From: a virus
Length of the DNA stretch: 64,000 nt
Reading direction: 5' to 3' (one strand)
Virus record (IMG/VR): IMGVR_UViG_3300021961_000075
Location: 4,519-68,518 of that record
In this document: piece by piece, positions 1 to 64,000 of the stretch
Layout: every line of letters begins with the position of its first letter
Numbering within the stretch: position 1 is the first letter of the stretch
Position numbers and translations under genes: made by a program
Notes under the pieces: model-generated
Told to the model about the DNA's origin: nothing
What the model saw: the letters and a program-made list of their open reading frames with translations, nothing else
Database searches by the model: none

Positions 1-2
1 CT

Positions 3-2657
3 TCTACATTTGGAACATTTGATGAAAATGGTAATTTAACGTCGTTATCTCAAGCGTTCGCAGATCAAGTACTTCAAACAACCGCGTCAGATAGATATGC
101 CAACGCACAGTTCGTTACCAACCTAGCTGCATCAGTAGGTACATATGACGAAAATGGTAATTTAATTACTTTAGCAGAGGCCTTTGCAAACCAAGTACTG
201 CAAGTAACTACAACAGATAAGTTTGCAACATCCGAGTTCGCCACGAACTTGGCAGCATCGTTTGGTACGTATAACCCCGACGGGACACTAGCTACTATCT
301 CTGAAAGCTTCGCAAACCAACTACTGCAAGCATCGACAGCATCTGACTTTGCAGACGCGCAATTTGTGACAACGCTTGTAAGTAACTTCGGTACATTCGA
401 CGAAAACGGCAACTTACTCACTGTATCAGATTCTTACGCGAACCAGATACTATCAACAGCCAATACGTCTGAGTTTGCACAAGCTGAGTTTGTAACCAAC
501 CTAGCAAGTAGTTTTGGTACTTATGACGCTAATGGTAACCTTACGGCTATTTCTAGTTCTTTTGCCGATGATGTATTAAGCACCGCTAATACCTCTGAAT
601 TTGCAGAGGCAAGTAAGCTTACTAATCTAGGTGCTTCATTTGGAACGGTTAATCCTGACGGCTCCGTGTCTTTTAGTAATACCTCAACATATTCAAATCA
701 AATATTAAACTACGTAGATAGCAGTTCTGCTCTTGCAACGCAGTTATCAAACTTACAGTCACAGGTTACAAATATACCTGTTACGTTGCGTCAAGACGAT
801 GAGCCTGGTATATTAGATGGTAATAATGATCTTATTTATCCTCTTGGTTCTATATGGATTGACACAAATGATAGTAATGCTATTTATATTCTTATTGAGG
901 ACGCGGGTGCACCATCAGGTTATTCATGGTCACCAACAACATCTGAAGCGTTAGGTGATCTTATATTAAGTAACGCACAGTTGCAAGATGATGTATCATT
1001 ACTTGCCGATGATTTAAGTGCAGAAGGAACAAAACTTACAACACTAACGGCACAATTTGGTGTTTACGATCCTGTAACAGACACGTTTACAATAAATAAT
1101 AATTCTAATGTAATAGCATCACTTAGAACATATGCTGATGCGGATTCTACTTCAGCTAAAAAAATAGATGGTATAAACTCCGTGTTTAACATGGTTGACG
1201 CTAATGGTAATGTAATTAAAAACTTAGCTACATTCAACCAAGAGATAACAACTTATGTAGATGCTAATTCAGCAGTAGCTGGAAGAGTTGATACACTAGA
1301 AGCAGAAGTAGGCGATAATGCTGCGGCCATCACAGCGGAGCAAACAGCAAGGGCAACAGAAGACGCCGCCATAGCATCAAGTGTTAGTAATTTAACAGCA
1401 ACTATAGGAGATGAAAACTCTGGGTTAGTTGCGAGTGTTCAACAAGCATCAGAAGCGGTTGCTAGCTTAGAAGAAGGTCTTAAAGCGTCTTACGCTCTTA
1501 CTGTTGGCGCAGGAAATGCTATATCAAGCATGAAATTACTTGCAGAAGATCCAAACCAACCTGGTCTTCCACCAACTTCTTCTATTATATTCAACACTAA
1601 TAACTTTAAAATACAAAACGGTAGCGGTGTAGATCAATTCACAATTAACACGACTACTGGTAAAGCTGTTTTTGCAGGTAGCTTGCAAGGTGTAGATGGT
1701 ACGTTTACTGGTAGACTTACTGCCGGAGCTGTTGATATATACAGTGATAATATAGCTATAAATATTGACTCGCTTGGTGGCCAGATAAAATTTGTAGACG
1801 ACGCCGGAAACGACCACACGACAATGACAGCTAGCGGTGCAACTGGTAACTTTAATTTAATATGCCAAGAAAATGTATCTTTATTAGCTAAAGACGGATC
1901 TGGTAATACCGTGTCTACGCTTTTACTAACAACACCTTCAGCATGGTTAACTGGGGACAATGTAAGGCTTGTTGCTGACAACAGCGTTTATCTTAGCGGT
2001 ACAGGCCAATTATACTCTTCTGGCTTTGATAGCTTTTTATTTTATGCCGGCGCGCATAGATTACAAGGATCTTCAAGCAGCGGAATAACAATAGCTAGTG
2101 GAATTACAACTTTAACAGTTAATGAAACAGGTGTTTTTGTCAACGGGCAACAAATAACAACTGGCGGACCTACTACTGATACAAACTACTACTTAAATGG
2201 CATAACAAGAAGTGGTGACACGTTAACGTTCTCTGTGGCTGGAACCGCAAGCCAGTCGTACACTTTTGGGGCAAACGCGTTTAACTCAACAACTATACCA
2301 ACAAATAACAACCAGCTAACAAACGGCGCTGGATACATAACGACAACCGGTTCTTATACATTCACTGGCAGTTTAACGGCTCAAGATTTTATTCTTGGTT
2401 CTGATAGAATATTAAAAGAGAATATAAAAGAATACAAGCCAAAACCAATCAATATACAGTACAAGACGTATAATTTAATTGGGGACGAAAATAAACGTGT
2501 AGGTGTTATTGCCCAAGAATTAGAAATAGAACACCCAGAGTTTATTAGAGAAAACGAAAACGGTATTAAATCCGTATCATATATAGACATGCTTGTTGCA
2601 AAAGTTGCAGAGCTTGAAGCAAGAATAAAAGAACTAGAGCATGGCGGTACCAAGTAG
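3..2657 (+). CDS. Tail fibre/spike protein, 5'-truncated by the window edge; 42-aa N-terminal repeats, coiled coil, C-terminal peptidase S74-type intramolecular chaperone
   Basis: The frame is open from base 3, so the TTG start at 249 in the track is internal. C-terminus SDRILKENIK...VGVIAQELE...SVSYIDMLVAKVAELEARIKELE is the S74 chaperone pattern. Confidence 0.8.
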   Translation, partial: STFGTFDENGNLTSLSQAFADQVLQTTASDRYANAQFVTNLAASVGTYDENGNLITLAEAFANQVLQVTTTDKFATSEFATNLAASFGTYNPDGTLATISESFANQLLQASTASDFADAQFVTTLVSNFGTFDENGNLLTVSDSYANQILSTANTSEFAQAEFVTNLASSFGTYDANGNLTAISSSFADDVLSTANTSEFAEASKLTNLGASFGTVNPDGSVSFSNTSTYSNQILNYVDSSSALATQLSNLQSQVTNIPVTLRQDDEPGILDGNNDLIYPLGSIWIDTNDSNAIYILIEDAGAPSGYSWSPTTSEALGDLILSNAQLQDDVSLLADDLSAEGTKLTTLTAQFGVYDPVTDTFTINNNSNVIASLRTYADADSTSAKKIDGINSVFNMVDANGNVIKNLATFNQEITTYVDANSAVAGRVDTLEAEVGDNAAAITAEQTARATEDAAIASSVSNLTATIGDENSGLVASVQQASEAVASLEEGLKASYALTVGAGNAISSMKLLAEDPNQPGLPPTSSIIFNTNNFKIQNGSGVDQFTINTTTGKAVFAGSLQGVDGTFTGRLTAGAVDIYSDNIAINIDSLGGQIKFVDDAGNDHTTMTASGATGNFNLICQENVSLLAKDGSGNTVSTLLLTTPSAWLTGDNVRLVADNSVYLSGTGQLYSSGFDSFLFYAGAHRLQGSSSSGITIASGITTLTVNETGVFVNGQQITTGGPTTDTNYYLNGITRSGDTLTFSVAGTASQSYTFGANAFNSTTIPTNNNQLTNGAGYITTTGSYTFTGSLTAQDFILGSDRILKENIKEYKPKPINIQYKTYNLIGDENKRVGVIAQELEIEHPEFIRENENGIKSVSYIDMLVAKVAELEARIKELEHGGTK
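9..665 (+). repeat. 126-nt (42-aa) degenerate tandem repeat, at least 5 full units
   Basis: (F/V)GT(F/Y)DxNGNL...(F)VTNLA(A/S)S units start at 9, 135, 261, 387, 513 and 639, an exact 126-nt period. Confidence 0.9.
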
Positions 2658-4314
2658 TGGATTTTCATTACAAGATGTAATAAATGAAATAGAACAATAC
2701 GGCGATGTCGTATCACCACAGTCTTTAAGCGGCGCTTTTCAAGCGGCCAATGAAAGTGGTTTTGCTGGATCCGGTAGAGACAGCCTCGCTGACTTTTCAA
2801 ACTACGTTCATTTAGAAGCATTTGAGTTTAGCGACGCTGGTATACAGGGTTTTGCTGTAGATACATACAGTGGAGCTATAACGCCACCATCATCCTCGTT
2901 TGGTTATACAATAACTAATATAGCTTATGGAGCTGGGTACATAGCAGCTGAAAACAGGTTTGAATTAGTTGCAAGTGATATATACAGAAACGCGACAGTG
3001 ACTGTTCAAATTCCACCAGGATACAGCAATACGGGTACGGTATCTGGTACCGTGCAGGCATTACAAAGAGGTATTAGCGAATCAATAACTATTAGTACAG
3101 CTACAACAGCTGTTGATCCACAGGGTGATGGTATTACCATATATGTAGATACAGTAGACGAGCTTTACACCACTTCTTGGACAGCCTATATAACATACAC
3201 CGATCAAAGCAATGCTACTAACTGGGTTTATTTAGCTGGCGGTAGCACGGGAACTGGCGACGGTTCTTTCTACGTTGGTGTTGATCCTAATTACTCTGGC
3301 TCTAACGGCTATGACGGAACAACAAGGTATTTTGACATACGTGTAGATAAAAACGGTGGAGGCGTAAGTAGTAATACGCTTTCATTCTACCAAACAGTTG
3401 GTTCTCCACCCGTTCAAGCGCCTGAATTTAGCGTATCACCAAGCTCATTAGATTTTGATTACTCACAGTCTGGTAGTGGTGCTTATCAAACGTTAACAGC
3501 TACGTACACCGGAGGTAGTATACCAACAGCTGTTAGTTTCTATTTATCAGGAACAGACTTTGGCTTAGTACAAACAGACGGTAATGTTCCTTTAACAGTT
3601 AGCGGCGGACCTTGGGTTGCAGAAGCAACAAATGACGGTGCTGGTTCTTTCCAAGTAGGTGTTTATCCTTTAACTACAAACTTTGGCGGTAGCGATAATA
3701 CGGAAAGTTTAAGCATTTCCATGGGTAATAGTGGTGGAACAACAAGCGACAGTATACCACTTACTCAAACATACTATGTAGCTCCACCTCCAACATACTA
3801 TATATTTGAATCTTGCGACAACGGTTCTCTAGTAATGACAGCAGATGTTGTTCCTTACTCTAGCCAAAGAGCAATTGATGGTTCTGGAAATTATTACTTC
3901 TATACTAATTCTACAACAACAAATGCTGGTCAACATACTATAGCATCATTAACCCTTGTTTCAGCGACGTCGTGTCCTCCAGTATATATATCAAGAATTG
4001 TTGAGAAAAACGACGGAACAGCAACTGGTAGAATACCGCTTAGCCAAAGTTATCCAGAAGGTTCAGAGGTTATTATTGTAGGTTATGGCAGTACTTATAC
4101 AGATTGCTGGACTGTGGGTGCGGAATCAGTTCTTTCTGCTAACCTGACAGTGGATGGATCTTGTCCAGCACCACCGCCACCTCCGCCACCACCACCTCCA
4201 CCTCCAACAACAGGGGGATGGAACTGTAAGAGCGGCGGATGTGTTGAGGCAACAACAACAGTTGGAACTTATGCAACACTAGCAGAATGTGAAGCAGCTT
4301 GCGAATTACCATAA
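2641..4314 (+). CDS. Tail-associated/adhesin-like protein; Ig-like body, Pro12 tract, Cys-rich C-terminal module
   Basis: 557 aa; N-terminus MAVPSSGFSLQDVINEI resembles the 15167 ORF; S/T/G/Y-rich; ends PAP12TTGGWNCKSGGC...ECEAAC. Confidence 0.65.
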   Translation: MAVPSSGFSLQDVINEIEQYGDVVSPQSLSGAFQAANESGFAGSGRDSLADFSNYVHLEAFEFSDAGIQGFAVDTYSGAITPPSSSFGYTITNIAYGAGYIAAENRFELVASDIYRNATVTVQIPPGYSNTGTVSGTVQALQRGISESITISTATTAVDPQGDGITIYVDTVDELYTTSWTAYITYTDQSNATNWVYLAGGSTGTGDGSFYVGVDPNYSGSNGYDGTTRYFDIRVDKNGGGVSSNTLSFYQTVGSPPVQAPEFSVSPSSLDFDYSQSGSGAYQTLTATYTGGSIPTAVSFYLSGTDFGLVQTDGNVPLTVSGGPWVAEATNDGAGSFQVGVYPLTTNFGGSDNTESLSISMGNSGGTTSDSIPLTQTYYVAPPPTYYIFESCDNGSLVMTADVVPYSSQRAIDGSGNYYFYTNSTTTNAGQHTIASLTLVSATSCPPVYISRIVEKNDGTATGRIPLSQSYPEGSEVIIVGYGSTYTDCWTVGAESVLSANLTVDGSCPAPPPPPPPPPPPPTTGGWNCKSGGCVEATTTVGTYATLAECEAACELP

Positions 4315-4354
4315 AAAAGTTGAAGAGACGGCAGTAGCTTTCTCTTCAGCTTTT
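4315..4354 (+). terminator. Hairpin, possible terminator or processing site
   Basis: aaaagttgaagaga-(12 nt)-tctcttcagctttt, a 14-bp stem with one G-U pair right after the stop codon. Confidence 0.5.
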
Positions 4355-4373
4355 ACTGTAATCAAATTATATC

Positions 4374-5180
4374 ATGAATAAAATACAAGAAATTTTTAAG
4401 GCTTGGAACATTGCGATGGATCCAACAACAAAACAAGCTGAACTTGCTTCAAAAAGACTAGAAATATGTAATAGTTGTGAGTATAAGGTCACAAACTTAG
4501 GTATCAATAGGTGTTCAGTTTGTGGTTGCGCTTTAAAGGGCAAGGTATTTACCCCAGCTATTGGTGGCTGTCCAAAAGGTAAGTGGGATGATATTGACAA
4601 GCGGGCGCTATATCAAGACAAACCAATGGTGCAAGAGTTTGATAATCAGTTAACTAAAGAAGAGTGCGAAGAATTAATAAATAAAAGCAAAGACAAGTTA
4701 AAGCAAGCTGGCGTTCTTGGTGAGCACAGAGAAAATTACAGGACAGCACAACAGACTTGGATTTTCGATAATGATCCTTTAAGTTTAAAAATAAAAAGTA
4801 TAATTCTTAATAAAACAAATTTACCGCACGAAAACCAAGAAGCACTTCACGTAGTCAAGTACGAAGTTGGTGGAGAATACAAACCTCATCATGATTTTTT
4901 TCATCCAAATACAGATTACTACGAAAGCACAACTAAAATTGGTGGACAACGCAAGTACTCTTGTTTGTTTTACTTAAATGATAATTTTAAAGGTGGTGAA
5001 ACATATTTTCCAAAAAAAGACTTAAAAATACAACCGCATTTAGGAAAACTATTAATGTGGGATAATTTAAATAAAGACGGCTCTCCAAATCAAGATAGCC
5101 TTCATGCTGGACTACCAGTTGAAGATGGTGAAAAATGGATTTGTATAGTCTGGGTTAGAGAAAAAAGTTTAAAGACTTAA
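4374..5180 (+). CDS. Prolyl 4-hydroxylase-type 2OG-Fe(II) dioxygenase with an N-terminal Cys-rich putative Zn domain
   Basis: YKPHHDFF (HxD), LFYLND..GGETYFP and LHAGLPVEDGEKW (distal His and Lys) match the P4Hc pattern. N-terminus has ICNSC..CSVCGC..CPKGKW. Confidence 0.85.
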   Translation: MNKIQEIFKAWNIAMDPTTKQAELASKRLEICNSCEYKVTNLGINRCSVCGCALKGKVFTPAIGGCPKGKWDDIDKRALYQDKPMVQEFDNQLTKEECEELINKSKDKLKQAGVLGEHRENYRTAQQTWIFDNDPLSLKIKSIILNKTNLPHENQEALHVVKYEVGGEYKPHHDFFHPNTDYYESTTKIGGQRKYSCLFYLNDNFKGGETYFPKKDLKIQPHLGKLLMWDNLNKDGSPNQDSLHAGLPVEDGEKWICIVWVREKSLKT

Positions 5181-5193
5181 CAATAAAAAATAA

Positions 5194-5895
5194 ATGGCAA
5201 GAATAAGCAAATACAAGTTTGACGAAAATGTAACGGGTGGTGACTACGTTATAGGTTCAGATTCACCTACTGGCAAGACCAGGAATTTTATGCTGAAAGA
5301 CTTAACAAGTTATTTTGGCAAGCAGGACGCTATTCTAGGTGATAAGTTTGCTTATCAATATAGAAGAACAAAACAATACCAAAATCTTGTTAGGGGTGAA
5401 ATATCTTTTAACAACAACAACCTTAGTAATTCTTTGTTTGAAGATATTACAACAATATATATAAACAAATACAACGCGTCTAACAATGACGTGCTTTTGT
5501 ATTTTTCTGAAATTGTTGGTAGAAACGGGGTGTTGACACTTCACAGTTCAGAGAATACAACATACTTTGGAACATACCGCGTAGATTCAATTAATAATTA
5601 CTCAGGAGATGTAATAAGAATAACTGTAGCGTATATAGCTTCAAATGGTTACATATCAGATTTAGAATATGTAGGCGTTGCCGCTGTTTTTTCAGTTGGT
5701 GACAAAGATTACACACATGTGCAAAATACAGCGTCAAATGTGTGGACTATTAGCCACGGGCTAAATAAAAATCCATCTGTTTCTGTACAGGATTCAGCTG
5801 GTACAACAGTAATTGGAGAAGTAACTTATAACGATAAAAACAATTTAACTTTAAACTTTAGTGGATCATTTTCCGGTAAAGCCTATTTAAACTAA
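5194..5895 (+). CDS. Tail/virion structural protein
   Basis: 233 aa; C-terminal WTISHGLNKNPSVSVQD beta module typical of phage tail proteins; tail-gene context. Confidence 0.6.
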   Translation: MARISKYKFDENVTGGDYVIGSDSPTGKTRNFMLKDLTSYFGKQDAILGDKFAYQYRRTKQYQNLVRGEISFNNNNLSNSLFEDITTIYINKYNASNNDVLLYFSEIVGRNGVLTLHSSENTTYFGTYRVDSINNYSGDVIRITVAYIASNGYISDLEYVGVAAVFSVGDKDYTHVQNTASNVWTISHGLNKNPSVSVQDSAGTTVIGEVTYNDKNNLTLNFSGSFSGKAYLN

Positions 5896-5902
5896 CTAAA
5901 CT

Positions 5903-7069
5903 ATGGCACAAAGATTTTTAACAAGTATTAACCTAAGCGCAAACGAGCTACAAAATGCCGTTATACATCCGCTAGGTACAGAACCAGCTGTATTGCCTGC
6001 GGGTGGTGTTTATTTTAATACCGCAAGTGGCAAGCTTTTTGTATCCGATGGAACAGTGTGGAAACACGTTTCTGGTGATATCACAAGCGTAGTTGCTGGT
6101 GCTGGTTTAACAGGTGGTGGTAGCATTGATGATGTTACACTTAACATTGGGCAAGGAGATGGTATCACAGTAGCTGCTGATGCTATTTCTGTAAACATCG
6201 AAACTACTCAGTTTGAGTTTGCTAGTGGGAAACTTACTATTTCAGATGGAGCAATTGGTCCTGATGAACTCGCTGCTACAACCGTAGTCGCTGGTAGCTA
6301 TGGTGATTCAACTAACATTGCAACATTTACAGTAGATGCTGATGGTCGTTTAACAGCTGCTGGTACTTCAGCTATTAGTACGACGCTAAACATCTCTGGT
6401 GACGGAGCTACATCTGATACGCTTTCACTTATCAGTGGAACGCTAAACTTTCAAGGTGGAGATGGTATTACTACCACTGTTTCTGATGACAATGTTCTTT
6501 TTGATGTTGATGCAACTGTTGTAAGAACATCGGGCGATCAAACAATTGCTGGCAATAAAACCTTTAGCAACAATATTGTAATCAACGGTGACCTTACGGT
6601 ATCTGGAGCCACTACAACTAAAATTTCTGAGAACGTACTCATTGAAGATAATATCATTATTTTAAATAGCAACGAAGCAAACGGCGCTACAGAAAATGCT
6701 GGTATTGAGGTTGAAAGAGGTACAGATAATAACGTACAATTAATCTGGAACGAAACTGCTGATAAATGGCAAATCGAAATTGACCCAGATAACGATACAT
6801 ACCAAAATATTGCTACAGAAGACTATGTAGCGACTCAAATCACAAATAACTCTAGCTCTGCCGATATCACTGGTGATGATGCAACTGTTGCGTTTGCTAT
6901 TGCTCACGGACATAGCACAAGAGACGTAATTGTTCAACTGTATGATAAAACTACATTTGAAACAGTATACGCAGATGTCGTAAGAACAAGCACAAGCGTC
7001 GTAACCGTAACTTTTGCTACAGCTCCTGCTACAGGCGAAGACTACAGAGTTATGATTACAAAAGCATAA
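5903..7069 (+). CDS. Tail fibre/structural protein
   Basis: 388 aa; DQTIAGNKTFSNN, IEDNIIILN, AGIEVERG and C-terminal IAHGHSTRDVIVQLYD motifs. Confidence 0.65.
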   Translation: MAQRFLTSINLSANELQNAVIHPLGTEPAVLPAGGVYFNTASGKLFVSDGTVWKHVSGDITSVVAGAGLTGGGSIDDVTLNIGQGDGITVAADAISVNIETTQFEFASGKLTISDGAIGPDELAATTVVAGSYGDSTNIATFTVDADGRLTAAGTSAISTTLNISGDGATSDTLSLISGTLNFQGGDGITTTVSDDNVLFDVDATVVRTSGDQTIAGNKTFSNNIVINGDLTVSGATTTKISENVLIEDNIIILNSNEANGATENAGIEVERGTDNNVQLIWNETADKWQIEIDPDNDTYQNIATEDYVATQITNNSSSADITGDDATVAFAIAHGHSTRDVIVQLYDKTTFETVYADVVRTSTSVVTVTFATAPATGEDYRVMITKA

Positions 7070-7075
7070 TAAAAC

Positions 7076-8632
7076 ATGGCAAATCGTTTTCTTAGTAATA
7101 TAAGAATAAACGACGCGTACACACTACCTGCTTCGGATGGAACAACCGGGCAGGTTATTGTAACTGATGGTTCAGGAAATTTATCTTTTTCTGATCAATC
7201 TGGTGGAAGCAGTAGTGCGGCGTCAGTAATATACAAAGATAGTTTCACTGGCGACGGTATTGAGACGCAGTTTGTAATGGAGAATAATGTTACAACTGAG
7301 GATCAAACGCAAATATACATTGACGGTGTTTATCAAGAAAAAGACACTTATAGTGTGACTGGCAATGTAATTACATTTTCTACAGCACCAGAATTAAACC
7401 ATAGTATAGAGGTAATTACAATATCAGGTATTACTATAGGTCCTACTACAATTTACCAAGATAACTTTACGGGAAATGGTGTACTAACAGACTTTACTTT
7501 AGCGCACACTGTTTCTGATGAAGTCAAGACAATGGTGTTTTTAAACGGTGTTTATCAGTTTAAAAGCACCTATTCTGTTTCTGGTACTACGCTTTCTTTT
7601 GACGCAGCGCCTGCAGATACTGTAGAAATAGAAGTTATTACAATACACTCTGCATACGGAAAACAAGAGGCGCAAAAAATATTATTTTACGGTAAAGCTA
7701 CTGGTGTTATAAGCAAAGGTGATGCTGTAATGTTTGCTGGAGCTGAAGGTGATCACTTTTTGTTTACAAAAGCAACGCAAGCTGCTATTGAAGCAGATCA
7801 CGAATTGTTTATTGGCCTTGCTAATCAAGATTTCTTAAACAACGAGTTCGGGTATGTTGTAGAGTTCGGTAACATTACGGGGCTAGTTACAGACGCTTAT
7901 GCAGCGGGTGATACACTTTGGTTTGACTCTGAAGGTTCTACTCCCGGCGCACTTACAGACACAGAGCCTACCCCACCTAACGCTAAGATACAGGTAGCAG
8001 CGGTTATACGGTCACATCCTGCAGAGGGTGTGTTATTCGTTCGCCCTACGTGGTACCACGAGCTCGGTGAATTACACGATGTAAGTATTATTAGTCCAGC
8101 AGACAAAGATCTTCTAACGTATAATAACACTACAGGTGTCTGGGAGAACAGTAAAACACTTGGTGATGTTACAACTGGTAATATTACAACATCAGGAACA
8201 GTAGACGGTGTAGATATTTCTGACTTTAAATCTGCTTATGATTCGCATAATCACGATGATAGGTACTATACTGAAACAGAAATTGACACGTTTTTAACAA
8301 ACAGCACGAACTGGGACACAGCATATAGCTGGGGCGACCATGCAAGTGCTGGATATGATAAAAAATATACCATATCAGTTATTTCCACAAACACCACGGC
8401 TGTTAAGGATAGACTGTATGTATTAACTTCTAGTTTAACCTTAACTTTGCCAGCAAGTCCAGGCATTGGAGACAAGGTAGCGGTTTCAAATATGAGCGGT
8501 ACTACAACGCCGGTAATTGCAAGAAATGGTAATTTAATTGCGGGATTAGCGGAAGATCTGACAATAGATGTAGATAACTTGAGTGTAGAATTCATTTACA
8601 GCGGCGCTGCTAAAGGATGGATATTATTATAA
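7076..8632 (+). CDS. Tail fibre/structural protein with two FTG(D/N)G domains
   Basis: 518 aa; duplicated D(S/N)FTG(D/N)G...GVYQ..TYSV.G...F..AP....IEVITI domain; one NWDTAYSWGDHA unit. Confidence 0.65.
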   Translation: MANRFLSNIRINDAYTLPASDGTTGQVIVTDGSGNLSFSDQSGGSSSAASVIYKDSFTGDGIETQFVMENNVTTEDQTQIYIDGVYQEKDTYSVTGNVITFSTAPELNHSIEVITISGITIGPTTIYQDNFTGNGVLTDFTLAHTVSDEVKTMVFLNGVYQFKSTYSVSGTTLSFDAAPADTVEIEVITIHSAYGKQEAQKILFYGKATGVISKGDAVMFAGAEGDHFLFTKATQAAIEADHELFIGLANQDFLNNEFGYVVEFGNITGLVTDAYAAGDTLWFDSEGSTPGALTDTEPTPPNAKIQVAAVIRSHPAEGVLFVRPTWYHELGELHDVSIISPADKDLLTYNNTTGVWENSKTLGDVTTGNITTSGTVDGVDISDFKSAYDSHNHDDRYYTETEIDTFLTNSTNWDTAYSWGDHASAGYDKKYTISVISTNTTAVKDRLYVLTSSLTLTLPASPGIGDKVAVSNMSGTTTPVIARNGNLIAGLAEDLTIDVDNLSVEFIYSGAAKGWILL

Positions 8633-8647
8633 AACAAATATAAAATT

Positions 8648-9643
8648 ATGAGTTCAATTACAAGTTTAATATCAGGCGGCGGCGGAGGTGGAGGTGCTCC
8701 TGTAAACAGCATAGCTAGATTAGCAGTAGGCGGTCAAACACAATATACAGACGAATCGGGTGGTGTTTGGTTAAAAACAGGAAATTTAATAGATGCAGAT
8801 GCTGCAACATATCCTGACGCAATACAGCAAGAAATATACTTGTATAGTCAAGGAAAGGAAAATTGGAATAATGTTCCTTCTGAATTTGCAATGCGTTTTA
8901 GTGAAGATGGAACTATATTTACTGCATTTAATGCAGGGTGGATTTTTCAACAAATGATCCTTAGCACTCCTTACGATTTAGTTACAGCGGGTAATAGGGT
9001 GCAAAAAATAACTTTCAGCCAATACACAACTAGTGGAACGGGATTAAGTTTTTGGTCAAATGGTGGTTCGCATTATGCTTTTGTATATGCTCGCAGCGAG
9101 GCTTCAATGATACGATTTGTTTTACCCGCAGCTTATGATGTATCCTCAATTTCAGGGGCATCTTATGCTAGTTTTAATTACGGCGCCAACGCAGCGTATT
9201 ATATGGGAATATCTGATGATGGAACAAAGGCGTATTTTTATGCGGATGCGGGAACTATTGATACTTTTGATTTAACTACTCCGTATGATTTACATTCAAG
9301 AGTTTTAGCTTCAATAACATCGTTTACGTTTTCAACTGTAACTACGGGAACTCTTCAGGCAATAAGCTCTAATAGACTAATAACTTACGATTCATCAAAT
9401 GCCGTTTTTAAAGTCTATGTTATGCAAACTCCTAAAGATGTAAGTTCTATTGTGTTTTCACACGATTTTAGTAGTAATCAAATTACATCAAACGGTGGCG
9501 TATACACTTTAACAGGCGCATTAACTAATAACGATCAATATTTTTTTCCTATTTCGGCATCCGATTTGTGGAGATATGATTTAGAGCAGAAAATGGGATT
9601 AGAGACAAACACGGGAACATACGACTACGTAAAACTAAAATAA
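8648..9643 (+). CDS. Tail fibre tip / receptor-binding-like protein
   Basis: 331 aa; Gly-rich N-terminus, L(S/T)TPYDL repeats; followed by a chaperone-like gene. Confidence 0.55.
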   Translation: MSSITSLISGGGGGGGAPVNSIARLAVGGQTQYTDESGGVWLKTGNLIDADAATYPDAIQQEIYLYSQGKENWNNVPSEFAMRFSEDGTIFTAFNAGWIFQQMILSTPYDLVTAGNRVQKITFSQYTTSGTGLSFWSNGGSHYAFVYARSEASMIRFVLPAAYDVSSISGASYASFNYGANAAYYMGISDDGTKAYFYADAGTIDTFDLTTPYDLHSRVLASITSFTFSTVTTGTLQAISSNRLITYDSSNAVFKVYVMQTPKDVSSIVFSHDFSSNQITSNGGVYTLTGALTNNDQYFFPISASDLWRYDLEQKMGLETNTGTYDYVKLK

Positions 9644-9666
9644 TGGACAATAAAATATCTTTTATA
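9643..9666 (+). repeat. 24-nt direct repeat, copy 1
   Basis: atggacaataaaatatcttttata; 23/24 identical to 16084-16107. Confidence 0.85.
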
Positions 9667-9668
9667 AA

Positions 9669-9875
9669 ATGAATAGGTTTATAACACTTGAAGATTCACG
9701 AAAATCTGAGTTTAGAAATAGATACTGGAGAGATTGCGAATTAGACGCAACAGATCATATTGTTCCACTAACTGATCATCCTAAACATGAGGCTATTATG
9801 CGATATAGACAGGAATTAAGAGATTATCCTAACCATCCTGAATTTCCCAATAATCCTAGACCTATAAAACCATAA
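9669..9875 (+). CDS. Tail fibre assembly chaperone-like protein
   Basis: WRD.EL.ATD...YRQELRDYP...FP...P.KP pattern of tail assembly chaperones. Confidence 0.7.
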   Translation: MNRFITLEDSRKSEFRNRYWRDCELDATDHIVPLTDHPKHEAIMRYRQELRDYPNHPEFPNNPRPIKP

Positions 9876-9878
9876 TAA

Positions 9879-12272
9879 ATGGCGAATACAAAAGTAACAG
9901 GGGATTTAATAGCGCAAGGTACAATACATTCTGTAAACCTTGCAGACGGCTCAGTAACTGCCACTAAGCTACATAATATATCTACAGATCATATATCTGA
10001 AGGTACGAACCTGTTTTATACTGACGCCAGAGTAAGTACATACCTTACTACAAATAACTACGTAACAACAACTGAAATAGCCAACACGGCTAACTGGGAT
10101 GAAGCATACAGCTGGGGTAACCACGCTTTAGTAGGTTATCTTACGTCTTTTACAGAGACCGACCCTATTTTTACTGCTTCTGATGCTTTTGCAATTACTT
10201 CTACTCAAATAACAAATTGGGATACGGCTTATGGTTGGGGAGATCATTCAGCTGTAGGTTACTTAACTTCGTTCACTGAAACTGATCCCATATACTCTGC
10301 CTCTTCTTGGTTCAGCACAACTAACAATGCTAGCAATTGGGATACCGCATATTCTTGGGGTAATCACGCTACACAATCATATGCTACAGAAACTTATGTG
10401 AACACAGCTGTAGCTAACCTAGTTGATTCAGCCCCTACAACATTAGACACATTAAACGAGCTTGCTGCAGCATTAGGAGATGACCCTAACTTTGCTACAA
10501 CTGTAAGTACATCTATAGGGACTAAATGGACGCAAGACAATACTAAGATATCAAACTGGGATACAGCGTATAGCTGGGGCAACCACGCTAGTGTTGGGTA
10601 TTTGACAAGTTTACCATCACACACACACGATTATGTTCCAGAAAGAGGAAGAACAGATTGGAATGACGGAACTGTTATAGATGATGTAGTAGGTCAATTA
10701 GGTTGGTGGAACTACGGAAATAACCACACTATATTTGATGCATCTAAGTCAATCGCTCCAGGTGGTATTGCAAAAAATAACACAAATCCAGATGTTAGTT
10801 GGTCATCGACATATCCTACATTAATGGGTTGGAATGGCTCAAGTACTTATGGCGTAAGGGTTGATTCATCAAGATTCGCAGATTATGCTGGCGCTCCAAC
10901 AAGTCCAACCTTTACGGCGTCTGGAGATTTTAGAGCCCCTATATTCTACGACTCCAACAACACTGGATATTACGTAGATCCTAACGGTGTAACAAATATA
11001 AATCATTTAAGAATAAATGGAGACTGGTCTTCTTATGGTTTACCATATACAGCAGCTTTTACTATAAGGGGTACATATCCAAGCGTGCAATATAGAAGCA
11101 CTTCATCTAACAGTATGTGGCTGTATCACATGGATAGCGCTGGAAACATACAGCATTACTATGCAGCTGGTACAGATAGTGAGAGTTGGTCTATAAAACA
11201 TACTATGGCGCCGGATGGTGTGTTTACGTCTACCGCTTCAATGCGTTCCCCTATATTTTACGACTCTAATGATACTAATTATTATGTAAATCCAGCTAGT
11301 ACATCAAATATAAGAAAAACTAATATAGTAGCAAGCGGTGTTGGTTGGGAAGATCATTTAAATTTATATTCTTCTGACGGCACAAATAAATGGAATTTAT
11401 TAGTCGACAACGGCGCTTCTGATTCGTTTAGAATAGCTTATAATAGTTCAGAAAAAATGAGGTTTGAGACTGGCGGCAATGTTACCACAGTTGGAGCTCA
11501 TTTTTCTAGCGATTCATTTAGAGCACCTATATTCTACGACTCTAACAATACAGGTTATTATATAGATCCCGCAAGTAGATCTATATTAGCTGATGTTGAG
11601 GCAAGAAATGGTATAAACTTAAGAAGAGACTTAGGCCCAAGCACGGGTATATCTTTTTACTCATCTAGTTATTATAACTGGCAGATATATATGTCTCCGG
11701 CCGCACAAACTGGATGCGGCGCTAATGGAAATCTAACAGCTCCTAGCGGTCTTGGGACTGTTACTAATTGGGCGTTACGTTCTAGAATGGAAGGTGTTTC
11801 TACTTATGGATGGCTTTGGGAAACTGGAGGCGGCGGAGGTGGTGGAGCTACAGCTTCTGCTGTAATGGAACTTGGAGCAACCACTGGTACATTGAGAGTT
11901 ATTGGTGACATGATAGCCTATGCTTCTGATGAAAGACTTAAAACAAACATAAAACCTATAGACGGTCCTATACAAAAAGTAAAACAAATATCTGGCGTAT
12001 CTTATGATTGGGTAGATAACATACAAGAAGAATATAATTTCCACCCTAATAATATGCATGAAGTAGGAGTACTAGCTCAAGAAGTGCAAAAAGTATTACC
12101 AGAAGCCGTAATGACAGCGCCAATGAATGCGCCTTACACTGAAAAAACAGGTATTGATCACGATTTTCTTACGGTTAAATACGAAAGAATAGTTCCACTT
12201 CTTATCGAAGCAGTTAAAGAACTATCAAATAAGGTTGAAGAACTTGAAAACAAATTAAATGGCACAAACTAA
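9879..12272 (+). CDS. Tail fibre with S74 chaperone domain
   Basis: 797 aa; WDTAYSWGNHA..GYLTSFTETDP and RAPIFYDSNNTGYYVDP repeats; C-terminal SDERLKTNI...VGVLAQEV...YERIVPLLIEAVKEL. Confidence 0.85.
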   Translation: MANTKVTGDLIAQGTIHSVNLADGSVTATKLHNISTDHISEGTNLFYTDARVSTYLTTNNYVTTTEIANTANWDEAYSWGNHALVGYLTSFTETDPIFTASDAFAITSTQITNWDTAYGWGDHSAVGYLTSFTETDPIYSASSWFSTTNNASNWDTAYSWGNHATQSYATETYVNTAVANLVDSAPTTLDTLNELAAALGDDPNFATTVSTSIGTKWTQDNTKISNWDTAYSWGNHASVGYLTSLPSHTHDYVPERGRTDWNDGTVIDDVVGQLGWWNYGNNHTIFDASKSIAPGGIAKNNTNPDVSWSSTYPTLMGWNGSSTYGVRVDSSRFADYAGAPTSPTFTASGDFRAPIFYDSNNTGYYVDPNGVTNINHLRINGDWSSYGLPYTAAFTIRGTYPSVQYRSTSSNSMWLYHMDSAGNIQHYYAAGTDSESWSIKHTMAPDGVFTSTASMRSPIFYDSNDTNYYVNPASTSNIRKTNIVASGVGWEDHLNLYSSDGTNKWNLLVDNGASDSFRIAYNSSEKMRFETGGNVTTVGAHFSSDSFRAPIFYDSNNTGYYIDPASRSILADVEARNGINLRRDLGPSTGISFYSSSYYNWQIYMSPAAQTGCGANGNLTAPSGLGTVTNWALRSRMEGVSTYGWLWETGGGGGGGATASAVMELGATTGTLRVIGDMIAYASDERLKTNIKPIDGPIQKVKQISGVSYDWVDNIQEEYNFHPNNMHEVGVLAQEVQKVLPEAVMTAPMNAPYTEKTGIDHDFLTVKYERIVPLLIEAVKELSNKVEELENKLNGTN

Positions 12273-14775
12273 AGTAAAGTTAGTATCTAACGGTGTTATA
12301 ACAGTTGATAATCTACACACTAATCACGGTATAACAACAGACCACATCGGCGAGGGTAGTAATCTTTATTACTCTGAAGCACGTATACAAAACTACCTTA
12401 ATACAAACAACTATATTACTAGAGCAGAAGTGTCGGGTGGTGAAACGCTTACAACTTTAAGTTTAGCAAATAATACCCTTACGTATGTTGATGAAGCTGG
12501 AACAACGTTCAATATTGATCTTTCACCTTATTTAGACTATACAGCATCATCGTGGTTTAATACAACTAACAACTCAGCTAATTGGGATACCGCGTATTTA
12601 TGGGGTGATCATGCAAGCGCTGGATACTTAACATCATTTACAGAAACAGATCCTATATATGTAGCTTCAAGTTGGTATACAACTACTAATAATGCTGGCA
12701 ATTGGGACGCGGCGTATAATTGGGGTGATCACGCTGGATTATACTCATTATTAGGGCATAACCATACGGAATCTGATATCACTGACTTTGGCAATTACGT
12801 GACCAGTATAACACATGATACAGTTAACACAAAACTCGTTGTAACAAATAGAGATTCTACTACAACTGATTTATCATTAGCGCAATATATTGACGATACT
12901 AACCTTGCTAGATTAGTTTCTGGTACATTAGACGGAGGTACAGGTGTGGCTACGTTTACTAGAGATGATTCTAGCACATTTACAGTTGATTTCTCAGCAT
13001 TTCTATCTGATGCCAATGATTATGTATCCTCAGCAAGTTTTAACACCTCCGATGGCGTCTTAACGCTTACAAGGTTTGGCGGCGAAACAGTTACCGTAGA
13101 TCTCGACAATAGATACTTGACATCGTTTACTGAAACAGATCCTATCTACACGACTTCATCTTGGTACACCACTACAAATAACAGTAGTAATTGGAATACT
13201 GCGTACGGTTGGGGTAACCATGCAAGTGCGGGGTATTTGACTTCATTTAACATAACAACACAGACTGATCCTAAGTATTTAAGAAGCGATACCGCAGATA
13301 CGGCGTCTGGTACGATTACTTTTTCATCTATATATAGCGGCGGTACTGGTGATTTTACCAATCTTAGTAATCCTAGTTATAAAGTGTCTGCAGGATCTGG
13401 GTATTGGAGAATACCTCATATTAGTAGCAGCAGTGTAACGTCTGGTGTTTATAATTTTGAAACTGGTAAAAGTGTTTACTGGGGTGAACCAGGCGATACA
13501 GGAGATTATCGCTTTAGAGGTAGAAGATTATTTGGAGAAACTGGCGTACAAGCGCCTACATATTATGCTTTAACTAACACTGGGTATTATGTAGATCCCG
13601 CTGGTACAAGTAATTTAAACTTTATAACAGGAGTGGATTTTAAATCTACTTCAACCTCTGCAACACCACGATACGATACCGCTTTTTTTGTGCTTCAAGC
13701 GCAACACTGGTATGGAGATACAAACGGACAAATAATGTATCTTGGAGAAAATGCAAATGACGTACTTATAAGAGGACAAGTAGCAATAGGTGGCGAGGCT
13801 ATTCAGTCAGGATACGCTCTTACAATGACTGGTTCAATTGATATGAATAATGGAACCGTTGATTATGTGGGTCAGTTACACTTCCAAGATAACGTTAGGT
13901 TTTATGATGACGGAAATGATAGTTATTTAAATTTTAAACACGGTAATACTTCTTACGGCGGTATTAAATTTTATGATGGCGGAAATATATTAAGAGGTTT
14001 TATATATAGTAGCACAGGTGGATTTGGATTATTAGACAACGACGGCCATTGGGCGGTTAGGACACAGACTGGAACTAGTCCTTTGGAACTTAGATGTAAT
14101 AATAATGTAGAATTTGAGGTTTATGATTCATATACACTTTCACCAGGTTCATCTCGTGCTCCTATATTCTATGACTCTAATGATACTAATACTTATTTTG
14201 ATTCAAATAGACTTGTAATTAGAGGTACCGATCCTACAGTAATACTAAGAGATACAAACCACAACTCTGCAATGCTTCATTGTAACTCCAATCTACTGTA
14301 CGTTCTTAGAGGGGGAAATGATACTACTACTTGGACACAAGTTAATGGACAATGGCCTGCTACATGGAACCTAACTAATAATTTGTATTCTGGTGGTGGA
14401 GCCGCTACTTTCGTTGGAGATGTAACAGCAAACACATCTGATAAAAGATTAAAAGAAAACATAAAGAACATACCGGACGCTATAGAAAAAGTAAAATCTC
14501 TTAATGGTGTTACTTTTGATTGGAAAGATAACCTTGAAGAAATACACTACACAAGACAAAGAATACACGATGTAGGAGTTATTGCCCAGGAAGTGCAAGC
14601 TGTACTTCCTGATGCTGTTAGACCAGCACCATTTGATACAGACGAAGAAGGTAACTCAAGATCTGGAGAAAACTACTTAACTGTTCAGTATGAAAAAATT
14701 GTACCGCTCCTTATAGAAGCCATAAAAGAACAACAACAACAAATTGAAGAATTAAAAGCACTCATAAACAAGTAA
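12259..14775 (+). CDS. Tail fibre with S74 chaperone domain (paralog of the preceding gene)
   Basis: 838 aa; same repeat families; C-terminal SDKRLKENI...VGVIAQEV...YEKIVPLLIEAIKEQ. Confidence 0.85.
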   Translation: MAQTKVKLVSNGVITVDNLHTNHGITTDHIGEGSNLYYSEARIQNYLNTNNYITRAEVSGGETLTTLSLANNTLTYVDEAGTTFNIDLSPYLDYTASSWFNTTNNSANWDTAYLWGDHASAGYLTSFTETDPIYVASSWYTTTNNAGNWDAAYNWGDHAGLYSLLGHNHTESDITDFGNYVTSITHDTVNTKLVVTNRDSTTTDLSLAQYIDDTNLARLVSGTLDGGTGVATFTRDDSSTFTVDFSAFLSDANDYVSSASFNTSDGVLTLTRFGGETVTVDLDNRYLTSFTETDPIYTTSSWYTTTNNSSNWNTAYGWGNHASAGYLTSFNITTQTDPKYLRSDTADTASGTITFSSIYSGGTGDFTNLSNPSYKVSAGSGYWRIPHISSSSVTSGVYNFETGKSVYWGEPGDTGDYRFRGRRLFGETGVQAPTYYALTNTGYYVDPAGTSNLNFITGVDFKSTSTSATPRYDTAFFVLQAQHWYGDTNGQIMYLGENANDVLIRGQVAIGGEAIQSGYALTMTGSIDMNNGTVDYVGQLHFQDNVRFYDDGNDSYLNFKHGNTSYGGIKFYDGGNILRGFIYSSTGGFGLLDNDGHWAVRTQTGTSPLELRCNNNVEFEVYDSYTLSPGSSRAPIFYDSNDTNTYFDSNRLVIRGTDPTVILRDTNHNSAMLHCNSNLLYVLRGGNDTTTWTQVNGQWPATWNLTNNLYSGGGAATFVGDVTANTSDKRLKENIKNIPDAIEKVKSLNGVTFDWKDNLEEIHYTRQRIHDVGVIAQEVQAVLPDAVRPAPFDTDEEGNSRSGENYLTVQYEKIVPLLIEAIKEQQQQIEELKALINK

Positions 14776-14779
14776 TTAC

Positions 14780-14787
14780 TATATTTG
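14780..14787 (+). promoter_or_regulatory. Bacteroidota-type -7 promoter element TAnnTTTG
   Basis: tatatttg in the intergenic gap, 20 nt upstream of ATG 14808; no clear -33 TTTG. Confidence 0.4.
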
Positions 14788-14807
14788 TATAACATAAACA
14801 ACTAGAT

Positions 14808-15167
14808 ATGAACTTAACTTACGAATGGAAGATTACGGCTTTGAAAAAAGCACCTTCGCTTGACGGCTTGTCAAATGTAATCACACACATTAGATTTGAC
14901 TACACAGGAACAGATGCAGACTCTGGAGAGTCACACACTTTTCACGGCGCTTGCCCTGTTGGAGCACCAAATCCTGAAAACTTTACCGAGATTACAACGC
15001 TCACTGAGGCTGATGTAATTGAGTGGGCTAAAGCTAACCACCCTACCGATCACATGGATGAGGTGATCGCTAAAGCTATAGCTGAGAAACTAACACCCAA
15101 AAACGAAGAAGTAACTGAGCTTGAGTGGTTAATATCAGCTACTCCTGTTGTAGAACCAGAAGCATAA
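14808..15167 (+). CDS. Conserved phage tail-region protein
   Basis: 119 aa; TYEWKI...DGLSNVI...LTEADVIEW pattern, often seen after S74 fibres. Confidence 0.6.
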   Translation: MNLTYEWKITALKKAPSLDGLSNVITHIRFDYTGTDADSGESHTFHGACPVGAPNPENFTEITTLTEADVIEWAKANHPTDHMDEVIAKAIAEKLTPKNEEVTELEWLISATPVVEPEA

Positions 15168-15955
15168 TGGCATTACAGAGTAGTGGAGCAATATCTATAT
15201 CGCAGATTAAAACAGAGCTTGGAAGTTCAAGTAACTCTTTAAGAACACTGTCTGCCGCAGCTGGAAAAGGAACTCCAGATGCTATGTCTGAGTTTTATGG
15301 GTATTCTTCTTACACCCCGCCAAATTATGTAAGTGGTGCTAGTTCTATAAGTGGAGGAGGAACTGCTTCAAATCCGTATGTTGTATCGTGGAGTGTTCAA
15401 GGTAGTTCTTGGAGTCAAAATAATTATAATTATTATTCTTATTTATATGGCTTATATTTAGAGGAAGATACATATTATTGTATTTATTATAATGATGATC
15501 CTAGTTGGGCATTTTATGCATACTTTGGAGCTTCAGGTGTTTTTACTCCACCACTTACTTTTAACAATAACACTTCAGCTACGCAAGTGATGAAGATAAA
15601 ATTTATTTCTGGTAACACTAACTTATACACTGGAAGTGGCGCGTTTAATGCAGTACAAGTTATTGGTGGTAATGGAGTTAGCCTTAATTACGCTAAATAT
15701 AACAACGGAAGCGGAAGTGCTTGGAATCAAGTAGTAAACACTACAGCAACAACTAATAACTTTACGATGGCTGTTGGTAATGATTTTTATATTAGATCAT
15801 ATTTTAACCAAACTTATTTTGAAGCTTATGATTATGATGCTTGTATTGGTAACCAAAGTGAATATAATTGGGCTATTCAAGCAAATCAACCAGCAGCAAA
15901 TTATCAAGTTACACTTTCAAATTATGTTATTCACGTTTGGTTTGAATTAGTATAG
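15167..15955 (+). CDS. Tail-associated adhesin-like protein (start reassigned to ATG 15167)
   Basis: TAATG stop/start overlap with the upstream gene; MALQSSGAISISQIKTELG N-terminus; Y/N-rich body. Confidence 0.6.
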   Translation: MALQSSGAISISQIKTELGSSSNSLRTLSAAAGKGTPDAMSEFYGYSSYTPPNYVSGASSISGGGTASNPYVVSWSVQGSSWSQNNYNYYSYLYGLYLEEDTYYCIYYNDDPSWAFYAYFGASGVFTPPLTFNNNTSATQVMKIKFISGNTNLYTGSGAFNAVQVIGGNGVSLNYAKYNNGSGSAWNQVVNTTATTNNFTMAVGNDFYIRSYFNQTYFEAYDYDACIGNQSEYNWAIQANQPAANYQVTLSNYVIHVWFELV

Positions 15956-15956
15956 T

Positions 15957-16094
15957 ATGGAAAATTTAGAACAAAAAATTAAAGAGCTAGCAAAATATCT
16001 TGTTAATCCTGAAAATAGAAAAAATAAAGGAGAATATCTAGCAAATATGGCTATGTTTCGTTTTTTACGTAAATTACAAGAAGATGGACAATAA
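15957..16094 (+). CDS. Hypothetical 45-aa protein (not in ORF track)
   Basis: MENLEQKIKELAKYLVNPENRKNKGEYLANMAMFRFLRKLQEDGQ; begins 1 nt after the previous stop. Confidence 0.55.
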   Translation: MENLEQKIKELAKYLVNPENRKNKGEYLANMAMFRFLRKLQEDGQ

Positions 16095-16107
16095 AATATA
16101 TTTTATA
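16084..16107 (+). repeat. 24-nt direct repeat, copy 2
   Basis: atggacaataaaatatattttata. Confidence 0.85.
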
Positions 16108-16182
16108 GCAGATCGAGTGCAAACAAATTAAATCAACAGCAAAATAAGTAATATATAAACTATAATCAAATAATTTTTTATC

Positions 16183-16419
16183 ATGTCAAAGATCACAGAA
16201 AAACAATTAGAGAATCTTCAAAAGAAAATTGCAACAATCCAAGAATTTCAAAGACAAATTGGAACGCTTGAAGGGCAAAAACACATTTTACTACATCAGC
16301 TAGTAGTTGCTCAAGATGAACTTCAAAAAATGCAAACAACTTTAGAAGAAGAGTACGGTAAAGTTTCTATCAATATCCAAGACGGAACTTACACCGAAAT
16401 TACCGAAGACGAAGCTTAA
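16183..16419 (+). CDS. Hypothetical coiled-coil protein
   Basis: 78 aa; A/T-rich leader; LEEEYGKVSINIQDG end. Confidence 0.7.
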   Translation: MSKITEKQLENLQKKIATIQEFQRQIGTLEGQKHILLHQLVVAQDELQKMQTTLEEEYGKVSINIQDGTYTEITEDEA

Positions 16420-16453
16420 TTGGTTAGCTTTAAAAAAACCAATAACCAAAACC

Positions 16454-16738
16454 ATGACCTATTTTTACAAAACCTACTCTTGGTCGCAAGGCGATACAGG
16501 AGTACCCGAAGAAACCAGGACGCTTTGGGAGCACATCGCTGACAAAAAGAACTGGAGAATTGTTCAGTTACCAAATGGGTATTACCAGGCCGAGTACGAG
16601 CATGATGGACAATGGGTTGATGTAACACGCAGAGAAACAATTAAAACTTGTGAAGCTGCAATAGACGCATCGATCGAGCATTATCGCAAAAGACTTGAGT
16701 TTTTGAAAGGACCCAAAGTAGTAAAAACCTTTAACTAA
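16454..16738 (+). CDS. Hypothetical protein upstream of groEL
   Basis: 94 aa; co-oriented, A-rich leader. Confidence 0.7.
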   Translation: MTYFYKTYSWSQGDTGVPEETRTLWEHIADKKNWRIVQLPNGYYQAEYEHDGQWVDVTRRETIKTCEAAIDASIEHYRKRLEFLKGPKVVKTFN

Positions 16739-16762
16739 CCACACTTTTATAAATTTAATTAA

Positions 16763-18328
16763 ATGGAATATAATCAACCAAGTGAGATTGTTAAAGATCT
16801 TTCATTTGGCGAATCAGCCAGTGAAAAAATAATAAGTGGCGTTGACAAACTAGCTAATGCTGTTAAGTCAACCCTTGGCGCTTCAGGTAAGTGTGTAATT
16901 TACGAAGATGCTCTTGGTAAACCAGTTATAACTAAAGACGGTGTTACTGTAGCCGAATCGGTTGTACTTTACGACCCAGTTGAAAACATGGGTGCTACAC
17001 TAATTAAAGAAGCCGCCAAAAATACAGTGAAAGAAGCGGGTGACGGTACGACAACTTCTACCGTCCTCGCTCAATCACTACTAAGACAGGCAAAAAATGC
17101 CTTAGACAATGGTGTCAAAATAAGGGAACTTCATGACGCTTATAATTCTGGATTAGATTTTGTAAATACATATTTAGATAAAAACAAAATCGAAGTAGAA
17201 GGAAGTATGTTGAGAGATGTTGCTACTATATCTACAAACAACGACTTAGTTTTAGGTAGTATGATTTCTGAAGCATACAACAAAGTTGGTAAGCACGGTG
17301 TTGTTTTAATGGAAGAGTCTGAATCTGAAACAACATACTTTGAAATAGTTGATGGAGTTCAGTTTGACTCAGGTTTAAAATCACCGCACTTAGCTACAAA
17401 CGAAGACAACGACAAGTCTGAATTAGAAAATCCATACATACTAATTGTAGCGTCACCAATCCCTAGCATAAGAAAAATACAAGCTGTACTAGAACATGTT
17501 ATAAAAGAAAAGCGCAGCTTATTAATCGTGGCAGAAGTTGAACAACAACCATACGCTGCTTTATTAACAAACAAAGTAAAAGGTAATATCAAGATTAACA
17601 TTGTTGATGTTCCTGGCTTTGGTTCTACAAAAAGAGACACAATAGAAGATCTAGCTGCATTAACTGGCGCAACTATTATAGATGAACAGTTAGGTGATGA
17701 TCTTGATTTGATTCAACCTGAAGTATTAGGTGAAGCTATTAAAAGTGTCACTGATGCAAATAGCACGGTAATAACAATAGAAACCGTACCGCAAGAAGCT
17801 TTAGACCGTATAGATACTGTACAAAAGAAAATACAAAATGAAACTAATCCTTATATCAAGAAAAAGCTTGAGCAAAGATTGGCGATGTTATCTGGATCTG
17901 TAGGTATTATTAAAGTTGGCGCGAATAGTAAGGTTGAGTTGAAAGAAAAAAAAGATAGGGTGGAAGACGCTATCTACGCTGTTAAGGCGGCATTGCAAGA
18001 AGGTATTGTGCCTGGCGGTGGGGTTGCTTTGATTAATGCAATACAAAAGATGAACTCAAAAGATAATGTTGATCTTTATTTTCAAAGAGCTTTGTTATCA
18101 CCTTTTAGTACAATATTAGAAAACGCTGGCATAGAAGTACCGAGCGATTTTACTTATAGAAAAGGTTGGGGTATAAATGTTATAACTGGCAAACCTGTAA
18201 ATATGATTAAAGCAGGTATTATAGATCCAGTTCTTGTAACAAAGACAGCGCTAAAAAATGCTGTAAGTGTAGTTAACACGATTATTTCTGCAGACTGTGT
18301 TATCAGTAATAAAAGGATAGAGCAATGA
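16763..18328 (+). CDS. groEL: Chaperonin GroEL
   Basis: ITKDGVTVAE, AGDGTTTSTVLA, KKDRVEDA..AVKAALQEGIVPGGG and GIIDP motifs. Confidence 0.97.
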   Translation: MEYNQPSEIVKDLSFGESASEKIISGVDKLANAVKSTLGASGKCVIYEDALGKPVITKDGVTVAESVVLYDPVENMGATLIKEAAKNTVKEAGDGTTTSTVLAQSLLRQAKNALDNGVKIRELHDAYNSGLDFVNTYLDKNKIEVEGSMLRDVATISTNNDLVLGSMISEAYNKVGKHGVVLMEESESETTYFEIVDGVQFDSGLKSPHLATNEDNDKSELENPYILIVASPIPSIRKIQAVLEHVIKEKRSLLIVAEVEQQPYAALLTNKVKGNIKINIVDVPGFGSTKRDTIEDLAALTGATIIDEQLGDDLDLIQPEVLGEAIKSVTDANSTVITIETVPQEALDRIDTVQKKIQNETNPYIKKKLEQRLAMLSGSVGIIKVGANSKVELKEKKDRVEDAIYAVKAALQEGIVPGGGVALINAIQKMNSKDNVDLYFQRALLSPFSTILENAGIEVPSDFTYRKGWGINVITGKPVNMIKAGIIDPVLVTKTALKNAVSVVNTIISADCVISNKRIEQ

Positions 18329-18582
18329 GGGCGGTAAATAATTATGTTGTTATAGAGAAAATAAAAGAAGAACCAAAAAAACAAAACGGTCTTCTTATAA
18401 CAGATACGCACACTGACGATATTAGATACTTAAAAGGTAAAATACTAAGCGTTGGTAATCTAACTGAGGGTATAAAAGAAAATGATATTATATACTACGA
18501 CAGACACGCTGGACACGGTATAGAATACAATGAAAAGTTATACCACGTTGTAAGGCAACAAGATATTGTGCTTGTGGTATGA
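18325..18582 (+). CDS. groES: Co-chaperonin GroES
   Basis: 85 aa; overlaps the groEL stop; KKQNGLLI mobile loop, GKILSVG, VVRQQDIVLVV. Confidence 0.88.
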   Translation: MRAVNNYVVIEKIKEEPKKQNGLLITDTHTDDIRYLKGKILSVGNLTEGIKENDIIYYDRHAGHGIEYNEKLYHVVRQQDIVLVV

Positions 18583-19019
18583 AACTCTCAGCAGAGGATT
18601 TAAGGGATTTAAATTTACTTAAATACTATAGATTAATTAGAAGATGGGTTTGTAAGCAATACGGCTTAAAAGATGCCGATTTAGAATTACTTATTTATCT
18701 CGACTGCAAAGGTCTTTTTAAAAGAGACGACTTTATAAATGGTGTATTTACGTACACGTGGGACAAGCATCGATGGGAAAGACTTCGAACAGAAGGATGG
18801 ATTGATGTTTGGAAAGAACGTAATAGAAAAGACAGTAAGTACGCACTTTATAAAACATCGATGAAAACTAGATTGATGATAAACAGGATATACAAAATCA
18901 TGTTAGGTGAAGAAGATATACCTATTACTCAGTCTAATGTTTTTTACAAAAACAAAAGCTATAGCGACAAAGTATATAACAAAGCTATAGATGATATGAT
19001 TAAAGATAAAGAAAGATGA
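18579..19019 (+). CDS. Hypothetical protein, possible winged helix
   Basis: 146 aa; YGLKDADLELLIYL...WERLRTEGWIDVW; translationally coupled. Confidence 0.65.
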   Translation: MKLSAEDLRDLNLLKYYRLIRRWVCKQYGLKDADLELLIYLDCKGLFKRDDFINGVFTYTWDKHRWERLRTEGWIDVWKERNRKDSKYALYKTSMKTRLMINRIYKIMLGEEDIPITQSNVFYKNKSYSDKVYNKAIDDMIKDKER

Positions 19020-19291
19020 AAAAACTATTACTAATTTCAGCTTTCTTTTTGGCTAGTTGTTCTTCAGTGAAGGTCGTGTCTTCAGAAGATATAACATCTA
19101 GGACTCAATGGTTAGAGTCTAGCGAGGATAATCCAATTATCAACGTTATTCAGAAAGTTTACGCTAATGATGATCTTGAGATTGTCATTAAAAAAAAATA
19201 CACGACAGACTACGTTAAGATAATGCGACGTAATGGTAAAAAGATTATTAACAAAAAAACCAAACTAAATTATGCCTTACAACAAGACTAA
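19016..19291 (+). CDS. Putative lipoprotein
   Basis: MKKLLLISAFFLAS|C lipobox. Confidence 0.65.
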   Translation: MKKLLLISAFFLASCSSVKVVSSEDITSRTQWLESSEDNPIINVIQKVYANDDLEIVIKKKYTTDYVKIMRRNGKKIINKKTKLNYALQQD

Positions 19292-19355
19292 AAAATCGGG
19301 ATCAAAAAAGAAGTGTTCAAAGTGCGGAAAAGTTCACGCAGGTAAATGTAAATAA
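19272..19355 (+). CDS. 27-aa basic CCHC micro-protein (not in ORF track)
   Basis: MPYNKTKKSGSKKKCSKCGKVHAGKCK; fills the gap before 19373. Confidence 0.55.
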   Translation: MPYNKTKKSGSKKKCSKCGKVHAGKCK

Positions 19356-19372
19356 ATCTAAATTTAAAAAGT

Positions 19373-19612
19373 ATGAAAGTAATTTTAATTTTATTAGTTG
19401 TTCTACTAGTAATCGGTGGTTTGTGGTTTTTGGCTATGAAAGCTAAAAGCAAAGGTTTGTTAGAAGATAAAGATGGTGATTTTATCCCAGATGTTATCGA
19501 AGACAAAATTGACGACGTTAAAGAAAAAGTTCAAGACGTTAAAAACACAGTCAGTGAAAAAGTAGAAAACACAAAGACTAAAGTTAGAAACGCTAAAAAA
19601 GCTTTAAAGTAA
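19373..19612 (+). CDS. Membrane-anchored protein
   Basis: N-terminal TM helix, DKDGDFIPD motif, charged coil. Confidence 0.65.
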   Translation: MKVILILLVVLLVIGGLWFLAMKAKSKGLLEDKDGDFIPDVIEDKIDDVKEKVQDVKNTVSEKVENTKTKVRNAKKALK

Positions 19613-19616
19613 AATA

Positions 19617-19880
19617 ATGGCAAGACTTGATAAATCTAAAATGGCTTGTAACAAGCCGAAAAGAACACCAAGTCACCCAACTAAATCGCATGTAGTAAAA
19701 GCATGTTCAAATGGACAAGAGAAGATTATTAGATTTGGGCAGCAAGGAGTTAGTGGAGCAGGAAGCAAAACTGATGCAAAGTCTAAAGCGCGACGCAAGA
19801 GTTTTAAAGCGCGGCATGCTAAGAACATTGGTAAAGGCAAAATGTCTGCGGCTTACTGGGCTGACAAAGTAAAATGGTAG
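19617..19880 (+). CDS. Basic conserved phage protein
   Basis: IIRFGQQG...RRKSFKARH...SAAYWA motif. Confidence 0.75.
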   Translation: MARLDKSKMACNKPKRTPSHPTKSHVVKACSNGQEKIIRFGQQGVSGAGSKTDAKSKARRKSFKARHAKNIGKGKMSAAYWADKVKW

Positions 19881-19883
19881 AAA

Positions 19884-19994
19884 ATGAAAGCTAAAAAATC
19901 CCCTTGCTGGAAAGGCTACGAGATGATTGGTATGAAGAAAAAAGGAGGCCGTAAGGTTCCTAACTGCGTACCAAAAGCTCGTAATAAGCGATAG
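19884..19994 (+). CDS. 36-aa basic micro-protein (not in ORF track)
   Basis: MKAKKSPCWKGYEMIGMKKKGGRKVPNCVPKARNKR; CWKGY...VPNCVP motif recognisable from marine phages. Confidence 0.7.
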   Translation: MKAKKSPCWKGYEMIGMKKKGGRKVPNCVPKARNKR

Positions 19995-20013
19995 CTTTAT
20001 AAATTAATATAAT

Positions 20014-20232
20014 ATGAATTTAATAAGAAAGATAAGCGTAGGCAGAGACTACAAAGACTCGGCTATGCACTACGCTGTAGGGCAGGAAGTATATGGTGGT
20101 CACACTATTTGTGACATTATTGAAGATGAATATAAATATACTATTTACATAACAAAACAAAACGAGGTGTTACCTTGGAAAGATTTTAACAAAAATATGG
20201 CGATAAGTATAGAATATAATCTTGAATACTAG
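20014..20232 (+). CDS. Hypothetical protein
   Basis: 72 aa, IRKISVG.DYK..AMHY.VGQ. Confidence 0.7.
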   Translation: MNLIRKISVGRDYKDSAMHYAVGQEVYGGHTICDIIEDEYKYTIYITKQNEVLPWKDFNKNMAISIEYNLEY

Positions 20233-20859
20233 ATGAGAAGTTTAAATGCTTTTTTAGTAGAACCAAAAGAAACCAGGTACCAGAATACAACAAGAGTAAA
20301 TGATATAGATCTTATACTGAATACAGAACTTCAGGATCACAAATTTGTCAGTCGCGTAGGCGTAGTATTAGAAACACCTATACTAGAAAAGACTGGTATT
20401 AAAAAAGGAGATGAAGTAATTGTTCATCACAACGTATTTAGACGTTTCCATAATATCAGAGGAGAAGAGGTGAATAGTAAAAGTTATTTCGAAGAAGACA
20501 AATACTTTGTGTTTCCTGATCAAGTATTCATGTATAAAAGAAATGATAAATGGAAGGCGTTAGATGGTTTTTGTTTTGTAAAACCAATACAGAATAGAAA
20601 GCTTTTTTCTATGGAACCAGAAGAAGAGCTTATAGGCATAATTAAATATGCAGATAATACGCTTGCTAAAAATGGTATAAAAGTAAATGACCTTATAGGA
20701 TTTACACCTGATAGCGAATATGAATTTATCATAGACAACGAAAGGTTGTACAGGGTTCCAACTAATTCAATTTGTATTAAATATGAATATCAAGGAACAG
20801 AAGTTGAATATAATCCAAGCTGGTTACAAAGCGGTAGAAGAGCTAATACGGGTAGCTGA
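20233..20859 (+). CDS. Tandem GroES-like co-chaperonin paralog
   Basis: Two halves each follow the GroES pattern (FLVEP...GVVLETP...IKKGDEVIV; FVKPI...GIIKY...IKVNDLIGF...LYRV). Confidence 0.6.
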   Translation: MRSLNAFLVEPKETRYQNTTRVNDIDLILNTELQDHKFVSRVGVVLETPILEKTGIKKGDEVIVHHNVFRRFHNIRGEEVNSKSYFEEDKYFVFPDQVFMYKRNDKWKALDGFCFVKPIQNRKLFSMEPEEELIGIIKYADNTLAKNGIKVNDLIGFTPDSEYEFIIDNERLYRVPTNSICIKYEYQGTEVEYNPSWLQSGRRANTGS

Positions 20860-21058
20860 AGAAAAGATTATCACTAATACCGAAGAAGATGTTTCTGCAG
20901 ATAGATTAAAAAATGCTGCAGCTACAAAAAAATTAGCAATATTTGATGCTTTTGAAATACTTACACGTATTGAAAACGAGAAAGCATTGTTAGAAAATAA
21001 ACCTATAGAAGACAAGAAAGAATCTTTTAAAGGTTTCGCTGAAAGAAGAAGCAAGTAA
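20783..21058 (+). CDS. Hypothetical protein, possible small terminase subunit
   Basis: 91 aa, helical, coupled to the terminase start; function inferred from position only. Confidence 0.55.
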   Translation: MNIKEQKLNIIQAGYKAVEELIRVAEEKIITNTEEDVSADRLKNAAATKKLAIFDAFEILTRIENEKALLENKPIEDKKESFKGFAERRSK

Positions 21059-23268
21059 TGGAATATCAACAGACCTTATATAAAATCGTTGAGCCAGTCA
21101 AACTAACAACAATACACCGTAGAAATAAAGCAAAGTCTTGGAAATACGGTTACGATAAAGAGTGTGGTATTGTAGTTATAAGTAGGACTGGTGAGATAGG
21201 AGATATATACGAAATACAAAACCTGCATATTGCGCTGCCAAAGCAAGCGGATGTGTATAGCAACAAATCCAGTAAATGGGAACGGTTTGATTACCCGAAG
21301 GAGTTGCAGCGTATAAATACTATATTTGATTGGAGAGATGCTCCTACTGAGTTTAAAGATACGTGGGAGGAGTATATAGATGAAGAGTTTGAAAGACGTG
21401 AAAAAGGTTTTTGGTTTTTAAACAAGGATAAACCAACATACATAACAGGGACACATTACATGTATCTGCAATGGAGCAAGATAGATGTAGGTGCTCCTGA
21501 TTTTCGTGAAGCAAACAGGTTATTCTTTATATTTTGGGAGGCATGTAAAGCTGACGAGAGGTGCTACGGCATGTGTTACCTTAAAAACAGACGTTCTGGG
21601 TTTTCATTTATGTCAAGTGCAGAAACTGTTAACCTTGCTACGATTACATCAGATTCTAGGTTTGGTATACTATCAAAGTCTGGATCCGATGCTAAAAAGA
21701 TGTTTACAGACAAGGTTGTGCCCATATCAATCAACTATCCGTTTTTCTTTAAGCCAATACAAGACGGTATGGACAGGCCGAAGTCAGAACTCGCATATAG
21801 GGTTCCAGCTTCAAAGCTTACAAAAAAGTCCATACAGAATAAAGAAAAAGAAATACTCGAAGGACTTGATACCACGATTGACTGGAAAAACACGGGTGAT
21901 AACTCGTATGATGGTGAAAAGCTAGCATTATTAGTACACGATGAAAGTGGTAAGTGGGAAAGGCCTGACAATATATTAAACAACTGGCGCGTAACAAAAA
22001 CGTGCCTTAGACTAGGTAGTCGTATCATTGGTAAATGTATGATGGGATCAACATCCAATGCGCTGGACAAAGGAGGAGACAACTTTAAAAAGCTTTATTA
22101 CGATTCAGATGTCACGCAAAGAAACCGCAATGGACAGACTCGCAGTGGATTATATAGTTTGTTCATACCTATGGAATGGAACTACGAAGGATTCATCGAT
22201 GCTTATGGAATACCTGTATTCGATACGCCAGAAACGCCGGTTAAAGGACCGATGGGAGAGAGTATTGACATTGGTGTAATAGAACATTGGGAGAACGAAG
22301 TTGCAGGATTAAAAGAAGATCAAGACGCTTTAAATGAATTTTACCGACAGTTTCCTCGATCAGAGGAGCACGCGTTTAGAGACGAAACAAAAAGCAGCGT
22401 ATTTAACCTGGCAAGAATATACGACCAAATAGATTTTAATGAAGAAGCAAAGTATCAAGGTCTTACTACCAAAGGTAGTTTCCAGTGGGAAAATGGCATA
22501 CAAGATACAAGGGTTATATTTGCGCCTAACAACGATGGTAGATTTAATATTTCTTGGATACCGCCTCTAAGTTTACAGAATAAATACGAAATAAGAAATG
22601 GTATTAGGTATCCTGGAAACGAGCATATAGGCGCGTTTGGCTGCGATAGCTATGATATATCTGGAACAGTAGACGGTAGAGGATCTAAGGGTGCGCTACA
22701 TGGCCTTACTAAGTATAGTATGGAAGATGCGCCACCTAATGCTTTTTTCTTAGAATACATAGCTAGACCTCAAACTGCTGAAATGTTTTTTGAAGACGTT
22801 TTAATGGCATTAGTATTTTACGGTATGCCTATGCTTGCGGAAAATAACAAACCAAGATTGTTATATTATTTAAAACGCAGGGGATATAGAGGGTATTCAA
22901 TGAACAGGCCAGATAAAACATATAATAAGCTTTCTACAACAGAAAAAGAGATAGGCGGTATACCAAACTCAGGCGAAGACATTAAACAAGCGCACGCTGC
23001 TGCAATAGAGAGTTATATACAAAAGTATGTAGGTCAGACTAGCGAAGGCAATTACGGTAATATGTATTTCAACAAAACACTTAATGACTGGGCTAAGTTT
23101 GATATAAATAAAAGAACACAGTTTGATGCAACTATATCTTCTGGTTTAGCTATAATGGCCTGCAACAGGCATTTATACACGCCTAAGCAAGAAAGACAAG
23201 CTGTAACGCTGGGTTTTGAATTTAAAAAATATAATAACAACGGATACATTTCAAAAATAATAGAATAA
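21058..23268 (+). CDS. Terminase large subunit
   Basis: Walker A-like KNRRSGFS, Walker B LLVHDESGK, GSTSN, nuclease GCDSYD; lies before the portal. Confidence 0.9.
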   Translation: MEYQQTLYKIVEPVKLTTIHRRNKAKSWKYGYDKECGIVVISRTGEIGDIYEIQNLHIALPKQADVYSNKSSKWERFDYPKELQRINTIFDWRDAPTEFKDTWEEYIDEEFERREKGFWFLNKDKPTYITGTHYMYLQWSKIDVGAPDFREANRLFFIFWEACKADERCYGMCYLKNRRSGFSFMSSAETVNLATITSDSRFGILSKSGSDAKKMFTDKVVPISINYPFFFKPIQDGMDRPKSELAYRVPASKLTKKSIQNKEKEILEGLDTTIDWKNTGDNSYDGEKLALLVHDESGKWERPDNILNNWRVTKTCLRLGSRIIGKCMMGSTSNALDKGGDNFKKLYYDSDVTQRNRNGQTRSGLYSLFIPMEWNYEGFIDAYGIPVFDTPETPVKGPMGESIDIGVIEHWENEVAGLKEDQDALNEFYRQFPRSEEHAFRDETKSSVFNLARIYDQIDFNEEAKYQGLTTKGSFQWENGIQDTRVIFAPNNDGRFNISWIPPLSLQNKYEIRNGIRYPGNEHIGAFGCDSYDISGTVDGRGSKGALHGLTKYSMEDAPPNAFFLEYIARPQTAEMFFEDVLMALVFYGMPMLAENNKPRLLYYLKRRGYRGYSMNRPDKTYNKLSTTEKEIGGIPNSGEDIKQAHAAAIESYIQKYVGQTSEGNYGNMYFNKTLNDWAKFDINKRTQFDATISSGLAIMACNRHLYTPKQERQAVTLGFEFKKYNNNGYISKIIE

Positions 23269-25686
23269 ATGTCAAAAGTATTACCTAGAGGTATATTTCC
23301 TAGCCAAGCTGTTAGTGACGGAGAAAAAGCTAGCTTTGAGTATGGCTTAGAAGTTGCTAAGGCTATAGAAGGCGAATGGTTTAAGAGAGATTCTGGCAGT
23401 GTTAGATTCTATGCAAACCGAGATAATTTTCACAGGCTAAGACTTTACGCTAGAGGTGAACAGTCTATACAGAAATATAAAGATGAGTTGTCTATTAACG
23501 GCGACTTGTCTTATCTTAATTTAGACTGGAAACCAGTACCTATTATTCCGAAGTTTGTAGACATTGTTGTTAATGGTATTGGCGAAAGATTATATGATAT
23601 TAAAGCTTATTCTCAAGATCCAGCAGCTGTTCAAGAAAAAACAAATTACTTGAATGACATATTGAGAGATATGCAAAACGCTGAACTACTTCAAACTATA
23701 CAACAAGAGTTTGGCGTTAACATGTTTAAAACAGATCAAGAAAATCTTCCGCAATCAACAGAAGAACTACAACTTCATATGCAATTAGACTACAAGCAGT
23801 CTATAGAGATAGCAGAAGAAGAAGCAATCAATAATGTTTTAGACTACAACAAGTACAACTTGTTAAAGAAAAGACTTGATTATGATTTAACCGTTGTTGG
23901 TATAGCTTGTGTTAAAAACACATTTAACACATCTGAAGGCATAAAGCTAGAATACGTTGATCCAGCTGATTTAGTTTATTCTTATACAGATTCACCTTAT
24001 TTTGATGATTTATATTATGTAGGTGAAATACGCAGAGTAAGTATTGTAGATCTTAAAAAACAATACCCAGACCTAACAGAAGAAGATATTAAAGATATTG
24101 AAGGCAGTGGAAGTAATTCTATGCTTTATAACAAGTCTTATTCTTCGTCTGATGCTGAAGATAGAAACTACGTTTACGTACTTTATTTTGAATATAAAAC
24201 ATTTAAGAATCAAGTATATAAAATAAAAGAAACATCAAGCGGCGGAGCTAAAGCTATAGAAAAAGATGACACCTTTAATCCTCCAGGCGACTCAAGAGCT
24301 AGATTTGAAAAAGTGTCTAGATCAATAGAGGTATTATATACTGGCGCAAAAGTAATTGGACATCACAAGCTTCTTGAATGGAAACTTGCCGAGAATATGG
24401 TAAGACCAAAATCTGATACTACAAAAGTTCAAATGTCTTACAATATAGTAGCGCCAAGAATTTATAAAGGTAAAATTGAATCGCTTGTAAGTAGAATGAC
24501 ATCGTTTGCTGATATGATTCAACTTACGCATTTAAAATTACAACAAGTACTTTCTCGTATGGTACCAGATGGCGTTTATCTTGATGCCGATGGTATTGCT
24601 GAAATTGATTTAGGTAATGGAACTAATTATAATCCACAGGAAGCATTAAACATGTACTTTCAAACAGGTAGTGTAATTGGTAGATCAATGACGCAAGACG
24701 GTGAGTTTAATCACGGTCGTATACCTGTTCAAGAATTACAGTCTGGTGCTGGTGGTAATAAAATAGGCGCTTTAATAAATTCCTACAATTATTACCTACA
24801 AATGATTCGTGATGTTACAGGACTCAATGAGGCTAGAGACGGTAGTATGCCAGATGAAAGATCTCTTGTTGGTCTTCAAAAATTAGCTGCCGCAAATTCA
24901 AACACTGCTACAAGACACGTGTTACAATCGGGATTATATTTAACCCTTAAAACAGCTGAAGCTATTTCTCTTAGAATATCGGATGTTTTACAATATTCAA
25001 ATACAACAGCTGCGTTTGTGGCTGGTATAGGCAAGTTTAATGTTGGTACGTTAAAAGAAATAGAAAAACTACACTTACACGATTTTGGCATTTATTTGGA
25101 ACTCGCTCCAGATGAAGAAGAAAAACAATTACTCGAAAACAATATACAAGTAGCATTACAAAGAGATCAAATATATCTTGAAGACGCTATTGATATTAGA
25201 GATATAAAAAATACAAAACTTGCAAATCAACTTCTAAAACTAAGAAGACGTAAGAAATCAGAAGAAGATAGAGTTAATCAATTAGAAAATATTCAAGCTC
25301 AATCAGATTCTAATGCCAGAGCAGCACAAGAAGCTGCCGCTGCTGAAATGCAAAAAGAACAGGCTCTTACTGAAGGAAAAGTTCAATTAGAGCAGGTTAA
25401 GGCAAATCTTGAAATGCAAAAGCTTGAAAGAGAGGCCGAGATTAAAAAACAATTAATGCTTCATGAGTTTGATTTAAACATGCAACTTAAACAACTTGAA
25501 ATGCAAGTGATTAATGGTAAAGAAGCTTATAAAGAAGATAGAAAAGATAAGCGTACTAAAATTCAGGCTACACAACAGTCTGAACTTATAGAACAAAGAA
25601 AAGGAAATGTTGGTCCAAAAGATTTTGAATCTGCTGGATTTGATACGCTAGGTGGTTTCGGCCTTGAGCAATTTGAACCTAGATAA
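23269..25686 (+). CDS. Portal protein
   Basis: 805 aa; PIIPKFVDIVVNG, RDVTGLNEARDG, C-terminal coiled coil; position after terminase. Confidence 0.88.
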   Translation: MSKVLPRGIFPSQAVSDGEKASFEYGLEVAKAIEGEWFKRDSGSVRFYANRDNFHRLRLYARGEQSIQKYKDELSINGDLSYLNLDWKPVPIIPKFVDIVVNGIGERLYDIKAYSQDPAAVQEKTNYLNDILRDMQNAELLQTIQQEFGVNMFKTDQENLPQSTEELQLHMQLDYKQSIEIAEEEAINNVLDYNKYNLLKKRLDYDLTVVGIACVKNTFNTSEGIKLEYVDPADLVYSYTDSPYFDDLYYVGEIRRVSIVDLKKQYPDLTEEDIKDIEGSGSNSMLYNKSYSSSDAEDRNYVYVLYFEYKTFKNQVYKIKETSSGGAKAIEKDDTFNPPGDSRARFEKVSRSIEVLYTGAKVIGHHKLLEWKLAENMVRPKSDTTKVQMSYNIVAPRIYKGKIESLVSRMTSFADMIQLTHLKLQQVLSRMVPDGVYLDADGIAEIDLGNGTNYNPQEALNMYFQTGSVIGRSMTQDGEFNHGRIPVQELQSGAGGNKIGALINSYNYYLQMIRDVTGLNEARDGSMPDERSLVGLQKLAAANSNTATRHVLQSGLYLTLKTAEAISLRISDVLQYSNTTAAFVAGIGKFNVGTLKEIEKLHLHDFGIYLELAPDEEEKQLLENNIQVALQRDQIYLEDAIDIRDIKNTKLANQLLKLRRRKKSEEDRVNQLENIQAQSDSNARAAQEAAAAEMQKEQALTEGKVQLEQVKANLEMQKLEREAEIKKQLMLHEFDLNMQLKQLEMQVINGKEAYKEDRKDKRTKIQATQQSELIEQRKGNVGPKDFESAGFDTLGGFGLEQFEPR

Positions 25687-25714
25687 AAAACAACTTATTT
25701 TATAATATTATATT

Positions 25715-26917
25715 ATGTCAGATTACAAAGTAAACTTAGTAAACGATGATACGCCAAGTACATCTGAAAGAGAAGAACAGGTTTTAGAAAACTCTGGTTT
25801 TTCAACAAAAGAAAACGATGGTGTATACAAGGTTAATTTAAACGAACCAAAAGATGCCATTCAAAAGCAAAGCACAGATGAGGTATCTGTTTCTGAAGGA
25901 GCCGAAACTGGCGAAGAAATGGGCGAAGAAGTACGGAGTACCGAAGAACCTACCGAACAAAAAGAAGAAGTCTTAGAACTAATAAAAGAAGATCAAGATG
26001 CCGAGTTGCAACAAACCCAAGAGCAAGGGCAGTATGAAGCCCAAAGCCAAGAAGCAGAGCTACAAAAAGAAGAAGTAGTTCAACAAATAGAACTTCCAGA
26101 GAATATTCAAAAAGTCATAGACTTTATGAAAGAAACTGGTGGTAGTTTAGAAGACTACGTTAGGCTGAACACGGACTATACCTCTGTTGATCAGCAAACT
26201 TTGTTAAGAGAATACTACAAACAAACTAAGCCTCATTTAGATAATGAAGAAATTAGTTTTTTAATTGAAGATAGTTTTTCTTTCGATGAAGACGTGGATG
26301 ACGAGCGAGATATACGTAGAAAAAAACTCGCATATAAAGAAGAAATTGCTAAAGCTCGAAACTTTCTTATTGATTTAAAGGGTAAATATTACGATGAAAT
26401 TAAATTAAATTCAAAACTAGCCCCAGAACAAAAAGAAGCAGTAGAGTTTTATAACAATTATAAAAAACAGCAGGAAGAACTAACTGCTGTGCAGAACAAA
26501 GTTTCTGAACATTTCACAAAACAAACCGATCAAGTTTTCAATAATGAATTCAAAGGTTTTGATTTCAAGGTTGGAGACAACACGTATAGGTTTAAAGTGA
26601 ATGACGTTCAAGAAACCAAACAGGTGCAAAGCGATATTTTAAATGCGTTTAAGACGTTCTTAGGCGAAGACAATATGCTAAAAGATGCCAAAGGTTACCA
26701 CAAAGCTTTGTTTGCTGCTAGAAACGCTGATAAAATAGCAAATCATTTTTATGAGCAAGGTATGGCTGATGCTGTAAAGAAAATGGAGGCAGAAGCTAAA
26801 AATATCAACATGGATCCAAGAAAAATAAATCAAGGATTTGTTGATGCCGGAGGAATGAAAGTGAGAGCTGTTTCTGGCGATGATAGTTCAAAACTAAGAA
26901 TTAAAATAAAAAACTAA
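25715..26917 (+). CDS. Acidic scaffolding-like head protein
   Basis: 400 aa; E/Q-rich disordered N-terminal third; lies between portal and capsid. Confidence 0.7.
   Translation: MSDYKVNLVNDDTPSTSEREEQVLENSGFSTKENDGVYKVNLNEPKDAIQKQSTDEVSVSEGAETGEEMGEEVRSTEEPTEQKEEVLELIKEDQDAELQQTQEQGQYEAQSQEAELQKEEVVQQIELPENIQKVIDFMKETGGSLEDYVRLNTDYTSVDQQTLLREYYKQTKPHLDNEEISFLIEDSFSFDEDVDDERDIRRKKLAYKEEIAKARNFLIDLKGKYYDEIKLNSKLAPEQKEAVEFYNNYKKQQEELTAVQNKVSEHFTKQTDQVFNNEFKGFDFKVGDNTYRFKVNDVQETKQVQSDILNAFKTFLGEDNMLKDAKGYHKALFAARNADKIANHFYEQGMADAVKKMEAEAKNINMDPRKINQGFVDAGGMKVRAVSGDDSSKLRIKIKN
25854..25976 (+). CDS. Overprinted 40-aa basic micro-protein in the +1 frame of the scaffold gene
   Basis: MPFKSKAQMRYLFLKEPKLAKKWAKKYGVPKNLPNKKKKS; A-rich leader with A at -3. 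Confidence 0.6.
   Translation: MPFKSKAQMRYLFLKEPKLAKKWAKKYGVPKNLPNKKKKS
25998..26078 (+). CDS. Overprinted 26-aa basic micro-protein in the +1 frame of the scaffold gene
   Basis: MPSCNKPKSKGSMKPKAKKQSYKKKK; A-rich leader. Confidence 0.4.
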   Translation: MPSCNKPKSKGSMKPKAKKQSYKKKK

Positions 26918-26938
26918 ACAAAAACTAAATTTTAAACA

Positions 26939-28342
26939 ATGGCTATTACATTAGGAAATGGAGTTGTTACTCCAACCCCGCAAAAAGCCGCTTTGCCAAC
27001 TAACTACCTTGATTTTACTTCAAGCGCTGTTGCTGGATGGGCGCAACAATATCTACCTGAGCTTTACGAAGCTGAAGTAGAAAAATACGGAGATCGCTCT
27101 ATCGGTGGTTTCCTTAGAATGGTAGGTGCTGAAATGCCTATGTCATCTGATCAAGTAGTATGGTCAGAGCAAGGTCGTCTACACCTTTCTTACACTGGAA
27201 CTCTTGGAGCTGATATCGCAACTCCAGGTGCTGATGGTGGAACTAACTCTATCAGTGGTCTTGCTTCAGGACACGCTGTACGTCTTAACCAAACTGTAGC
27301 TATCACTGATGGAAGCATCACTGCTAAAGCTATCGTTACTGAAGTAGGTTCTACTTCTATCAAAGTAAAAGGTTACAAAGGTGCTCTTGTTGCTGGTGCT
27401 TCAATGACTGCTGGTGCTGTAACTCTTTTCGTTTATGGTTCTGAATTTAAGAAAGGTTCTTCTAGCATGACCGAAAAAATCGAGCCACAATTCAAATCTT
27501 ACACCAATAAGCCTATCATCCTTAAAGATTTCTATGAAATCTCTGGATCTGATGCTGCTCAAATTGGTTGGGTTGAAGTAAGTGGTGAGGCTGGTCAATC
27601 AGGCTACCTATGGTATGTTAAGGCTGAGGCTGATACTCGTAAGCGTTTCGAAGATTACTTAGAAATGTCTCTGGTTGAAGCTGAAAAATCTGCAACTGAA
27701 ATCCTTGATGGTATTTCTGGAACAGAAGGTCTTTTCGCTGCTATTCAAGATCGTGGACACTACAATGCTGGTGTTGATTCAACTGGTGCTGGTTCTGCTG
27801 CTGCAAACCTAGCTGATTTTGACAATCTTCTTAAAGCTCTTGACAAACAAGGTGCTATCGAAGAAAACATGCTTTTCGTTAACCGCGATTTAGCCCTTAC
27901 TATCGACGATATGCTTGCTGGTATTGGTAACGCTAACTACGAAAACGGTACTTCATTCGGAGTATTCAACAACTCTGCCGATATGGCTCTTAATCTAGGA
28001 TTCTCTGGTTTCCGCAGAGGTTCTTACGATTTCTACAAAACTGACTGGAAATACCTTAACGATGCTTCTACTCGTGGAGCTGCTGACTTCGGTGTACGTG
28101 GTGTATTGATTCCTGCTGGAACTTCTTCTGTTTACGATCAAGTTCTTGGTAAAAACATCAAGCGTCCATTCCTACACGTTCGTTACCGCGCTTCTGAGGC
28201 TGATGATCGTCGTATGAAGTCTTGGATCACTGGATCTGTTGGTGGTGCTACTACTTCTGGAGATGATGTAATGCAAGTACATTACTTATCTGAAAGATGT
28301 TTAGTAGTTCAAGCTGCTAACAACTTCGTATTGTTTAACTAA
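26939..28342 (+). CDS. Major capsid protein
   Basis: 467 aa; WAQQYLPELYE, DQVVWSEQGRLH, GFSGFRRGSYDFYK; strongly biased codons (gct/ggt/cgt) suggest high expression; followed by a terminator. Confidence 0.88.
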   Translation: MAITLGNGVVTPTPQKAALPTNYLDFTSSAVAGWAQQYLPELYEAEVEKYGDRSIGGFLRMVGAEMPMSSDQVVWSEQGRLHLSYTGTLGADIATPGADGGTNSISGLASGHAVRLNQTVAITDGSITAKAIVTEVGSTSIKVKGYKGALVAGASMTAGAVTLFVYGSEFKKGSSSMTEKIEPQFKSYTNKPIILKDFYEISGSDAAQIGWVEVSGEAGQSGYLWYVKAEADTRKRFEDYLEMSLVEAEKSATEILDGISGTEGLFAAIQDRGHYNAGVDSTGAGSAAANLADFDNLLKALDKQGAIEENMLFVNRDLALTIDDMLAGIGNANYENGTSFGVFNNSADMALNLGFSGFRRGSYDFYKTDWKYLNDASTRGAADFGVRGVLIPAGTSSVYDQVLGKNIKRPFLHVRYRASEADDRRMKSWITGSVGGATTSGDDVMQVHYLSERCLVVQAANNFVLFN

Positions 28343-28351
28343 CAATCAACT

Positions 28352-28397
28352 GTAAGGTTTGCCCCTGTCTTTTGGCAGGGGTAACTCTTACTTTTTT
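28352..28397 (+). terminator. Rho-independent terminator after the capsid gene
   Basis: tgcccctgtc-tttt-ggcaggggta stem extended by gtaag/cttac, then a T tract. Confidence 0.85.
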
Positions 28398-28417
28398 ATT
28401 TTATATTATATTTTATT

Positions 28418-29155
28418 ATGGCTAAAAAGCAAGATAATTGGGAGGTAAAAGATAGAGTATATCTTCTAAAAGGTGGCATTGCCCCATTAACGTACACGAT
28501 TAAATCAAAAAATATATTTTGGTTTGACGAAGAAAAAGGTTACGAAAGAGAACTTAAGTACACTACAAACCAAAAAACACCGTTTGTAGACGAATTTGCA
28601 GGTCCTGAAAGATTAGGACACATTGTTTTTGAAGACGGAGCTTTAGTTGTTCCAAAAGAAAAACAACCATTACAAAAACTATTATCATTATATCATCCTC
28701 AAAGAGACAAAATCTACTACGAGTATGATCCAGTAGAAGAAGCAGAGGATGAATTAGAAGTAATAGAATACGAAATTCAAGCCTTGATGCTCGCAAATCA
28801 GATGGATATCGAAATGATGGAAGCTATCATGCGTGTAGAGATTGGTTCTAAGGTCAATAAGATGACTTCTAAGGAGCTTAAAAGAGATTTCTTAATCTTT
28901 GTCAAGGAAAATCCAAAACTGTTCATAGAACTTGCTAATGACGAAAATGTTGGTGTTAGAAACATCGCGGTAAAAGCAGTAGAGGAAAATATTATCAAAT
29001 TATCAGATGATCAAAGAACATTTAAATGGGCGAGCAACGGTAGAATACTAATGACCGTACCATTTGATGAAAACCCTTACTCTGCATTAGCCGCCTGGTT
29101 TAAAACAGACGAAGGTGTTGAAGTTTATCAAACAATTGAAAAACGATTAAAATAA
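28418..29155 (+). CDS. Conserved virion-region protein
   Basis: 245 aa, immediately after the capsid gene. Confidence 0.7.
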   Translation: MAKKQDNWEVKDRVYLLKGGIAPLTYTIKSKNIFWFDEEKGYERELKYTTNQKTPFVDEFAGPERLGHIVFEDGALVVPKEKQPLQKLLSLYHPQRDKIYYEYDPVEEAEDELEVIEYEIQALMLANQMDIEMMEAIMRVEIGSKVNKMTSKELKRDFLIFVKENPKLFIELANDENVGVRNIAVKAVEENIIKLSDDQRTFKWASNGRILMTVPFDENPYSALAAWFKTDEGVEVYQTIEKRLK

Positions 29156-29160
29156 AAAGC

Positions 29161-29187
29161 CCGGGGCCTTCGGGCCCCACTTTTTTT
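29161..29187 (+). terminator. Rho-independent terminator with cUUCGg tetraloop
   Basis: ggggcc-ttcg-ggcccc followed by ac-ttttttt. Confidence 0.9.
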
Positions 29188-29198
29188 AATATACAAAA

Positions 29199-29912
29199 AT
29201 GGCTATAAACGTAAATAAAGTTTACAGGGTAGTTTTATCTATTCTAAACAAAGAACAACGCGGTTACTTAACACCAGATCAGTTCAATAGACTTGGAAGA
29301 CAGGCACAACTAGACTTGTTTGAAAAGTCTTTTTATGATTATAATAGACAGCTTACCAAGCGCAGTATACAAGGTGTTAATAGCGAATACGGTGATATAG
29401 CTGACAATATTGAAGAAAAAATAGATTTATTTGCTGAAAGCAGCATTGTGGCTGTTGCAGCTGGAAAATTTTCTGCGCCAAGCAATTTATACAGAACAAT
29501 ACAATTAGCCACAATAGATAGAAGCGCTGAAATAGAGAAAGTTAAAAAATCAGACTACACTTACATGTCATCTTCTAAGCTTACAGCGCCATCAGAAGAT
29601 TTCCCTGTTTATTATTTTGATAAAGAGGTTTTTAATATTTTACCTAATACAATAACTGGATGTGTAATAGATTATATTAGAACTCCAGAAGATCCTGTAT
29701 GGGGTTATACAATACCTGGAGTTGGTGAAACAAATGCAGGCGCTTATATATATGCGTCAGGCGCTTCAACAGATTTTGAACTCCATCAATCAGAAGAAAC
29801 AAGCTTAGTAATCAAAATTCTTGCTTTAGCTGGTGTTGTTATAAAAGATCCTACAGTGATTCAAGTTGCTCAGCAGCAAGAAACAAATAATATAACTTTA
29901 GAAAACTCTTAA
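29199..29912 (+). CDS. Head-tail connector / tail ring protein
   Basis: ILNKEQRGYLTPDQFN..AQLDLF, YIRTPEDPVWGY; podovirus adaptor position. Confidence 0.7.
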   Translation: MAINVNKVYRVVLSILNKEQRGYLTPDQFNRLGRQAQLDLFEKSFYDYNRQLTKRSIQGVNSEYGDIADNIEEKIDLFAESSIVAVAAGKFSAPSNLYRTIQLATIDRSAEIEKVKKSDYTYMSSSKLTAPSEDFPVYYFDKEVFNILPNTITGCVIDYIRTPEDPVWGYTIPGVGETNAGAYIYASGASTDFELHQSEETSLVIKILALAGVVIKDPTVIQVAQQQETNNITLENS

Positions 29913-29915
29913 TAA

Positions 29916-31061
29916 ATGGGACTAATACCTAACGATTATACAGATTTTAAATATTACGCAGGCTCTGAGAGATTTATTGTAGCAGCTACGCCACTGTATA
30001 GTTATACGGTTACGTTGTACGAGTCTCCATTGACAAAAAATGATATTAGACTTTATATTAATGAAGAACTAATAGACGACGGTACACAGCTGGTGGGTGT
30101 TAATTTAGAAGAATACTATACTCTTTCTAATAACACACTTCAAATAAATTCAAATCTAATTACTCTTGAATCTCAAGATGAAATTATTGTTGCTCTAAAA
30201 GAAAAGAAATACGGTAATTACAGATATACATCTTTAGCAGACGTTGTAAATAACTTTATGGTTGGATATGTTGGAGATGGTAAAATTATAAACAGAGCAA
30301 AAAGAACTGACGTATTATTTCATACAAAAAGAGCAATACAAGAGTTTGCTTTTGATATAATTAAAGTAGAAAAAATACAAGAGGTTGAAGTTGGTCCAAG
30401 TTTATCAATACCAATGCCTAAAGATTATGTTAACTATGTAGCCATATCTTATATAGACAATCAAGGTATTGAGCATCCTCTTCCAAGAGGTAGATTTACA
30501 TCTAAACCGTCTGAAGCGATTGCACAAGATAGTGACTTTAATTATACTTACGATAATGAAGACGGATTAATTACCACGACTTCTATTACTGACGACAAAT
30601 TTACGTCTTTAGACTTTAACAGTTTTTCTAAAACAAACATTAATGATAATTTCTTTTATAATTCTAATTATCCGGGAGAAAAAGTTGTTGAGTTTGGTAA
30701 AAGATTTGGTGGAGATCCAGAAGAAATGAATGCTAATGGTTATTTTATAATCAACGAAAACTCTGGAACAATACACTTTACAAGCAATTTAATTGGATCT
30801 GTTATTACTATAAAGTATATATCTGACGGACTTGGTACAGATAAAGAAATGAAAGTACATAAATTAGCCGAAGAAGCTATTTACAAATACGTGGCCCACG
30901 CTATACTTTCATCAATGACCCAAGTTCCTGAATACATTGTAAATAGATTTAGAAGAGAGCGTAGAGCAGCAATGCGTAATGCGAAACTTAGGCTATATGA
31001 TTTAAAACTACCAGAGCTTACACAGGTTATGCGAGGTAAATCAAAACAAATCAAACACTAG
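29916..31061 (+). CDS. Tail ring/tubular structural protein
   Basis: FHTKRAIQEF, PKDYVNYV, IKYISDG, KLAEEAIYKY. Confidence 0.7.
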   Translation: MGLIPNDYTDFKYYAGSERFIVAATPLYSYTVTLYESPLTKNDIRLYINEELIDDGTQLVGVNLEEYYTLSNNTLQINSNLITLESQDEIIVALKEKKYGNYRYTSLADVVNNFMVGYVGDGKIINRAKRTDVLFHTKRAIQEFAFDIIKVEKIQEVEVGPSLSIPMPKDYVNYVAISYIDNQGIEHPLPRGRFTSKPSEAIAQDSDFNYTYDNEDGLITTTSITDDKFTSLDFNSFSKTNINDNFFYNSNYPGEKVVEFGKRFGGDPEEMNANGYFIINENSGTIHFTSNLIGSVITIKYISDGLGTDKEMKVHKLAEEAIYKYVAHAILSSMTQVPEYIVNRFRRERRAAMRNAKLRLYDLKLPELTQVMRGKSKQIKH

Positions 31062-31065
31062 TTAA

Positions 31066-34000
31066 ATGCCAGAGATTAAAAATACTTTCCTTGCTGGAAA
31101 GATGAATAAAAGTCTTGATGACCGATTACTGCCAGAGGGCGAGTATCGAGATGCATTAAACATACAGGTTACAAAATCTGAAGGCGCCGATGTTGGTGTT
31201 ATTCAAAATATAAAAGGAAACCAAAAAGTTAGTGGTGATGTTACTTTAGATGATAGTGCTAAAGTAATTGGCAGCTGCTTTGATGATCAAAATAACGTAA
31301 TATATTATTTTGTACATCAAAATGTTGGTGTTTCAAGCAAAATAATTAAATACGATAAAAAAGCAAATCCTCCTGTAGCTTCTGAAATTATTTCTTCAGA
31401 CGTTTTAGCTTTTGACAGAGACTCTTTTGTGCAAGCTAATGTTGTAGAAAACTATTTGTTTTTTACAGATGGCGTAAATGAACCTAGAAAAATAGATACT
31501 ACCATTAGCTATGATTCTAGCTCTATTGAAGAATACAACCTAACAGTTGCCAAACCAGCACCTCAACACGCCCCAACAGTATCAATTCAAACAACTGATC
31601 CTAACGCTGGTAATTATATTGAAGAAAAATTTGTAAGATTTGCATATCGTTACAAGTTTTCAGATAACACTTATTCTGTTTATTCTCCATTTTCAAATAT
31701 TGTTTTTGGTCTAGACACTGATGTTTTAACAGAGGATCAAATTAAGGATGCTTATTCTAAAGGTGAGCTTGATTTTTTAACTAATAAAGCCAAAACAATA
31801 AGTATTCAAGCAAAAAGTCCAGGAGGCGCGATAGGATTTTTTCCTACATCTTACGGCATTGTCCAGGTTGATATATTAATGAAATCTTCTGATTCTCCAG
31901 CTGTGATGCTTTTAGATAGCGTGCAAGTTGATGAATTTGGAGCTGTTCCTGCTTTTATTTATAATTCTGAAAAACCAAAAATAACACTTCCAGAAAATCA
32001 ACTTATAAGGGTTTATGATGAAGTACCTAAAACAGCTATTGCTCAAGAAATAGTTGGTAATAGAGTTGTTTATGGTAATTTCACGCAAGGTTTTGATATT
32101 AATACACGTGAAAGACTTCCTTTCGTTGTAAAAACAGAGCCAAAGAATATAAATTATCTAGGCGTTAAATCAAATAGAACATACGAGGTTGGTATTATTT
32201 TTTCCGACGATTACGGAAGAACATCTCCCGTAATGTTTGGGCAAAATAAATCAATAACTTTAGATAAAATAGTAGAAGATAATTACAATTTACAACTCGC
32301 TTTAGAGTTTAATAGTAATATTGATTATATAAAAAATAAAGGATTTAAATACTACAGTGTTGTTGTAAAACAAGCTGAACAAGAATATTATAACGTATAC
32401 ACTCCTGGATTCGCGCATATAAATGGTAGAACTTATTTTTCAATATTTGGAGACAACATAAATAAAATACCAATTGACACGTCTACTTATAATTCAGAAA
32501 CAAATATAAATTCTACAAAAACTAAAGTATCTATATCTTTAGTAAATAAATCGTTCTTTAACAAAACTACAACGTCTTCTTCAGATCCAATTAAAAAAAC
32601 CGCAATAGACTACGACTTTGCAAATAATAATCAAGTTGGAGGCCAAGATGTGGTTGTTGGCAATTTCACAAATATAGTTGGTTACGCAACGGTATCTCAT
32701 ATATATAATGAAACTGAAAATCTTGTTACTCCGTTTCCAGACGGCACAACAAGTAAGTTTGTAATAAACAACGGCGTAATACCAGACGCTGATCAACCAA
32801 ACATTGCTGGCGATGGTACACCAACCGGCGGAACGTTTTCTGTTGGTTTTACTGCTAATGATTGCACTGGCGTGGTTGTTTTTGTTGATGGAGTTGAGCA
32901 ATCATCTTCGCAGTTTGATTTTGATCCAACAGACGTATCTATAACTTTTGCACCGTCAAGCATACCAAGCACTGGTCAAACTATAGTAGTATTTTTTCAA
33001 TACGATAATCTTGTAATTCCGGCAGACACAAGTAGATCAGCGGTGTCATTAACTGAGATTTCTGGCACGGCGGCTATAACTGTTGTAGGTGAAATAGATA
33101 TAAACGTTACAGACGACACGTACGCAACTAGTTCGACGTCTACAGATATTCAATTGGCATCCCCTGTTTATGGAAATCTTGAACCAGTAAAAATAACAGG
33201 TATAGGAAATATAGACAATTTTTCCGTTATAAATAATGACATATTAGATGCAAGCACTGATTTGTTTGGTATATACAAAAAAGAAAATAAATATTTATTA
33301 GGAGAAATAGATGGAGAGTACGGTGTTCAGCTTTATAGCACCCAACCCTCTTTGTCCATGAAATATACGGATTTAGGAATTCTTGAAACAAAAGGTTTTG
33401 AATCTGTTATAGATATTTATTACGAGACCGCCACGCAGGGTTTAATTAATGAATTAGAAAACGCTACTAATGAAAATAAATTTGTTGTACGTGTAAATTA
33501 TTTTAATTGTATAAATTTAAAAACTCCATCAAGAAATTCAGAACCTAGTGTTATTTGGCAAGAATCAAGAATCAAAGGCGGATTTAACGAAACAAGCATG
33601 GACTATGGTGTTCAAGCGTACTTGACTAATGAAGATTATGGACTTATTAATAGAAAATCAAGTTTAATTTATTCTGGCGTATTAAATAATAATACCAAAG
33701 TAAACAACACCAATCAATTTCCATCTGGAGACGCAATAACAAGAACATTAGACCCAACACATGGATCCATACAAAAACTTTATGCTGACACAGATAACTT
33801 ACTTATCTTTCAAGAAGAAAAAGTTTCTAAAGCGCTAATTGATAAAGATATTATATACACGGCAGAAGGTCAAGGCTTAACAACAAAGGGTGAAAATGTG
33901 ATAACGCTTGAAAGAAGTTTTGCAACAAATTATGGCATAGGTAAAGATCCTCAAAGCTTTGCTGTTTATGCTGGTAGAAAATACTTTGTTGATAGGCCGA

Positions 34001-34716
34001 AAGGAGCTGTTTTAAGGCTTTCTGGTGATGGTATTACAGAAATATCTAATTATGGCATGCGTAGTTATTTTAGAGAAGAACTAAGCAATCCTACAATAAA
34101 TAAAGTTATAGGTAGTTGGGATATTTACAACAAGGAATATATATTAACTATTGATTCAGACTCTAGCGTTACTTTAGGTTTTGATGAATCAAACAATGGT
34201 TGGGTTTCAAGATATAGTTATATACAAGAAAACGGAGGTAGTATAGATGGTAATTTTTATACTTTCAACAAAGGTCATTTGTACAAGCACAACGCGACAG
34301 AAAGTTATAACACTTTTTATGGAGTAACAGCCGCCGCTTCGACGATAGAACTTATATTTAACCAAAATGCCTCTGTAAACAAAAACTTCTATACTATTAA
34401 TTATGAAGGAACAAATACATGGGATATAAGTACTATAGAAACAGATACTCAAGATACTGGTTTAGAGATAAAAAGTAATATTAACGCTGTTGCTGACACA
34501 GATACTATTATTAATTTGTCTGCTTTTAAAAAATACGATGAAAAGTATTTTGCAAACATAATAAATAGCAGTCCAGTTAAATCAAACGAGGTTGTTTTTG
34601 GTAAAGATATATCTGGTGTTAAGGGTCATTTTATGAAAGTAACGCTTAATAATGAAGAACCAGGATACCAAGAGTTATTTTCTATATCAACAAACTATAA
34701 TGTAAATAGTTATTAA
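31066..34716 (+). CDS. Tail nozzle/muzzle (DNA stabilisation-type) protein
   Basis: 1216 aa; GKMNKSLDDRLLPEGEYRDALNI start, LFFTDGVNEPRKI, GSIQKL, GWVSRYSY. Confidence 0.8.
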   Translation: MPEIKNTFLAGKMNKSLDDRLLPEGEYRDALNIQVTKSEGADVGVIQNIKGNQKVSGDVTLDDSAKVIGSCFDDQNNVIYYFVHQNVGVSSKIIKYDKKANPPVASEIISSDVLAFDRDSFVQANVVENYLFFTDGVNEPRKIDTTISYDSSSIEEYNLTVAKPAPQHAPTVSIQTTDPNAGNYIEEKFVRFAYRYKFSDNTYSVYSPFSNIVFGLDTDVLTEDQIKDAYSKGELDFLTNKAKTISIQAKSPGGAIGFFPTSYGIVQVDILMKSSDSPAVMLLDSVQVDEFGAVPAFIYNSEKPKITLPENQLIRVYDEVPKTAIAQEIVGNRVVYGNFTQGFDINTRERLPFVVKTEPKNINYLGVKSNRTYEVGIIFSDDYGRTSPVMFGQNKSITLDKIVEDNYNLQLALEFNSNIDYIKNKGFKYYSVVVKQAEQEYYNVYTPGFAHINGRTYFSIFGDNINKIPIDTSTYNSETNINSTKTKVSISLVNKSFFNKTTTSSSDPIKKTAIDYDFANNNQVGGQDVVVGNFTNIVGYATVSHIYNETENLVTPFPDGTTSKFVINNGVIPDADQPNIAGDGTPTGGTFSVGFTANDCTGVVVFVDGVEQSSSQFDFDPTDVSITFAPSSIPSTGQTIVVFFQYDNLVIPADTSRSAVSLTEISGTAAITVVGEIDINVTDDTYATSSTSTDIQLASPVYGNLEPVKITGIGNIDNFSVINNDILDASTDLFGIYKKENKYLLGEIDGEYGVQLYSTQPSLSMKYTDLGILETKGFESVIDIYYETATQGLINELENATNENKFVVRVNYFNCINLKTPSRNSEPSVIWQESRIKGGFNETSMDYGVQAYLTNEDYGLINRKSSLIYSGVLNNNTKVNNTNQFPSGDAITRTLDPTHGSIQKLYADTDNLLIFQEEKVSKALIDKDIIYTAEGQGLTTKGENVITLERSFATNYGIGKDPQSFAVYAGRKYFVDRPKGAVLRLSGDGITEISNYGMRSYFREELSNPTINKVIGSWDIYNKEYILTIDSDSSVTLGFDESNNGWVSRYSYIQENGGSIDGNFYTFNKGHLYKHNATESYNTFYGVTAAASTIELIFNQNASVNKNFYTINYEGTNTWDISTIETDTQDTGLEIKSNINAVADTDTIINLSAFKKYDEKYFANIINSSPVKSNEVVFGKDISGVKGHFMKVTLNNEEPGYQELFSISTNYNVNSY

Positions 34717-34717
34717 A

Positions 34718-35608
34718 ATGCAAGAAATTATTTTAGAATTTTTATTTGGACCAGAAGGCATTCAAAAAGGTCTTGCTCCTTTGGCTATCGCTGGTATAGC
34801 TCAAGGAGTTTCTTCACTTATAGGCGCTTTTTCTGCAGGTAAACAAAAAAGAGATGCAAGAAGAGCAGCTGCTCGATATGATCAGGATTTAGCAAGACTT
34901 CAAGCTAATAGACAAGAAATAATTGATCCGTATGCTGGAGTGCAAGATATGTCGTCTTTAATATCAAATCCTTTTGCAAACTTACAAGTAACTACTCAGG
35001 CTGCTGAAATGCAAGCCGCGGAAACTGACATCTCTTTAGCAAGTACATTAGATACCCTTAGAGCTACTGGAGCTGGTGCTGGCGGTGCTACAGCTTTAGC
35101 ACAAGCAGCGGCTAGATCAAAACAAGGTATAGCGGCTACTATAGCGCAACAAGAAGCACAGAACGCTCAGTTGAGGGCTTCTGGAGAGCAAGCTTTACAG
35201 CAGGCTAGATTAGGTGAGGCCAGAAGAGTGCAACAAGCGCAAGCTGCCGGACAATCATTTATGTTCGGTGTTAGAGAGTCTAGAGAAATGACCGAATTAG
35301 ATAGAACTCAAGGCATGTTAGATCAACAGCGTATTATAGAGCAGCAAGCAAGACAGGCACAGAACCAGTCTATAGGGCAATTAGCTGGTGTAGCAGCGAG
35401 TTTTGGCGCTCAAGCTTTGGGCGGTACAAATCCATTTACGGGAAATCCTATTGGAGGTAGCGCAACTGGCGTTACAAGTTCTTTAGGTAGTGCCTCTAGT
35501 TATCTTCCTACTAATTTTAGCACAGGAGCAGCTAGTGGTTTAAGTTCTTCTTTTGCAAACCAATATGGAGGTCCTTTTTCTTCAATCAATTTTAAATATG
35601 GGAATTAA
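34718..35608 (+). CDS. Probable ejected (cargo) protein 1
   Basis: 296 aa, A/Q/G-rich, with a hydrophobic LAIAGIAQGVSSLIGAF segment typical of podovirus internal proteins. Confidence 0.7.
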   Translation: MQEIILEFLFGPEGIQKGLAPLAIAGIAQGVSSLIGAFSAGKQKRDARRAAARYDQDLARLQANRQEIIDPYAGVQDMSSLISNPFANLQVTTQAAEMQAAETDISLASTLDTLRATGAGAGGATALAQAAARSKQGIAATIAQQEAQNAQLRASGEQALQQARLGEARRVQQAQAAGQSFMFGVRESREMTELDRTQGMLDQQRIIEQQARQAQNQSIGQLAGVAASFGAQALGGTNPFTGNPIGGSATGVTSSLGSASSYLPTNFSTGAASGLSSSFANQYGGPFSSINFKYGN

Positions 35609-36843
35609 TGAGCTATAGAAATCCAACAATGATACAGCCCGCTGATCCGTTAGCGTTTAGTAAGGGTTTTGAACAAGCTTTTTCTCAACAACAAAATGCG
35701 TTTCAAGCAGAATTAGAAAAAAGAGAAAGATTAGCAAAAGAACAAGATGATGCGCTTGCCGCCGCGTACAGTATGGCAGATATGAGCCCAATATACGGGT
35801 TTGATACAGCTGTAAGTGAAGGTGCAATAAACATGTTTAACGACTATATAGATTCTAATGATTTTGCTACAGCTGACGCCTCTAAAAGAGCTAAAATACT
35901 ACAAGATATAAAGTTAGCTAAAGCTAATTTCGCGAAGTTAGGAGAAATAATGGCTGTTGATAATAGTGAGTGGGATTTAAGAAATGATCCAAAATTAACC
36001 GCACTCAGAACGGCGATATTAAAAGGTGAAAAACCTCAAATAAAAACAAAAGGTTTAGATTTTGAATTATCAGGAAGTTGGGGCAATATAAATTTAAAAG
36101 ATTTAGGTAGCACTAGAGTATTTAACAAAGCTGCTTATCAAGAAGATTTAGATGCAAAAAATGACAGTTATTTTAAGGAATATCAGCAGGCTTATGAAGC
36201 GGCCTATAGGTCAGGTAAAACAGATTCTGAATTAGCAGAACTAAGAAAAGTATATAAAGATCGCTATATGGGTATGTTTTCTAAGTATTTAGAATCAAAC
36301 GAAGATCTATCACAATATGTTAAGTTTAATGTAGGAAAAAGCTTTGATATAAATGAATCTATAAGTAATATGTTTGATTCTGTGGAAACAAATATTATTG
36401 ATCCAGGATTAATACTTAATAGACCTGTTAAAGAGGTAAAAGAGCAAAAGTTACCTACCGGATTAACAAAAGAACAATCTTCAACAGCTCTAAGCAATAT
36501 ACTTAACATTGATGAATCAACTAGAGATGAAAATAATATTATAACAAGTACAAGTCCTTTTTATGAATTAAGAATTAAAGGTCCAAATGATGTTGTTCCT
36601 ATGAATTATAGATTTAGAAAGATAGAAGGAAAATACTTTTTTCAAAAACCAGGTATGGGTACGCCGGATGAAATAACCGAAGAAGAATTATACAATTTGC
36701 TTGGTCATTCAAACGAGTATAAGCAGATGATCCAAGGAAAACAGCGTCTTGAAACACAGATAGGACTACAAACAGGCAATTTTGCTATTAGTGAAAACTT
36801 TGGAAAGCAAAGACCTGTTAAAACTTTTGATGGATCTAATTAA
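35608..36843 (+). CDS. Probable ejected (cargo) protein 2
   Basis: 411 aa, helical, MSYRNP start; lies between cargo genes. Confidence 0.6.
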   Translation: MSYRNPTMIQPADPLAFSKGFEQAFSQQQNAFQAELEKRERLAKEQDDALAAAYSMADMSPIYGFDTAVSEGAINMFNDYIDSNDFATADASKRAKILQDIKLAKANFAKLGEIMAVDNSEWDLRNDPKLTALRTAILKGEKPQIKTKGLDFELSGSWGNINLKDLGSTRVFNKAAYQEDLDAKNDSYFKEYQQAYEAAYRSGKTDSELAELRKVYKDRYMGMFSKYLESNEDLSQYVKFNVGKSFDINESISNMFDSVETNIIDPGLILNRPVKEVKEQKLPTGLTKEQSSTALSNILNIDESTRDENNIITSTSPFYELRIKGPNDVVPMNYRFRKIEGKYFFQKPGMGTPDEITEEELYNLLGHSNEYKQMIQGKQRLETQIGLQTGNFAISENFGKQRPVKTFDGSN

Positions 36844-36853
36844 ATAAAAACTC

Positions 36854-39800
36854 ATGTTAGAATATACCGTTAACGGCGAGCTTTATAATGTTCCCGAAGA
36901 TTTAGAAAATAAATTCTTAGAAAAATATCCCAACGCTGTCAAGGTAGAAACTAGTCAGCCGGGAAAGATACCACCGCAGGTTCCGGGTGCGCCTGTGGAG
37001 ACAACTGCAGCACCCGATATGGCTTCCAAATCGGAAGATACTTCATTGGAGTTACAAGAAATAAATAACGAAGAAAAAAGAAAACTTCCTTTTCTTGTAA
37101 GAAACGAATTATCAACAAGTGGTTTACCTTTTACAAGAGAAAATGTAGATTCTGCTTTAGCTAAACATAAAGCTAGAACAGAACGACCTATATCCGAAGC
37201 TATCAAAGAAGACGTTGACAAAGCTAAAAAAGATATTAATATTGCCAAGCAAAGCTTTTCTAACATCGTAAGTAATTTTTATAATGAAGATTTAGTAGAA
37301 GACGATCCTTTTGTAGCAGCTTTATCTTCTAACATGCCAATGTTACAGGGCCAAGCTAGGTTTTTTACGTCTCCAAGATTAAAAAGATTTTATACTAGTA
37401 TATCTTACGGAACCTTAGAAATGTTGGATAACTTAGGATTTGACTTAGACAAATCAAAAGCAGAAGTATCCAAAGAATTTTTAGAAGCTGAAAAAAGAAC
37501 AAAGCAAGTTGTGGGTTTGACAGATGTAAAAGGCCCAGCAACTCTTTTAGCTGCTATAACTGGCGCGGGTTCAGAAGTTGGGTTTTCTATAGCAACAGGC
37601 TTGGCAAGTGGAGGATATTTACCAATGGCTGAAATGATAGGTGGTATGGTAACTAACTATAATGTAGAGAAAGCCAAGTCTAAATATAAAGACTTATCTG
37701 AAGAAGATGCTGTAGAGCAATTAATAAAAGATAAAGACACTGATTTTTGGTTACCCACTACATTAGCTGTTCCTGCGGCATTAGCTGAAAGATATGCTTT
37801 AAAAGGAACAACCAAATTTTTAACTAAGAATATAGCTTCTTCTGGCAAAAAAGAAATAGCAAAAAGTATTTTAATAAACTCTAATAAAGAAGGTGGAACA
37901 GAGTGGATTCAAGGAGCTTTAGAAACAGCTACATCATCTCTTGGTGCTAACTATGATCTAGAAATTGAAAGTGTAATAAACGGCGTTTCTGTGCCAACTA
38001 AGGTATTAAAATCTGCTCAAGATGCATTTGATTTTGCTTTTAGCAAGCAAGGTTTAGAAACTTATTTGCAAGGTCTTGTTGGTACTGGAGTTATATCATC
38101 TAGTAAAGCCGCTATTGACAAACTTGGTCCTGATGCTTATAGAGCATTAGCAACCACTAGATATGTTATGGACGAGGGTAAAGTTGAAAAACTTACTGAC
38201 GAAATAGCTGATCTTATAGAAAAAAAGAACACTGCTACTAATCCAGAAATGATTAAAATTTTTGAAGAGCAGATACAACAAAAAGAGCAAGAATTAAAAG
38301 GTCAGGTTATTAATCAAGCTGGTTTTTTTGATGCTTTTGAAGAAGAAGATTACGACGAAATAAAAGATGCGAGTAAACTGTCTAGAGCACATGTTGAAAA
38401 AGTAAATGAACTTAGACAAGATTTAAATGACGGCATTATAGATGAGTCAGAATATAATGAACTCTATAATAATTATAAAGACAAATACAAGCAAGCTTTA
38501 AATAGAATAAAAAACGTAGTAGACAAAGCAAAAGAAAATATATCTCAAAAGAATATAGATATATCAAATAAAAACGAAGAGTTATTCGGTATAATAACAA
38601 ACCCAGAATCAAAGCCATCTCAAATAGATAGAGCAAGAAATGAAATTGCTTTAAATAACATGGGGCTTGTAAATAACCTTATTAATAGCAAATTTAATCC
38701 AGCCACCGCAGAAGCCTCTGGTTTTACCAGAGACATGTTTGAAAGTGCTGTTTATGAAGAATATTCTAAGCTAATAAATACCTATAATCCAGAAAGCGGC
38801 GTTCCATTTGGTGCATATTTAAAACAAAACTTACCAAAAAGACTTCCAAGGATATTTGAACAAGGTACAGAAAAGGCTGCTGATGGAGGTTTTGTATTTA
38901 AAGAAGACGTTTCTGAAAGAAGAGATATAATGGCAGAAGAGTCAGATATAGAAGTTGTTAAGCAAGAAGCTTCTAAATCTATGACCAAAGATCTTTCTAT
39001 GCCAGCTGATTTAGTTTCTGAAATAGAAACTGGCGTTGCAAGTGTATTAGCCACAAAGCTTCCGCCTGTATCAGATCCAAAGTTTGTAAAAGAATTATCT
39101 GAAGCTTTTAAAAACAAGTTTACAGAAATAGTAAAAGAACAATTTGGTAAAAAGAAAGAAGAATTTAGGCAATATCTTATAGATAATTTTGACACCTTGT
39201 TTGATCAAATACCTCAAGAGGCTTTTAATAAAAGACTTCCTGGAATGTTTGAGGCTGTTACAGATGAAACTGGTAGACAAGTTAGAGAAAGAACCGCTGT
39301 AGGTAAGGGTGTTTTTAAGAAAGCACAAATGACGCCTGAGCAGTTTGCCGATTATTTTACAGGCGAAGACGTTTATGCTTCATTAGCTTCTAATAGAAAA
39401 GTTAAGCTTGCTGAAATTGTTGCTCAAGAACTTGGCAAAGACGCTACAGCTAAAGTTATTTTAAATCCAGAAGTAGCAACAAGATTTAGACAAACTCAAG
39501 AATTATTAGGGCAAGAAGTTCCTGGAGGATTTGAAAGATCTATAGCGTTGGCTATTAAGAGACTAGATCAATTATCTGAAAATTTAGAAAAATTTAGAGA
39601 AGGAAAATTATTTAGTGGTCCTCTTGGTATGGCCACTTTTATTGTAGAGGTTTTTGCTAAAACACTGTCAAAACTGCTAAAAAGAGGCATGGGCTTTAAT
39701 AAAGCAGTAGACGCAGCAGCGCAAAAAACAGTTAACGATCTTGGTATTGAATCTTTATTTGACAAAATAACTAGTGTTTTTAAAAGTATATTTAAAAAAC

Positions 39801-42800
39801 CAGAGGATGCTACCGAAGAAAACGCTGAAAAAGCAGTAAACGCTGTAACAGATGTTCTTGATAAAGCATTAAAAGAAAAACTACCTGTAATTGTTTCTAA
39901 TTTTAATAAAAGTTTAGAAAACCTTAGCGTAGAACAAAAAATAGAAAAATTAAAAATATTCTACGACAACGTTATAAAGCCATTAAAAGAAACGACTACT
40001 AAAAGTATAGTTGATTTTACTGATGCAGATGCAACGTTAAATTGGATGCTTGAAAATATACCTAATATAAAAGATAAAAATATACAATATAAGACAGAAG
40101 GTTCTGGTAGTGGTAAGTCAATCGTCTACATTACTAATAATATAAGTAAAAAATTAAGCACCTCTCCTCTTGGGCCAAAAACTAGAGATACTATAAATAA
40201 AAAAGGCAGCGCTAAAAATATCTTAGATTACTTGTATTCTAAAACAGCGGCTAGAGATATAGGTGTTGAATTAAAAAATAAAAGCAACATACAAGTAATA
40301 AGTGATAGAACAGATAAAAACATAAACTCTTTAACGGTTTTTATTACAGATATGATTGAATCTGGCCGAATAGATGAGTTATTATTAATTCTTAGACTTC
40401 AAAAAGAATCATCAATTTCTCCTTTAAGACTTTCCGCTAGATTAAAATATATACAATCAGATTTTGATTCATCTTTAGAAGACAAAAGTACTGAATCTAT
40501 AAAACAAGGAACAGGATGGACATATGAGCATGTGACAACAACGGAGACTACGTATCAAGCGCTTAAAGAAGAAATACTGGCTGGTAGAACAGAAAAAATT
40601 AGAGAAATACTTGAAAAAGGCGTGGCTGCTTATATTTCTACTAAAATAGCAAATCAAAAAATAAACAAAACAGATTACAAGCAATCTAATGGCCCTAATT
40701 TTAATATACTTACAGATGATCCACTAGAAAGACTAACTAGATTTGATATCAAAGTTGAGCCTATAGAAAACAAAATAAAAATCAAAGATCCTGTATCAAA
40801 TAAAGAAACAACGGTTTCAGACGCAAGATCACTTCGCCCACAACAAATGATTGAAGCAAAAACTGGTGGGCAAATAAAAGCCACACAAGTTATTACTAAA
40901 TCTGAAGCTAAAGCACTAGAAAGAACAAGAAAGAAGTTTTTCAGGGGTATTATTTCTCCTGGCGCAGATGACGCGCATGGACTTGTTCAAGATTTCTATA
41001 GAAAAGGAAAATTAGGAGAAGAAGATCACACTTGGTTTAAAGAAAATTTCTTTGATCTGTTTGACGACGCTTCTATAGCAATGAATAAAAACACGATTGC
41101 TAAACAACGTCATTACGAAAACATAAGAAAAAAGCACAAGCAAACTTTCAAAACCTTAAAAGAAAAAGTCATGGGTCCATTTGATAATGACATGATTTTA
41201 AGGGTATACTTGTATACTAAAGCTGGTGTGACTGCTGAGCAGTTAGGATTATCTCAAAGTCAAGTTAACGACATGATGATGTATGTTAATGACAATACTG
41301 ATCTTCTTGATTTAGCCAATGACTTAAGACAGTTAAATAGTGGCGAAGAATTTTGGATTGTACCTGAAGACCCTAAAAACTTTACAGCTGGTAGACTAGC
41401 TAACGATATAAGTGAAATATTAAACAAGAAAGATAGACAAAGATTTTTCGAAAAGTTTAATGAAGCTAAAGACGCTATATTCAGTGATGATTTCATGAAT
41501 AAAGTAGAGGCTGTTTATGGTAAAGAATTTAGAAACGCGCTGGGCGATGCTCTGTACAGAATGGAAACTGGTAGAAGCAGAAGTTCTGGCGTTGATCCAC
41601 AAGTTGGCGCGCTATGGAACTGGTTTAGAGGTTCTGTCGGTGTTACGATGTTCTTCCATACTAGATCTGCAATACTACAAACTATATCGTTTTCAAACTA
41701 TATAGATTTAGAAAACAACAATCTTATAGCCGCATCGAAAGCTTTTGCAGATCAACGTCAATTCTGGGAAGACTTTATGTTCTTAATGAAAAGTGAGTAT
41801 TTAGCCCAAAGAAGAGGTGGTCTTTCTACAGAAATAAACATGCAAGATTTAGCCGATGATTTAAACGCAGGTGGAGCAGTCGGTACAAGATCTATAATAT
41901 CTAAGCTTTTACAAGTTGGTTTTTCATTTACCCAGGCTGGTGATGCATTTGCTATATCTTTTGGCGGTGCTTCTTATTATAGAAATCAAGTTAACGCCTA
42001 CTTAAAACAAGGTCTTACAGAAGAACAAGCTCAAGAAAAAGCATTTAGAGATTTTGTTAGAAAAACAGAAGAATCTCAACAATCTTCAAGACCAGACAGG
42101 CTGTCTAAGCAGCAAGTAAGTATGTTTGGAAAGTTATTTTTAGCTTTTCAAAACATAACAGGTCAAATGACGCGTATACAGACAAAAGAAATAAAAGACG
42201 TTCTAGCTGGTAGAGGGAATAAATATCAAAAATTATCTAGGGTTGCTTATTATTTCACTATGCAGAACATAATGTTCTCTGTGTTACAAAATGCAATATT
42301 TGCGTTTATGTTCCCTGACGATGAGGAAGAAGAAGAATTATTAAAAACTAAAACTCAACGAGTAATTAATAACTCTTTAGACACTATATTAAGAGGTACG
42401 GGTGTTTATGGCGCCGTAGTTGCTATGGTTAAAAATGCAACTATGGAATTTATAGAGCAAGAGCGTAGAAGCTCTGAAGGCAAGGGTAGAGCCGATCATA
42501 TGTATACTATGATAGAAATAGCCAATGTTTCTGCACCAATAGGAATTAAAGCTAGAAAAATAGGTGCAATGATAGACTCTTATAGATACAACAAAGGTGT
42601 TCATGAAAGAATGGGTGCAGATATTGATAATCCAGCACTAGACATTATAGCCAATGGAGTTTCTGTAGGTGCCAACATTCCAGCTGATAGGATTTTAAAT
42701 AAAATAAGAAATATAAAAGCAGCTCATGACGAGCAAACAGAGACTCTTCATAAAATATTATTATTAGCTGGTTGGAATACGTGGGACTTAGGAGTCAGTG

Positions 42801-42919
42801 GTCAAAGAGAAAAAGCAGCTGAAGTAAAAAAACAAATAAGATCAGAAAAGTCTAAAACTAAAAAAGCTAAAAAATTAGAAGGTTTGTCTGAAAAAGAAAA
42901 GCTAAGCATAGGTTTTTAA
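36854..42919 (+). CDS. Giant multidomain internal virion/cargo protein (2021 aa)
   Basis: Size, helical composition, position, C-terminal hydrophobic helices; sigma-70 region-2-like segment at about 38630-38850; no RNAP DxDxD catalytic motif recognised. Confidence 0.7.
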   Translation: MLEYTVNGELYNVPEDLENKFLEKYPNAVKVETSQPGKIPPQVPGAPVETTAAPDMASKSEDTSLELQEINNEEKRKLPFLVRNELSTSGLPFTRENVDSALAKHKARTERPISEAIKEDVDKAKKDINIAKQSFSNIVSNFYNEDLVEDDPFVAALSSNMPMLQGQARFFTSPRLKRFYTSISYGTLEMLDNLGFDLDKSKAEVSKEFLEAEKRTKQVVGLTDVKGPATLLAAITGAGSEVGFSIATGLASGGYLPMAEMIGGMVTNYNVEKAKSKYKDLSEEDAVEQLIKDKDTDFWLPTTLAVPAALAERYALKGTTKFLTKNIASSGKKEIAKSILINSNKEGGTEWIQGALETATSSLGANYDLEIESVINGVSVPTKVLKSAQDAFDFAFSKQGLETYLQGLVGTGVISSSKAAIDKLGPDAYRALATTRYVMDEGKVEKLTDEIADLIEKKNTATNPEMIKIFEEQIQQKEQELKGQVINQAGFFDAFEEEDYDEIKDASKLSRAHVEKVNELRQDLNDGIIDESEYNELYNNYKDKYKQALNRIKNVVDKAKENISQKNIDISNKNEELFGIITNPESKPSQIDRARNEIALNNMGLVNNLINSKFNPATAEASGFTRDMFESAVYEEYSKLINTYNPESGVPFGAYLKQNLPKRLPRIFEQGTEKAADGGFVFKEDVSERRDIMAEESDIEVVKQEASKSMTKDLSMPADLVSEIETGVASVLATKLPPVSDPKFVKELSEAFKNKFTEIVKEQFGKKKEEFRQYLIDNFDTLFDQIPQEAFNKRLPGMFEAVTDETGRQVRERTAVGKGVFKKAQMTPEQFADYFTGEDVYASLASNRKVKLAEIVAQELGKDATAKVILNPEVATRFRQTQELLGQEVPGGFERSIALAIKRLDQLSENLEKFREGKLFSGPLGMATFIVEVFAKTLSKLLKRGMGFNKAVDAAAQKTVNDLGIESLFDKITSVFKSIFKKPEDATEENAEKAVNAVTDVLDKALKEKLPVIVSNFNKSLENLSVEQKIEKLKIFYDNVIKPLKETTTKSIVDFTDADATLNWMLENIPNIKDKNIQYKTEGSGSGKSIVYITNNISKKLSTSPLGPKTRDTINKKGSAKNILDYLYSKTAARDIGVELKNKSNIQVISDRTDKNINSLTVFITDMIESGRIDELLLILRLQKESSISPLRLSARLKYIQSDFDSSLEDKSTESIKQGTGWTYEHVTTTETTYQALKEEILAGRTEKIREILEKGVAAYISTKIANQKINKTDYKQSNGPNFNILTDDPLERLTRFDIKVEPIENKIKIKDPVSNKETTVSDARSLRPQQMIEAKTGGQIKATQVITKSEAKALERTRKKFFRGIISPGADDAHGLVQDFYRKGKLGEEDHTWFKENFFDLFDDASIAMNKNTIAKQRHYENIRKKHKQTFKTLKEKVMGPFDNDMILRVYLYTKAGVTAEQLGLSQSQVNDMMMYVNDNTDLLDLANDLRQLNSGEEFWIVPEDPKNFTAGRLANDISEILNKKDRQRFFEKFNEAKDAIFSDDFMNKVEAVYGKEFRNALGDALYRMETGRSRSSGVDPQVGALWNWFRGSVGVTMFFHTRSAILQTISFSNYIDLENNNLIAASKAFADQRQFWEDFMFLMKSEYLAQRRGGLSTEINMQDLADDLNAGGAVGTRSIISKLLQVGFSFTQAGDAFAISFGGASYYRNQVNAYLKQGLTEEQAQEKAFRDFVRKTEESQQSSRPDRLSKQQVSMFGKLFLAFQNITGQMTRIQTKEIKDVLAGRGNKYQKLSRVAYYFTMQNIMFSVLQNAIFAFMFPDDEEEEELLKTKTQRVINNSLDTILRGTGVYGAVVAMVKNATMEFIEQERRSSEGKGRADHMYTMIEIANVSAPIGIKARKIGAMIDSYRYNKGVHERMGADIDNPALDIIANGVSVGANIPADRILNKIRNIKAAHDEQTETLHKILLLAGWNTWDLGVSGQREKAAEVKKQIRSEKSKTKKAKKLEGLSEKEKLSIGF
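36961..37016 (+). promoter_or_regulatory. Predicted -1 ribosomal frameshift signal (slippery heptamer plus H-type pseudoknot)
   Basis: In-phase G_GGA_AAG at 36961-67; 6-nt spacer; stem 1 ccgcagg(36974-80)/cctgtgg(36992-98); stem 2 cgggtgc(36984-90)/gcacccg(37010-16). Confidence 0.7.
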
Positions 42920-42937
42920 AAATAATAAAATAAAAAA

Positions 42938-43093
42938 ATGGATTTACAAGATTTAAAAATATATTTACTTAATGGCTTTTCTTTAGTCATGTCTTTTACG
43001 GCTATAGAAATGACCTTAAAAATATTACTGTTAGTAGTCTCTATAGGCTATACAATACATAAGTGGTATGAAATGGCTAATAAGCGTAAGTAG
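42938..43093 (+). CDS. Small holin-like membrane protein, 51 aa (not in ORF track)
   Basis: MDLQDLKIYLLNGFSLVMSFTAIEMTLKILLLVVSIGYTIHKWYEMANKRK: hydrophobic core with a basic tail. Confidence 0.65.
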   Translation: MDLQDLKIYLLNGFSLVMSFTAIEMTLKILLLVVSIGYTIHKWYEMANKRK

Positions 43094-43523
43094 TTTATTA
43101 TTAAGTCTTTGTGTTTATTCCCAAGAAATAACCATTGGCAAGATTAGCAATAAAATAGTACATGGAGATTTAATTGGAAATAGAAACCTGGAATTTGGTA
43201 TTAAGAGCATATTAGAAGAGCTCGTACAGGATCAAGGTTATGATCTAGTTGAAAATAGTGAATCGATCCTAGAGGTCGATTTATTATATTTTGACGTTAA
43301 AAGAACCAGTACCAACGCGGCTGTTTTCACAAAAACGAACAACCAAGTTGAGATAATAGCTGAAGGTCGGTTCAATGGCAAGAAAGTAAAAGTAAAAGCT
43401 ACAGCCGACAATATTATTACGTCTACAATCATATTAAATAATCAAGGAACGTTCAATCAGCAGAGCGTTTCAACAGCTTTAAAAAGATTATGTAATCAGA
43501 TTATAGACAAACTAAAACTATGA
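43068..43523 (+). CDS. Secreted protein, possible CsgG/LptE-like alpha/beta fold
   Basis: Signal peptide ..VYS|Q; helix-strands-C-terminal helix (STALKRLCNQIIDKL). Confidence 0.55.
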   Translation: MKWLISVSSLLLSLCVYSQEITIGKISNKIVHGDLIGNRNLEFGIKSILEELVQDQGYDLVENSESILEVDLLYFDVKRTSTNAAVFTKTNNQVEIIAEGRFNGKKVKVKATADNIITSTIILNNQGTFNQQSVSTALKRLCNQIIDKLKL

Positions 43524-45235
43524 AAAAACTATTGTTTCTACTTTTGTTCCCAGTATTAACATTTGGACAAAGTTTTAACCTAAAACATGAAATACTAGAA
43601 CAAGGACCATTTGTAGTAGGAGACACAATAACAATAAAATACCAATTAATAGATAACACTAACTCCGTCACAGCAAGGCTACTTCAGTTTGATATAGGAT
43701 GGGATTTAGATAAACTAACTAGATTAGGAACACCTAACTGGCAACTTACAACCCCAGACAATAAGAGTTTTACTCATAATTATTGGTCTGGATATACATA
43801 TGTTAGCGCGCCTGGTTATGATTGGAGTGAACTAACTCAACAGCATGAAAATGGATGGACATATACTGGAGGAGGAAATGAAGGCGTAGCTAGATTTACA
43901 ATCCAAAGTGTAGACGATATTGGTCCTGAATTATTTTTACAGCAGTTTACTATAAAAGATATCACTGGTACTAACGCTACAGACTACACTGACGCTGTTA
44001 GATTTAACTGGGCGTATCTTATAGATTCAAATAACGTTAATACTTATGACGTGTTTCCAGATCCATCAAGAGAATTGGATCTTAATGCTAGCAACTCTAC
44101 CCCAGCTGGCACAGTAACGTTTCAGTTACAAACTCCAAACGCAGAAAACATATCAGATTACATGATTGTTATTGAAACCTTAGAGCAATACCAATCAATG
44201 CAAGAAGGCACTCAACAATCATATAGTTATATTCAAGGTAATTTCAATGCTTCTGCCCAGTTTATAACAACAGAACTAAAACAAGATACACCTTATATAG
44301 TAAATGTTTTTATAGCTGGTACGTATAATCAAGAAAATCAAACAAACGTATATCCTCAATGGCTAGATGATGTTGTAACTGTTTCTGATGTAATGCAGAC
44401 ATTTAAGCAAGCTATAGGCACTGAGCCAGATGGTACAGGAAATGTTTTTCAATACAACATACAAAAACGCCTAGCAAACGTAGATCAGCAAGGTCCTAAC
44501 GATCCTGTAGATTTTAAAGACAGTTATGCTTTACTAGCGCACATAGCTGGCGTATTAGATAATGCTGCGGATCAAAACAACAGTGAGGCTCAGGAATTTT
44601 ATCCTATAACTTCGTTTGCAAACGGGTCAATGAACACATCTGGTTTCTTTGACACATTTGGTACACCTATAAATTCAGAAGAAGAATGGTTAGCATCTAG
44701 AACGTTTACCTTAGAAAATGATCAACCTATCACATTTAATTTTGCACATGGATTAATGGGTGATGCAGATCTTTCTCATTCGACAACGCCAAATTTAAAT
44801 GCAGACACTGAAATATCAGCTTTAACTAAATCAAGAAGGATGCCAAATATACTTATGGCTGCACCACAAGAAACAATTGATTTAGATATTGTATCAGAAC
44901 TTGTAAACGGCGAGGTAGTACTAGAAATAAACTTAACAAAAGAAGATTTGGCTGGCATGCAATTTAACATAAGCTATGACAAGTCTATTCTAATGTTTAA
45001 AGATATAATTTTTGACACTGGAAATACTATGACAAATTTTGCCAAACACTTTGACGACGGCAGAATAAATCTTGGTACAATAAATATAAAAGAGGAAAAC
45101 GTTAAAACAGGCAAACCATTCAAACTCGTGTTTGTTCCGAAAGTATCAATTCAAAACACAGCTGGTCTTGTAACATTTAAAGTTACTGACGCTGTAAAAC
45201 ACAATGGAACAAAAGTAAACCTAAACATACAATAA
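43520..45235 (+). CDS. Secreted protein with cohesin-like and dockerin-like segments
   Basis: Signal ..TFG|Q; VGDTITIK..LQFDIGWD..L and LAGMQFNISYDKSIL cohesin-like strands; VTVSD, VDFKDSYALLAHIAG and MGDADLS dockerin/EF-like motifs. Confidence 0.6.
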   Translation: MKKLLFLLLFPVLTFGQSFNLKHEILEQGPFVVGDTITIKYQLIDNTNSVTARLLQFDIGWDLDKLTRLGTPNWQLTTPDNKSFTHNYWSGYTYVSAPGYDWSELTQQHENGWTYTGGGNEGVARFTIQSVDDIGPELFLQQFTIKDITGTNATDYTDAVRFNWAYLIDSNNVNTYDVFPDPSRELDLNASNSTPAGTVTFQLQTPNAENISDYMIVIETLEQYQSMQEGTQQSYSYIQGNFNASAQFITTELKQDTPYIVNVFIAGTYNQENQTNVYPQWLDDVVTVSDVMQTFKQAIGTEPDGTGNVFQYNIQKRLANVDQQGPNDPVDFKDSYALLAHIAGVLDNAADQNNSEAQEFYPITSFANGSMNTSGFFDTFGTPINSEEEWLASRTFTLENDQPITFNFAHGLMGDADLSHSTTPNLNADTEISALTKSRRMPNILMAAPQETIDLDIVSELVNGEVVLEINLTKEDLAGMQFNISYDKSILMFKDIIFDTGNTMTNFAKHFDDGRINLGTINIKEENVKTGKPFKLVFVPKVSIQNTAGLVTFKVTDAVKHNGTKVNLNIQ

Positions 45236-45236
45236 T

Positions 45237-45614
45237 ATGAAAAAACATTTGCTATACACGTTGTTTGCCTTAATTGCTATAACCTCTTGTGCTAAAGACG
45301 AGTTTTACATTGGCGATATTTATAATCTTGTACCAGAATCTTTAGTTATTAAAGAAAACGCTGGATTAAAACTTGAGAACTATATTGTAAAAGATCAAGT
45401 AAGCGTCAATGTTAAACTACCTTCTCAAGGCGTTTATAGAATTAGAATAGAAGATATTTCTGGCAAAGTTGTTTCTCAAGAAAAAATAACCGCGGCACAA
45501 GGAGATAACATACTTAAAGTGTACGTGAATGCTTTGCCCAAGTCTTCTTATACGTTAAAAGTTACAACAGAGTTTAATCAAAAAATAGGTGATCAAATAT
45601 TCTCAAAAATATAA
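45237..45614 (+). CDS. Lipoprotein consisting largely of a T9SS C-terminal-domain-like fold
   Basis: Lipobox ITS|C; YRIRIEDISGKVVSQ...GDNILKVYVNALPKSSYTLKV resembles a Por-secretion tail. Confidence 0.6.
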   Translation: MKKHLLYTLFALIAITSCAKDEFYIGDIYNLVPESLVIKENAGLKLENYIVKDQVSVNVKLPSQGVYRIRIEDISGKVVSQEKITAAQGDNILKVYVNALPKSSYTLKVTTEFNQKIGDQIFSKI

Positions 45615-45617
45615 ATT

Positions 45618-45911
45618 ATGAGCGAAGAAAGTGGCGGGGGATTTTTAACCCAAATAAAAAATCAAGTAATAGCTGGTGTTGGTGTAGTGTTGACTACTCT
45701 TTCAACCGTTTTTATAGATGAAATAAAATCTTTAGTTGGTATAAAAGATGAGGTAGAAGAAGTTGCGACACAAGAACAAGTTGCGCAACCAGAGATTATT
45801 ATTAATATACCTGAACAAAAGAAAGACACTGTAGTTAAAAAGGTTTATGTAGAACCTAAAAAAGAAAAAACAGAAACTGAAAAACGCAAAGATGAAGGGC
45901 TTGATTGGTAA
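45618..45911 (+). CDS. Single-pass membrane protein
   Basis: VIAGVGVVLTTLSTVFI TM segment followed by a charged tail. Confidence 0.6.
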   Translation: MSEESGGGFLTQIKNQVIAGVGVVLTTLSTVFIDEIKSLVGIKDEVEEVATQEQVAQPEIIINIPEQKKDTVVKKVYVEPKKEKTETEKRKDEGLDW

Positions 45912-46617
45912 ATTTCTATTTTTATGGTTGGCTTCAATAGGAGCTCTCTATGGACAGGTTTTAGGCAAAACCGTAACAGAAGATTACACTGCAGATTTTG
46001 AATCAAGAGAATCAATCTGGGACATCCCAGAATACAACGGGGATCCAACGACCGTGGCTTTGTTGAGTATCGGTGTTAATGACGAAGTATTAAGTCAATA
46101 CCCTGAGCTCGGAGACTACAGAGTTGGACTTGGACTTACAAATATTACTACAGCATTTTTAGAAGAAACATTTCGTTTTGAATTTGTAGAAACAAAAGAT
46201 GAAATAAAAGACCGTATGGTTAAGCAGTATAAAGCTAGCCAACGAGGCTTAACGGCTAATGAGATCAACATCGTAGGTAATATTATGCTTGCGAAGTATT
46301 TTTGTTATATAGAAGTGTATGATTTTTCTATATCAGAAGATGAAACACTTAATTTAAAAGATGGTGTAAAGAATACGCTTGTAACAAGATTAGGTTTGCA
46401 AGTTAAAATGGTTGATGCTGAGACTGGTTTATATATGACTGGCTCAGGATTAGGAAAAGCAACCACAACAAGAGAGCTAACATTACTTAATGATGAAAAC
46501 CTAGAAGACGTTAAATTTAATCAATCGTCAATAGGTACGTCTACAAAAAAGGCATTAGAAACTGCAGTTGCGAAAGTTGTAAAACGCATGATTCGCAAAG
46601 GCGTATTTGATCACTAA
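45892..46617 (+). CDS. CsgG/HfaB-family (curli transport-like) secreted protein
   Basis: Signal ..LYG|Q; FRFEFVE, AKYFCYIEVYDF, RLGLQVKMVDAETG, KKALETAVAKVV follow the CsgG-fold pattern. Confidence 0.65.
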   Translation: MKGLIGKFLFLWLASIGALYGQVLGKTVTEDYTADFESRESIWDIPEYNGDPTTVALLSIGVNDEVLSQYPELGDYRVGLGLTNITTAFLEETFRFEFVETKDEIKDRMVKQYKASQRGLTANEINIVGNIMLAKYFCYIEVYDFSISEDETLNLKDGVKNTLVTRLGLQVKMVDAETGLYMTGSGLGKATTTRELTLLNDENLEDVKFNQSSIGTSTKKALETAVAKVVKRMIRKGVFDH

Positions 46618-47960
46618 TGAAATGGTGGTATACTTTATATTTATTTTTTCTATTTATTTTATCGGCGCACTCGCAATCTTTAGTTCAGACATTTGTAGAT
46701 CGCTGCACTGGAGAAATAAAAACAATAGTCATACCGCTTGAAGGTTCTACAGTTGTGGTTTTTTACAACAGATCAAGATCGTTTACTTTTAACGATGTAA
46801 GGTCTGGTGAATTACAGGCTTGGTTAGAAGAAACATATGCTTGGTGGCAATCATTATCACCTTGCTCTACAAATCAAGTCGCACAAACAGCAACTCAAAC
46901 AACTACACAAAATGCAACACAAAACACGGCCTCTACAGCGGCTAGTTCAGTTAGCCCGCCAACTCAAGGAACGAATACAACAAGTCAAAGCAGTGGTACA
47001 GCGACTCAAAGCGGTAATACTGAATCTAGCTCATCAGCAGGAACAGGGGAAACCTCTAACTCCGGTGGAAGCAACGATTCAGGAGGTGACGGAGGCAGCC
47101 AAGAGTCTCAGGGAGAAACCAGTGAAGGAGAAAGTCAAGAGGGGAACGATAGTTCAGGAGATGACTCCGAGTCAACAGAAGAAAGCTCAGAAGGAGAAGA
47201 AAGTGAGAATGAAGAGGATTCAAATGATGATGATGATGGAGAAGAATCTGAAGATGAAGAAGACAGTGGGTCGGGATCAAAAAAATCAAACCCTGTAATT
47301 GTAGCCGCTAACATAGCTACAATGTCTGCCTTAGATGGCTCTATAAACTTAGTAACAAATGTGGGCTTATCTCAAGCGAGTTTATCTGGTGATACTAGTA
47401 ATTCCTTGAATATTATGATATGGGATAACCTACAGCAATTTAATCTCAATATAGCCACTTCTTTTATGAATAAAGAACAACAGGTGATTATTAGAGATGG
47501 AAACAAAACAAAAACTACGGGTGGAAATGTAAAAAGCGTAGTTACTACATCATTAAACGCAATGTATTCATTTGGTACTTTGAATGCGGCTTTTGGAAAA
47601 AGCAAGGTTTATTTGATGAAAAATAACTTAGCGGCTGGTTGGGCTTCTAATATTATGGCGATGAAAATCCAAAAAGATTTTATGTTTATGCCAACAATGA
47701 TAGGGTTTGCTACTAAGCCTTATGTTTTTTACAAGTACACTGTTTCACCCATGCTGGCTACGGCTTTAAATCCAGTTATGTATTCTACGAGTACAAAACA
47801 ATTTACTTATAATACAAACGCTATGTTCATTATAGGTTCAAGTGGAAGTTTTAATCTTACTAAAAACTTTTATGTAAACTTAGGATTTAATATTATAGAA
47901 AGTACGGCTAACCTACCTATGACATGGGCGGCAACTATAGGAAGCAGATTCCAATTTTAA
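46617..47960 (+). CDS. Outer-membrane beta-barrel-like protein with an S/T- then D/E-rich disordered linker
   Basis: Signal ..AHS|Q; amphipathic strands in the C-terminal half; ends TIGSRFQF (terminal aromatic, BAM beta-signal-like). Confidence 0.6.
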   Translation: MKWWYTLYLFFLFILSAHSQSLVQTFVDRCTGEIKTIVIPLEGSTVVVFYNRSRSFTFNDVRSGELQAWLEETYAWWQSLSPCSTNQVAQTATQTTTQNATQNTASTAASSVSPPTQGTNTTSQSSGTATQSGNTESSSSAGTGETSNSGGSNDSGGDGGSQESQGETSEGESQEGNDSSGDDSESTEESSEGEESENEEDSNDDDDGEESEDEEDSGSGSKKSNPVIVAANIATMSALDGSINLVTNVGLSQASLSGDTSNSLNIMIWDNLQQFNLNIATSFMNKEQQVIIRDGNKTKTTGGNVKSVVTTSLNAMYSFGTLNAAFGKSKVYLMKNNLAAGWASNIMAMKIQKDFMFMPTMIGFATKPYVFYKYTVSPMLATALNPVMYSTSTKQFTYNTNAMFIIGSSGSFNLTKNFYVNLGFNIIESTANLPMTWAATIGSRFQF

Positions 47961-47982
47961 AACTAACTAACTAAACTAAACT

Positions 47983-48210
47983 ATGGCTTTTAAAGACATT
48001 TTTAAAGACGAAAACGAAATCAACGAAAAATCAGTTGTTGGTTTTGCTTCATTTGCAATTATGGTAATATTTGCTCTTGCAGATATTGTTACAGGATTTA
48101 TTGGTAAAGATCTTGTGGTCCAAGAATTTATTTATAACAGTTTTGTTATAATTACGCTTGGATCTTTTGGTATTGGTGAAGCAGGTAAAATATTTGGTAA
48201 AAAAGAATAA
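47983..48210 (+). CDS. Two-TM holin-like protein
   Basis: 75 aa, two hydrophobic helices, directly upstream of the endolysin. Confidence 0.65.
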   Translation: MAFKDIFKDENEINEKSVVGFASFAIMVIFALADIVTGFIGKDLVVQEFIYNSFVIITLGSFGIGEAGKIFGKKE

Positions 48211-48211
48211 T

Positions 48212-48706
48212 ATGGCATTTATAAAACCTAAAGGTATTATCGTACACTCAATGGCAGAATATTTAAAAATGCCTGAGGGTCCAATGGGAGCGCATGACTT
48301 TTTAAAGTCTGTAAACCTATCAGTACATGGTTTCATTCATCCAAATGGAACTTATGAGAAAATGATTGAAACACCTAACAAAGCTGCACATGCTGGTAAA
48401 TCTAAATGGGGTGATTTAGAAATGTTAAACGGGCATTTTCTAGGTTTTGAACTATTAGTGCCAGGTGAACATGACTTCTGTACGTTCTCAAAAGCTATTG
48501 AAACAGCTGGCACTTATACTCAAGCTCAGTTTGACAAAGCTGTTGAGGTATGCCAATGGTGGATTAAAGAGTATAATATTCCTGTAGAAAACGTAGTTAG
48601 ACACTCAGACTGTTCTGGTGACGACGTAAGAGGTAAAGGTCAAGGTAAAACAGATCCAGGCTCTGCGTTTGATTGGGATGCTTTTAAAAAAGCTTTAGTA
48701 GCATAA
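48212..48706 (+). CDS. Endolysin, N-acetylmuramoyl-L-alanine amidase (Amidase_2 type); start reassigned to 48212
   Basis: IIVHS, AAHAG, LGFEL, RHSD, KTDPG motifs. Confidence 0.88.
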   Translation: MAFIKPKGIIVHSMAEYLKMPEGPMGAHDFLKSVNLSVHGFIHPNGTYEKMIETPNKAAHAGKSKWGDLEMLNGHFLGFELLVPGEHDFCTFSKAIETAGTYTQAQFDKAVEVCQWWIKEYNIPVENVVRHSDCSGDDVRGKGQGKTDPGSAFDWDAFKKALVA

Positions 48707-48709
48707 AAC

Positions 48710-49048
48710 ATGAATAGAGCAAGTATTATATTGCTCTGTATTACGACTTTAGTTATATTTTTTATTTTAAAAGAACAACCTAAGCTTGATATACAGAAGT
48801 ATGAGGATCAGATCAATATGCTTCAATCTGAAATAAATCTATTAGAAACAGCTAATGATAGCTTAATAGTTAAAGCTGCTATTTTAAGTGAAAAAGTAAC
48901 TGAGTATGATAATACTATAGAACAGCTTAATAATAAAATAGATGTTATACAAGATGAAACTAAAAAGAAACTTGATTCTATTGATCGTTATAACAATGAT
49001 CAGCTTCAAAAGTTTTTCGCAAATAGATACAAAGATACTATTAAGTGA
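48710..49048 (+). CDS. i-spanin-like protein
   Basis: N-terminal TM plus coiled coil, after the endolysin. Confidence 0.6.
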   Translation: MNRASIILLCITTLVIFFILKEQPKLDIQKYEDQINMLQSEINLLETANDSLIVKAAILSEKVTEYDNTIEQLNNKIDVIQDETKKKLDSIDRYNNDQLQKFFANRYKDTIK

Positions 49049-49364
49049 AAACGTAGCTAGACTTGTTGTAAAAGATCTAGTAACATATGATGGTCTTCTT
49101 GTACAGTATGATGTAACAAGGCAGCAAATAAAAACCCTTGAAGATAAATCATTGACGCTACAAGAGGTTATCGAAAACTTAAGGTTACAGATAGAAAATA
49201 GAAATCAAGTTATAAAGCAAAAAGACGAGCAAATACTGAACTACCAATCAATATCTGACGATCTTAAAAAAGCTTTAAAAAAAGAAAGAAGAACTAAAAA
49301 GCTTTATAAAATAGGTTCGGCTATAGGCGTTTCACTGCTACTATCAAATATATTAACCAAATAA
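48954..49364 (+). CDS. Overlapping second spanin-like protein
   Basis: Signal ..SFS|Q, coiled coil, hydrophobic C-terminus; overlaps the previous gene. Confidence 0.55.
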   Translation: MKLKRNLILLIVITMISFKSFSQIDTKILLSENVARLVVKDLVTYDGLLVQYDVTRQQIKTLEDKSLTLQEVIENLRLQIENRNQVIKQKDEQILNYQSISDDLKKALKKERRTKKLYKIGSAIGVSLLLSNILTK

Positions 49365-49365
49365 A

Positions 49366-49399
49366 AAAGGGAGATCGAAAGATCCCCCTTTATTTTTTT
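49366..49399. terminator. Bidirectional terminator between the convergent arms
   Basis: aaaggg(a)gatc-gaaa-gatc(c)cccttt with A and T tracts on either side. Confidence 0.8.
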
Positions 49400-51167
49400 A
49401 TCCGTCACATGATAAGCAATCCGGATCCATTGCCTTTGTAGCAATATCTCCTCTTAACACTGATTCGGTTCGCATGTAATACAACGTTTTAATTCCTTTT
49501 TTCCAAGCTTCCAAATGAACTTGATTTATCCATTTAGGCGTAGCCACAGAGGGAAACGCGAGATTCAAAGAAACAGACTGATCAACATACTGCTGGCGAA
49601 TACCAGCTTGGTTAACGAGCTCGAGCTGATTTATCTCTTTGAATGTTTTAAATACGTCTTTTATTGTATCAAATCCATACTTCTCAATATCTTCAGCAGA
49701 CTCAGATAGCTTTACAAGTTTACCTTGTACATATCCGTAATCTTCAAGCTCTGCAATATCTTGAACAGATCCTTTATCTTCTAATATCTTGTTCCAAGTC
49801 TCAGTGGTATTAATACCTATCTTTTTGAAGACTTTTTCTAACTCTTTATTTTTTCTAATAAATGTTCCTTTAGCAGACTGTTCTGTAAACACGTTTGCAG
49901 CCCAAGGTTCTATGCCCGGCGATACGTTTCCAGAAAGTTTTGAATTAGATACCGTGGGTGCAATAGCTCTAAGGTGTGTATTTCTAAACCCTGTATCCCT
50001 ACACCATAATGGTTCTCCATATACCTCAGCAAGGTCACGGGAAGCTCTCTCTGATTCAATTTTAAGTTGACTAAAAACGCGTCTTGTTTCAAATTGTGCC
50101 TGCATACCCTCAAATGGTATTCCTTTTTGCTGTAAATAAGTGTGCCATCCCAGAACTCCCAAACCAAGAGCCCTTCCCTTTTCGGCACTACGCACACTAT
50201 TTTCAAAGCCTTTAAGCCCTTTCGCCCGCTGAATAAACTCTTCAAGTACGCCATCCAAAAACCAAATACTGTGGTATATAAGGTTAGTGTCTTTCCATTC
50301 ATCATATTTAGCTATATTAACTGAACTAAGACAACATACAAAACTATGGTTTTCATCCGTGTGTAATGTTATCTCAGAACATATATTTGTCATATGAACT
50401 TTAAGTCCGTTGTCTTTGTATGCTCTTGGATTACTTTTATTTGTATTTCCTTTAAAAAGGATATAAGGTTCTCCAGTTGCTTTACGTTTTTGTAATAGCT
50501 TTCCCCATCGCGTCCTAGCATCAATATCTCCTTGTTCAAGTCTTCGCATAAACTTATCACCGACCACAGCGCACTGGTGGAGATTGAGCGACTGTCTATT
50601 AACGTCACCTTTTGGCTCTCTAATCTCAAGCCAGTCCAAGAAATCGGGGTGGTCAATATTGATATTAACTGATGCTGCTCCTCGTCGGACAGATCCTTGA
50701 TTAGTGGCAAGTATAGTTGAATCGTAAATCTTGCAAAACGGCACCACTCCGTCAGATGTTCCATTGTTTGTTATTTTAGCTCCGGCAGGACGAATCATAT
50801 TGATGCCTATACCAACTCCCCCACCGTGTTTAGCTAGTAGCATCATTTCTAAGTTTTTAGCACCAATCTCTTGAATACTATCACCTACATCAATACCAAA
50901 GCACGATATAGGTAATCCTCGATCAGTACCTGTATTTGAAAGAACTGGCGAAGCTAGATTTAGCCAGCCCTTCCATATATAGTCAAAAAATACTTCAGCA
51001 AGTTCCGGTTTGTACAACCTTCTAGCAACAGTTGACGCAACTCGCATATACGCATCTCTTGGGGTTTCCCATGGTAACAAGTAACCTCCTGTTATTGTTT
51101 TTTTGTATACATCGGTATCGCCCCAAATAGGGTAATCCTCGCCTTTAATCCAATCGTTATTCCACAT
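49398..51167 (-). CDS. nrdA: Class I ribonucleotide reductase alpha subunit (start MWNND)
   Basis: PISCF, TNICSEI, CCLSS, AIAPT, KTLYY and C-terminal CLSCDG; no ATP cone. Confidence 0.95.
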   Translation of the reverse strand: MWNNDWIKGEDYPIWGDTDVYKKTITGGYLLPWETPRDAYMRVASTVARRLYKPELAEVFFDYIWKGWLNLASPVLSNTGTDRGLPISCFGIDVGDSIQEIGAKNLEMMLLAKHGGGVGIGINMIRPAGAKITNNGTSDGVVPFCKIYDSTILATNQGSVRRGAASVNINIDHPDFLDWLEIREPKGDVNRQSLNLHQCAVVGDKFMRRLEQGDIDARTRWGKLLQKRKATGEPYILFKGNTNKSNPRAYKDNGLKVHMTNICSEITLHTDENHSFVCCLSSVNIAKYDEWKDTNLIYHSIWFLDGVLEEFIQRAKGLKGFENSVRSAEKGRALGLGVLGWHTYLQQKGIPFEGMQAQFETRRVFSQLKIESERASRDLAEVYGEPLWCRDTGFRNTHLRAIAPTVSNSKLSGNVSPGIEPWAANVFTEQSAKGTFIRKNKELEKVFKKIGINTTETWNKILEDKGSVQDIAELEDYGYVQGKLVKLSESAEDIEKYGFDTIKDVFKTFKEINQLELVNQAGIRQQYVDQSVSLNLAFPSVATPKWINQVHLEAWKKGIKTLYYMRTESVLRGDIATKAMDPDCLSCDG

Positions 51168-51171
51168 ATTT

Positions 51172-52140
51172 TTAAAATAAATCGTCCCAGTCTTCTCCTT
51201 CGTTTGCTTTAGAATAATCTGTAGGTCTAATAGCAAAAAAGTCAGTGTGTGTTACTCCTCCAGTTAAATGATAAAACCACTCAAGATTGTCTGCTGCTTT
51301 TGAGTCGTAATCAAAATAAGCATTTAGTTCTGTGTACCCAAGCTCAATAAGCTTTTCATTTAAACGTTTTTTAATAAACTGCTTAAGATCATAAGACTTG
51401 AGGTTTTCAATATCTCCCATCTCAAACATTTTGTCAATATAATTCATTTCTGCATCATGCATCGCGTCAGCAGCAGCAACTACGTCTTCTCTACACGCGC
51501 TCAATAAGTCTGGTTGCTCTTCACACATATGCCTAAATAATTGGCAACCCATCTTACTGTGTAAGCTTTCGTCTCTCACACTCCATTTCATTTGTTGACC
51601 AATACCTTTAAGAAGATTACGAAGCTGAAAACTATACAACACAGCGAACGCGCTATATAGAGAAACACCTTCTGCAAACGCAGAAAATATAGCTAAACTT
51701 TTACCAATACCAACACGGTCGTTGTTTTCACATGCTACAAGGTTTTCAAATCTTTCCATTGTTGCTGGATCATGTAAGAAAGCCTCAAAATCATCAAGCC
51801 CAAGTGTTTCGTTTAAGTACGAGTAAGCTACAGCATGGATAGTTTCTTGACTACCAAACATCATAGCCATTTGTTGTATTTCGTGTTTAGGAAACCAACT
51901 AACTACCTTTTGTGTCCAATAATCAGATACCGCACACTCTGTCTGCGCAAAACCAAGCAGTATATTACCAACTAAATTCTTTTCAGATTTATTTAATTTT
52001 TCGTTCCAGTCTTTAACATCACCAGACATTGGTATCTCAGTGTGCAACCAAAATGCCTGTGCTTGTTTTAGCCAACCTTCTGTATAATAAACTGGATACT
52101 CAAAAGGTTTATAGGCTACACGTTCATCAAATAATCCCAT
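51172..52140 (-). CDS. nrdB: Class I ribonucleotide reductase beta subunit
   Basis: FWLHTEI, ETIHAVAYS, EGVSLYSAF, RDESLH, DFF...DYSK. Confidence 0.95.
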   Translation of the reverse strand: MGLFDERVAYKPFEYPVYYTEGWLKQAQAFWLHTEIPMSGDVKDWNEKLNKSEKNLVGNILLGFAQTECAVSDYWTQKVVSWFPKHEIQQMAMMFGSQETIHAVAYSYLNETLGLDDFEAFLHDPATMERFENLVACENNDRVGIGKSLAIFSAFAEGVSLYSAFAVLYSFQLRNLLKGIGQQMKWSVRDESLHSKMGCQLFRHMCEEQPDLLSACREDVVAAADAMHDAEMNYIDKMFEMGDIENLKSYDLKQFIKKRLNEKLIELGYTELNAYFDYDSKAADNLEWFYHLTGGVTHTDFFAIRPTDYSKANEGEDWDDLF

Positions 52141-52142
52141 AT

Positions 52143-52304
52143 TTATTTTTCAATAATTAAAGCGATATCTACAAATGGTAAATAGAAAACCCAGGTATCA
52201 TACTCTGGCTCTTCATAAACTCTAGATCCAAATAATATACCCGGATAAAAGCCTATACTGATCTCCCATTCTCTACCTCCCTTGTCCTCTGTATCTTTTG
52301 ACAT
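52143..52304 (-). CDS. Hypothetical 53-aa protein (not in track)
   Basis: MSKDTEDKGGREWEISIGFYPGILFGSRVYEEPEYDTWVFYLPFVDIALIIEK. Confidence 0.6.
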   Translation of the reverse strand: MSKDTEDKGGREWEISIGFYPGILFGSRVYEEPEYDTWVFYLPFVDIALIIEK

Positions 52305-52416
52305 AATTTTTGCTTGTTTTAATTTTGCTTGATTTAGTTTTTGCGTTTATATTTTTTCTTCTTTTTTTAGGCTTAGGTATAAACACGACCAGATTTGCCT
52401 TTTTTGCTTTAACCAT
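52273..52416 (-). CDS. 47-aa basic protein ending YRGQGR (not in track)
   Basis: MVKAKKANLVVFIPKPKKRRKNINAKTKSSKIKTSKNYVKRYRGQGR. Confidence 0.65.
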   Translation of the reverse strand: MVKAKKANLVVFIPKPKKRRKNINAKTKSSKIKTSKNYVKRYRGQGR

Positions 52417-52582
52417 ACACTTTTATGTTATAATAATTTTGAACTTCAACTAGCTCTTTAAATTTTAAATAGCCTTTTTGATCAATAGAAGACTTAATAA
52501 ACTTATCTATTTGTCTTCCTACATAACGAAGCTTAGCTACTTCTTTTTCGCGTTGAGAATTAGCTCTATTACTCTGTGACAT
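52409..52582 (-). CDS. Hypothetical 57-aa protein (not in track)
   Basis: MSQSNRANSQREKEVAKLRYVGRQIDKF...; tiles the gap between neighbours. Confidence 0.55.
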   Translation of the reverse strand: MSQSNRANSQREKEVAKLRYVGRQIDKFIKSSIDQKGYLKFKELVEVQNYYNIKVYG

Positions 52583-52989
52583 TCGTCTTGATTTTGTGGT
52601 TTGTACAATGTAATATTCGGCATATTTTCTTGTATATACCTTTTAAATAATTTCCAGCGCATAGGAAAAGATTCGTTAGCACGCCCTTTACACTCAATAA
52701 TAAAGCCATCGCCAACAAAGTCTGGAGTATACTTAACAGGAAGTACACGCTTATTACCGCGATTAGCAAAATCACCTTTACCATTTGACTGCCTTTCATA
52801 GCATTCAGACGTAAAATCAAAACCGTCAAGTAGCGTGTAAGTTTCACCTTCGTATTGTGCGTTTATTTTTGCTGCTTTTAAAGCCATGTACATGTGCCTT
52901 TCAAGGCCAGATGCAAAATTAATTCCATCATATTTTATCTTTTTAGCTTGTACAGGACCTTTTTTTCTTTGTCTCACTCGCTTCCCCAT
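52537..52989 (-). CDS. T7 endonuclease I-like Holliday junction resolvase
   Basis: FASGLE...YE...KYTPDF...IIECKG PD-(D/E)XK motif. Confidence 0.85.
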   Translation of the reverse strand: MGKRVRQRKKGPVQAKKIKYDGINFASGLERHMYMALKAAKINAQYEGETYTLLDGFDFTSECYERQSNGKGDFANRGNKRVLPVKYTPDFVGDGFIIECKGRANESFPMRWKLFKRYIQENMPNITLYKPQNQDECHRVIELILNAKKK

Positions 52990-53363
52990 ATTTTGTCATT
53001 ATCTAGCATATATCCATCATGACTTTCATCATAATGCAATCCATCATTTCCATTTTGACCTATAATATCCATACGTTCGTCGTCTTCTTCAAAAGCATGA
53101 TTTGAACAAGGGTTGCTACGTCTTATAATTTCTTCTTGCCCAAGCTCTGTTAGCTCTTCTCTTGCGGCTTGAATATATAATATTGCATCCATAAGTTCTT
53201 CTTGAACGTCATTTAAATAACCAAGTAAATCTTTTTTACCTGATGTACGTTCATCATGCAACGTGCTTTTGTATTTTTTAAAACCAACATTAGAACGCTC
53301 AACAAATTTATCTACTACGCGTTCTACAACTGGATCTCTAAAAGCTATTTCTTTTTTATTCAT
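52974..53363 (-). CDS. All-alpha NTP-pyrophosphatase-like protein
   Basis: RSNVGFKKY..TL...VQEELMDAILY. Confidence 0.55.
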   Translation of the reverse strand: MNKKEIAFRDPVVERVVDKFVERSNVGFKKYKSTLHDERTSGKKDLLGYLNDVQEELMDAILYIQAAREELTELGQEEIIRRSNPCSNHAFEEDDERMDIIGQNGNDGLHYDESHDGYMLDNDKIWGSE

Positions 53364-54199
53364 AATTGCTTTACAAATGTTCCATTAGACATTTTACCTT
53401 TTCTACTTTTAATTACGTTATAAGCTGATGTGACGCAATCCTCAATATCAACACCAACGAATACTGCAAGGTTAGTAAGAACAACAACCATATCGCCAAT
53501 TGCATCAACGGCTTCTTCTTTGTTTTGTTTAAGTATAGCCTGAGCAAGCTCTCCGGCTTCTTCCATAAGTTTAACATACTGCGTTTTTTCATCTCCTTTA
53601 TCATATATGCCACGTTCATCTGCCCATTGTCTGATCAATGGAAATATATCCCTCATTGACGGGCCGATAGTAGACTTATCTGGCATCGTTAGACCTCCTA
53701 TAAGGGACTTTTCATCGTTGAACTGATCCATAGGACCTCCCTGAATAAAAGCCTCATAAAAAGCCTTATTATATATGTAGCAACGATCGGGTGTATATTG
53801 TGATCTGAATATATTGCTTATTATCCAGCGATTAGCTTCTTCTGTTAACTCAAAATGACCCAGATGTGTTGTCCAAGTATGACCTATATTTTCTTCTAAG
53901 AAAGCAGGAAGATCATCTATTGAAACAGGAAACGTCGTTGTTTGTTCTGTTGCATTTAATTTCATTTCTTTATTATTTAGATTTTTATATAGTTTACGAT
54001 CTACTTTATAACCATACATCTGTTGAAGCTCTATTTCTTTAATTGAAACCTCATCTATATCTTCTGTCGTAAGAAGTATTTCATATTGGTTAGGTTTATA
54101 TCCTTGCTGCTGCTCAACTCTCAACCTGGGATTTGTTGTCACACCAACTTTCTGGCCTGGTATATGGTAAATATAATATTTTTTATTAGAGTCTGTCAT
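53360..54199 (-). CDS. MazG-like nucleotide pyrophosphohydrolase fused to an N-terminal GIY-YIG-like segment
   Basis: KLMEEAGELA...DAIGDMVVVL...AYNVIKSRKG; N-terminus YYIYHIPGQKVGVT; start reassigned to MTDSNKK. Confidence 0.8.
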   Translation of the reverse strand: MTDSNKKYYIYHIPGQKVGVTTNPRLRVEQQQGYKPNQYEILLTTEDIDEVSIKEIELQQMYGYKVDRKLYKNLNNKEMKLNATEQTTTFPVSIDDLPAFLEENIGHTWTTHLGHFELTEEANRWIISNIFRSQYTPDRCYIYNKAFYEAFIQGGPMDQFNDEKSLIGGLTMPDKSTIGPSMRDIFPLIRQWADERGIYDKGDEKTQYVKLMEEAGELAQAILKQNKEEAVDAIGDMVVVLTNLAVFVGVDIEDCVTSAYNVIKSRKGKMSNGTFVKQL

Positions 54200-54845
54200 T
54201 GTATAGGTGTAAATTGTTAACAAAGTGATAGTATTGACCAACGTCAATAGACAGCCTCTGAGCTACAAGTTGTTGCAGCTTTGAAAAGCAATACTGGTCA
54301 TTAGGAAAACCGTACCATAAATCATTGGAACGCATCATAACGGACATGTAGAGTTTATTGTCCATTATATAAAAGTTTACGGCATAAGTACAGGGCGTAT
54401 CAAAAGCATAATCAATGTTTTCTTTAGCATCATAGATGCTTATAGAGGCTTGCCGTGTTTGCGGATCGCGTTCAAGAAGATTAATTACATATTCAAGTTG
54501 ATTATTACGTCTCCATTGTGATCCATAATTAGAATTTACGCGCCCATTTTCATCAGCCATACGCTGCCAAATAGCTGGTACTTTTCCGTATATTTCGCCA
54601 AGAGTAGAAAGCCTATTGTCACCTGATAAATACCACTCCCATTCAGCGTCAGCATACTTTTGGTTCCAAGGTCTATCGCGGTGATAAACAACATTATCTA
54701 ATGGATTTTCAATCCAAAAACCTATATTAAATAAAGCTTTTGTGTTTTGAAATTTAATACCACTGTGTTTAATAATTTCAAGCCAGTATTCAAACGCGTG
54801 AGTTGCATTTTCAAAGTTCGTCCTCAGGTCTATATTTGTTTGCAT
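54186..54845 (-). CDS. Thymidylate synthase family enzyme with a dCMP-hydroxymethylase-like signature
   Basis: DTPCT, MRSNDLWYGFPND, YYHFVNNLHLY. Confidence 0.8.
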   Translation of the reverse strand: MQTNIDLRTNFENATHAFEYWLEIIKHSGIKFQNTKALFNIGFWIENPLDNVVYHRDRPWNQKYADAEWEWYLSGDNRLSTLGEIYGKVPAIWQRMADENGRVNSNYGSQWRRNNQLEYVINLLERDPQTRQASISIYDAKENIDYAFDTPCTYAVNFYIMDNKLYMSVMMRSNDLWYGFPNDQYCFSKLQQLVAQRLSIDVGQYYHFVNNLHLYNDRL

Positions 54846-55092
54846 AGTATAAATAAAATTCGAATATTTTTTTAATTACTTCGTTTCTGTCGTATCTTTC
54901 TGGAGACTTATGTATTTTCTCTTTGATTTTGATATTAATGTGCCATGGTCCATTCTCGTTACTGTCAGCATATATAATGATTTTATTGTCTGTACACCAG
55001 TACAATGCAAATCGTTCTTCTTTGTTTGGTTCGTATTCTCCATAATCGGGCGCTAATAAACTGCTAGTTGTCCAGTGTTTTTTCTTGGCCAT
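54811..55092 (-). CDS. Hypothetical protein
   Basis: 93 aa, tiled between neighbours. Confidence 0.65.
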   Translation of the reverse strand: MAKKKHWTTSSLLAPDYGEYEPNKEERFALYWCTDNKIIIYADSNENGPWHINIKIKEKIHKSPERYDRNEVIKKIFEFYLYYANKYRPEDEL

Positions 55093-55093
55093 A

Positions 55094-56809
55094 TTATTCC
55101 CAAGGCATTGCTTCGTTTTCTATTAATACAGGTTCGTGCGGTATAAAACATCCAGACTTAGGTTCCCATTTAAAATGAGCCTCAGCTCCGTTTTCACCTA
55201 GGTTTTGAAACTTAACTTTAAGCACTTTTGCTTTAACAGTTTTAGCTTCATAGTCACGATGAACTAATATACCGTGGTAAGATGCGTCATACCATTCACC
55301 TCCACCTTTAATGTTGTACATTGTAGGTTCTTCAATCTGTCCATCTTTGTCTTTGTACATTTTAGTTGGGTGTGCTACTACTATAACTAAAACATCATAT
55401 TTCTTACAGAATGTTTCAATTTTAGTTAAGTACTCCATTGTGTATCTATTGACGTCTTCTGTTTTAGCATCAACGTCTCTTACTTTGTTAAATGGATCAA
55501 TAACTAAGCATTTAATGCCTTTGCGTTTTACGAGTTCAGCTCCCTTTCTAAGGACCGCTTCCAACGAATAACGGTCCATATCAATGAAATAAAAATTATC
55601 ATTTATATGTGTTTTTACTTGTTCCCACTTTGCGCTTCCAATGTCTGTCTTACTAGGCATTCCTTCCCACACTTTTCTAAATAGCTTGTGGGCATGTAAG
55701 TAAGTAGGTGCATTTTCTGGAGAAGCATACGCTGTTTTCCAGCCATATAGCTTATTATATCCGACAACCATTTGATCGACAAAATCACTTTTACCGGAAG
55801 AAGGAATACCAGTGACAGTAATAAACTGACCAGTATAAGTCGAAAAGATACGGTCAAAGTTATCAAGACCAACTTGATATCCAGGCTTAAAACCGTTATT
55901 GACGAAATCAACGATCTCGTGCTCGATGTCTTTAAATGTTGTAACATTCTCAAGCGGGACTGGTTAGGCGGTTGATATATGCTCTGCCAGTTTTTGTTTT
56001 CCATATTTTTGTAAATAATCGTTTGCGTCCTTGACGTCGTCGAAACTGAGTGTATAGCACAACTCTGCGCCAAGACGTCGTATTAGTTCAGACTGTAACG
56101 CTTGACCTGCTTCGTCGTTGTCTACAGCTATAATGACTTTGTCTTTATCAGAGAAATAATCTATACAGCTATCAAGATAATCTAAGTTGTTATTAGTAAG
56201 TGTAGCTCCATTAGGTACAGAAACAACGTTTTTAATACCAGCTTCATGAAATGAAAGAACATCCATTTCACCTTCAACTATAACAACGGTGTTATAACCT
56301 ACAGTGGCATCAATGTTGTAAAATACTTTTTCAGCTCCTTTAAAAAGCTTAAAGTTTTTTCTACCATCTCTGTATTTGATGTTGACTAGTTCATTACCTA
56401 TAAAGTAATTAAACTGAATTGTGTTTTCTTGTTTACCCGTTTGTGGCATAAACTCCAAACCCTCGCTGACTTTTAAATCATTAAGGGTTTGAAGAGATAT
56501 ACCTCTGCTGTCAAACCAAGCTACAACTTTCGGGTTTTGGATGAGTGGTGATTGATGATCGGGAGTTTCATAGATTTTATCTATTTCACCTCGACGCTTA
56601 TAAGTATGTAGCTGAAATGTTTGATGGCAGTTGTGACATGTTCCGAGACCACGTTCCCAATCATAACTAGCACACTTAAGCTTTTTATTCTCGGGTTTTC
56701 TATCGTGAGAACACAGAGGACAAGTACCTTGTGTTTTACCCACTTCAAGTTCATATTGATTGAATTTTTCAATCGCAAATCCATTGATCTCTACGTTGTT
56801 AACGTGCAT
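55094..56809 (-). CDS. T7 gp4/Twinkle-like primase-helicase interrupted by one in-frame TAA at 55964-55966
   Basis: Zn finger CPLC..CHNC, TOPRIM EGEMD and DNDEAG. The frame continues past the TAA as PVPLENV...GIPSSGKS (Walker A)...LVIDP...VAHP. Confidence 0.88.
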
Positions 56810-56829
56810 GTCTTAAACTGAAAATTAAA

Positions 56830-57138
56830 TTAAAATGGTAGATCGTCGTTTGCTACAGGAGACGCAGCCTGTTGTTGAGGTTGTCCGTCACGTGGAGTTG
56901 GTTGTGGTACAACACCATCAGTCCATACGACTTGTACATTGCCTAAATAAGTTTTAGCTTCTTTGGCATCACGCTCCTCTTTTGACTGAGCAACCGTTAT
57001 AGGTCCATCGTTACCAAACTTGTCTTTTTCATTGTTGATGGTAATAGTCAAAGGTAAATACTTACCTTTTTTACCATCGATAATCTTGTCTTTCGGTATG
57101 TCAGACAGATTAATACTTGTTTTTAAAATAATTGCCAT
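56830..57138 (-). CDS. Single-stranded DNA-binding protein
   Basis: KDKFGNDG..TVAQSKEER...YLGN; acidic DDLPF tip. Confidence 0.75.
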   Translation of the reverse strand: MAIILKTSINLSDIPKDKIIDGKKGKYLPLTITINNEKDKFGNDGPITVAQSKEERDAKEAKTYLGNVQVVWTDGVVPQPTPRDGQPQQQAASPVANDDLPF

Positions 57139-57140
57139 AT

Positions 57141-57872
57141 CTATAATGTATTGGTTTCTAAATACTGTTTAGGGTCAAACCCTTCTGTTTTATAAAACAA
57201 ATCATATATGTGACTTGCTCTTTGCACTTTATCTTCTCCTGCTAGATAAAAATTATCTGAACATTCAAATATATTAATTTTATATGAAGTTTTGTCGATA
57301 GCAATAAAAATAAATTCATAGCCAAACAGGTGCCTGTAAATATAAGCTTGGCTATCGTAATTATACTTTTTAGCACTCCATTTAAAACCATCTATATCTG
57401 AGGTTGTCTTGATGTCAATGATAAGCTTTTCACTGTGGTTTACAATGTCAGCTTTTCCTTTCCATTTGTTTCCAAACAACTCTGTAACGCCAGGCTTTTC
57501 ATATTCATTACCCTCTGCCTGAATAAGATCTCTACAAATATCGTTATCAAGTATAATATCCCTAAGCTTTTCAATAACATCAACTTCATGTTGAAGCAGT
57601 ATTAGTTCACCTTGAGATACCTCTTTGTATTCTTTATTGTTTCTGCTACTAGCCTTAACAACTTTAAACTTATGTAGTTTTTCAGGTTCAAGTATACACG
57701 TGTGTAAGTAACCGCCAATAAGCATTGGAACTGTTTTTTCGGTTGGCTTACCTAGATCTAACGGGTTTTTGAAAAGAGTACCAATATCAGAGTTTGATAG
57801 GTACTTCTTTCCAAATTCACCGTAATAGTCCTCGTCATTTTTCAGACGGTCAAGCGCTTTGGCTTGGCTCAT
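57141..57872 (-). CDS. RecE/exonuclease VIII-like PD-(D/E)XK nuclease
   Basis: LSNSD, G.YLH..ILEP, KGKAD...IIDIKTT, Y.Y..QAYIY. Confidence 0.82.
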   Translation of the reverse strand: MSQAKALDRLKNDEDYYGEFGKKYLSNSDIGTLFKNPLDLGKPTEKTVPMLIGGYLHTCILEPEKLHKFKVVKASSRNNKEYKEVSQGELILLQHEVDVIEKLRDIILDNDICRDLIQAEGNEYEKPGVTELFGNKWKGKADIVNHSEKLIIDIKTTSDIDGFKWSAKKYNYDSQAYIYRHLFGYEFIFIAIDKTSYKINIFECSDNFYLAGEDKVQRASHIYDLFYKTEGFDPKQYLETNTL

Positions 57873-57873
57873 A

Positions 57874-58290
57874 TTATAATTGTTTTCTTAGTTCATATTT
57901 ACTTGCGTCAACAAAATCCTCTGATTCATCTTGGCCAAACACGCCTAACGCGTAGAAGCCTGTAAGCTTTAACACGATACGTGACATAGCTCGTTTTTCA
58001 GCCATAGCAAGTACATAACTTTGGCGGCAGTTTTTAGGTGATGCCTCTCCAAACGTAGTTATAATTTGCTCTCCGTACTGACCAACAGCTTTAACAGCGG
58101 CTGATTCACCAGGCGTATATTCAATTACTTCATAATCAATATTGATATCAGCAGTTGCCTGTATTTTATCAATACCTGATCTTGTAATAATTGTCCAGCC
58201 TTGCGGAGACTTGAATGTGTCTTCTTGGTTGAGGTTGTATTTCTTGTACAACTCTCTTAGCATTTCGGTTTTGGTAAGTGTGGTGCTCAT
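57874..58290 (-). CDS. Hypothetical protein, possible single-strand annealing recombinase
   Basis: AMAEKRAMSRIVLK..GF; adjacent to the exonuclease and SSB; function inferred from context. Confidence 0.55.
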   Translation of the reverse strand: MSTTLTKTEMLRELYKKYNLNQEDTFKSPQGWTIITRSGIDKIQATADINIDYEVIEYTPGESAAVKAVGQYGEQIITTFGEASPKNCRQSYVLAMAEKRAMSRIVLKLTGFYALGVFGQDESEDFVDASKYELRKQL

Positions 58291-58293
58291 GGT

Positions 58294-59046
58294 TTAATCA
58301 TTTATAAAATCTAATACTTGGTTTGGGTCTACGTTATCTATTAGCTTATCAAGGGCTTCACGTTTAATCTGAGATACCCTAACAAAGTCAGCAACACCTT
58401 GAATATCAAGTAGTTTTGCTATTTTTTTAGCAGGTATTTTATCACAGTCTAATCCGAAACTCATCCTCAACACATCGTATTCACGATCGTTAAGGTATTC
58501 CCTCATCAAAGATAATATATATTTGTTAAGTAAGTTAATATTATATTCCTTTGATTTGTCTTCTATATCAAAAGGTTTTTCTTCGTCCTCGTTTTCATCT
58601 ATACTAGAAAATATAGAGTTAAAAAACATTTCTACAAGCTCACGATCTTTTCCTTCGTTTTTACGTATCTCATTTAACTTGTGTTCGGGTATACGTATAT
58701 CTCCCCTGTTAATGTCTATGTTGCGTCTAACGGATCCTTTTATTCGTTTTGATACAAAGCCTTTGATCTGTCTTTCTACATCATCATTCATGTTTATAAT
58801 GTTCCAGTCTAAACGATCTACAGCTGCTATTAATCCGTAATTAGCTTCTTGTATAATATCATTTATAGTCATTACGCCTGATGCTTGATCTGATGTTGAA
58901 AATGTTCTTGCTATTTCCATGGCAAAAGGCATAAGTTTTATAATTAATTCGTCTCGTGTATATTCATTCCACGGTTTGTCTTCAGGCATACACGCCTCTA
59001 AGTCGCGTTTATACCTTAGATAATTTTCTAAGTTGTAATTCTTCAT
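58294..59046 (-). CDS. Sigma-70-family RNA polymerase sigma factor
   Basis: DIIQEANYGLIAAVDRLD (region 2), IRIPEH, LNDREYDVLRMSFGL...IAKLL...RVSQIKREALDKL (region 4). Confidence 0.9.
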   Translation of the reverse strand: MKNYNLENYLRYKRDLEACMPEDKPWNEYTRDELIIKLMPFAMEIARTFSTSDQASGVMTINDIIQEANYGLIAAVDRLDWNIINMNDDVERQIKGFVSKRIKGSVRRNIDINRGDIRIPEHKLNEIRKNEGKDRELVEMFFNSIFSSIDENEDEEKPFDIEDKSKEYNINLLNKYILSLMREYLNDREYDVLRMSFGLDCDKIPAKKIAKLLDIQGVADFVRVSQIKREALDKLIDNVDPNQVLDFIND

Positions 59047-59647
59047 TTAATTGGTCTTTTTCTTTTTTCAATGTTTCTGGCATGTTACGATATATAGTTC
59101 TTGTTGTTACGTTTAAGGCTTTAGACAACTTTTGTATTGTTATCTTTTCACCTTGCTCGTGAATATACAACATTATTTCATATATATCACTCTCAGAAGC
59201 ATTTTTATTTCGACCGATTAAACTTCCGGTAATTTTAAGTTTTTCTATTACGGTTAAACCTGTACCGTCTTTGAATATAACTTTTCTTAATTTATTTTTT
59301 GGTTGTGTATCTAAATCAATTTCTAAAACCTTCTTAAGGATGATGTCAAGATCCCTATCACTGATATTGAAACTGATAAAACCATTGGATCTATTTGTAA
59401 TAAACTTTGCAAGATCTATAAATTTTTCTTCTGTTAAACTTTGATTTAAATATAGTAAAACATATAAGTGCCAATGCAAAGACTTATATGATGTAATTAA
59501 GCTTTTACTATGAAACAAAGAATAATATTCATGTGTTCCGTTTTCATAATACCAACCCCATTGGTACTTTGCTGTTGGCTGATCATTAATTGGATATCGC
59601 CTGTATATTATTTTGTTACGATGCAAATAATCCAAATTGTGTGACAT
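59009..59647 (-). CDS. DNA-binding protein with a C-terminal HTH
   Basis: KITIQKLSKALNVTTRTIYRN. Confidence 0.7.
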   Translation of the reverse strand: MSHNLDYLHRNKIIYRRYPINDQPTAKYQWGWYYENGTHEYYSLFHSKSLITSYKSLHWHLYVLLYLNQSLTEEKFIDLAKFITNRSNGFISFNISDRDLDIILKKVLEIDLDTQPKNKLRKVIFKDGTGLTVIEKLKITGSLIGRNKNASESDIYEIMLYIHEQGEKITIQKLSKALNVTTRTIYRNMPETLKKEKDQLNEELQLRKLSKV

Positions 59648-59685
59648 TAGCCCCTATCTATTATATCTTATACCCTATTGTCACA
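59640..59685. repeat. Inverted repeat overlapping the HTH gene start
   Basis: tgtgacattag (59640-50) / ctattgtcaca (59675-85), 10/11 match. Confidence 0.7.
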
Positions 59686-59706
59686 GTTTTGATTAGTTTG
59701 TTAGAA

Positions 59707-59736
59707 GCCCCGTAGACAAGGTTATAACTACAGGGC
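59707..59736 (-). terminator. Minus-strand hairpin in the largest intergenic gap
   Basis: gccctgtag-(12 nt)-ctacggggc pairs fully (one G-U) only on the minus strand. Confidence 0.55.
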
Positions 59737-59809
59737 AAACTAACTGGAAAAACAAAATTAACTAACTAAACTAAACTAATTATGGAAACTATGACAACCT
59801 TGTATTTTA

Positions 59810-59817
59810 CAAATATA
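59810..59817 (-). promoter_or_regulatory. Bacteroidota -7 promoter element TAnnTTTG
   Basis: Reverse complement of caaatata is tatatttg, pointing into the 59650-59800 gap. Confidence 0.55.
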
Positions 59818-59828
59818 AAAAATTTATT

Positions 59829-60068
59829 TTAAGAATTGATTACTCCTTTTTTAATTAAACGTGCGCGTAAGTTTTGGTATTTGCGCATTACAATTGCTGC
59901 TTTTTCAAATTTTTCTTGTTCTTCATATAAACCTATTAATGTTTCTAATCGTGTCAGCTCAGCAATTTGATGCTCAGTCTCTTCTTGTTCACGATCAAGC
60001 TGCTGTTGCTTCTCAACCAATTTGTCAACAATAAGATCGGCTAACTTGTCGTAGTCGAAGTCTTGCAT
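59829..60068 (-). CDS. Hypothetical coiled-coil protein, UVR-like end
   Basis: EQEKFEKAAIV. Confidence 0.6.
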   Translation of the reverse strand: MQDFDYDKLADLIVDKLVEKQQQLDREQEETEHQIAELTRLETLIGLYEEQEKFEKAAIVMRKYQNLRARLIKKGVINS

Positions 60069-60184
60069 GTGTATAGCAAAATAAATGCAACCTCAATAAT
60101 GCCGACGATATAAACGCCGACAAACATTTGCTTGATGATTGCTAGTTGTTCTAATTGTTCTCTAAGTTCTATTACTTGCTCCAT
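60041..60184 (-). CDS. 47-aa membrane protein (not in track)
   Basis: MEQVIELREQLEQLAIIKQMFVGVYIVGIIEVAFILLYTCKTSTTTS; TAATG coupling to the upstream gene. Confidence 0.55.
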   Translation of the reverse strand: MEQVIELREQLEQLAIIKQMFVGVYIVGIIEVAFILLYTCKTSTTTS

Positions 60185-60789
60185 TAATGGTATATTAAAC
60201 CAACTTTGTTATTATCTGGACTAAACCATTTAGTTGCGTATAAATCATATTCTGATGCATTTACATAGCCATTCATATCTGAACCCACAGAAAATATCTT
60301 TGTGTGTCTATGGACGCGAGGATTAATCATGTGCGATTGTTTACCTGAGTCTGAGAATATAAAGTCAAAGTTATCAGGCACGTATGACCGCTGCACAAGA
60401 TCAAACATGTTTGTGTAGCTATAAAACCTTACGTTGGGTAATGCTGTAGCTATTTCAAACCATTTGGCCATATATGCTGGACTATAATAGTCGCCAGAAT
60501 CATGAACGCGGATGTAGTCAGCTTTCTTACGTTTGATCTCGTTAATCATAGCTGGCACAAACTCGTCTGTCTTACTAAACTCATAACGTTCTTCATGAGC
60601 TTTGTTTACGTTAGACCAGATGTACGCGCCTTTGCGGGCATAACAAAACTTAGCACAGTCGCCCGCCATGGGGCAGATCATTTTACCTGATTTAGATTTG
60701 TATGCTGGCAATGTCCAATTAAACAACCTAACTCCAAAATACTTGGACGTCTTTTTGATTTTCGAATTCTGTGTAAGTAGATTCATCAA
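60184..60789 (-). CDS. Gp88-like Cys-motif protein (radical-SAM-related fold)
   Basis: ICPMAGDCAKFCYARKG, IRVHDSGDYY, FYSYT. Confidence 0.7.
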   Translation of the reverse strand: MMNLLTQNSKIKKTSKYFGVRLFNWTLPAYKSKSGKMICPMAGDCAKFCYARKGAYIWSNVNKAHEERYEFSKTDEFVPAMINEIKRKKADYIRVHDSGDYYSPAYMAKWFEIATALPNVRFYSYTNMFDLVQRSYVPDNFDFIFSDSGKQSHMINPRVHRHTKIFSVGSDMNGYVNASEYDLYATKWFSPDNNKVGLIYH

Positions 60790-61162
60790 TTATTTTTTTG
60801 CGTTGTATTTTTAATTTACTTAACGTATTTTGAAGATCAGATATTTTTTTATCAATATCTTCGATTGTGAACGTTTTAATTGTTGACATAACTATTATCG
60901 AAAGATCGTCGTATTTAGTCTGTAAATCTTTATTGTACGCAAATTCAAAGTCTAAACTTTTAAGCGCATGAACAACGGTTGAATGATCTCTGTTAATGGT
61001 TTTGCCAATTAAAATTGTAGTTGCGCCTACATATTCTCTTGCTAATTTACAGTATAACCATCTAGCCATAGCTATTTCATGTGATCGATCTTTAATGCCA
61101 AGATCTTCAATACCTGTATACTCTTCAACAGCATGTTTTACTTTTAACAATTCAGTTTTCAT
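60728..61162 (-). CDS. DnaA C-terminal-like HTH protein
   Basis: ARWLYCKLA...IGKTINRDHSTVVHA. Confidence 0.75.
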   Translation of the reverse strand: MKTELLKVKHAVEEYTGIEDLGIKDRSHEIAMARWLYCKLAREYVGATTILIGKTINRDHSTVVHALKSLDFEFAYNKDLQTKYDDLSIIVMSTIKTFTIEDIDKKISDLQNTLSKLKIQRKKIIDESTYTEFENQKDVQVFWS

Positions 61163-61358
61163 CTAGTTCTATTAATTTAAATAAATAGTTATACATATCT
61201 AGTTTGCGATCTGTAGCATCCAACCTAATTTCAAGTTGATCCATACCGACAACGCCAGTCATATTGTTTTCTATGTCTTCGTGTATTTGCCTGTATTCTC
61301 TTTCAGTTGACTCAATACGAGACCACACATAGTTTCTAGCTTTTTCTCTTGTTGTCAT
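61152..61358 (-). CDS. Hypothetical protein
   Basis: 68 aa, tiled early gene. Confidence 0.6.
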   Translation of the reverse strand: MTTREKARNYVWSRIESTEREYRQIHEDIENNMTGVVGMDQLEIRLDATDRKLDMYNYLFKLIELDEN

Positions 61359-61504
61359 GAGTTTAAGTATTTAAGTGAAATATAATTAATTGCTTCATCG
61401 TCATCTTGATCTTGGTAATAAGCTAACGCGCCTGTCACGCCGTACCTACCAATAAGATCGTGTATCTCCTCTTGTTTATCCGCTTGCAGTATCAGCATGT
61501 CCAT
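61355..61504 (-). CDS. Hypothetical 49-aa protein (not in track)
   Basis: MDMLILQADKQEEIHDLIGRYGV...; ATGA overlap with the downstream gene. Confidence 0.5.
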   Translation of the reverse strand: MDMLILQADKQEEIHDLIGRYGVTGALAYYQDQDDDEAINYISLKYLNS

Positions 61505-61610
61505 GTGAAGGTTTTACAATTAACACCCTGCGGGTGATTTCATCTTGGTATTTCTTGTGATCAATAAATTGCCTGATCTCTTGTTTAAAGTTGTATAATT
61601 TTCTACTCAT
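61476..61610 (-). CDS. Hypothetical 44-aa protein (not in track)
   Basis: MSRKLYNFKQEIRQFIDHKKYQDEITRRVLIVKP...; ATGA coupling. Confidence 0.45.
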   Translation of the reverse strand: MSRKLYNFKQEIRQFIDHKKYQDEITRRVLIVKPSHGHADTASG

Positions 61611-61738
61611 CTTAAATAATTTTTATCAATGTAATTCATATCTTCAAAATAATTCTTGTGCTTACAGTATTCCCATAATCCAAATGGTGTAACCTGCCTA
61701 ACAAGATGCTCTATTTTTTCGTCTGTGTAATGCCTCAT
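61607..61738 (-). CDS. Hypothetical 43-aa protein (not in track)
   Basis: MRHYTDEKIEHLVRQVTPFGLWEYC...; ATGA couplings at both ends. Confidence 0.5.
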   Translation of the reverse strand: MRHYTDEKIEHLVRQVTPFGLWEYCKHKNYFEDMNYIDKNYLR

Positions 61739-61845
61739 ATCTTACCAGTTAATATACCGTAAAAAATACTAATAATACTGAAACCTATCGTGAATAATAA
61801 CACGCCCATCCACGCATAAAATATATACTTTGAAATATTTTTCAT
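61735..61845 (-). CDS. 36-aa membrane peptide (not in track)
   Basis: MKNISKYIFYAWMGVLLFTIGFSIISIFYGILTGKI. Confidence 0.5.
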   Translation of the reverse strand: MKNISKYIFYAWMGVLLFTIGFSIISIFYGILTGKI

Positions 61846-61847
61846 AG

Positions 61848-62129
61848 CTAATCTAATAAAACCATATAAGCTTCTGCATTGTGTCTTCTGAACCAGTCAA
61901 GTCCAATGCGTAAGTCTTTTTGAAACTCAAAAGACTGAGGACTAAATGCGCCGCCTACACGATCTATAACATACTGTAAACCAAGTATATAGTCATACAC
62001 TGAAAGTTCTTCAGCATTTAACTCATAGGTTTCACCTGAAAAAGGATTTTGTACTACATCCCCTTCATCATAAATTCTTAGTTGCCCAGCAAACTTAGAT
62101 TTAAACTCTGGTAATTTAATTGTCTTCAT
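61848..62129 (-). CDS. Hypothetical protein (start MKTIKLP)
   Basis: VQNPFSGE..EL...ELSVYD...GLDWFR..N.EAYMVLLD. Confidence 0.7.
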   Translation of the reverse strand: MKTIKLPEFKSKFAGQLRIYDEGDVVQNPFSGETYELNAEELSVYDYILGLQYVIDRVGGAFSPQSFEFQKDLRIGLDWFRRHNAEAYMVLLD

Positions 62130-62454
62130 GTTCTGTTTCTGCAAATTCGTTATACAATTCTTCCCAAAAATAACTTTCTTCATCACTAGCGTCTATAGCA
62201 CTAATAATTTCTTCGTCTACAAACATAGTCATACCATCTTTAATACACTGTATAACTTCGTCTGCCATGTTTTCTGGATAGTAGAATATATCTACATCCC
62301 AAGCTACGCTGCGATCACCGTCAAATCTACGGTAAATACTGTAGCCGTCTGCTGTTTCGACCTCGCAAAACTCTACATCATACGATGGAGTAAGTTCATA
62401 GGTTTCATCGATCTTAGCTTCGTAATGATCGAGTACTAGTTTTCTGTAATTCAT
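62116..62454 (-). CDS. Acidic hypothetical protein
   Basis: 112 aa, D/E-rich. Confidence 0.65.
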   Translation of the reverse strand: MNYRKLVLDHYEAKIDETYELTPSYDVEFCEVETADGYSIYRRFDGDRSVAWDVDIFYYPENMADEVIQCIKDGMTMFVDEEIISAIDASDEESYFWEELYNEFAETEHEDN

Positions 62455-62810
62455 GATACTATTGCTGTATTAAATAATGATCTTAGTTCTTCAAAAAATT
62501 CTGAGTCTTTTTCTTTGCCGCCAATGCTCCATGATTGCAGATGATTTACCGTATAATCGCGGTCAAATGTTTTCCAGTCGTAAATTGTGAATGGTTTGCC
62601 GTCAAATACAAACACCCATTCAACTTGTATTTTATCATCGCCTGATGGCACGTTGATACTTGGCTCGCCAAATTCTGCTACAAGTTGATCATACGCAACA
62701 GATTCTAGTTTACCTATTTTAAATGTACCTGTTGTAAACTTGTAGATAGTATCTAAGCTATCAGTTGTCGGTGACATTTTCCAAATGTGTGATTTAGTTT
62801 TTGGTATCAT
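62451..62810 (-). CDS. Hypothetical protein
   Basis: LVAEFGEP...DKIQVEW...FTIYDWK...WSIGG motif. Confidence 0.7.
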   Translation of the reverse strand: MIPKTKSHIWKMSPTTDSLDTIYKFTTGTFKIGKLESVAYDQLVAEFGEPSINVPSGDDKIQVEWVFVFDGKPFTIYDWKTFDRDYTVNHLQSWSIGGKEKDSEFFEELRSLFNTAIVS

Positions 62811-63037
62811 AATCTTGTAAATGTTTCTTTTAAATTCCATACAATACGATCTACTGACGCGTCAACACCTGTAGAACCTGGAGGCATATTAACCTCATTT
62901 TTATATGCGTGTTCTGCAATTAGATCCCATACTATATCATAACCCTTGTCTGTTATGAAGTCTTCTAATAAGCTAGCCATTTGCTTTTCAGCTTGCAAAT
63001 AGATATCTAGTTCATCTTCGTTTAGCCTACTAATCAT
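62807..63037 (-). CDS. Hypothetical protein
   Basis: Tiled early gene. Confidence 0.55.
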   Translation of the reverse strand: MISRLNEDELDIYLQAEKQMASLLEDFITDKGYDIVWDLIAEHAYKNEVNMPPGSTGVDASVDRIVWNLKETFTRL

Positions 63038-63219
63038 TTTGTTCTGTTTAACCATTCATTTAAATTACCTACAATTTCTTGCATAAGAAGCGCGTGCTCA
63101 TCATGATCGACCTCAAAGCCTTGCTCTGTACTTTTAGCTAGTGCTATAAATACCTTGTCGTGTAAAAAATCAAAAATACTTACTGTGAGTTTGATTTTAG
63201 TGTCATTGTCTACTATCAT
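63034..63219 (-). CDS. Hypothetical protein
   Basis: 61 aa, tiled. Confidence 0.55.
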   Translation of the reverse strand: MIVDNDTKIKLTVSIFDFLHDKVFIALAKSTEQGFEVDHDEHALLMQEIVGNLNEWLNRTK

Positions 63220-63221
63220 AA

Positions 63222-63743
63222 TTATTGTTTTACAGTTATATTATCTTGCTTGCGTCGTATTAAGTCTGTAACTTTGTATGGTATACTGTTGTACGGCACT
63301 TCGTCAGAGTTAACTACACTAGTTTTCTCAGCCAAGTAGTAATTCCAGTACGCGTGTATAGCATCGCCGTCGACTTTATACTGATCAGGCATACACTGCG
63401 GCGGTTCAGTAAACTCACCATCAGGCATACCGTCAGGCGCCCACAGTAAATGATCTATACATTTTTCAAACGCTAGGTGTCTTTTACCATAACGATCCTT
63501 GTACTCGTCTGCTAAACCTATAAAATGATCAAGCATCCATGCGTAGTTCTGTCTGTTCTGCCGCACCCATACTGTTGAAGGATGGTTGTAGTGTGCTTTT
63601 TTATACGGAACTGTATCATTGCCATAATGATGGTGCGCCGTACAAAGCATCTGGGCGGATTCTAAGACCATTTTAACTACGTGCTTATTGTATTGGTACT
63701 TGGCAGCAGCAAAAGGATCGTCGTGGAGATAAAAGATATTCAT
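63222..63743 (-). CDS. Pyrimidine-dimer DNA glycosylase (endonuclease V)-like protein
   Basis: MNIFYL..DP...KHVVKM.LESAQML.TAH...NHPSTVW...EY..RYGK.H. Confidence 0.75.
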   Translation of the reverse strand: MNIFYLHDDPFAAAKYQYNKHVVKMVLESAQMLCTAHHHYGNDTVPYKKAHYNHPSTVWVRQNRQNYAWMLDHFIGLADEYKDRYGKRHLAFEKCIDHLLWAPDGMPDGEFTEPPQCMPDQYKVDGDAIHAYWNYYLAEKTSVVNSDEVPYNSIPYKVTDLIRRKQDNITVKQ

Positions 63744-63997
63744 TAGAATACGTATACTTGTCCGTTGAATTTAATTCTTGCAATGCGATCAAGGTTAACT
63801 GTTCTAAACCCATTGTCTTTCATAGAGTATACTATAACGTTGTTGTGCAAGGCAGGATCGTAGTTTAATCCTTTACCATTTACACCTTTACGTACACCGA
63901 AGCGCGCGTTGATACTGCGGCGTTCACCGTTTGTTTTGTAGAATTGTACATTGAAAATTCCACCTAGCTCTTTAAGCTCATTTAGTAGTTCTTGCAT
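63743..63997 (-). CDS. WYL/SH3-like small protein
   Basis: FNVQFYK.NGE.R.INAR.GV...YSMKDNGFRTVNL. Confidence 0.6.
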   Translation of the reverse strand: MQELLNELKELGGIFNVQFYKTNGERRSINARFGVRKGVNGKGLNYDPALHNNVIVYSMKDNGFRTVNLDRIARIKFNGQVYVF

Positions 63998-64000
63998 AAT

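Follow-up and report, generated by a model that had tools for sequence, protein, structure and literature searches.

A conserved basic peptide gene very probably embedded in the +1 frame of a scaffold-like phage head gene

Two Lys-rich open reading frames (ORFs) starting with ATG are present in the +1 frame of a gene whose own product begins with a long acidic tract. Are these ORFs genes, or do they only reflect the GAA codons of the tract that surrounds them? The window analysed here is the whole stretch of 64,000 nucleotides of the IMG/VR record IMGVR_UViG_3300021961_000075 (positions 4,519 to 68,518), and all the features described below are located on its plus strand. The surrounding gene, hereafter the host gene (25715..26917, 400 aa), is positioned between a portal gene (23269..25686; phrog_6547, E = 1.5e-152) and a capsid-type virion structural gene (26939..28342; phrog_13704, E = 1.3e-103). 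The ORF list gave the same coordinates and translations for the two +1-frame ORFs as a preliminary description of the locus, the first coding for 40 aa (25854..25976) and overlapping host codons 47-88, the second coding for 26 aa (25998..26078). The +1 frame of the first ORF extends from stop to stop over 25842-25973, with the family profile alignment beginning at residue 5, after four codons (25842..25853) that separate the preceding stop (25839-25841) from the nested ATG. Because this stop is immediately upstream, the nested peptide has no possible N-terminal extension. A repeat search found no tandem repeats in 25600-26300, and a promoter scan was uninformative (19 sites for 16.1 expected).

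The host protein exhibited no Pfam match and no significant PHROG match. Its residues 1-124 are acidic and predicted to be disordered, residues 125-365 form mostly long helices in the AF2 model, and the overlapped residues fall within a region of pLDDT below 50. Comparison of this model with BFVD returned uncharacterised proteins, with rows named scaffold at E-values of 0.17-0.45, and comparison with the PDB gave Z-scores of at most 5.4. The homologue of the host gene in phage elemoA is annotated as 'structural protein'. We call the gene scaffold-like, a label drawn from its position and predicted helices only.

Conservation and selection across the overlap

Of 36 homologous scaffold-like loci, 26 carry this ORF by profile, with frame and position unchanged, and 24 have the exact N-terminal motif; the nested peptide was absent from 10. 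The nested ORF is invariably in the +1 frame and, in the motif-bearing loci, starts 115-142 nt past the host ATG, and its own ATG is retained in all nested copies. The host frame is open in all homologues examined and in all 56 distinct nested sequences, the latter following in part from the classification used. When the peptide was synonymously recoded 20,000 times, only 0.1% of the recodings left the host frame open.

Among 39 distinct homologues, the overlap exhibited a pN/pS of 0.47 in the peptide frame (bootstrap CI 0.35-0.59) compared to 1.01 in the host frame (bootstrap CI 0.78-1.44), these values being obtained from pooled, non-independent pairs with a simple counting method that was not made for overlapping genes. 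Outside the overlap, the pN/pS of the host frame was 0.62 over the 46 upstream codons and 0.40 downstream. The preliminary description had proposed to look for reduced synonymous variation in the scaffold frame, and such a reduction is present: in the 39 homologues, host pS dropped to 0.30 in the overlap from 0.60 upstream and 0.67 downstream. Within the overlap, entropy was lowest at host codon position 3, with a value of 0.65 compared to 1.19-1.22 in the flanks.

We conclude that 25854..25976 is almost certainly a real dual-coding gene, and likely one with its own internal start. Frame +1 would hold an entire small gene, running from its ATG to its stop, for a basic helical-hairpin product, and frame 0 would supply a disordered acidic linker in which selection does not act on the exact residues. 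According to the preliminary description, Lys-richness would have been a by-product of GAA codons if the ATG and the peptide were not conserved and had no stand-alone homologues; both are conserved and stand-alone homologues exist. At the level of sequence, the Lys-richness of the first peptide is not such a by-product, and the direction of dependence has to be corrected, the acidic residues of the host being here the passenger (host pN/pS about 1).

The peptide family and its genomic contexts

The preliminary description had likened the first peptide to small proteins of phages, and database searches bore this out. The peptide matched phrog_1375 over residues 3-27 (E = 4.1e-4) in a PHROG profile search, and phmmer identified 36 relatives among 40 candidates in the database, up to 85% identical, with hits of 72-85% identity at E-values down to 6.4e-13. 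At E ≤ 0.001, a family profile search collected 3943 cluster representatives, of which 423 reached E ≤ 1e-10. Among 150 representatives listed, the domain begins at residue 1 in most and later in about two dozen, which are longer forms with extra residues before the motif. An alignment of 35 sequences showed columns that are invariant or at least 90% conserved; M1, P2, F3, K4, S5 and Q8 are invariant, W23 is nearly so, and the window peptide carries all seven. Its AF2 model (pLDDT 87.5) predicts a helical hairpin made of residues 6-15 and 17-27, followed by a Lys-rich tail, and the top structural matches in BFVD are members of its own family. Foldseek against the PDB gave nothing under an E-value of 2, with hairpins of the ribosomal protein S15 type coming first. 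A PDB sequence search with the family profile retrieved only designed 'Cake' repeat proteins, which we regarded as spurious.

The homology check suggested for the 40-aa peptide gave different results according to the program: phmmer and profile matches were many, whereas tblastn of the window peptide against GenBank phages found nothing even at E ≤ 10, probably owing to low-complexity filtering. Queries made with relatives of the peptide, on the other hand, retrieved phage records from GenBank. Pfam gave no match for the peptide, the host protein, the long-form relatives or the 35 family members. A lead to DUF3008 came from one atlas-search cluster (score 0.85), 15% of whose members carry this domain, and it was rejected, none of the 35 family members matching the Pfam model even at E ≤ 10. 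Literature searches found no paper on DUF3008 and only unrelated papers for the MPFKS motif, and nothing matching this case was met in the portions available to us of the literature on gene overlaps involving scaffolding proteins or on polyvalent proteins. The cluster annotations of six relatives read 'hypothetical protein' only. In 20 long-form relatives, the PHROG search returned phrog_1375 together with weak low-complexity matches to tail lysin and tape-measure profiles. Read by eye, the C-terminal parts of the long forms are Gly/Ala-rich and hydrophobic, and give the impression of internal or ejection proteins.

We found the family in three contexts: as free-standing genes, as the N-terminal domain of longer proteins, and nested in the +1 frame of other genes. 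Free-standing members are often right behind the portal gene; a portal gene is located within about 850 nt upstream in 5 of 9 stand-alone or long-form loci (L085, L099, L109, L065 and L112), and four different portal PHROGs occur across all portal-linked loci, counting that of the window. Other stand-alone members adjoin a holin gene, in Streptomyces phage FlowerPower, or are near a methyltransferase (L113) or a glycosyltransferase (L115) gene. Among the 80 best family loci out of roughly 400 or more viral stretches, 42 lie inside a scaffold-like or a giant virion-type gene, and in every one of these the frame is +1 (42 in +1, 0 in +2). Stops interrupt the host-like frame in 16 of 25 short stand-alone ORFs. 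The neighbours of the family loci showed no BLASTP match to proteins of the window.

The genes that harbour the peptide belong to at least three families without BLASTP similarity to each other. In elemoA and MW202828 the peptide is nested in giant genes, the one of elemoA being annotated 'structural protein' and containing a second, truncated copy of the peptide. One giant host gene carries the nested ORF in all 16 homologues that were retrieved through the flank alone, and in giant host genes the frame runs for more than 1000 codons on either side of the nested peptide. The peptide is carried, nested and unannotated, by 68 cultured Flavobacterium phage isolates, and was not found in the complete genome of Maribacter phage Panino or in two records that are 80% and 89% complete. 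The nested arrangement would be old and inherited together with the host gene, the family being elsewhere free-standing, typically between portal and scaffold genes.

The phrog_1375 members gp48 of FlowerPower and URG13095.1 of 023Pt_psg01 share with the window peptide the MPFKS..Q motif at residue 1, the two-helix core and the basic tail; they are free-standing and annotated as hypothetical, whereas the window copy is wholly inside another gene, in its +1 frame. To our knowledge, out-of-frame nested genes are thought rare in tailed phages, and annotation pipelines forbid them. A family of thousands of members is here repeatedly hidden inside other genes, and gene callers disallowing nested ORFs would miss 42 of its 80 best loci. 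Elemovirus on Flavobacterium sp. BAL314 offers a cultured system for the expression and role of a very common phage protein.

Probable initiation at the nested ATG and other readings of the overlap

Both +1-frame ORFs were described as having A-rich leaders, and this is correct: the A fraction in the 20 nt before the ATG is 0.55 for the first ORF and 0.60 for the second, whereas the 512 internal out-of-frame ATGs of the window average 0.34. Over 39 loci the leader of the nested ATG averages 0.60 A, compared to 0.51 at 33 real gene starts. The leader in the window (25834..25853), which is within the host coding sequence, is also weakly folded, with an MFE of -2.3 kcal/mol compared to a mean of -8.25 for internal ATGs. 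Its A-richness is confounded by the A-rich host tract, and the non-conserved second ORF has an equally good initiation context. In 10 of 12 nested loci with a GC content of at least 0.43, a listing read by eye showed GGAG or GAGG 7-12 nt upstream of the nested ATG. We propose that one and the same late head-module mRNA would yield both products, ribosomes loading independently at the internal AUG through the A-rich, weakly folded leader, with 25834..25853 as the presumed ribosome-loading site; in the higher-GC relatives, a Shine-Dalgarno-like GGAG would be written in host codons at this place. Independent initiation at the internal AUG is, in our judgement, probable.

Could the peptide be real and the reading frame around it be silent? 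In that case the true scaffold gene would begin further downstream, leaving the open frame ahead of it without use. The overlapped host frame shows no amino-acid constraint (pN/pS of 1.01), the N-terminal 124 residues are predicted disordered and free-standing relatives are found directly upstream of scaffold genes, all of which would suit an untranslated frame. We nevertheless consider it very unlikely, since the frame is open in every nested homologue although so few peptide recodings allow it, and since over the 46 codons upstream of the overlap only the host frame behaves as coding, with a pN/pS of 0.62 compared to 0.85 and 1.24 in the other two frames. Moreover, the host ATG is always 9-45 nt past a stop that follows the portal gene, the complete copies of the host gene keep a total length of 365-409 aa, and the giant host genes stay open for more than 1000 codons on each side.

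A programmed +1 frameshift, joining the host N-terminus to a basic tail in place of independent initiation, is very improbable. Both frames do overlap on one mRNA, and frameshifting is known from phage structural genes such as T7 gene 10 and the tail chaperones. Against it, free-standing genes of the family, and most of the 150 representatives listed, begin with the family's own Met, the ATG is retained in all nested copies, a +1 stop lies four codons ahead of it, Shine-Dalgarno-like motifs precede it in higher-GC relatives, and no slippery motif was noticed on reading the sequence by eye.

The weakest reading, in which the +1 ORFs have no function and arise by accident, through GAA being read as AAG, from an acidic and GAA-rich tract whose Glu- and A-richness makes such frames Lys-rich and stop-poor, suits the second ORF, and for 25854..25976 can practically be dismissed and is, as far as sequence comparison goes, already refuted by the family-invariant non-Lys residues (P2, F3, S5 and Q8, with W23 nearly so), by free-standing homologues of which 16 of 25 short ones have stops in the host-like frame, and by a pN/pS of 0.47 in the peptide frame against 1.01 in the host frame.

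The second ORF (25998..26078), in turn, is probably not a gene. At its site, 24 of 39 homologues have an ATG ORF of 20 aa or more, and these ORFs are of at least four unrelated sequence types. Host synonymous change is not suppressed over this region, where host pS is 0.60 and pN/pS amounts to 0.59 for the host frame and 0.66 for +1. Most likely the ORF is a by-product of the composition of the Glu/Gln-rich host tract; it may be translated, and it is not conserved. A part as conserved partner gene of the first ORF is not supported, its sequence being neither conserved nor similar to peptide 1 and host pS not being lowered, and the idea that one stretch of DNA encodes a polyacidic product together with polybasic ones holds for the first ORF and finds no support for the second. 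The pentapeptide CNKPK, thought to link the second peptide to the protein of 19617-19880, is present in that protein; the DNA differs, and 614 of 5000 peptide shuffles also share a 5-mer with proteins of the window, which puts the echo at chance level and leaves the link unsupported. That peptide 2 is a duplicated and decayed copy of peptide 1 was likewise rejected, 723 of 1000 shuffles scoring as high in protein similarity; the sole feature shared by the two is a 15-nt end repeat (17 of 1000 codon shuffles).

Proposed function, known parallels and possible mobility

The nested peptide may have a head-associated role, in nucleic-acid binding or docking, a proposal that we hold tentatively. The conserved N-terminal hairpin would dock on a conserved partner, either nucleic acid or a head component, with the Lys-rich tail added to it, and the peptide would work within the head or together with it. 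An essential structural role is unlikely because the gene is not universal, as seen in Panino, the two incomplete records and the 10 of 36 scaffold homologues without it. It is also conceivable, if somewhat doubtful, that the peptide is no head or virion component and is an accessory protein binding nucleic acid or a host factor and riding late or structural mRNAs, with roles in regulation, host takeover or counter-defence. Its absence from some relatives and its holin, methyltransferase and glycosyltransferase neighbours in other phages agree with an accessory protein, as does its strong conservation across phages whose portals and capsids are unrelated, which speaks more for a universal partner than for a fast-evolving head protein. 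The head module is nevertheless the commonest context of the peptide, more than half of the 80 best loci (42) have it inside scaffold-like or giant virion-type genes, and the C-terminal parts of the long forms look, as an impression, like internal or ejection proteins.

Among known systems, gene E of phiX174 is nested in gene D, which codes for the external scaffolding protein. The window locus is similar in that a small gene is wholly inside a scaffolding (here scaffold-like) gene, in +1, on the same mRNA and with its own, here predicted, start. As far as we know, phiX174 E is a membrane lysis protein, born in the Microviridae and without free-standing relatives; the window peptide is a predicted soluble basic hairpin of a tailed dsDNA phage, older and more widespread than the host region. 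Lambda Rz1 is encoded within Rz, and spanin genes occur in embedded, overlapped and separated architectures. Here also a +1 nested gene belongs to a family that is nested in some phages and separate in others, but Rz1 is a lipoprotein that partners the product of its host gene, whereas the hosts of the window family belong to at least three unrelated families. Lambda C/Nu3 and Mu I/Z are in-frame nested head genes, in which, as in the window, a second product arises from a start inside a head-assembly gene; these products share the frame and the sequence of their host, unlike the window peptide, which is out of frame and unrelated in sequence. The adenovirus proteins VII and mu are basic DNA-condensing core proteins, and the window peptide resembles them, by composition and gene context alone, in being small, very basic and encoded among virion genes, with no sequence or fold relation in PDB searches. 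The overlap itself is a natural case in which selection on dual-coding DNA is cleanly asymmetric, and it indicates that a disordered linker of the host protein can have its sequence set by a conserved gene.

The MPFKS gene might, as a possibility that we regard as rather doubtful, be a nomadic nested gene, having moved between host genes and using their late mRNAs for expression. The mobile unit would run from ATG to stop, with a length that is a multiple of three and a -1 frame that can be kept without stops, and could therefore sit in the disordered linkers of virion genes without breaking them. Its hosts would be a scaffold-like gene and at least two kinds of giant virion gene, in addition to the free-standing state. 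Against movement, inheritance within each host family is vertical, no junction cleanly separating presence from absence turned up, and the pattern would look no different had neighbouring genes repeatedly fused across a free-standing copy. Observations on the side of movement are the three or more unrelated host families, the 42 nested loci in +1 with none in +2, and the truncated copy in elemoA. A peptide subtype with two Cys, nested in one scaffold clade in relationships read from a quick tree, is 60-71% identical to the giant-gene copies of elemoA and MW202828 and only 45-62% identical to the peptides of neighbouring scaffold clades, and was counted on the same side.

A nested reading frame and its peptide family

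Two ATG-started reading frames had been claimed in the +1 frame of the 400-aa ORF 25715-26917, here called the host ORF, and both were recovered on the + strand at exactly those positions: a first ORF of 40 aa (25854-25976) and a second of 26 aa (25998-26078). The host ORF is flanked upstream by a portal gene (23269-25686, + strand; phrog_6547, E 1.5e-152) and downstream by a capsid-type structural gene (26939-28342, + strand; phrog_13704, E 1.3e-103). A strong terminator-like hairpin of 11 pairs (6 G-C), located at 28359-28384 directly 3' of the capsid-type gene, suggests a single transcript for the portal, scaffold-like and capsid genes. The window has a G+C content of 36%, its parent virus record of 68,518 bases is rated complete, and the named viruses closest to it are Flavobacteriia podophages (Elemovirus isolates, Maribacter phage Panino and an uncultured podovirus). 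A 1216-aa protein (31066-34716) matched the Crassvirus muzzle protein PF25731 (E 6.4e-18), pointing to a tail architecture common to this phage and the crAss-like phages, and also the C-terminal domain model PF25729 (E 3.2e-8).

The 40-aa product of the first ORF matched phrog_1375 (E 4.1e-4), while a Pfam search with it gave no match. Among 40 candidates from a word-indexed protein search, 36 proteins were related to the peptide (E down to 6.4e-13, the best relatives being 72-85% identical), all of them opening with the same N-terminal motif, and M1, P2, F3, K4, S5 and Q8 were invariant in an alignment of 35 family sequences. The family profile, run against 1.84 billion representatives, gave 3943 matches at E<=0.001 and 423 at <=1e-10 in proteins of under 50 to 1014 residues, and in most of the 150 matches listed the family domain begins at residue 1. 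Domain searches found no known domains in the long forms, which showed, as judged by eye, Gly/Ala-rich and hydrophobic C-terminal parts. AF2 on the family alignment predicted a helical hairpin for the peptide (helices 6-15 and 17-27, pLDDT 87.5); with this model, a BFVD fold search returned only uncharacterised phage relatives and a PDB fold search nothing below E 2. Annotated free-standing members include gp48 of Streptomyces phage FlowerPower, which adjoins a holin, and a 39-aa protein of phage 023Pt_psg01. With these genes and the family matches, the stand-alone homologues named in the preliminary description proved to exist.

Selection in the two frames of the overlap

Selection was estimated on 39 distinct host genes with the nested ORF, taken from the host-homologue and family loci and coding for proteins 45-81% identical to that of the window. 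Over the overlap (host residues 47-88), pN/pS was 0.47 (95% bootstrap CI 0.35-0.59) with a pS of 0.54 in the peptide frame and 1.01 (0.78-1.44) with a pS of 0.30 in the host frame; these are Nei-Gojobori counts, which pool all pairs although the pairs are non-independent, and the method was not made with overlapping frames in view. In the host frame of the flanks, the same counts gave 0.62 (0.53-0.73) with a pS of 0.60 for the upstream 46 codons and 0.40 (0.36-0.44) with a pS of 0.67 downstream, so that the suppressed synonymous variation of the scaffold frame, proposed earlier as a test, was present. The contrast was sharper among the 11 closest sequences, with a pN/pS of 0.25 in the peptide frame compared to 1.03 in the host frame. 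In the overlap, per-site entropy had its minimum at host codon position 3 (0.65) and its maximum at peptide position 3 (0.91), host codon position 3 being the most variable one in the flanks (1.19-1.22). This asymmetry between the frames marks the peptide as the selected product of the overlap, with the acidic residues of the host as a consequence. Judged from sequence comparison, the first ORF is a true overlapping gene that lacks annotation.

The host frame across the overlap appears to be used as well. The upstream 46 codons are coding-like in the host frame only (0.62, compared to pN/pS of 0.85 and 1.24 for the remaining two), and only 0.1% of 20,000 versions of the peptide gene recoded synonymously with the window codon usage kept the host frame stop-free; these two results are the independent support for its use. 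No nested copy has a stop in the host frame, and the Phe3 codon, where TTT would put a stop into it, is TTC in 56/56 nested genes versus 18 TTC and 7 TTT in 25 short stand-alone genes, but the nested class is itself defined by an open host frame and the 56/56 is thus not independent evidence. In the AF2 model, pLDDT is below 50 for the segment that includes the overlapped host residues, and residues 125-365 form long helices. The 'scaffold' label of the host gene rests on its position and this predicted helicity, and the homologue in Flavobacterium phage elemoA is annotated 'structural protein'. Of the proposal that one DNA stretch codes for a scaffold tract and a basic peptide, the dual coding held, whereas no profile or fold match confirmed the host as a scaffolding protein.

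Conservation, contexts and history of the nested gene

A scan with the host protein gave 36 viral loci, in all of which the host ORF is open from just past the portal gene. The exact N-terminal motif of the nested ORF was present in 24/36 and, by profile, in 26/36 (loci L022 and L036, with a variant motif, being added); in the motif-bearing loci the nested ORF always lies in the +1 frame, 115-142 nt past the first ATG of the host. It was not found in the other 10/36 (L024-L029, L031, L033-L035). Another +1 ORF of ~40 aa, possibly a second nested gene, with Trp, Leu, Pro and Lys, was seen in the N-terminal regions of the scaffold genes of L024, L025, L028, L029, L070 and L076; it is alike between MPFKS-lacking and MPFKS-bearing loci, and the host frame is equally conserved there.

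On a quick tree of 49 host proteins with a midpoint root, the peptide subtypes followed the host clades, with 7 label changes compared to a shuffled mean of 22.6, which argues for an old nested arrangement inherited mostly vertically. The single discordance was a two-Cys subtype, nested in the scaffold clade L009-L015, which is 60-71% identical to copies nested in giant genes and 45-62% identical to the peptides of neighbouring scaffold clades, a hint, not a proof, of exchange of the peptide between host genes.

The peptide gene is single-copy in the genome of the window. In elemoA and the uncultured podovirus MW202828, the nested ORF was not found in the scaffold homologues; both carry the peptide, unannotated in their records, nested in the +1 frame of giant genes (3694 and 3859 codons, respectively), that of elemoA being annotated 'structural protein; DUF3293'. 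All 68/68 Elemovirus isolates in the collection matched the peptide family under that giant gene, and Panino and two incomplete records gave no peptide match at E<=1. The elemoA giant gene (locus L123, 2829-2861) also holds a 10-codon remnant, MPFKSKKLMK followed by a stop, which shares the +1 frame of the intact nested copy, lies ~400 nt upstream of it and may be a decayed second copy.

Scanning viral contigs with the family alignment gave at least 595 stretches, at least 400 of which encode a relative. Among the best 80 of these 400 by similarity to the window peptide, a sample biased towards the window's kin, the copies nested in a +1 frame numbered 22 in scaffold-like ORFs of 300-999 aa and 20 in ORFs of at least 1000 aa, with none in a +2 frame; 19 copies were stand-alone, 6 opened a protein of at least 100 aa as its N-terminal domain, and 13 had an ambiguous context. 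By BLASTP, the giant hosts formed at least two groups and a singleton, and none resembled the scaffold-like host or the large proteins of the window itself: the family recurs in unrelated hosts. Some giant hosts (L055, L071, L114 and relatives, >1800 aa) carry DUF3293 (E 1.6e-10), with sub-threshold ART-PolyVal and DUF3990 and weak Sigma70_r4 and PcrA/UvrD tudor matches; they look like multi-domain packaged proteins and may resemble the packaged 'polyvalent proteins' of phages. With the upstream flank of one giant host as sole query, the nested ORF was at the same spot in 16/16 homologous loci. The giant hosts have, directly before the nested ATG, a highly conserved host motif that includes a Shine-Dalgarno-like GGAG.

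Neighbours were profiled for nine stand-alone or long-form loci. Five (L085, L099, L109, L065, L112) lie directly downstream of a portal gene, with four different portal PHROGs, that of the window included, and a scaffolding protein is the next gene in two of the five. Of the other four, L113 and L115 adjoin a methyltransferase and a glycosyltransferase, respectively; the context of L045 is weak and the neighbours of L061 have no assignment.

Probable initiation at the nested ATG, and the second ORF

Over 39 loci, the nested ATG had an A fraction of 0.60 in the 20 nt upstream and a mean MFE (-30..+30) of -3.3 kcal/mol, compared to 0.51 and -4.4 kcal/mol for 33 real gene starts in the window and 0.34 and -8.25 kcal/mol for 512 internal out-of-frame ATGs, figures that do not discriminate, the entire tract being A-rich and the ATG of the second ORF equally good. 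Bacteroidota make little use of Shine-Dalgarno pairing, and an A-rich, weakly folded leader fits the pattern of such hosts. More telling are GGAG or GAGG motifs 7-12 nt before the nested ATG, seen by eye in 10/12 nested copies with GC>=0.43 and written into conserved host codons. A +1-frame stop four codons ahead of the nested ATG makes an N-terminally longer peptide impossible. The peptide would be made by independent internal initiation and co-expressed with the head genes; gene context, basic charge, the universally conserved N-terminal hairpin and the internal-protein-like long forms suggest that it may have a head-associated, nucleic-acid-binding or docking role, and its function is testable in cultured Elemovirus phages.

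The known cases nearest to this arrangement are phiX174 E, which lies within the scaffolding gene D, and lambda Rz1, which lies within Rz and for which embedded and separated variants exist. In contrast to these, the nested peptide predates the host segment covering it and has a far wider distribution, its family is nested in at least three unrelated host genes, and the case belongs to tailed dsDNA phages. A search of the literature available, in its broader part over titles and abstract openings, found no description of the nested peptide gene.

For the second ORF, the proposal of a gene was unsupported. In nine close homologues, the region past the first ORF had a host pS of 0.60, thus without suppression, and similar pN/pS in the host (0.59) and +1 (0.66) frames. 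A +1 ORF with an ATG start and a length of 20 aa or more was present there in 24/39 homologues, with at least four unrelated sequence types. The second peptide showed no similarity to the first (723/1000 shuffles score as high), and its CNKPK, thought to echo the protein at 19617-19880, is at chance level (614/5000 shuffles) and written in different codons. We read the second ORF as a by-product of the Glu/Gln-rich tract; given its leader it may well be translated, and a lineage-restricted role is possible.

The 19617-19880 protein is basic, of 87 aa, with a weak sub-threshold DUF5754 match (E 0.0042). A tandem-repeat search around both +1 ORFs called none; a 15-nt direct repeat, ACAAAAAGAAGAAGT, lies at their 3' ends (25957-25971 and 26062-26076, 105 nt apart), and 17/1000 codon shuffles score as high. 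Same-strand ORFs in another frame were also seen elsewhere in the window, one of 153 aa (46837-47298) inside the 447-aa ORF 46617-47960 and one of 144 aa (21491-21925) inside the 736-aa ORF 21058-23268.

Follow-up and report, generated by a model that had tools for sequence, protein, structure and literature searches.

A very likely −1 ribosomal frameshift cassette at codon 38 of a giant gene in a family of uncultured marine phages

The phage frameshifts known to us lie almost all in tail-chaperone genes or at the ends of capsid genes, and lengthen a protein. The slip site of the lambda gpG/gpGT pair is G_GGA_AAG, and in IS3/IS911 OrfA/OrfAB a bacterial −1 shift, which takes place at an A_AAG-type site and is helped by a 3′ structure, joins two ORFs so that a longer enzyme is made. 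Excerpts of PMC5009743 call G_GGA_AAG highly shift-prone in E. coli and mention the IS911 structure as well as the cardiovirus transframe products. In the same excerpts, lambda gpG/gpGT appears as two proteins with a common N-terminus whose ratio is set by translation, E. coli dnaX tau/gamma as a pair with a common N-terminus in which the shifted product is short and the unshifted one long, and alphavirus 6K/TF, together with flavivirus and cardiovirus transframe proteins, as −1 shifts into a short internal overlapping ORF that give a small protein with a conserved transframe C-terminus, the rest of translation being abandoned (PMC5009743). G_GAU_UUU is the site to which experiments mapped the −1 shift in RNA2 of pea enation mosaic virus (PEMV), where frameshifting proceeds with perfect A-site and partial P-site re-pairing (PMC4737148).

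The giant gene considered here comes from an uncultured marine phage and lies in a window of 64,000 nt, the whole stretch of DNA that was analysed. It carries the lambda heptamer and would likewise yield two proteins sharing an N-terminus. However, whereas lambda shifts late in a small gene, close to its 3′ end, and obtains a longer product, the shift predicted here would fall at codon 38 of 2021 and shorten the product to about 71 aa, in a gene that is not a tail chaperone, does not precede a tape-measure gene and carries a covarying H-type pseudoknot; its 2021 codons, its place after a crAss-muzzle-like gene and two small ORFs, and the shortening at codon 38 rule out a lambda-type G/GT tail chaperone. 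With dnaX it has in common the order of products (short when shifted, long when unshifted) and the A-site codon A_AAG, but here a conserved tail of 29-52 codons follows in the −1 frame, very near the 5′ end, and membership of the tau/gamma family was rejected, there being no DnaX homology (Pfam gave no family at E <= 1e-3, and the PDB no matching sequence). What the alphavirus, flavivirus and cardiovirus cases have in common with it is the short overlapping ORF entered by the shift and the conserved C-terminus encoded there; but they come from RNA viruses of eukaryotes, which make polyproteins, whereas this is a dsDNA phage, and there is no sequence relationship. The exact PEMV heptamer stands in phase at the GGGAAAG position in 22 of 54 related cassettes, but the PEMV measurements were made on eukaryotic ribosomes with other stimulators, while the cassettes here are known from sequence. 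As in IS3/IS911, the predicted shift is a bacterial −1 shift at an A_AAG-type site with a 3′ structure; here it would truncate, and the genes are unrelated. The predicted frameshift differs from the known phage cases in its position, codon 38 out of about 2000, and in the shortening of the product. We found no paper describing the frameshift in the crAss-like/Pervagoviridae and phage frameshift literature, including excerpts of PRFect, whose supplementary lists of predictions could include such genes.

The giant gene is preceded in the ORF list by a crAss-muzzle-like gene and then two small ORFs, and the neighbouring genes examined are all on the + strand. The protein encoded at 31066-34716 matches PF25731 and PF25729 in a Pfam search and also matches gp097, a "virion structural protein" of Cellulophaga phage phi38:1, in which gp097 precedes a giant "structural protein", gp101. 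The gene therefore sits in a virion block near a muzzle gene, the position held by the "cargo" proteins of crAss-like and Pervagoviridae-like phages. Searches with hhalign, tblastn and Foldseek gave no sequence or fold likeness to a virion or ejected "cargo" protein, and the name reflects gene position only. The giant protein has 59 database relatives at E <= 1e-3, matches no Pfam family at that threshold and no PDB sequence, gives one weak PHROG match only, and shows no profile similarity to phi38:1 gp101 (hhalign probability 3%). Nothing was found with tblastn of the giant protein against 50,697 GenBank phage records, with blastn of 36600-38600 against GenBank phages or in a single-protein scan of viral contigs. 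An AF2 model of its C-terminal 672 aa is all-alpha (pLDDT 64) and has no Foldseek match in the PDB at E <= 0.001. The window holds no detected tRNA gene; the host is probably a bacterium of the marine Flavobacteriia. No public RNA run was found to contain the window sequence.

The elements of the proposed cassette are the following.

36854..42919, + strand: giant zero-frame gene, 2021 aa (ORF list and translation)
36854..36967, + strand: N-terminal module (codons 1-38) with which both the giant protein and the predicted short product begin
36961..36967, + strand: slippery heptamer G_GGA_AAG, in phase; codons 36-38 are CCG GGA AAG
36968..36973, + strand: spacer between slip site and stem 1, 6 nt
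36974..36998, + strand: pseudoknot stem 1, 36974-80 pairing with 36992-98, 7 bp with one G.U
36981-83, + strand: loop 1 (L1), 3 nt
36984..37016, + strand: pseudoknot stem 2, 36984-90 pairing with 37010-16, 7 Watson-Crick bp
36999-37009, + strand: loop 3 (L3), 11 nt
36961..37068, + strand: −1 frame ORF reached by the slip, 35 codons from the heptamer, TAA at 37066-68
37018..37059, + strand: tail motif Y-G-x3-G-x2-F-x-G with flanks, conserved in the −1 peptide

A sequence-only reading of this DNA had proposed the heptamer, the 6-nt spacer and the two interleaved 7-bp stems, all of which are present where it placed them. The GC-rich patch that it saw in an AT-rich gene is real as well (GC content is 55% in 36950-37049 but 34% and 27% in the neighbouring 100-nt segments), and translation confirms that the −1 frame is open to the TAA at 37066-68. 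From 36961 this frame reads GKDTTAGSGCACGDNCSTRYGFQIGRYFIGVTRNK before the stop, and 38 shared codons plus 33 codons in the −1 frame therefore give the predicted product of 71 aa.

In the window sequence alone, the cassette does not rise above chance. Its 50 ORFs contain, in 18,525 codons, 116 in-phase X_XXY_YYZ heptamers, two of them GGGAAAG; only 2 of the 116 precede a −1 ORF of at least 33 codons, and of 252 open runs in the −1 frame of the giant gene, which average 7 codons, three reach at least 35. A second in-phase heptamer, G_GGT_TTG at 37513 with a −1 ORF of 39 codons, is not kept in L101, the closest relative with DNA, and was for that reason taken as chance.

The evidence that carries the argument is comparative. 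A first sample of relatives comprised 54 distinct homologous sites gathered by 0-frame peptide patterns, a false match (L029) having been dropped. A second comprised the 80 best relatives found by C-terminal motifs only; here 34 of the 59 loci with a complete N-terminus carry the −1 tail motif, within the first 48-85 codons, and the remaining 25 complete giant genes lack it. Most of these motifs lie 9-37 codons after GGGAAAG, AAAAAAG or GGGAAAC/T. The motif pattern matched 36 times in 2.48 million six-frame residues, every time at the cassette position (36/80 loci). Cultured relatives lack the cassette, among them phi38:1, the nearest cultured type by its muzzle-like gene. Across the relatives the cassette is far beyond chance, with the proviso that these are related sequences, so that sequence counts overstate the number of independent events.

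A −1 slip site is recognised by an in-phase X_XXY_YYZ heptamer or a proven variant of it; the site here has the X_XXY_YYZ form and is kept at the same codon in homologues. An A-site tetramer prone to slipping is retained at all 54 sites, of which 28 carry a canonical heptamer in phase (27 GGGAAAG, one GGGAAAT), 22 have G_GAU_UUU in its place, also in phase, and 4 keep A_AAG alone. The 22 sites without the canonical heptamer weigh against the frameshift reading, G_GAU_UUU being proven in a eukaryotic system only. In 52/54 the codon that precedes the slip site has G as its last base, although the amino acid it specifies may be P, Q, A, E, V, L or S; elsewhere in the same ORFs, outside the cassette, G-ending codons make up 9.2% of 31,335. 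By this pattern, selection acts on the in-phase slip site and on its 5′ G. Among the 54 relatives the spacer is 6 or 7 nt long; in other subtypes it ranges over 4-7 nt. The stretch before the slip site is 33-50 codons long in 53 of the 54 (88 in L142), and this N-terminal module falls into several sequence types unrelated to one another.

Downstream of the site, the stem arms interleave as in an H-type pseudoknot, with the 5′ arm of stem 2 inside the span of stem 1 and an L2 of 1 nt. Pairing is found in 95.9% of the 364 cells of the knot and drops to 30-55% if the partner is displaced by 1-3 columns, and none of 500 shuffles reached either the observed pairing or the covariation score. In stem 1, 94.5% of cells pair and compensatory changes occur, one pair being AU in 9, GC in 9, GU in 4 and UA in 3 of 26 distinct rows. 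The count is conservative, since MAFFT split the 5′ arm of stem 1 by a gap of 1 nt, and 9 cells scored as unpaired at pair 8-19 pair in their own register as we read the alignment. In stem 2, 97.3% of cells pair, with five pairs invariant and one either UA (20) or UG (6); it hardly varies and therefore offers no compensatory change. A structure within 5-9 nt 3′ of the slip site is thus backed by covariation in stem 1, stem 2 being without double changes. Because ViennaRNA cannot fold pseudoknots, we used a simple stem enumerator with an ad hoc score and with shuffled and random-site controls: 26 of 35 cassettes, hand-picked from 105 distinct ones, scored at least 20, a level reached by 5.7% of 1050 shuffles that kept dinucleotides and by 2.0% of 1050 sites drawn at random within the genes, and in two cassettes (L028 and L036) the enumerator detected no knot. 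In other subtypes an H-type pseudoknot of another sequence stands 4-7 nt past the heptamer, and its stem 2, though different in sequence, lies in the same place. A nested minimum-free-energy fold of 36961-37030 has z = −0.68, with 46 of 200 shuffles folding equally well, and Rfam gave four matches in 36700-37300, all far under their gathering scores.

Past the slip site the −1 frame is open for 33-42 codons in 54/54 relatives; upstream it is closed 1-22 codons before the heptamer, again in 54/54, and the stretch from that stop to the slip site contains no ATG, GTG or TTG in any of them. Past the knot, conservation runs on for about 40 nt and follows the codon positions of the −1 frame specifically: the 12 invariant columns all sit at first or second positions of −1 codons, whereas each of the 12 third positions varies. 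Pooled over the 12-codon block downstream of the knot, pN/pS comes to 0.346 for the −1 frame, 1.377 for the 0 frame and 2.03 for the +1 frame; the three antisense frames of the block give 0.55, 1.63 and 1.96. The +1 frame was considered as a cause of the conservation and rejected. A figure of 0.36 from 95 motif blocks was set aside in favour of that from the 54 sites, since those blocks had been found through the −1 motif itself and are biased by it. Substitutions of this kind, in an ORF without a start codon of its own, demonstrate purifying selection on the predicted −1 peptide. The conserved tail consists of a stretch containing CxC followed by (R/K)YG-x3-G-x2-FxG. Inside the knot, nucleotides are almost invariant and pN/pS is near 1 in all three frames, and the Cys residues of the tail could accordingly be a by-product of the GC-rich stems.

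By sequence comparison, then, the in-phase slip site is conserved together with the pseudoknot and the −1 ORF across about 100 distinct cassettes in this phage family, and the three comparative checks that the sequence-only reading had proposed (retention of the slip site, covariation in the stems, and conservation of the −1 ORF) come out in its favour: stem 1 shows compensatory changes, and the −1 frame stays open with substitutions like those of a translated frame. They support its idea of a hidden transframe protein sharing the N-terminus of the giant one, which it supposed might set cargo stoichiometry or be a small virion or membrane-active peptide; its description of the 0 frame as a linker fits the pN/pS of about 1.4 downstream of the knot. 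We regard it as very likely that codons 37-38 form a programmed −1 frameshift cassette, family-wide. Because slip site, pseudoknot and overlapping frame are conserved together in about 100 related phages, the giant gene very probably makes a second, small protein of about 71 aa besides the giant one.

Could the same conservation have another origin? The near-invariance of the knot, its lack of frame preference and a covariation that backs the structure itself are what one would see if the cassette acted as RNA only, as a translational pause, a regulator of mRNA stability or a pause for folding of the N-terminal module, with the −1 frame a by-product and no short protein. Such a role does not reach the 40 nt beyond the knot, where the −1 codon pattern holds at a pN/pS of 0.35, nor the retention of the tail motif as a peptide in subtypes whose knots have other sequences, the selection on the in-phase slip site and its 5′ G, or a −1 frame that is open in every relative when open runs in the gene average 7 codons, and we consider it highly improbable. 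A frameshift that is real might instead serve only to lower synthesis of the giant protein, the short peptide being functionless: at codon 38 every shifted ribosome is lost to the giant ORF, and cardiovirus 2B* is an analogous case of ribosome diversion by frameshift. Diversion needs only a nearby stop, yet a tail of 29-52 codons with invariant Y/G/G/F/G positions and a pN/pS of 0.35 is retained across cassettes, which leaves this reading unlikely, if the least unlikely of the four weighed here.

The −1 ORF might also be expressed without slippage, from a non-standard internal start, by transcriptional slippage or from DNA indel variants. A tail profile built from 86 tails retrieved, from 1.84 billion proteins, 25 small ORFs (58-127 aa) with the tail at the C-terminus, fused in frame to a giant-protein-like N-terminal module, so fused alleles do exist in assemblies. 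All ten fused ORFs checked are singletons, however, and we do not count these ORFs as a standalone gene family for the short protein; one of them looks like a deletion variant, since L156, with which it shares 88% identity, is laid out in two frames as usual, and L162, 90% identical to another, is riddled with frame breaks and indels. Moreover, ahead of the slip site the −1 frame offers no ATG, GTG or TTG, the A or T runs measure just 3-4 bases, short for transcriptional slippage, and 36700-37200 recurs without difference or indel in contigs of four public DNA runs, two of which are possibly the source sample. Expression without slippage is accordingly even harder to credit than a purely structural RNA. 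The least probable reading is a conserved antisense gene over the cassette, represented in the window by a minus-strand ORF at 36955-37266 (103 aa). One antisense frame is indeed open across the cassette in 50/54 relatives, and it shares wobble positions with the −1 frame and has a pN/pS of 0.55; it is interrupted by stops in 4/54 cassettes and 4/42 distinct post-knot blocks, its pN/pS exceeds that of the −1 sense frame, the neighbouring genes examined all run on the + strand, and the in-phase heptamer, the selected 5′ G and the sense-strand spacing of the knot would be left unexplained.

On the frameshift reading, most ribosomes would read through and make the 2021-aa protein. A fraction would pause at the H-type pseudoknot, which starts 6 nt past G_GGA_AAG, and slip one base back, with GGA re-pairing on GGG and AAG on AAA; these ribosomes would translate 33 further codons in the −1 frame and terminate at 37066-68, giving a protein of about 71 aa that joins the 38-residue N-terminal module of the giant protein to a different, conserved C-terminal tail. 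That ribosomes shift at the heptamer, and at what rate, we infer from the comparison. Why shorten a giant protein almost at its start? By analogy with lambda gpG/gpGT and dnaX tau/gamma, both products may share a binding partner through the N-terminal module, which would result in a fixed ratio of short to long form, and the tail would give the short form a role of its own.

A broader proposal, which we put forward tentatively and think doubtful as a whole, is that the cassette represents a two-product system for the giant internal proteins of short-tailed marine phages. The N-terminal 35-50 residues would be an exchangeable docking tag, to which the ribosome attaches either the giant body or a beta-hairpin tail at a fixed rate; the short product would be a stoichiometric partner (a chaperone, a plug or a co-packaged subunit), the podophage counterpart of gpG/gpGT with polarity reversed, and the alternation of G_GGA_AAG and G_GAU_UUU would be a first hint of bacterial ribosomes using GGAUUUU of the plant-virus type. 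For the tail, AF2 on the tail alignment gives a beta-hairpin at a pLDDT of 53.5, a fold that we assign with low confidence; a complex prediction with four tail copies scored 0.28 (mark 0.42), and the ESM Atlas gave no usable match for P0063.

The giant protein has at least 575 relatives in IMG/VR, from uncultured marine phages, and roughly 60% of this family keeps the cassette. The comparative record is unusually clear, with two alternative slip sites, several knot sequences and a peptide in an overlapping frame. If the frameshift is real, gene callers would have missed a conserved small protein in hundreds of phage genomes, and the family would offer a compact natural cassette with which to test −1 shifting, including that at G_GAU_UUU, on bacterial ribosomes, for example those of Bacteroidota. 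The conservation of the 0-frame sequence PGA.VE.TAAPD is attributable to the overlapping constraints, and this apparent "motif" of the giant proteins would then be a shadow of the overlap.

The 5' end of the giant gene carries a compact cassette, made up of a slippery heptamer, a spacer, a pseudoknot and an open -1 frame:

36854-42919, + strand: giant gene, 2021 aa
36961-67, + strand: slippery heptamer GGGAAAG; codons 36-38 are CCG GGA AAG, which places it in phase as G_GGA_AAG
36974-80 with 36992-98, + strand: stem S1, 7 bp with one G.U pair, starting after a 6-nt spacer
36984-90 with 37010-16, + strand: stem S2, 7 bp, Watson-Crick throughout, interleaved with S1
37066-68, + strand: TAA stop of the -1 frame, which runs 35 residues from the heptamer

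Loops of 3, 1 and 11 nt give the knot an H-type geometry, and GC content in the patch is 55%, against 27-34% in the adjoining stretches. With the -1 frame ending at this TAA, a slip product would have 38 + 33 = 71 residues. The sequence-only reading had proposed such a hidden transframe protein sharing the giant protein's N-terminus, and each element that it described (heptamer, spacer, stems, GC-rich patch and -1 stop) was found in place.

The window's sequence is by itself not enough to establish the cassette. The nested fold of 36961-37030 is ordinary for its composition (z = -0.68), and in-phase X_XXY_YYZ heptamers number 116 among the window's 18,525 codons, only 2 of them being GGGAAAG and only 2 being followed by at least 33 open -1 codons. 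Open -1 runs in the giant gene have a mean length of 7 codons; of 252 such runs, three reach 35. A second in-phase heptamer in this gene, G_GGT_TTG at 37513-37519 with a 39-codon open -1 frame, is probably a chance occurrence, because it is not conserved in L101, the closest relative with DNA, which reads GTC GGG CTC there and has a -1 frame of 3 codons; the site served as an internal negative control. As to sequence quality, 36700-37200 recurs with no difference or indel among the contigs of four public DNA runs, of which two may be the source sample.

Database relatives of the giant protein number 59 at E <= 1e-3, and their N-termini contain a strikingly conserved 0-frame stretch spanning the candidate cassette. 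Related DNA came from two sets: a full-length protein alignment gave 575 IMG/VR relatives, the best 80 of which (loci L002-L081) were selected by C-terminal similarity only, and a second alignment, restricted to the first 120 aa, gave 17 viral and 57 metagenomic loci. A script for the 0-frame motif returned 55 distinct sites; removal of one false match (L029) left 54, the window included.

Which frame is being conserved? The -1 frame is open for 33-42 codons at all 54 sites, and at all 54 it is preceded by a -1 stop 1-22 codons before the heptamer, with no ATG, GTG or TTG between that stop and the heptamer. Across the 12 post-knot codons (37018-37053), all 12 invariant columns fall at -1 codon position 1 or 2 and each third position varies; mean per-column entropy is 0.72, 0.38 and 1.07 bits at -1 positions 1, 2 and 3, and the most variable position is, in 0-frame terms, the second of the codon. 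Pooled Nei-Gojobori pN/pS for this block is 0.346 in the -1 frame, 1.377 in the 0 frame and 2.03 in the +1 frame, a result not biased towards the -1 frame, because the sites were gathered through 0-frame peptides. On this comparative evidence the -1 frame codes for protein, and a shift is the only way into it. What looks like a 0-frame motif is therefore largely a shadow cast by the overlap, in line with the earlier description of the 0 frame here as linker. The antisense frame sharing the same wobble positions gives pN/pS of 0.55, and 4 of 42 distinct blocks contain stops in it; values for the two remaining antisense frames exceed 1.6. On the minus strand, a 103-aa ATG ORF (36955-37266) lies antisense to the cassette, and the corresponding frame stays open in 50 of the 54 relatives, with stops in some; we take this ORF for a by-product of the GC-rich dual-coding patch.

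The slip site is likewise conserved. A canonical heptamer occupies exactly the same codon at 28 of the 54 sites (27 GGGAAAG, 1 GGGAAAT), G_GAU_UUU occupies it at 22, and the remaining 4 keep the A_AAG part alone. Published accounts list G_GGA_AAG as highly shift-prone in E. coli (PMC5009743) and map the -1 shift of pea enation mosaic virus RNA2 to G_GAU_UUU, where re-pairing is full in the A site and partial in the P site (PMC4737148). In 52 of 54, the codon preceding the slip site has G as its last base, across seven different amino acids, against a background of 9.2% G-ending codons among 31,335 in the same ORFs with the cassette excluded (CCG, for example, makes up 6.7% of Pro codons). In the alignment of the 54 sites, conservation sets in at heptamer position 1, after nine variable columns.

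For the pseudoknot, the two proposed stems fared differently. In the cassette alignment, 95.9% of 364 cells form standard pairs, a share that falls to 30-55% once partners are displaced by 1-3 columns, and none of 500 column shuffles matched the observed pairing, the covariation score or the doubly changed cells (13 observed versus 2.9). Of the 15 unpaired cells, nine belong to rows whose 5' arm is shifted by one base in register and is fully paired there. Covariation supports S1, one pair of which is AU in 9, GC in 9, GU in 4 and UA in 3 among 26 distinct rows; such changes couple 0-frame codons four to five apart (T..V, S..D, Q/G..P), a linkage with no obvious protein-level explanation. S2, with five fixed pairs and one U-A/U-G pair, is nearly invariant; it is compatible with the knot and adds no information. 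No Rfam family matches the region.

The pattern [YFW]G-x3-G-x2-[FWY]-x-G occurs in the -1 frame of 34 of the 59 loci in L002-L081 with complete N-termini, 48-85 codons into the giant ORF; six-frame translation of these loci (2.48 million residues) gives 36 matches, all at the cassette position. The full set of loci yields 105 distinct cassettes: 55 have GGGAAAG, about 20 have GGATTTT and 6 have GGAAAAG, with AAAAAAG, GGGAAAC/T and others in the remainder; for 8, the rules applied gave no candidate. Their transframe parts span 29-52 codons (median 37). Many subtypes lack the Cys residues and differ strongly in 0-frame sequence; the tail consensus that they retain is (R/K)YG(I/F/L)x(I/F/L)G(R/K)(W/Y)F(F/I)G(I/F)T(R/K), and the pN/pS computed together with this consensus is biased by ascertainment. 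Their H-type knots differ in sequence and start 4-7 nt after the heptamer. An ad-hoc knot score of at least 20 was reached by 26 of 35 cassettes hand-picked to represent the set, versus 5.7% of 1050 dinucleotide shuffles and 2.0% of 1050 random in-gene sites. Judged from these loci, the cassette is family-wide, and its anatomy and evolutionary conservation are evident across the alignments. Short contigs from two of the four public runs noted above, X1 and X4, match the cassette alone (36957-36999 and 36994-37036, 4 differences in 43 nt) between unrelated flanks; other phages in those samples therefore have the same conserved element.

The best explanation of these patterns is a programmed -1 ribosomal frameshift, through which the gene would yield both the giant protein and a second one of about 71 residues that begins with the giant protein's N-terminal module and ends in a conserved tail. 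The frameshifting itself is inferred, as are its efficiency and the role of the short form. The closest analogues in logic are lambda gpG/gpGT, dnaX tau/gamma and the alphavirus and flavivirus transframe proteins (PMC5009743); the giant gene belongs to none of these families. A literature search of main article texts turned up no description of this frameshift.

The module preceding the slip site has 33-50 residues in 53 of the 54 relatives, and L142 has 88. Across L002-L155 it occurs in several unrelated types, including MLEYTVNG..., MFEYEG..., MNELE.IVQRM... and G.YTKSFEEF repeats (examples at L016:2715, L006:7992 and window 36854-36960). This suggests that the N-terminal module has been exchanged between lineages with cassette and tail held constant. 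The tail is predicted, with low confidence (pLDDT 53.5), to form a beta-hairpin. A profile of 86 tails found no unrelated protein family among 1.84 billion proteins, only 25 small ORFs (58-127 aa; P0061-P0085) in which a giant-protein-type N-terminus and the tail are joined in a single frame. All 10 of those checked are singletons. Two could be placed beside DNA of close relatives (L156:3995-4260, L162:3990-4260): one resembles a deletion removing slip site and knot, and the other points to an indel-ridden assembly with several frame breaks. These fused ORFs illustrate the would-be product and are not independent evidence for it.

The giant protein has no Pfam family, no match among PDB sequences and no relative among GenBank phages. 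Its conserved C-terminal 672 aa are modelled as all-alpha with moderate confidence, and Foldseek found no match to this model. The gene lies two genes after 31066-34716, whose product matches crAss muzzle families. It also matches gp097, a 'virion structural protein' of Cellulophaga phage phi38:1 and its relatives, phages of marine Flavobacteriia. Its closest matches, at 26-34% identity, are structural proteins from podophages of Cellulophaga, Maribacter, Tenacibaculum and Flavobacterium (Pervagoviridae and allies), which makes a marine flavobacterial host (class Flavobacteriia) probable. At the equivalent place phi38:1 encodes a giant 'structural protein', gp101; since gp101 has neither the cassette nor detectable similarity to the giant-protein family, a virion-internal role is suggested by gene position only. 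Five relatives of 1800-3300 aa (P0025-P0027, P0043, P0048) have precomputed kinase-like domains of the Zeta-toxin/AAA_33 type (PF06414, PF13671), which are absent from the window's protein. Downstream, 43520-45235 encodes a 571-aa protein with a borderline match to the Cohesin domain (PF00963), scoring 24.4 bits where the cut-off is 24.1.
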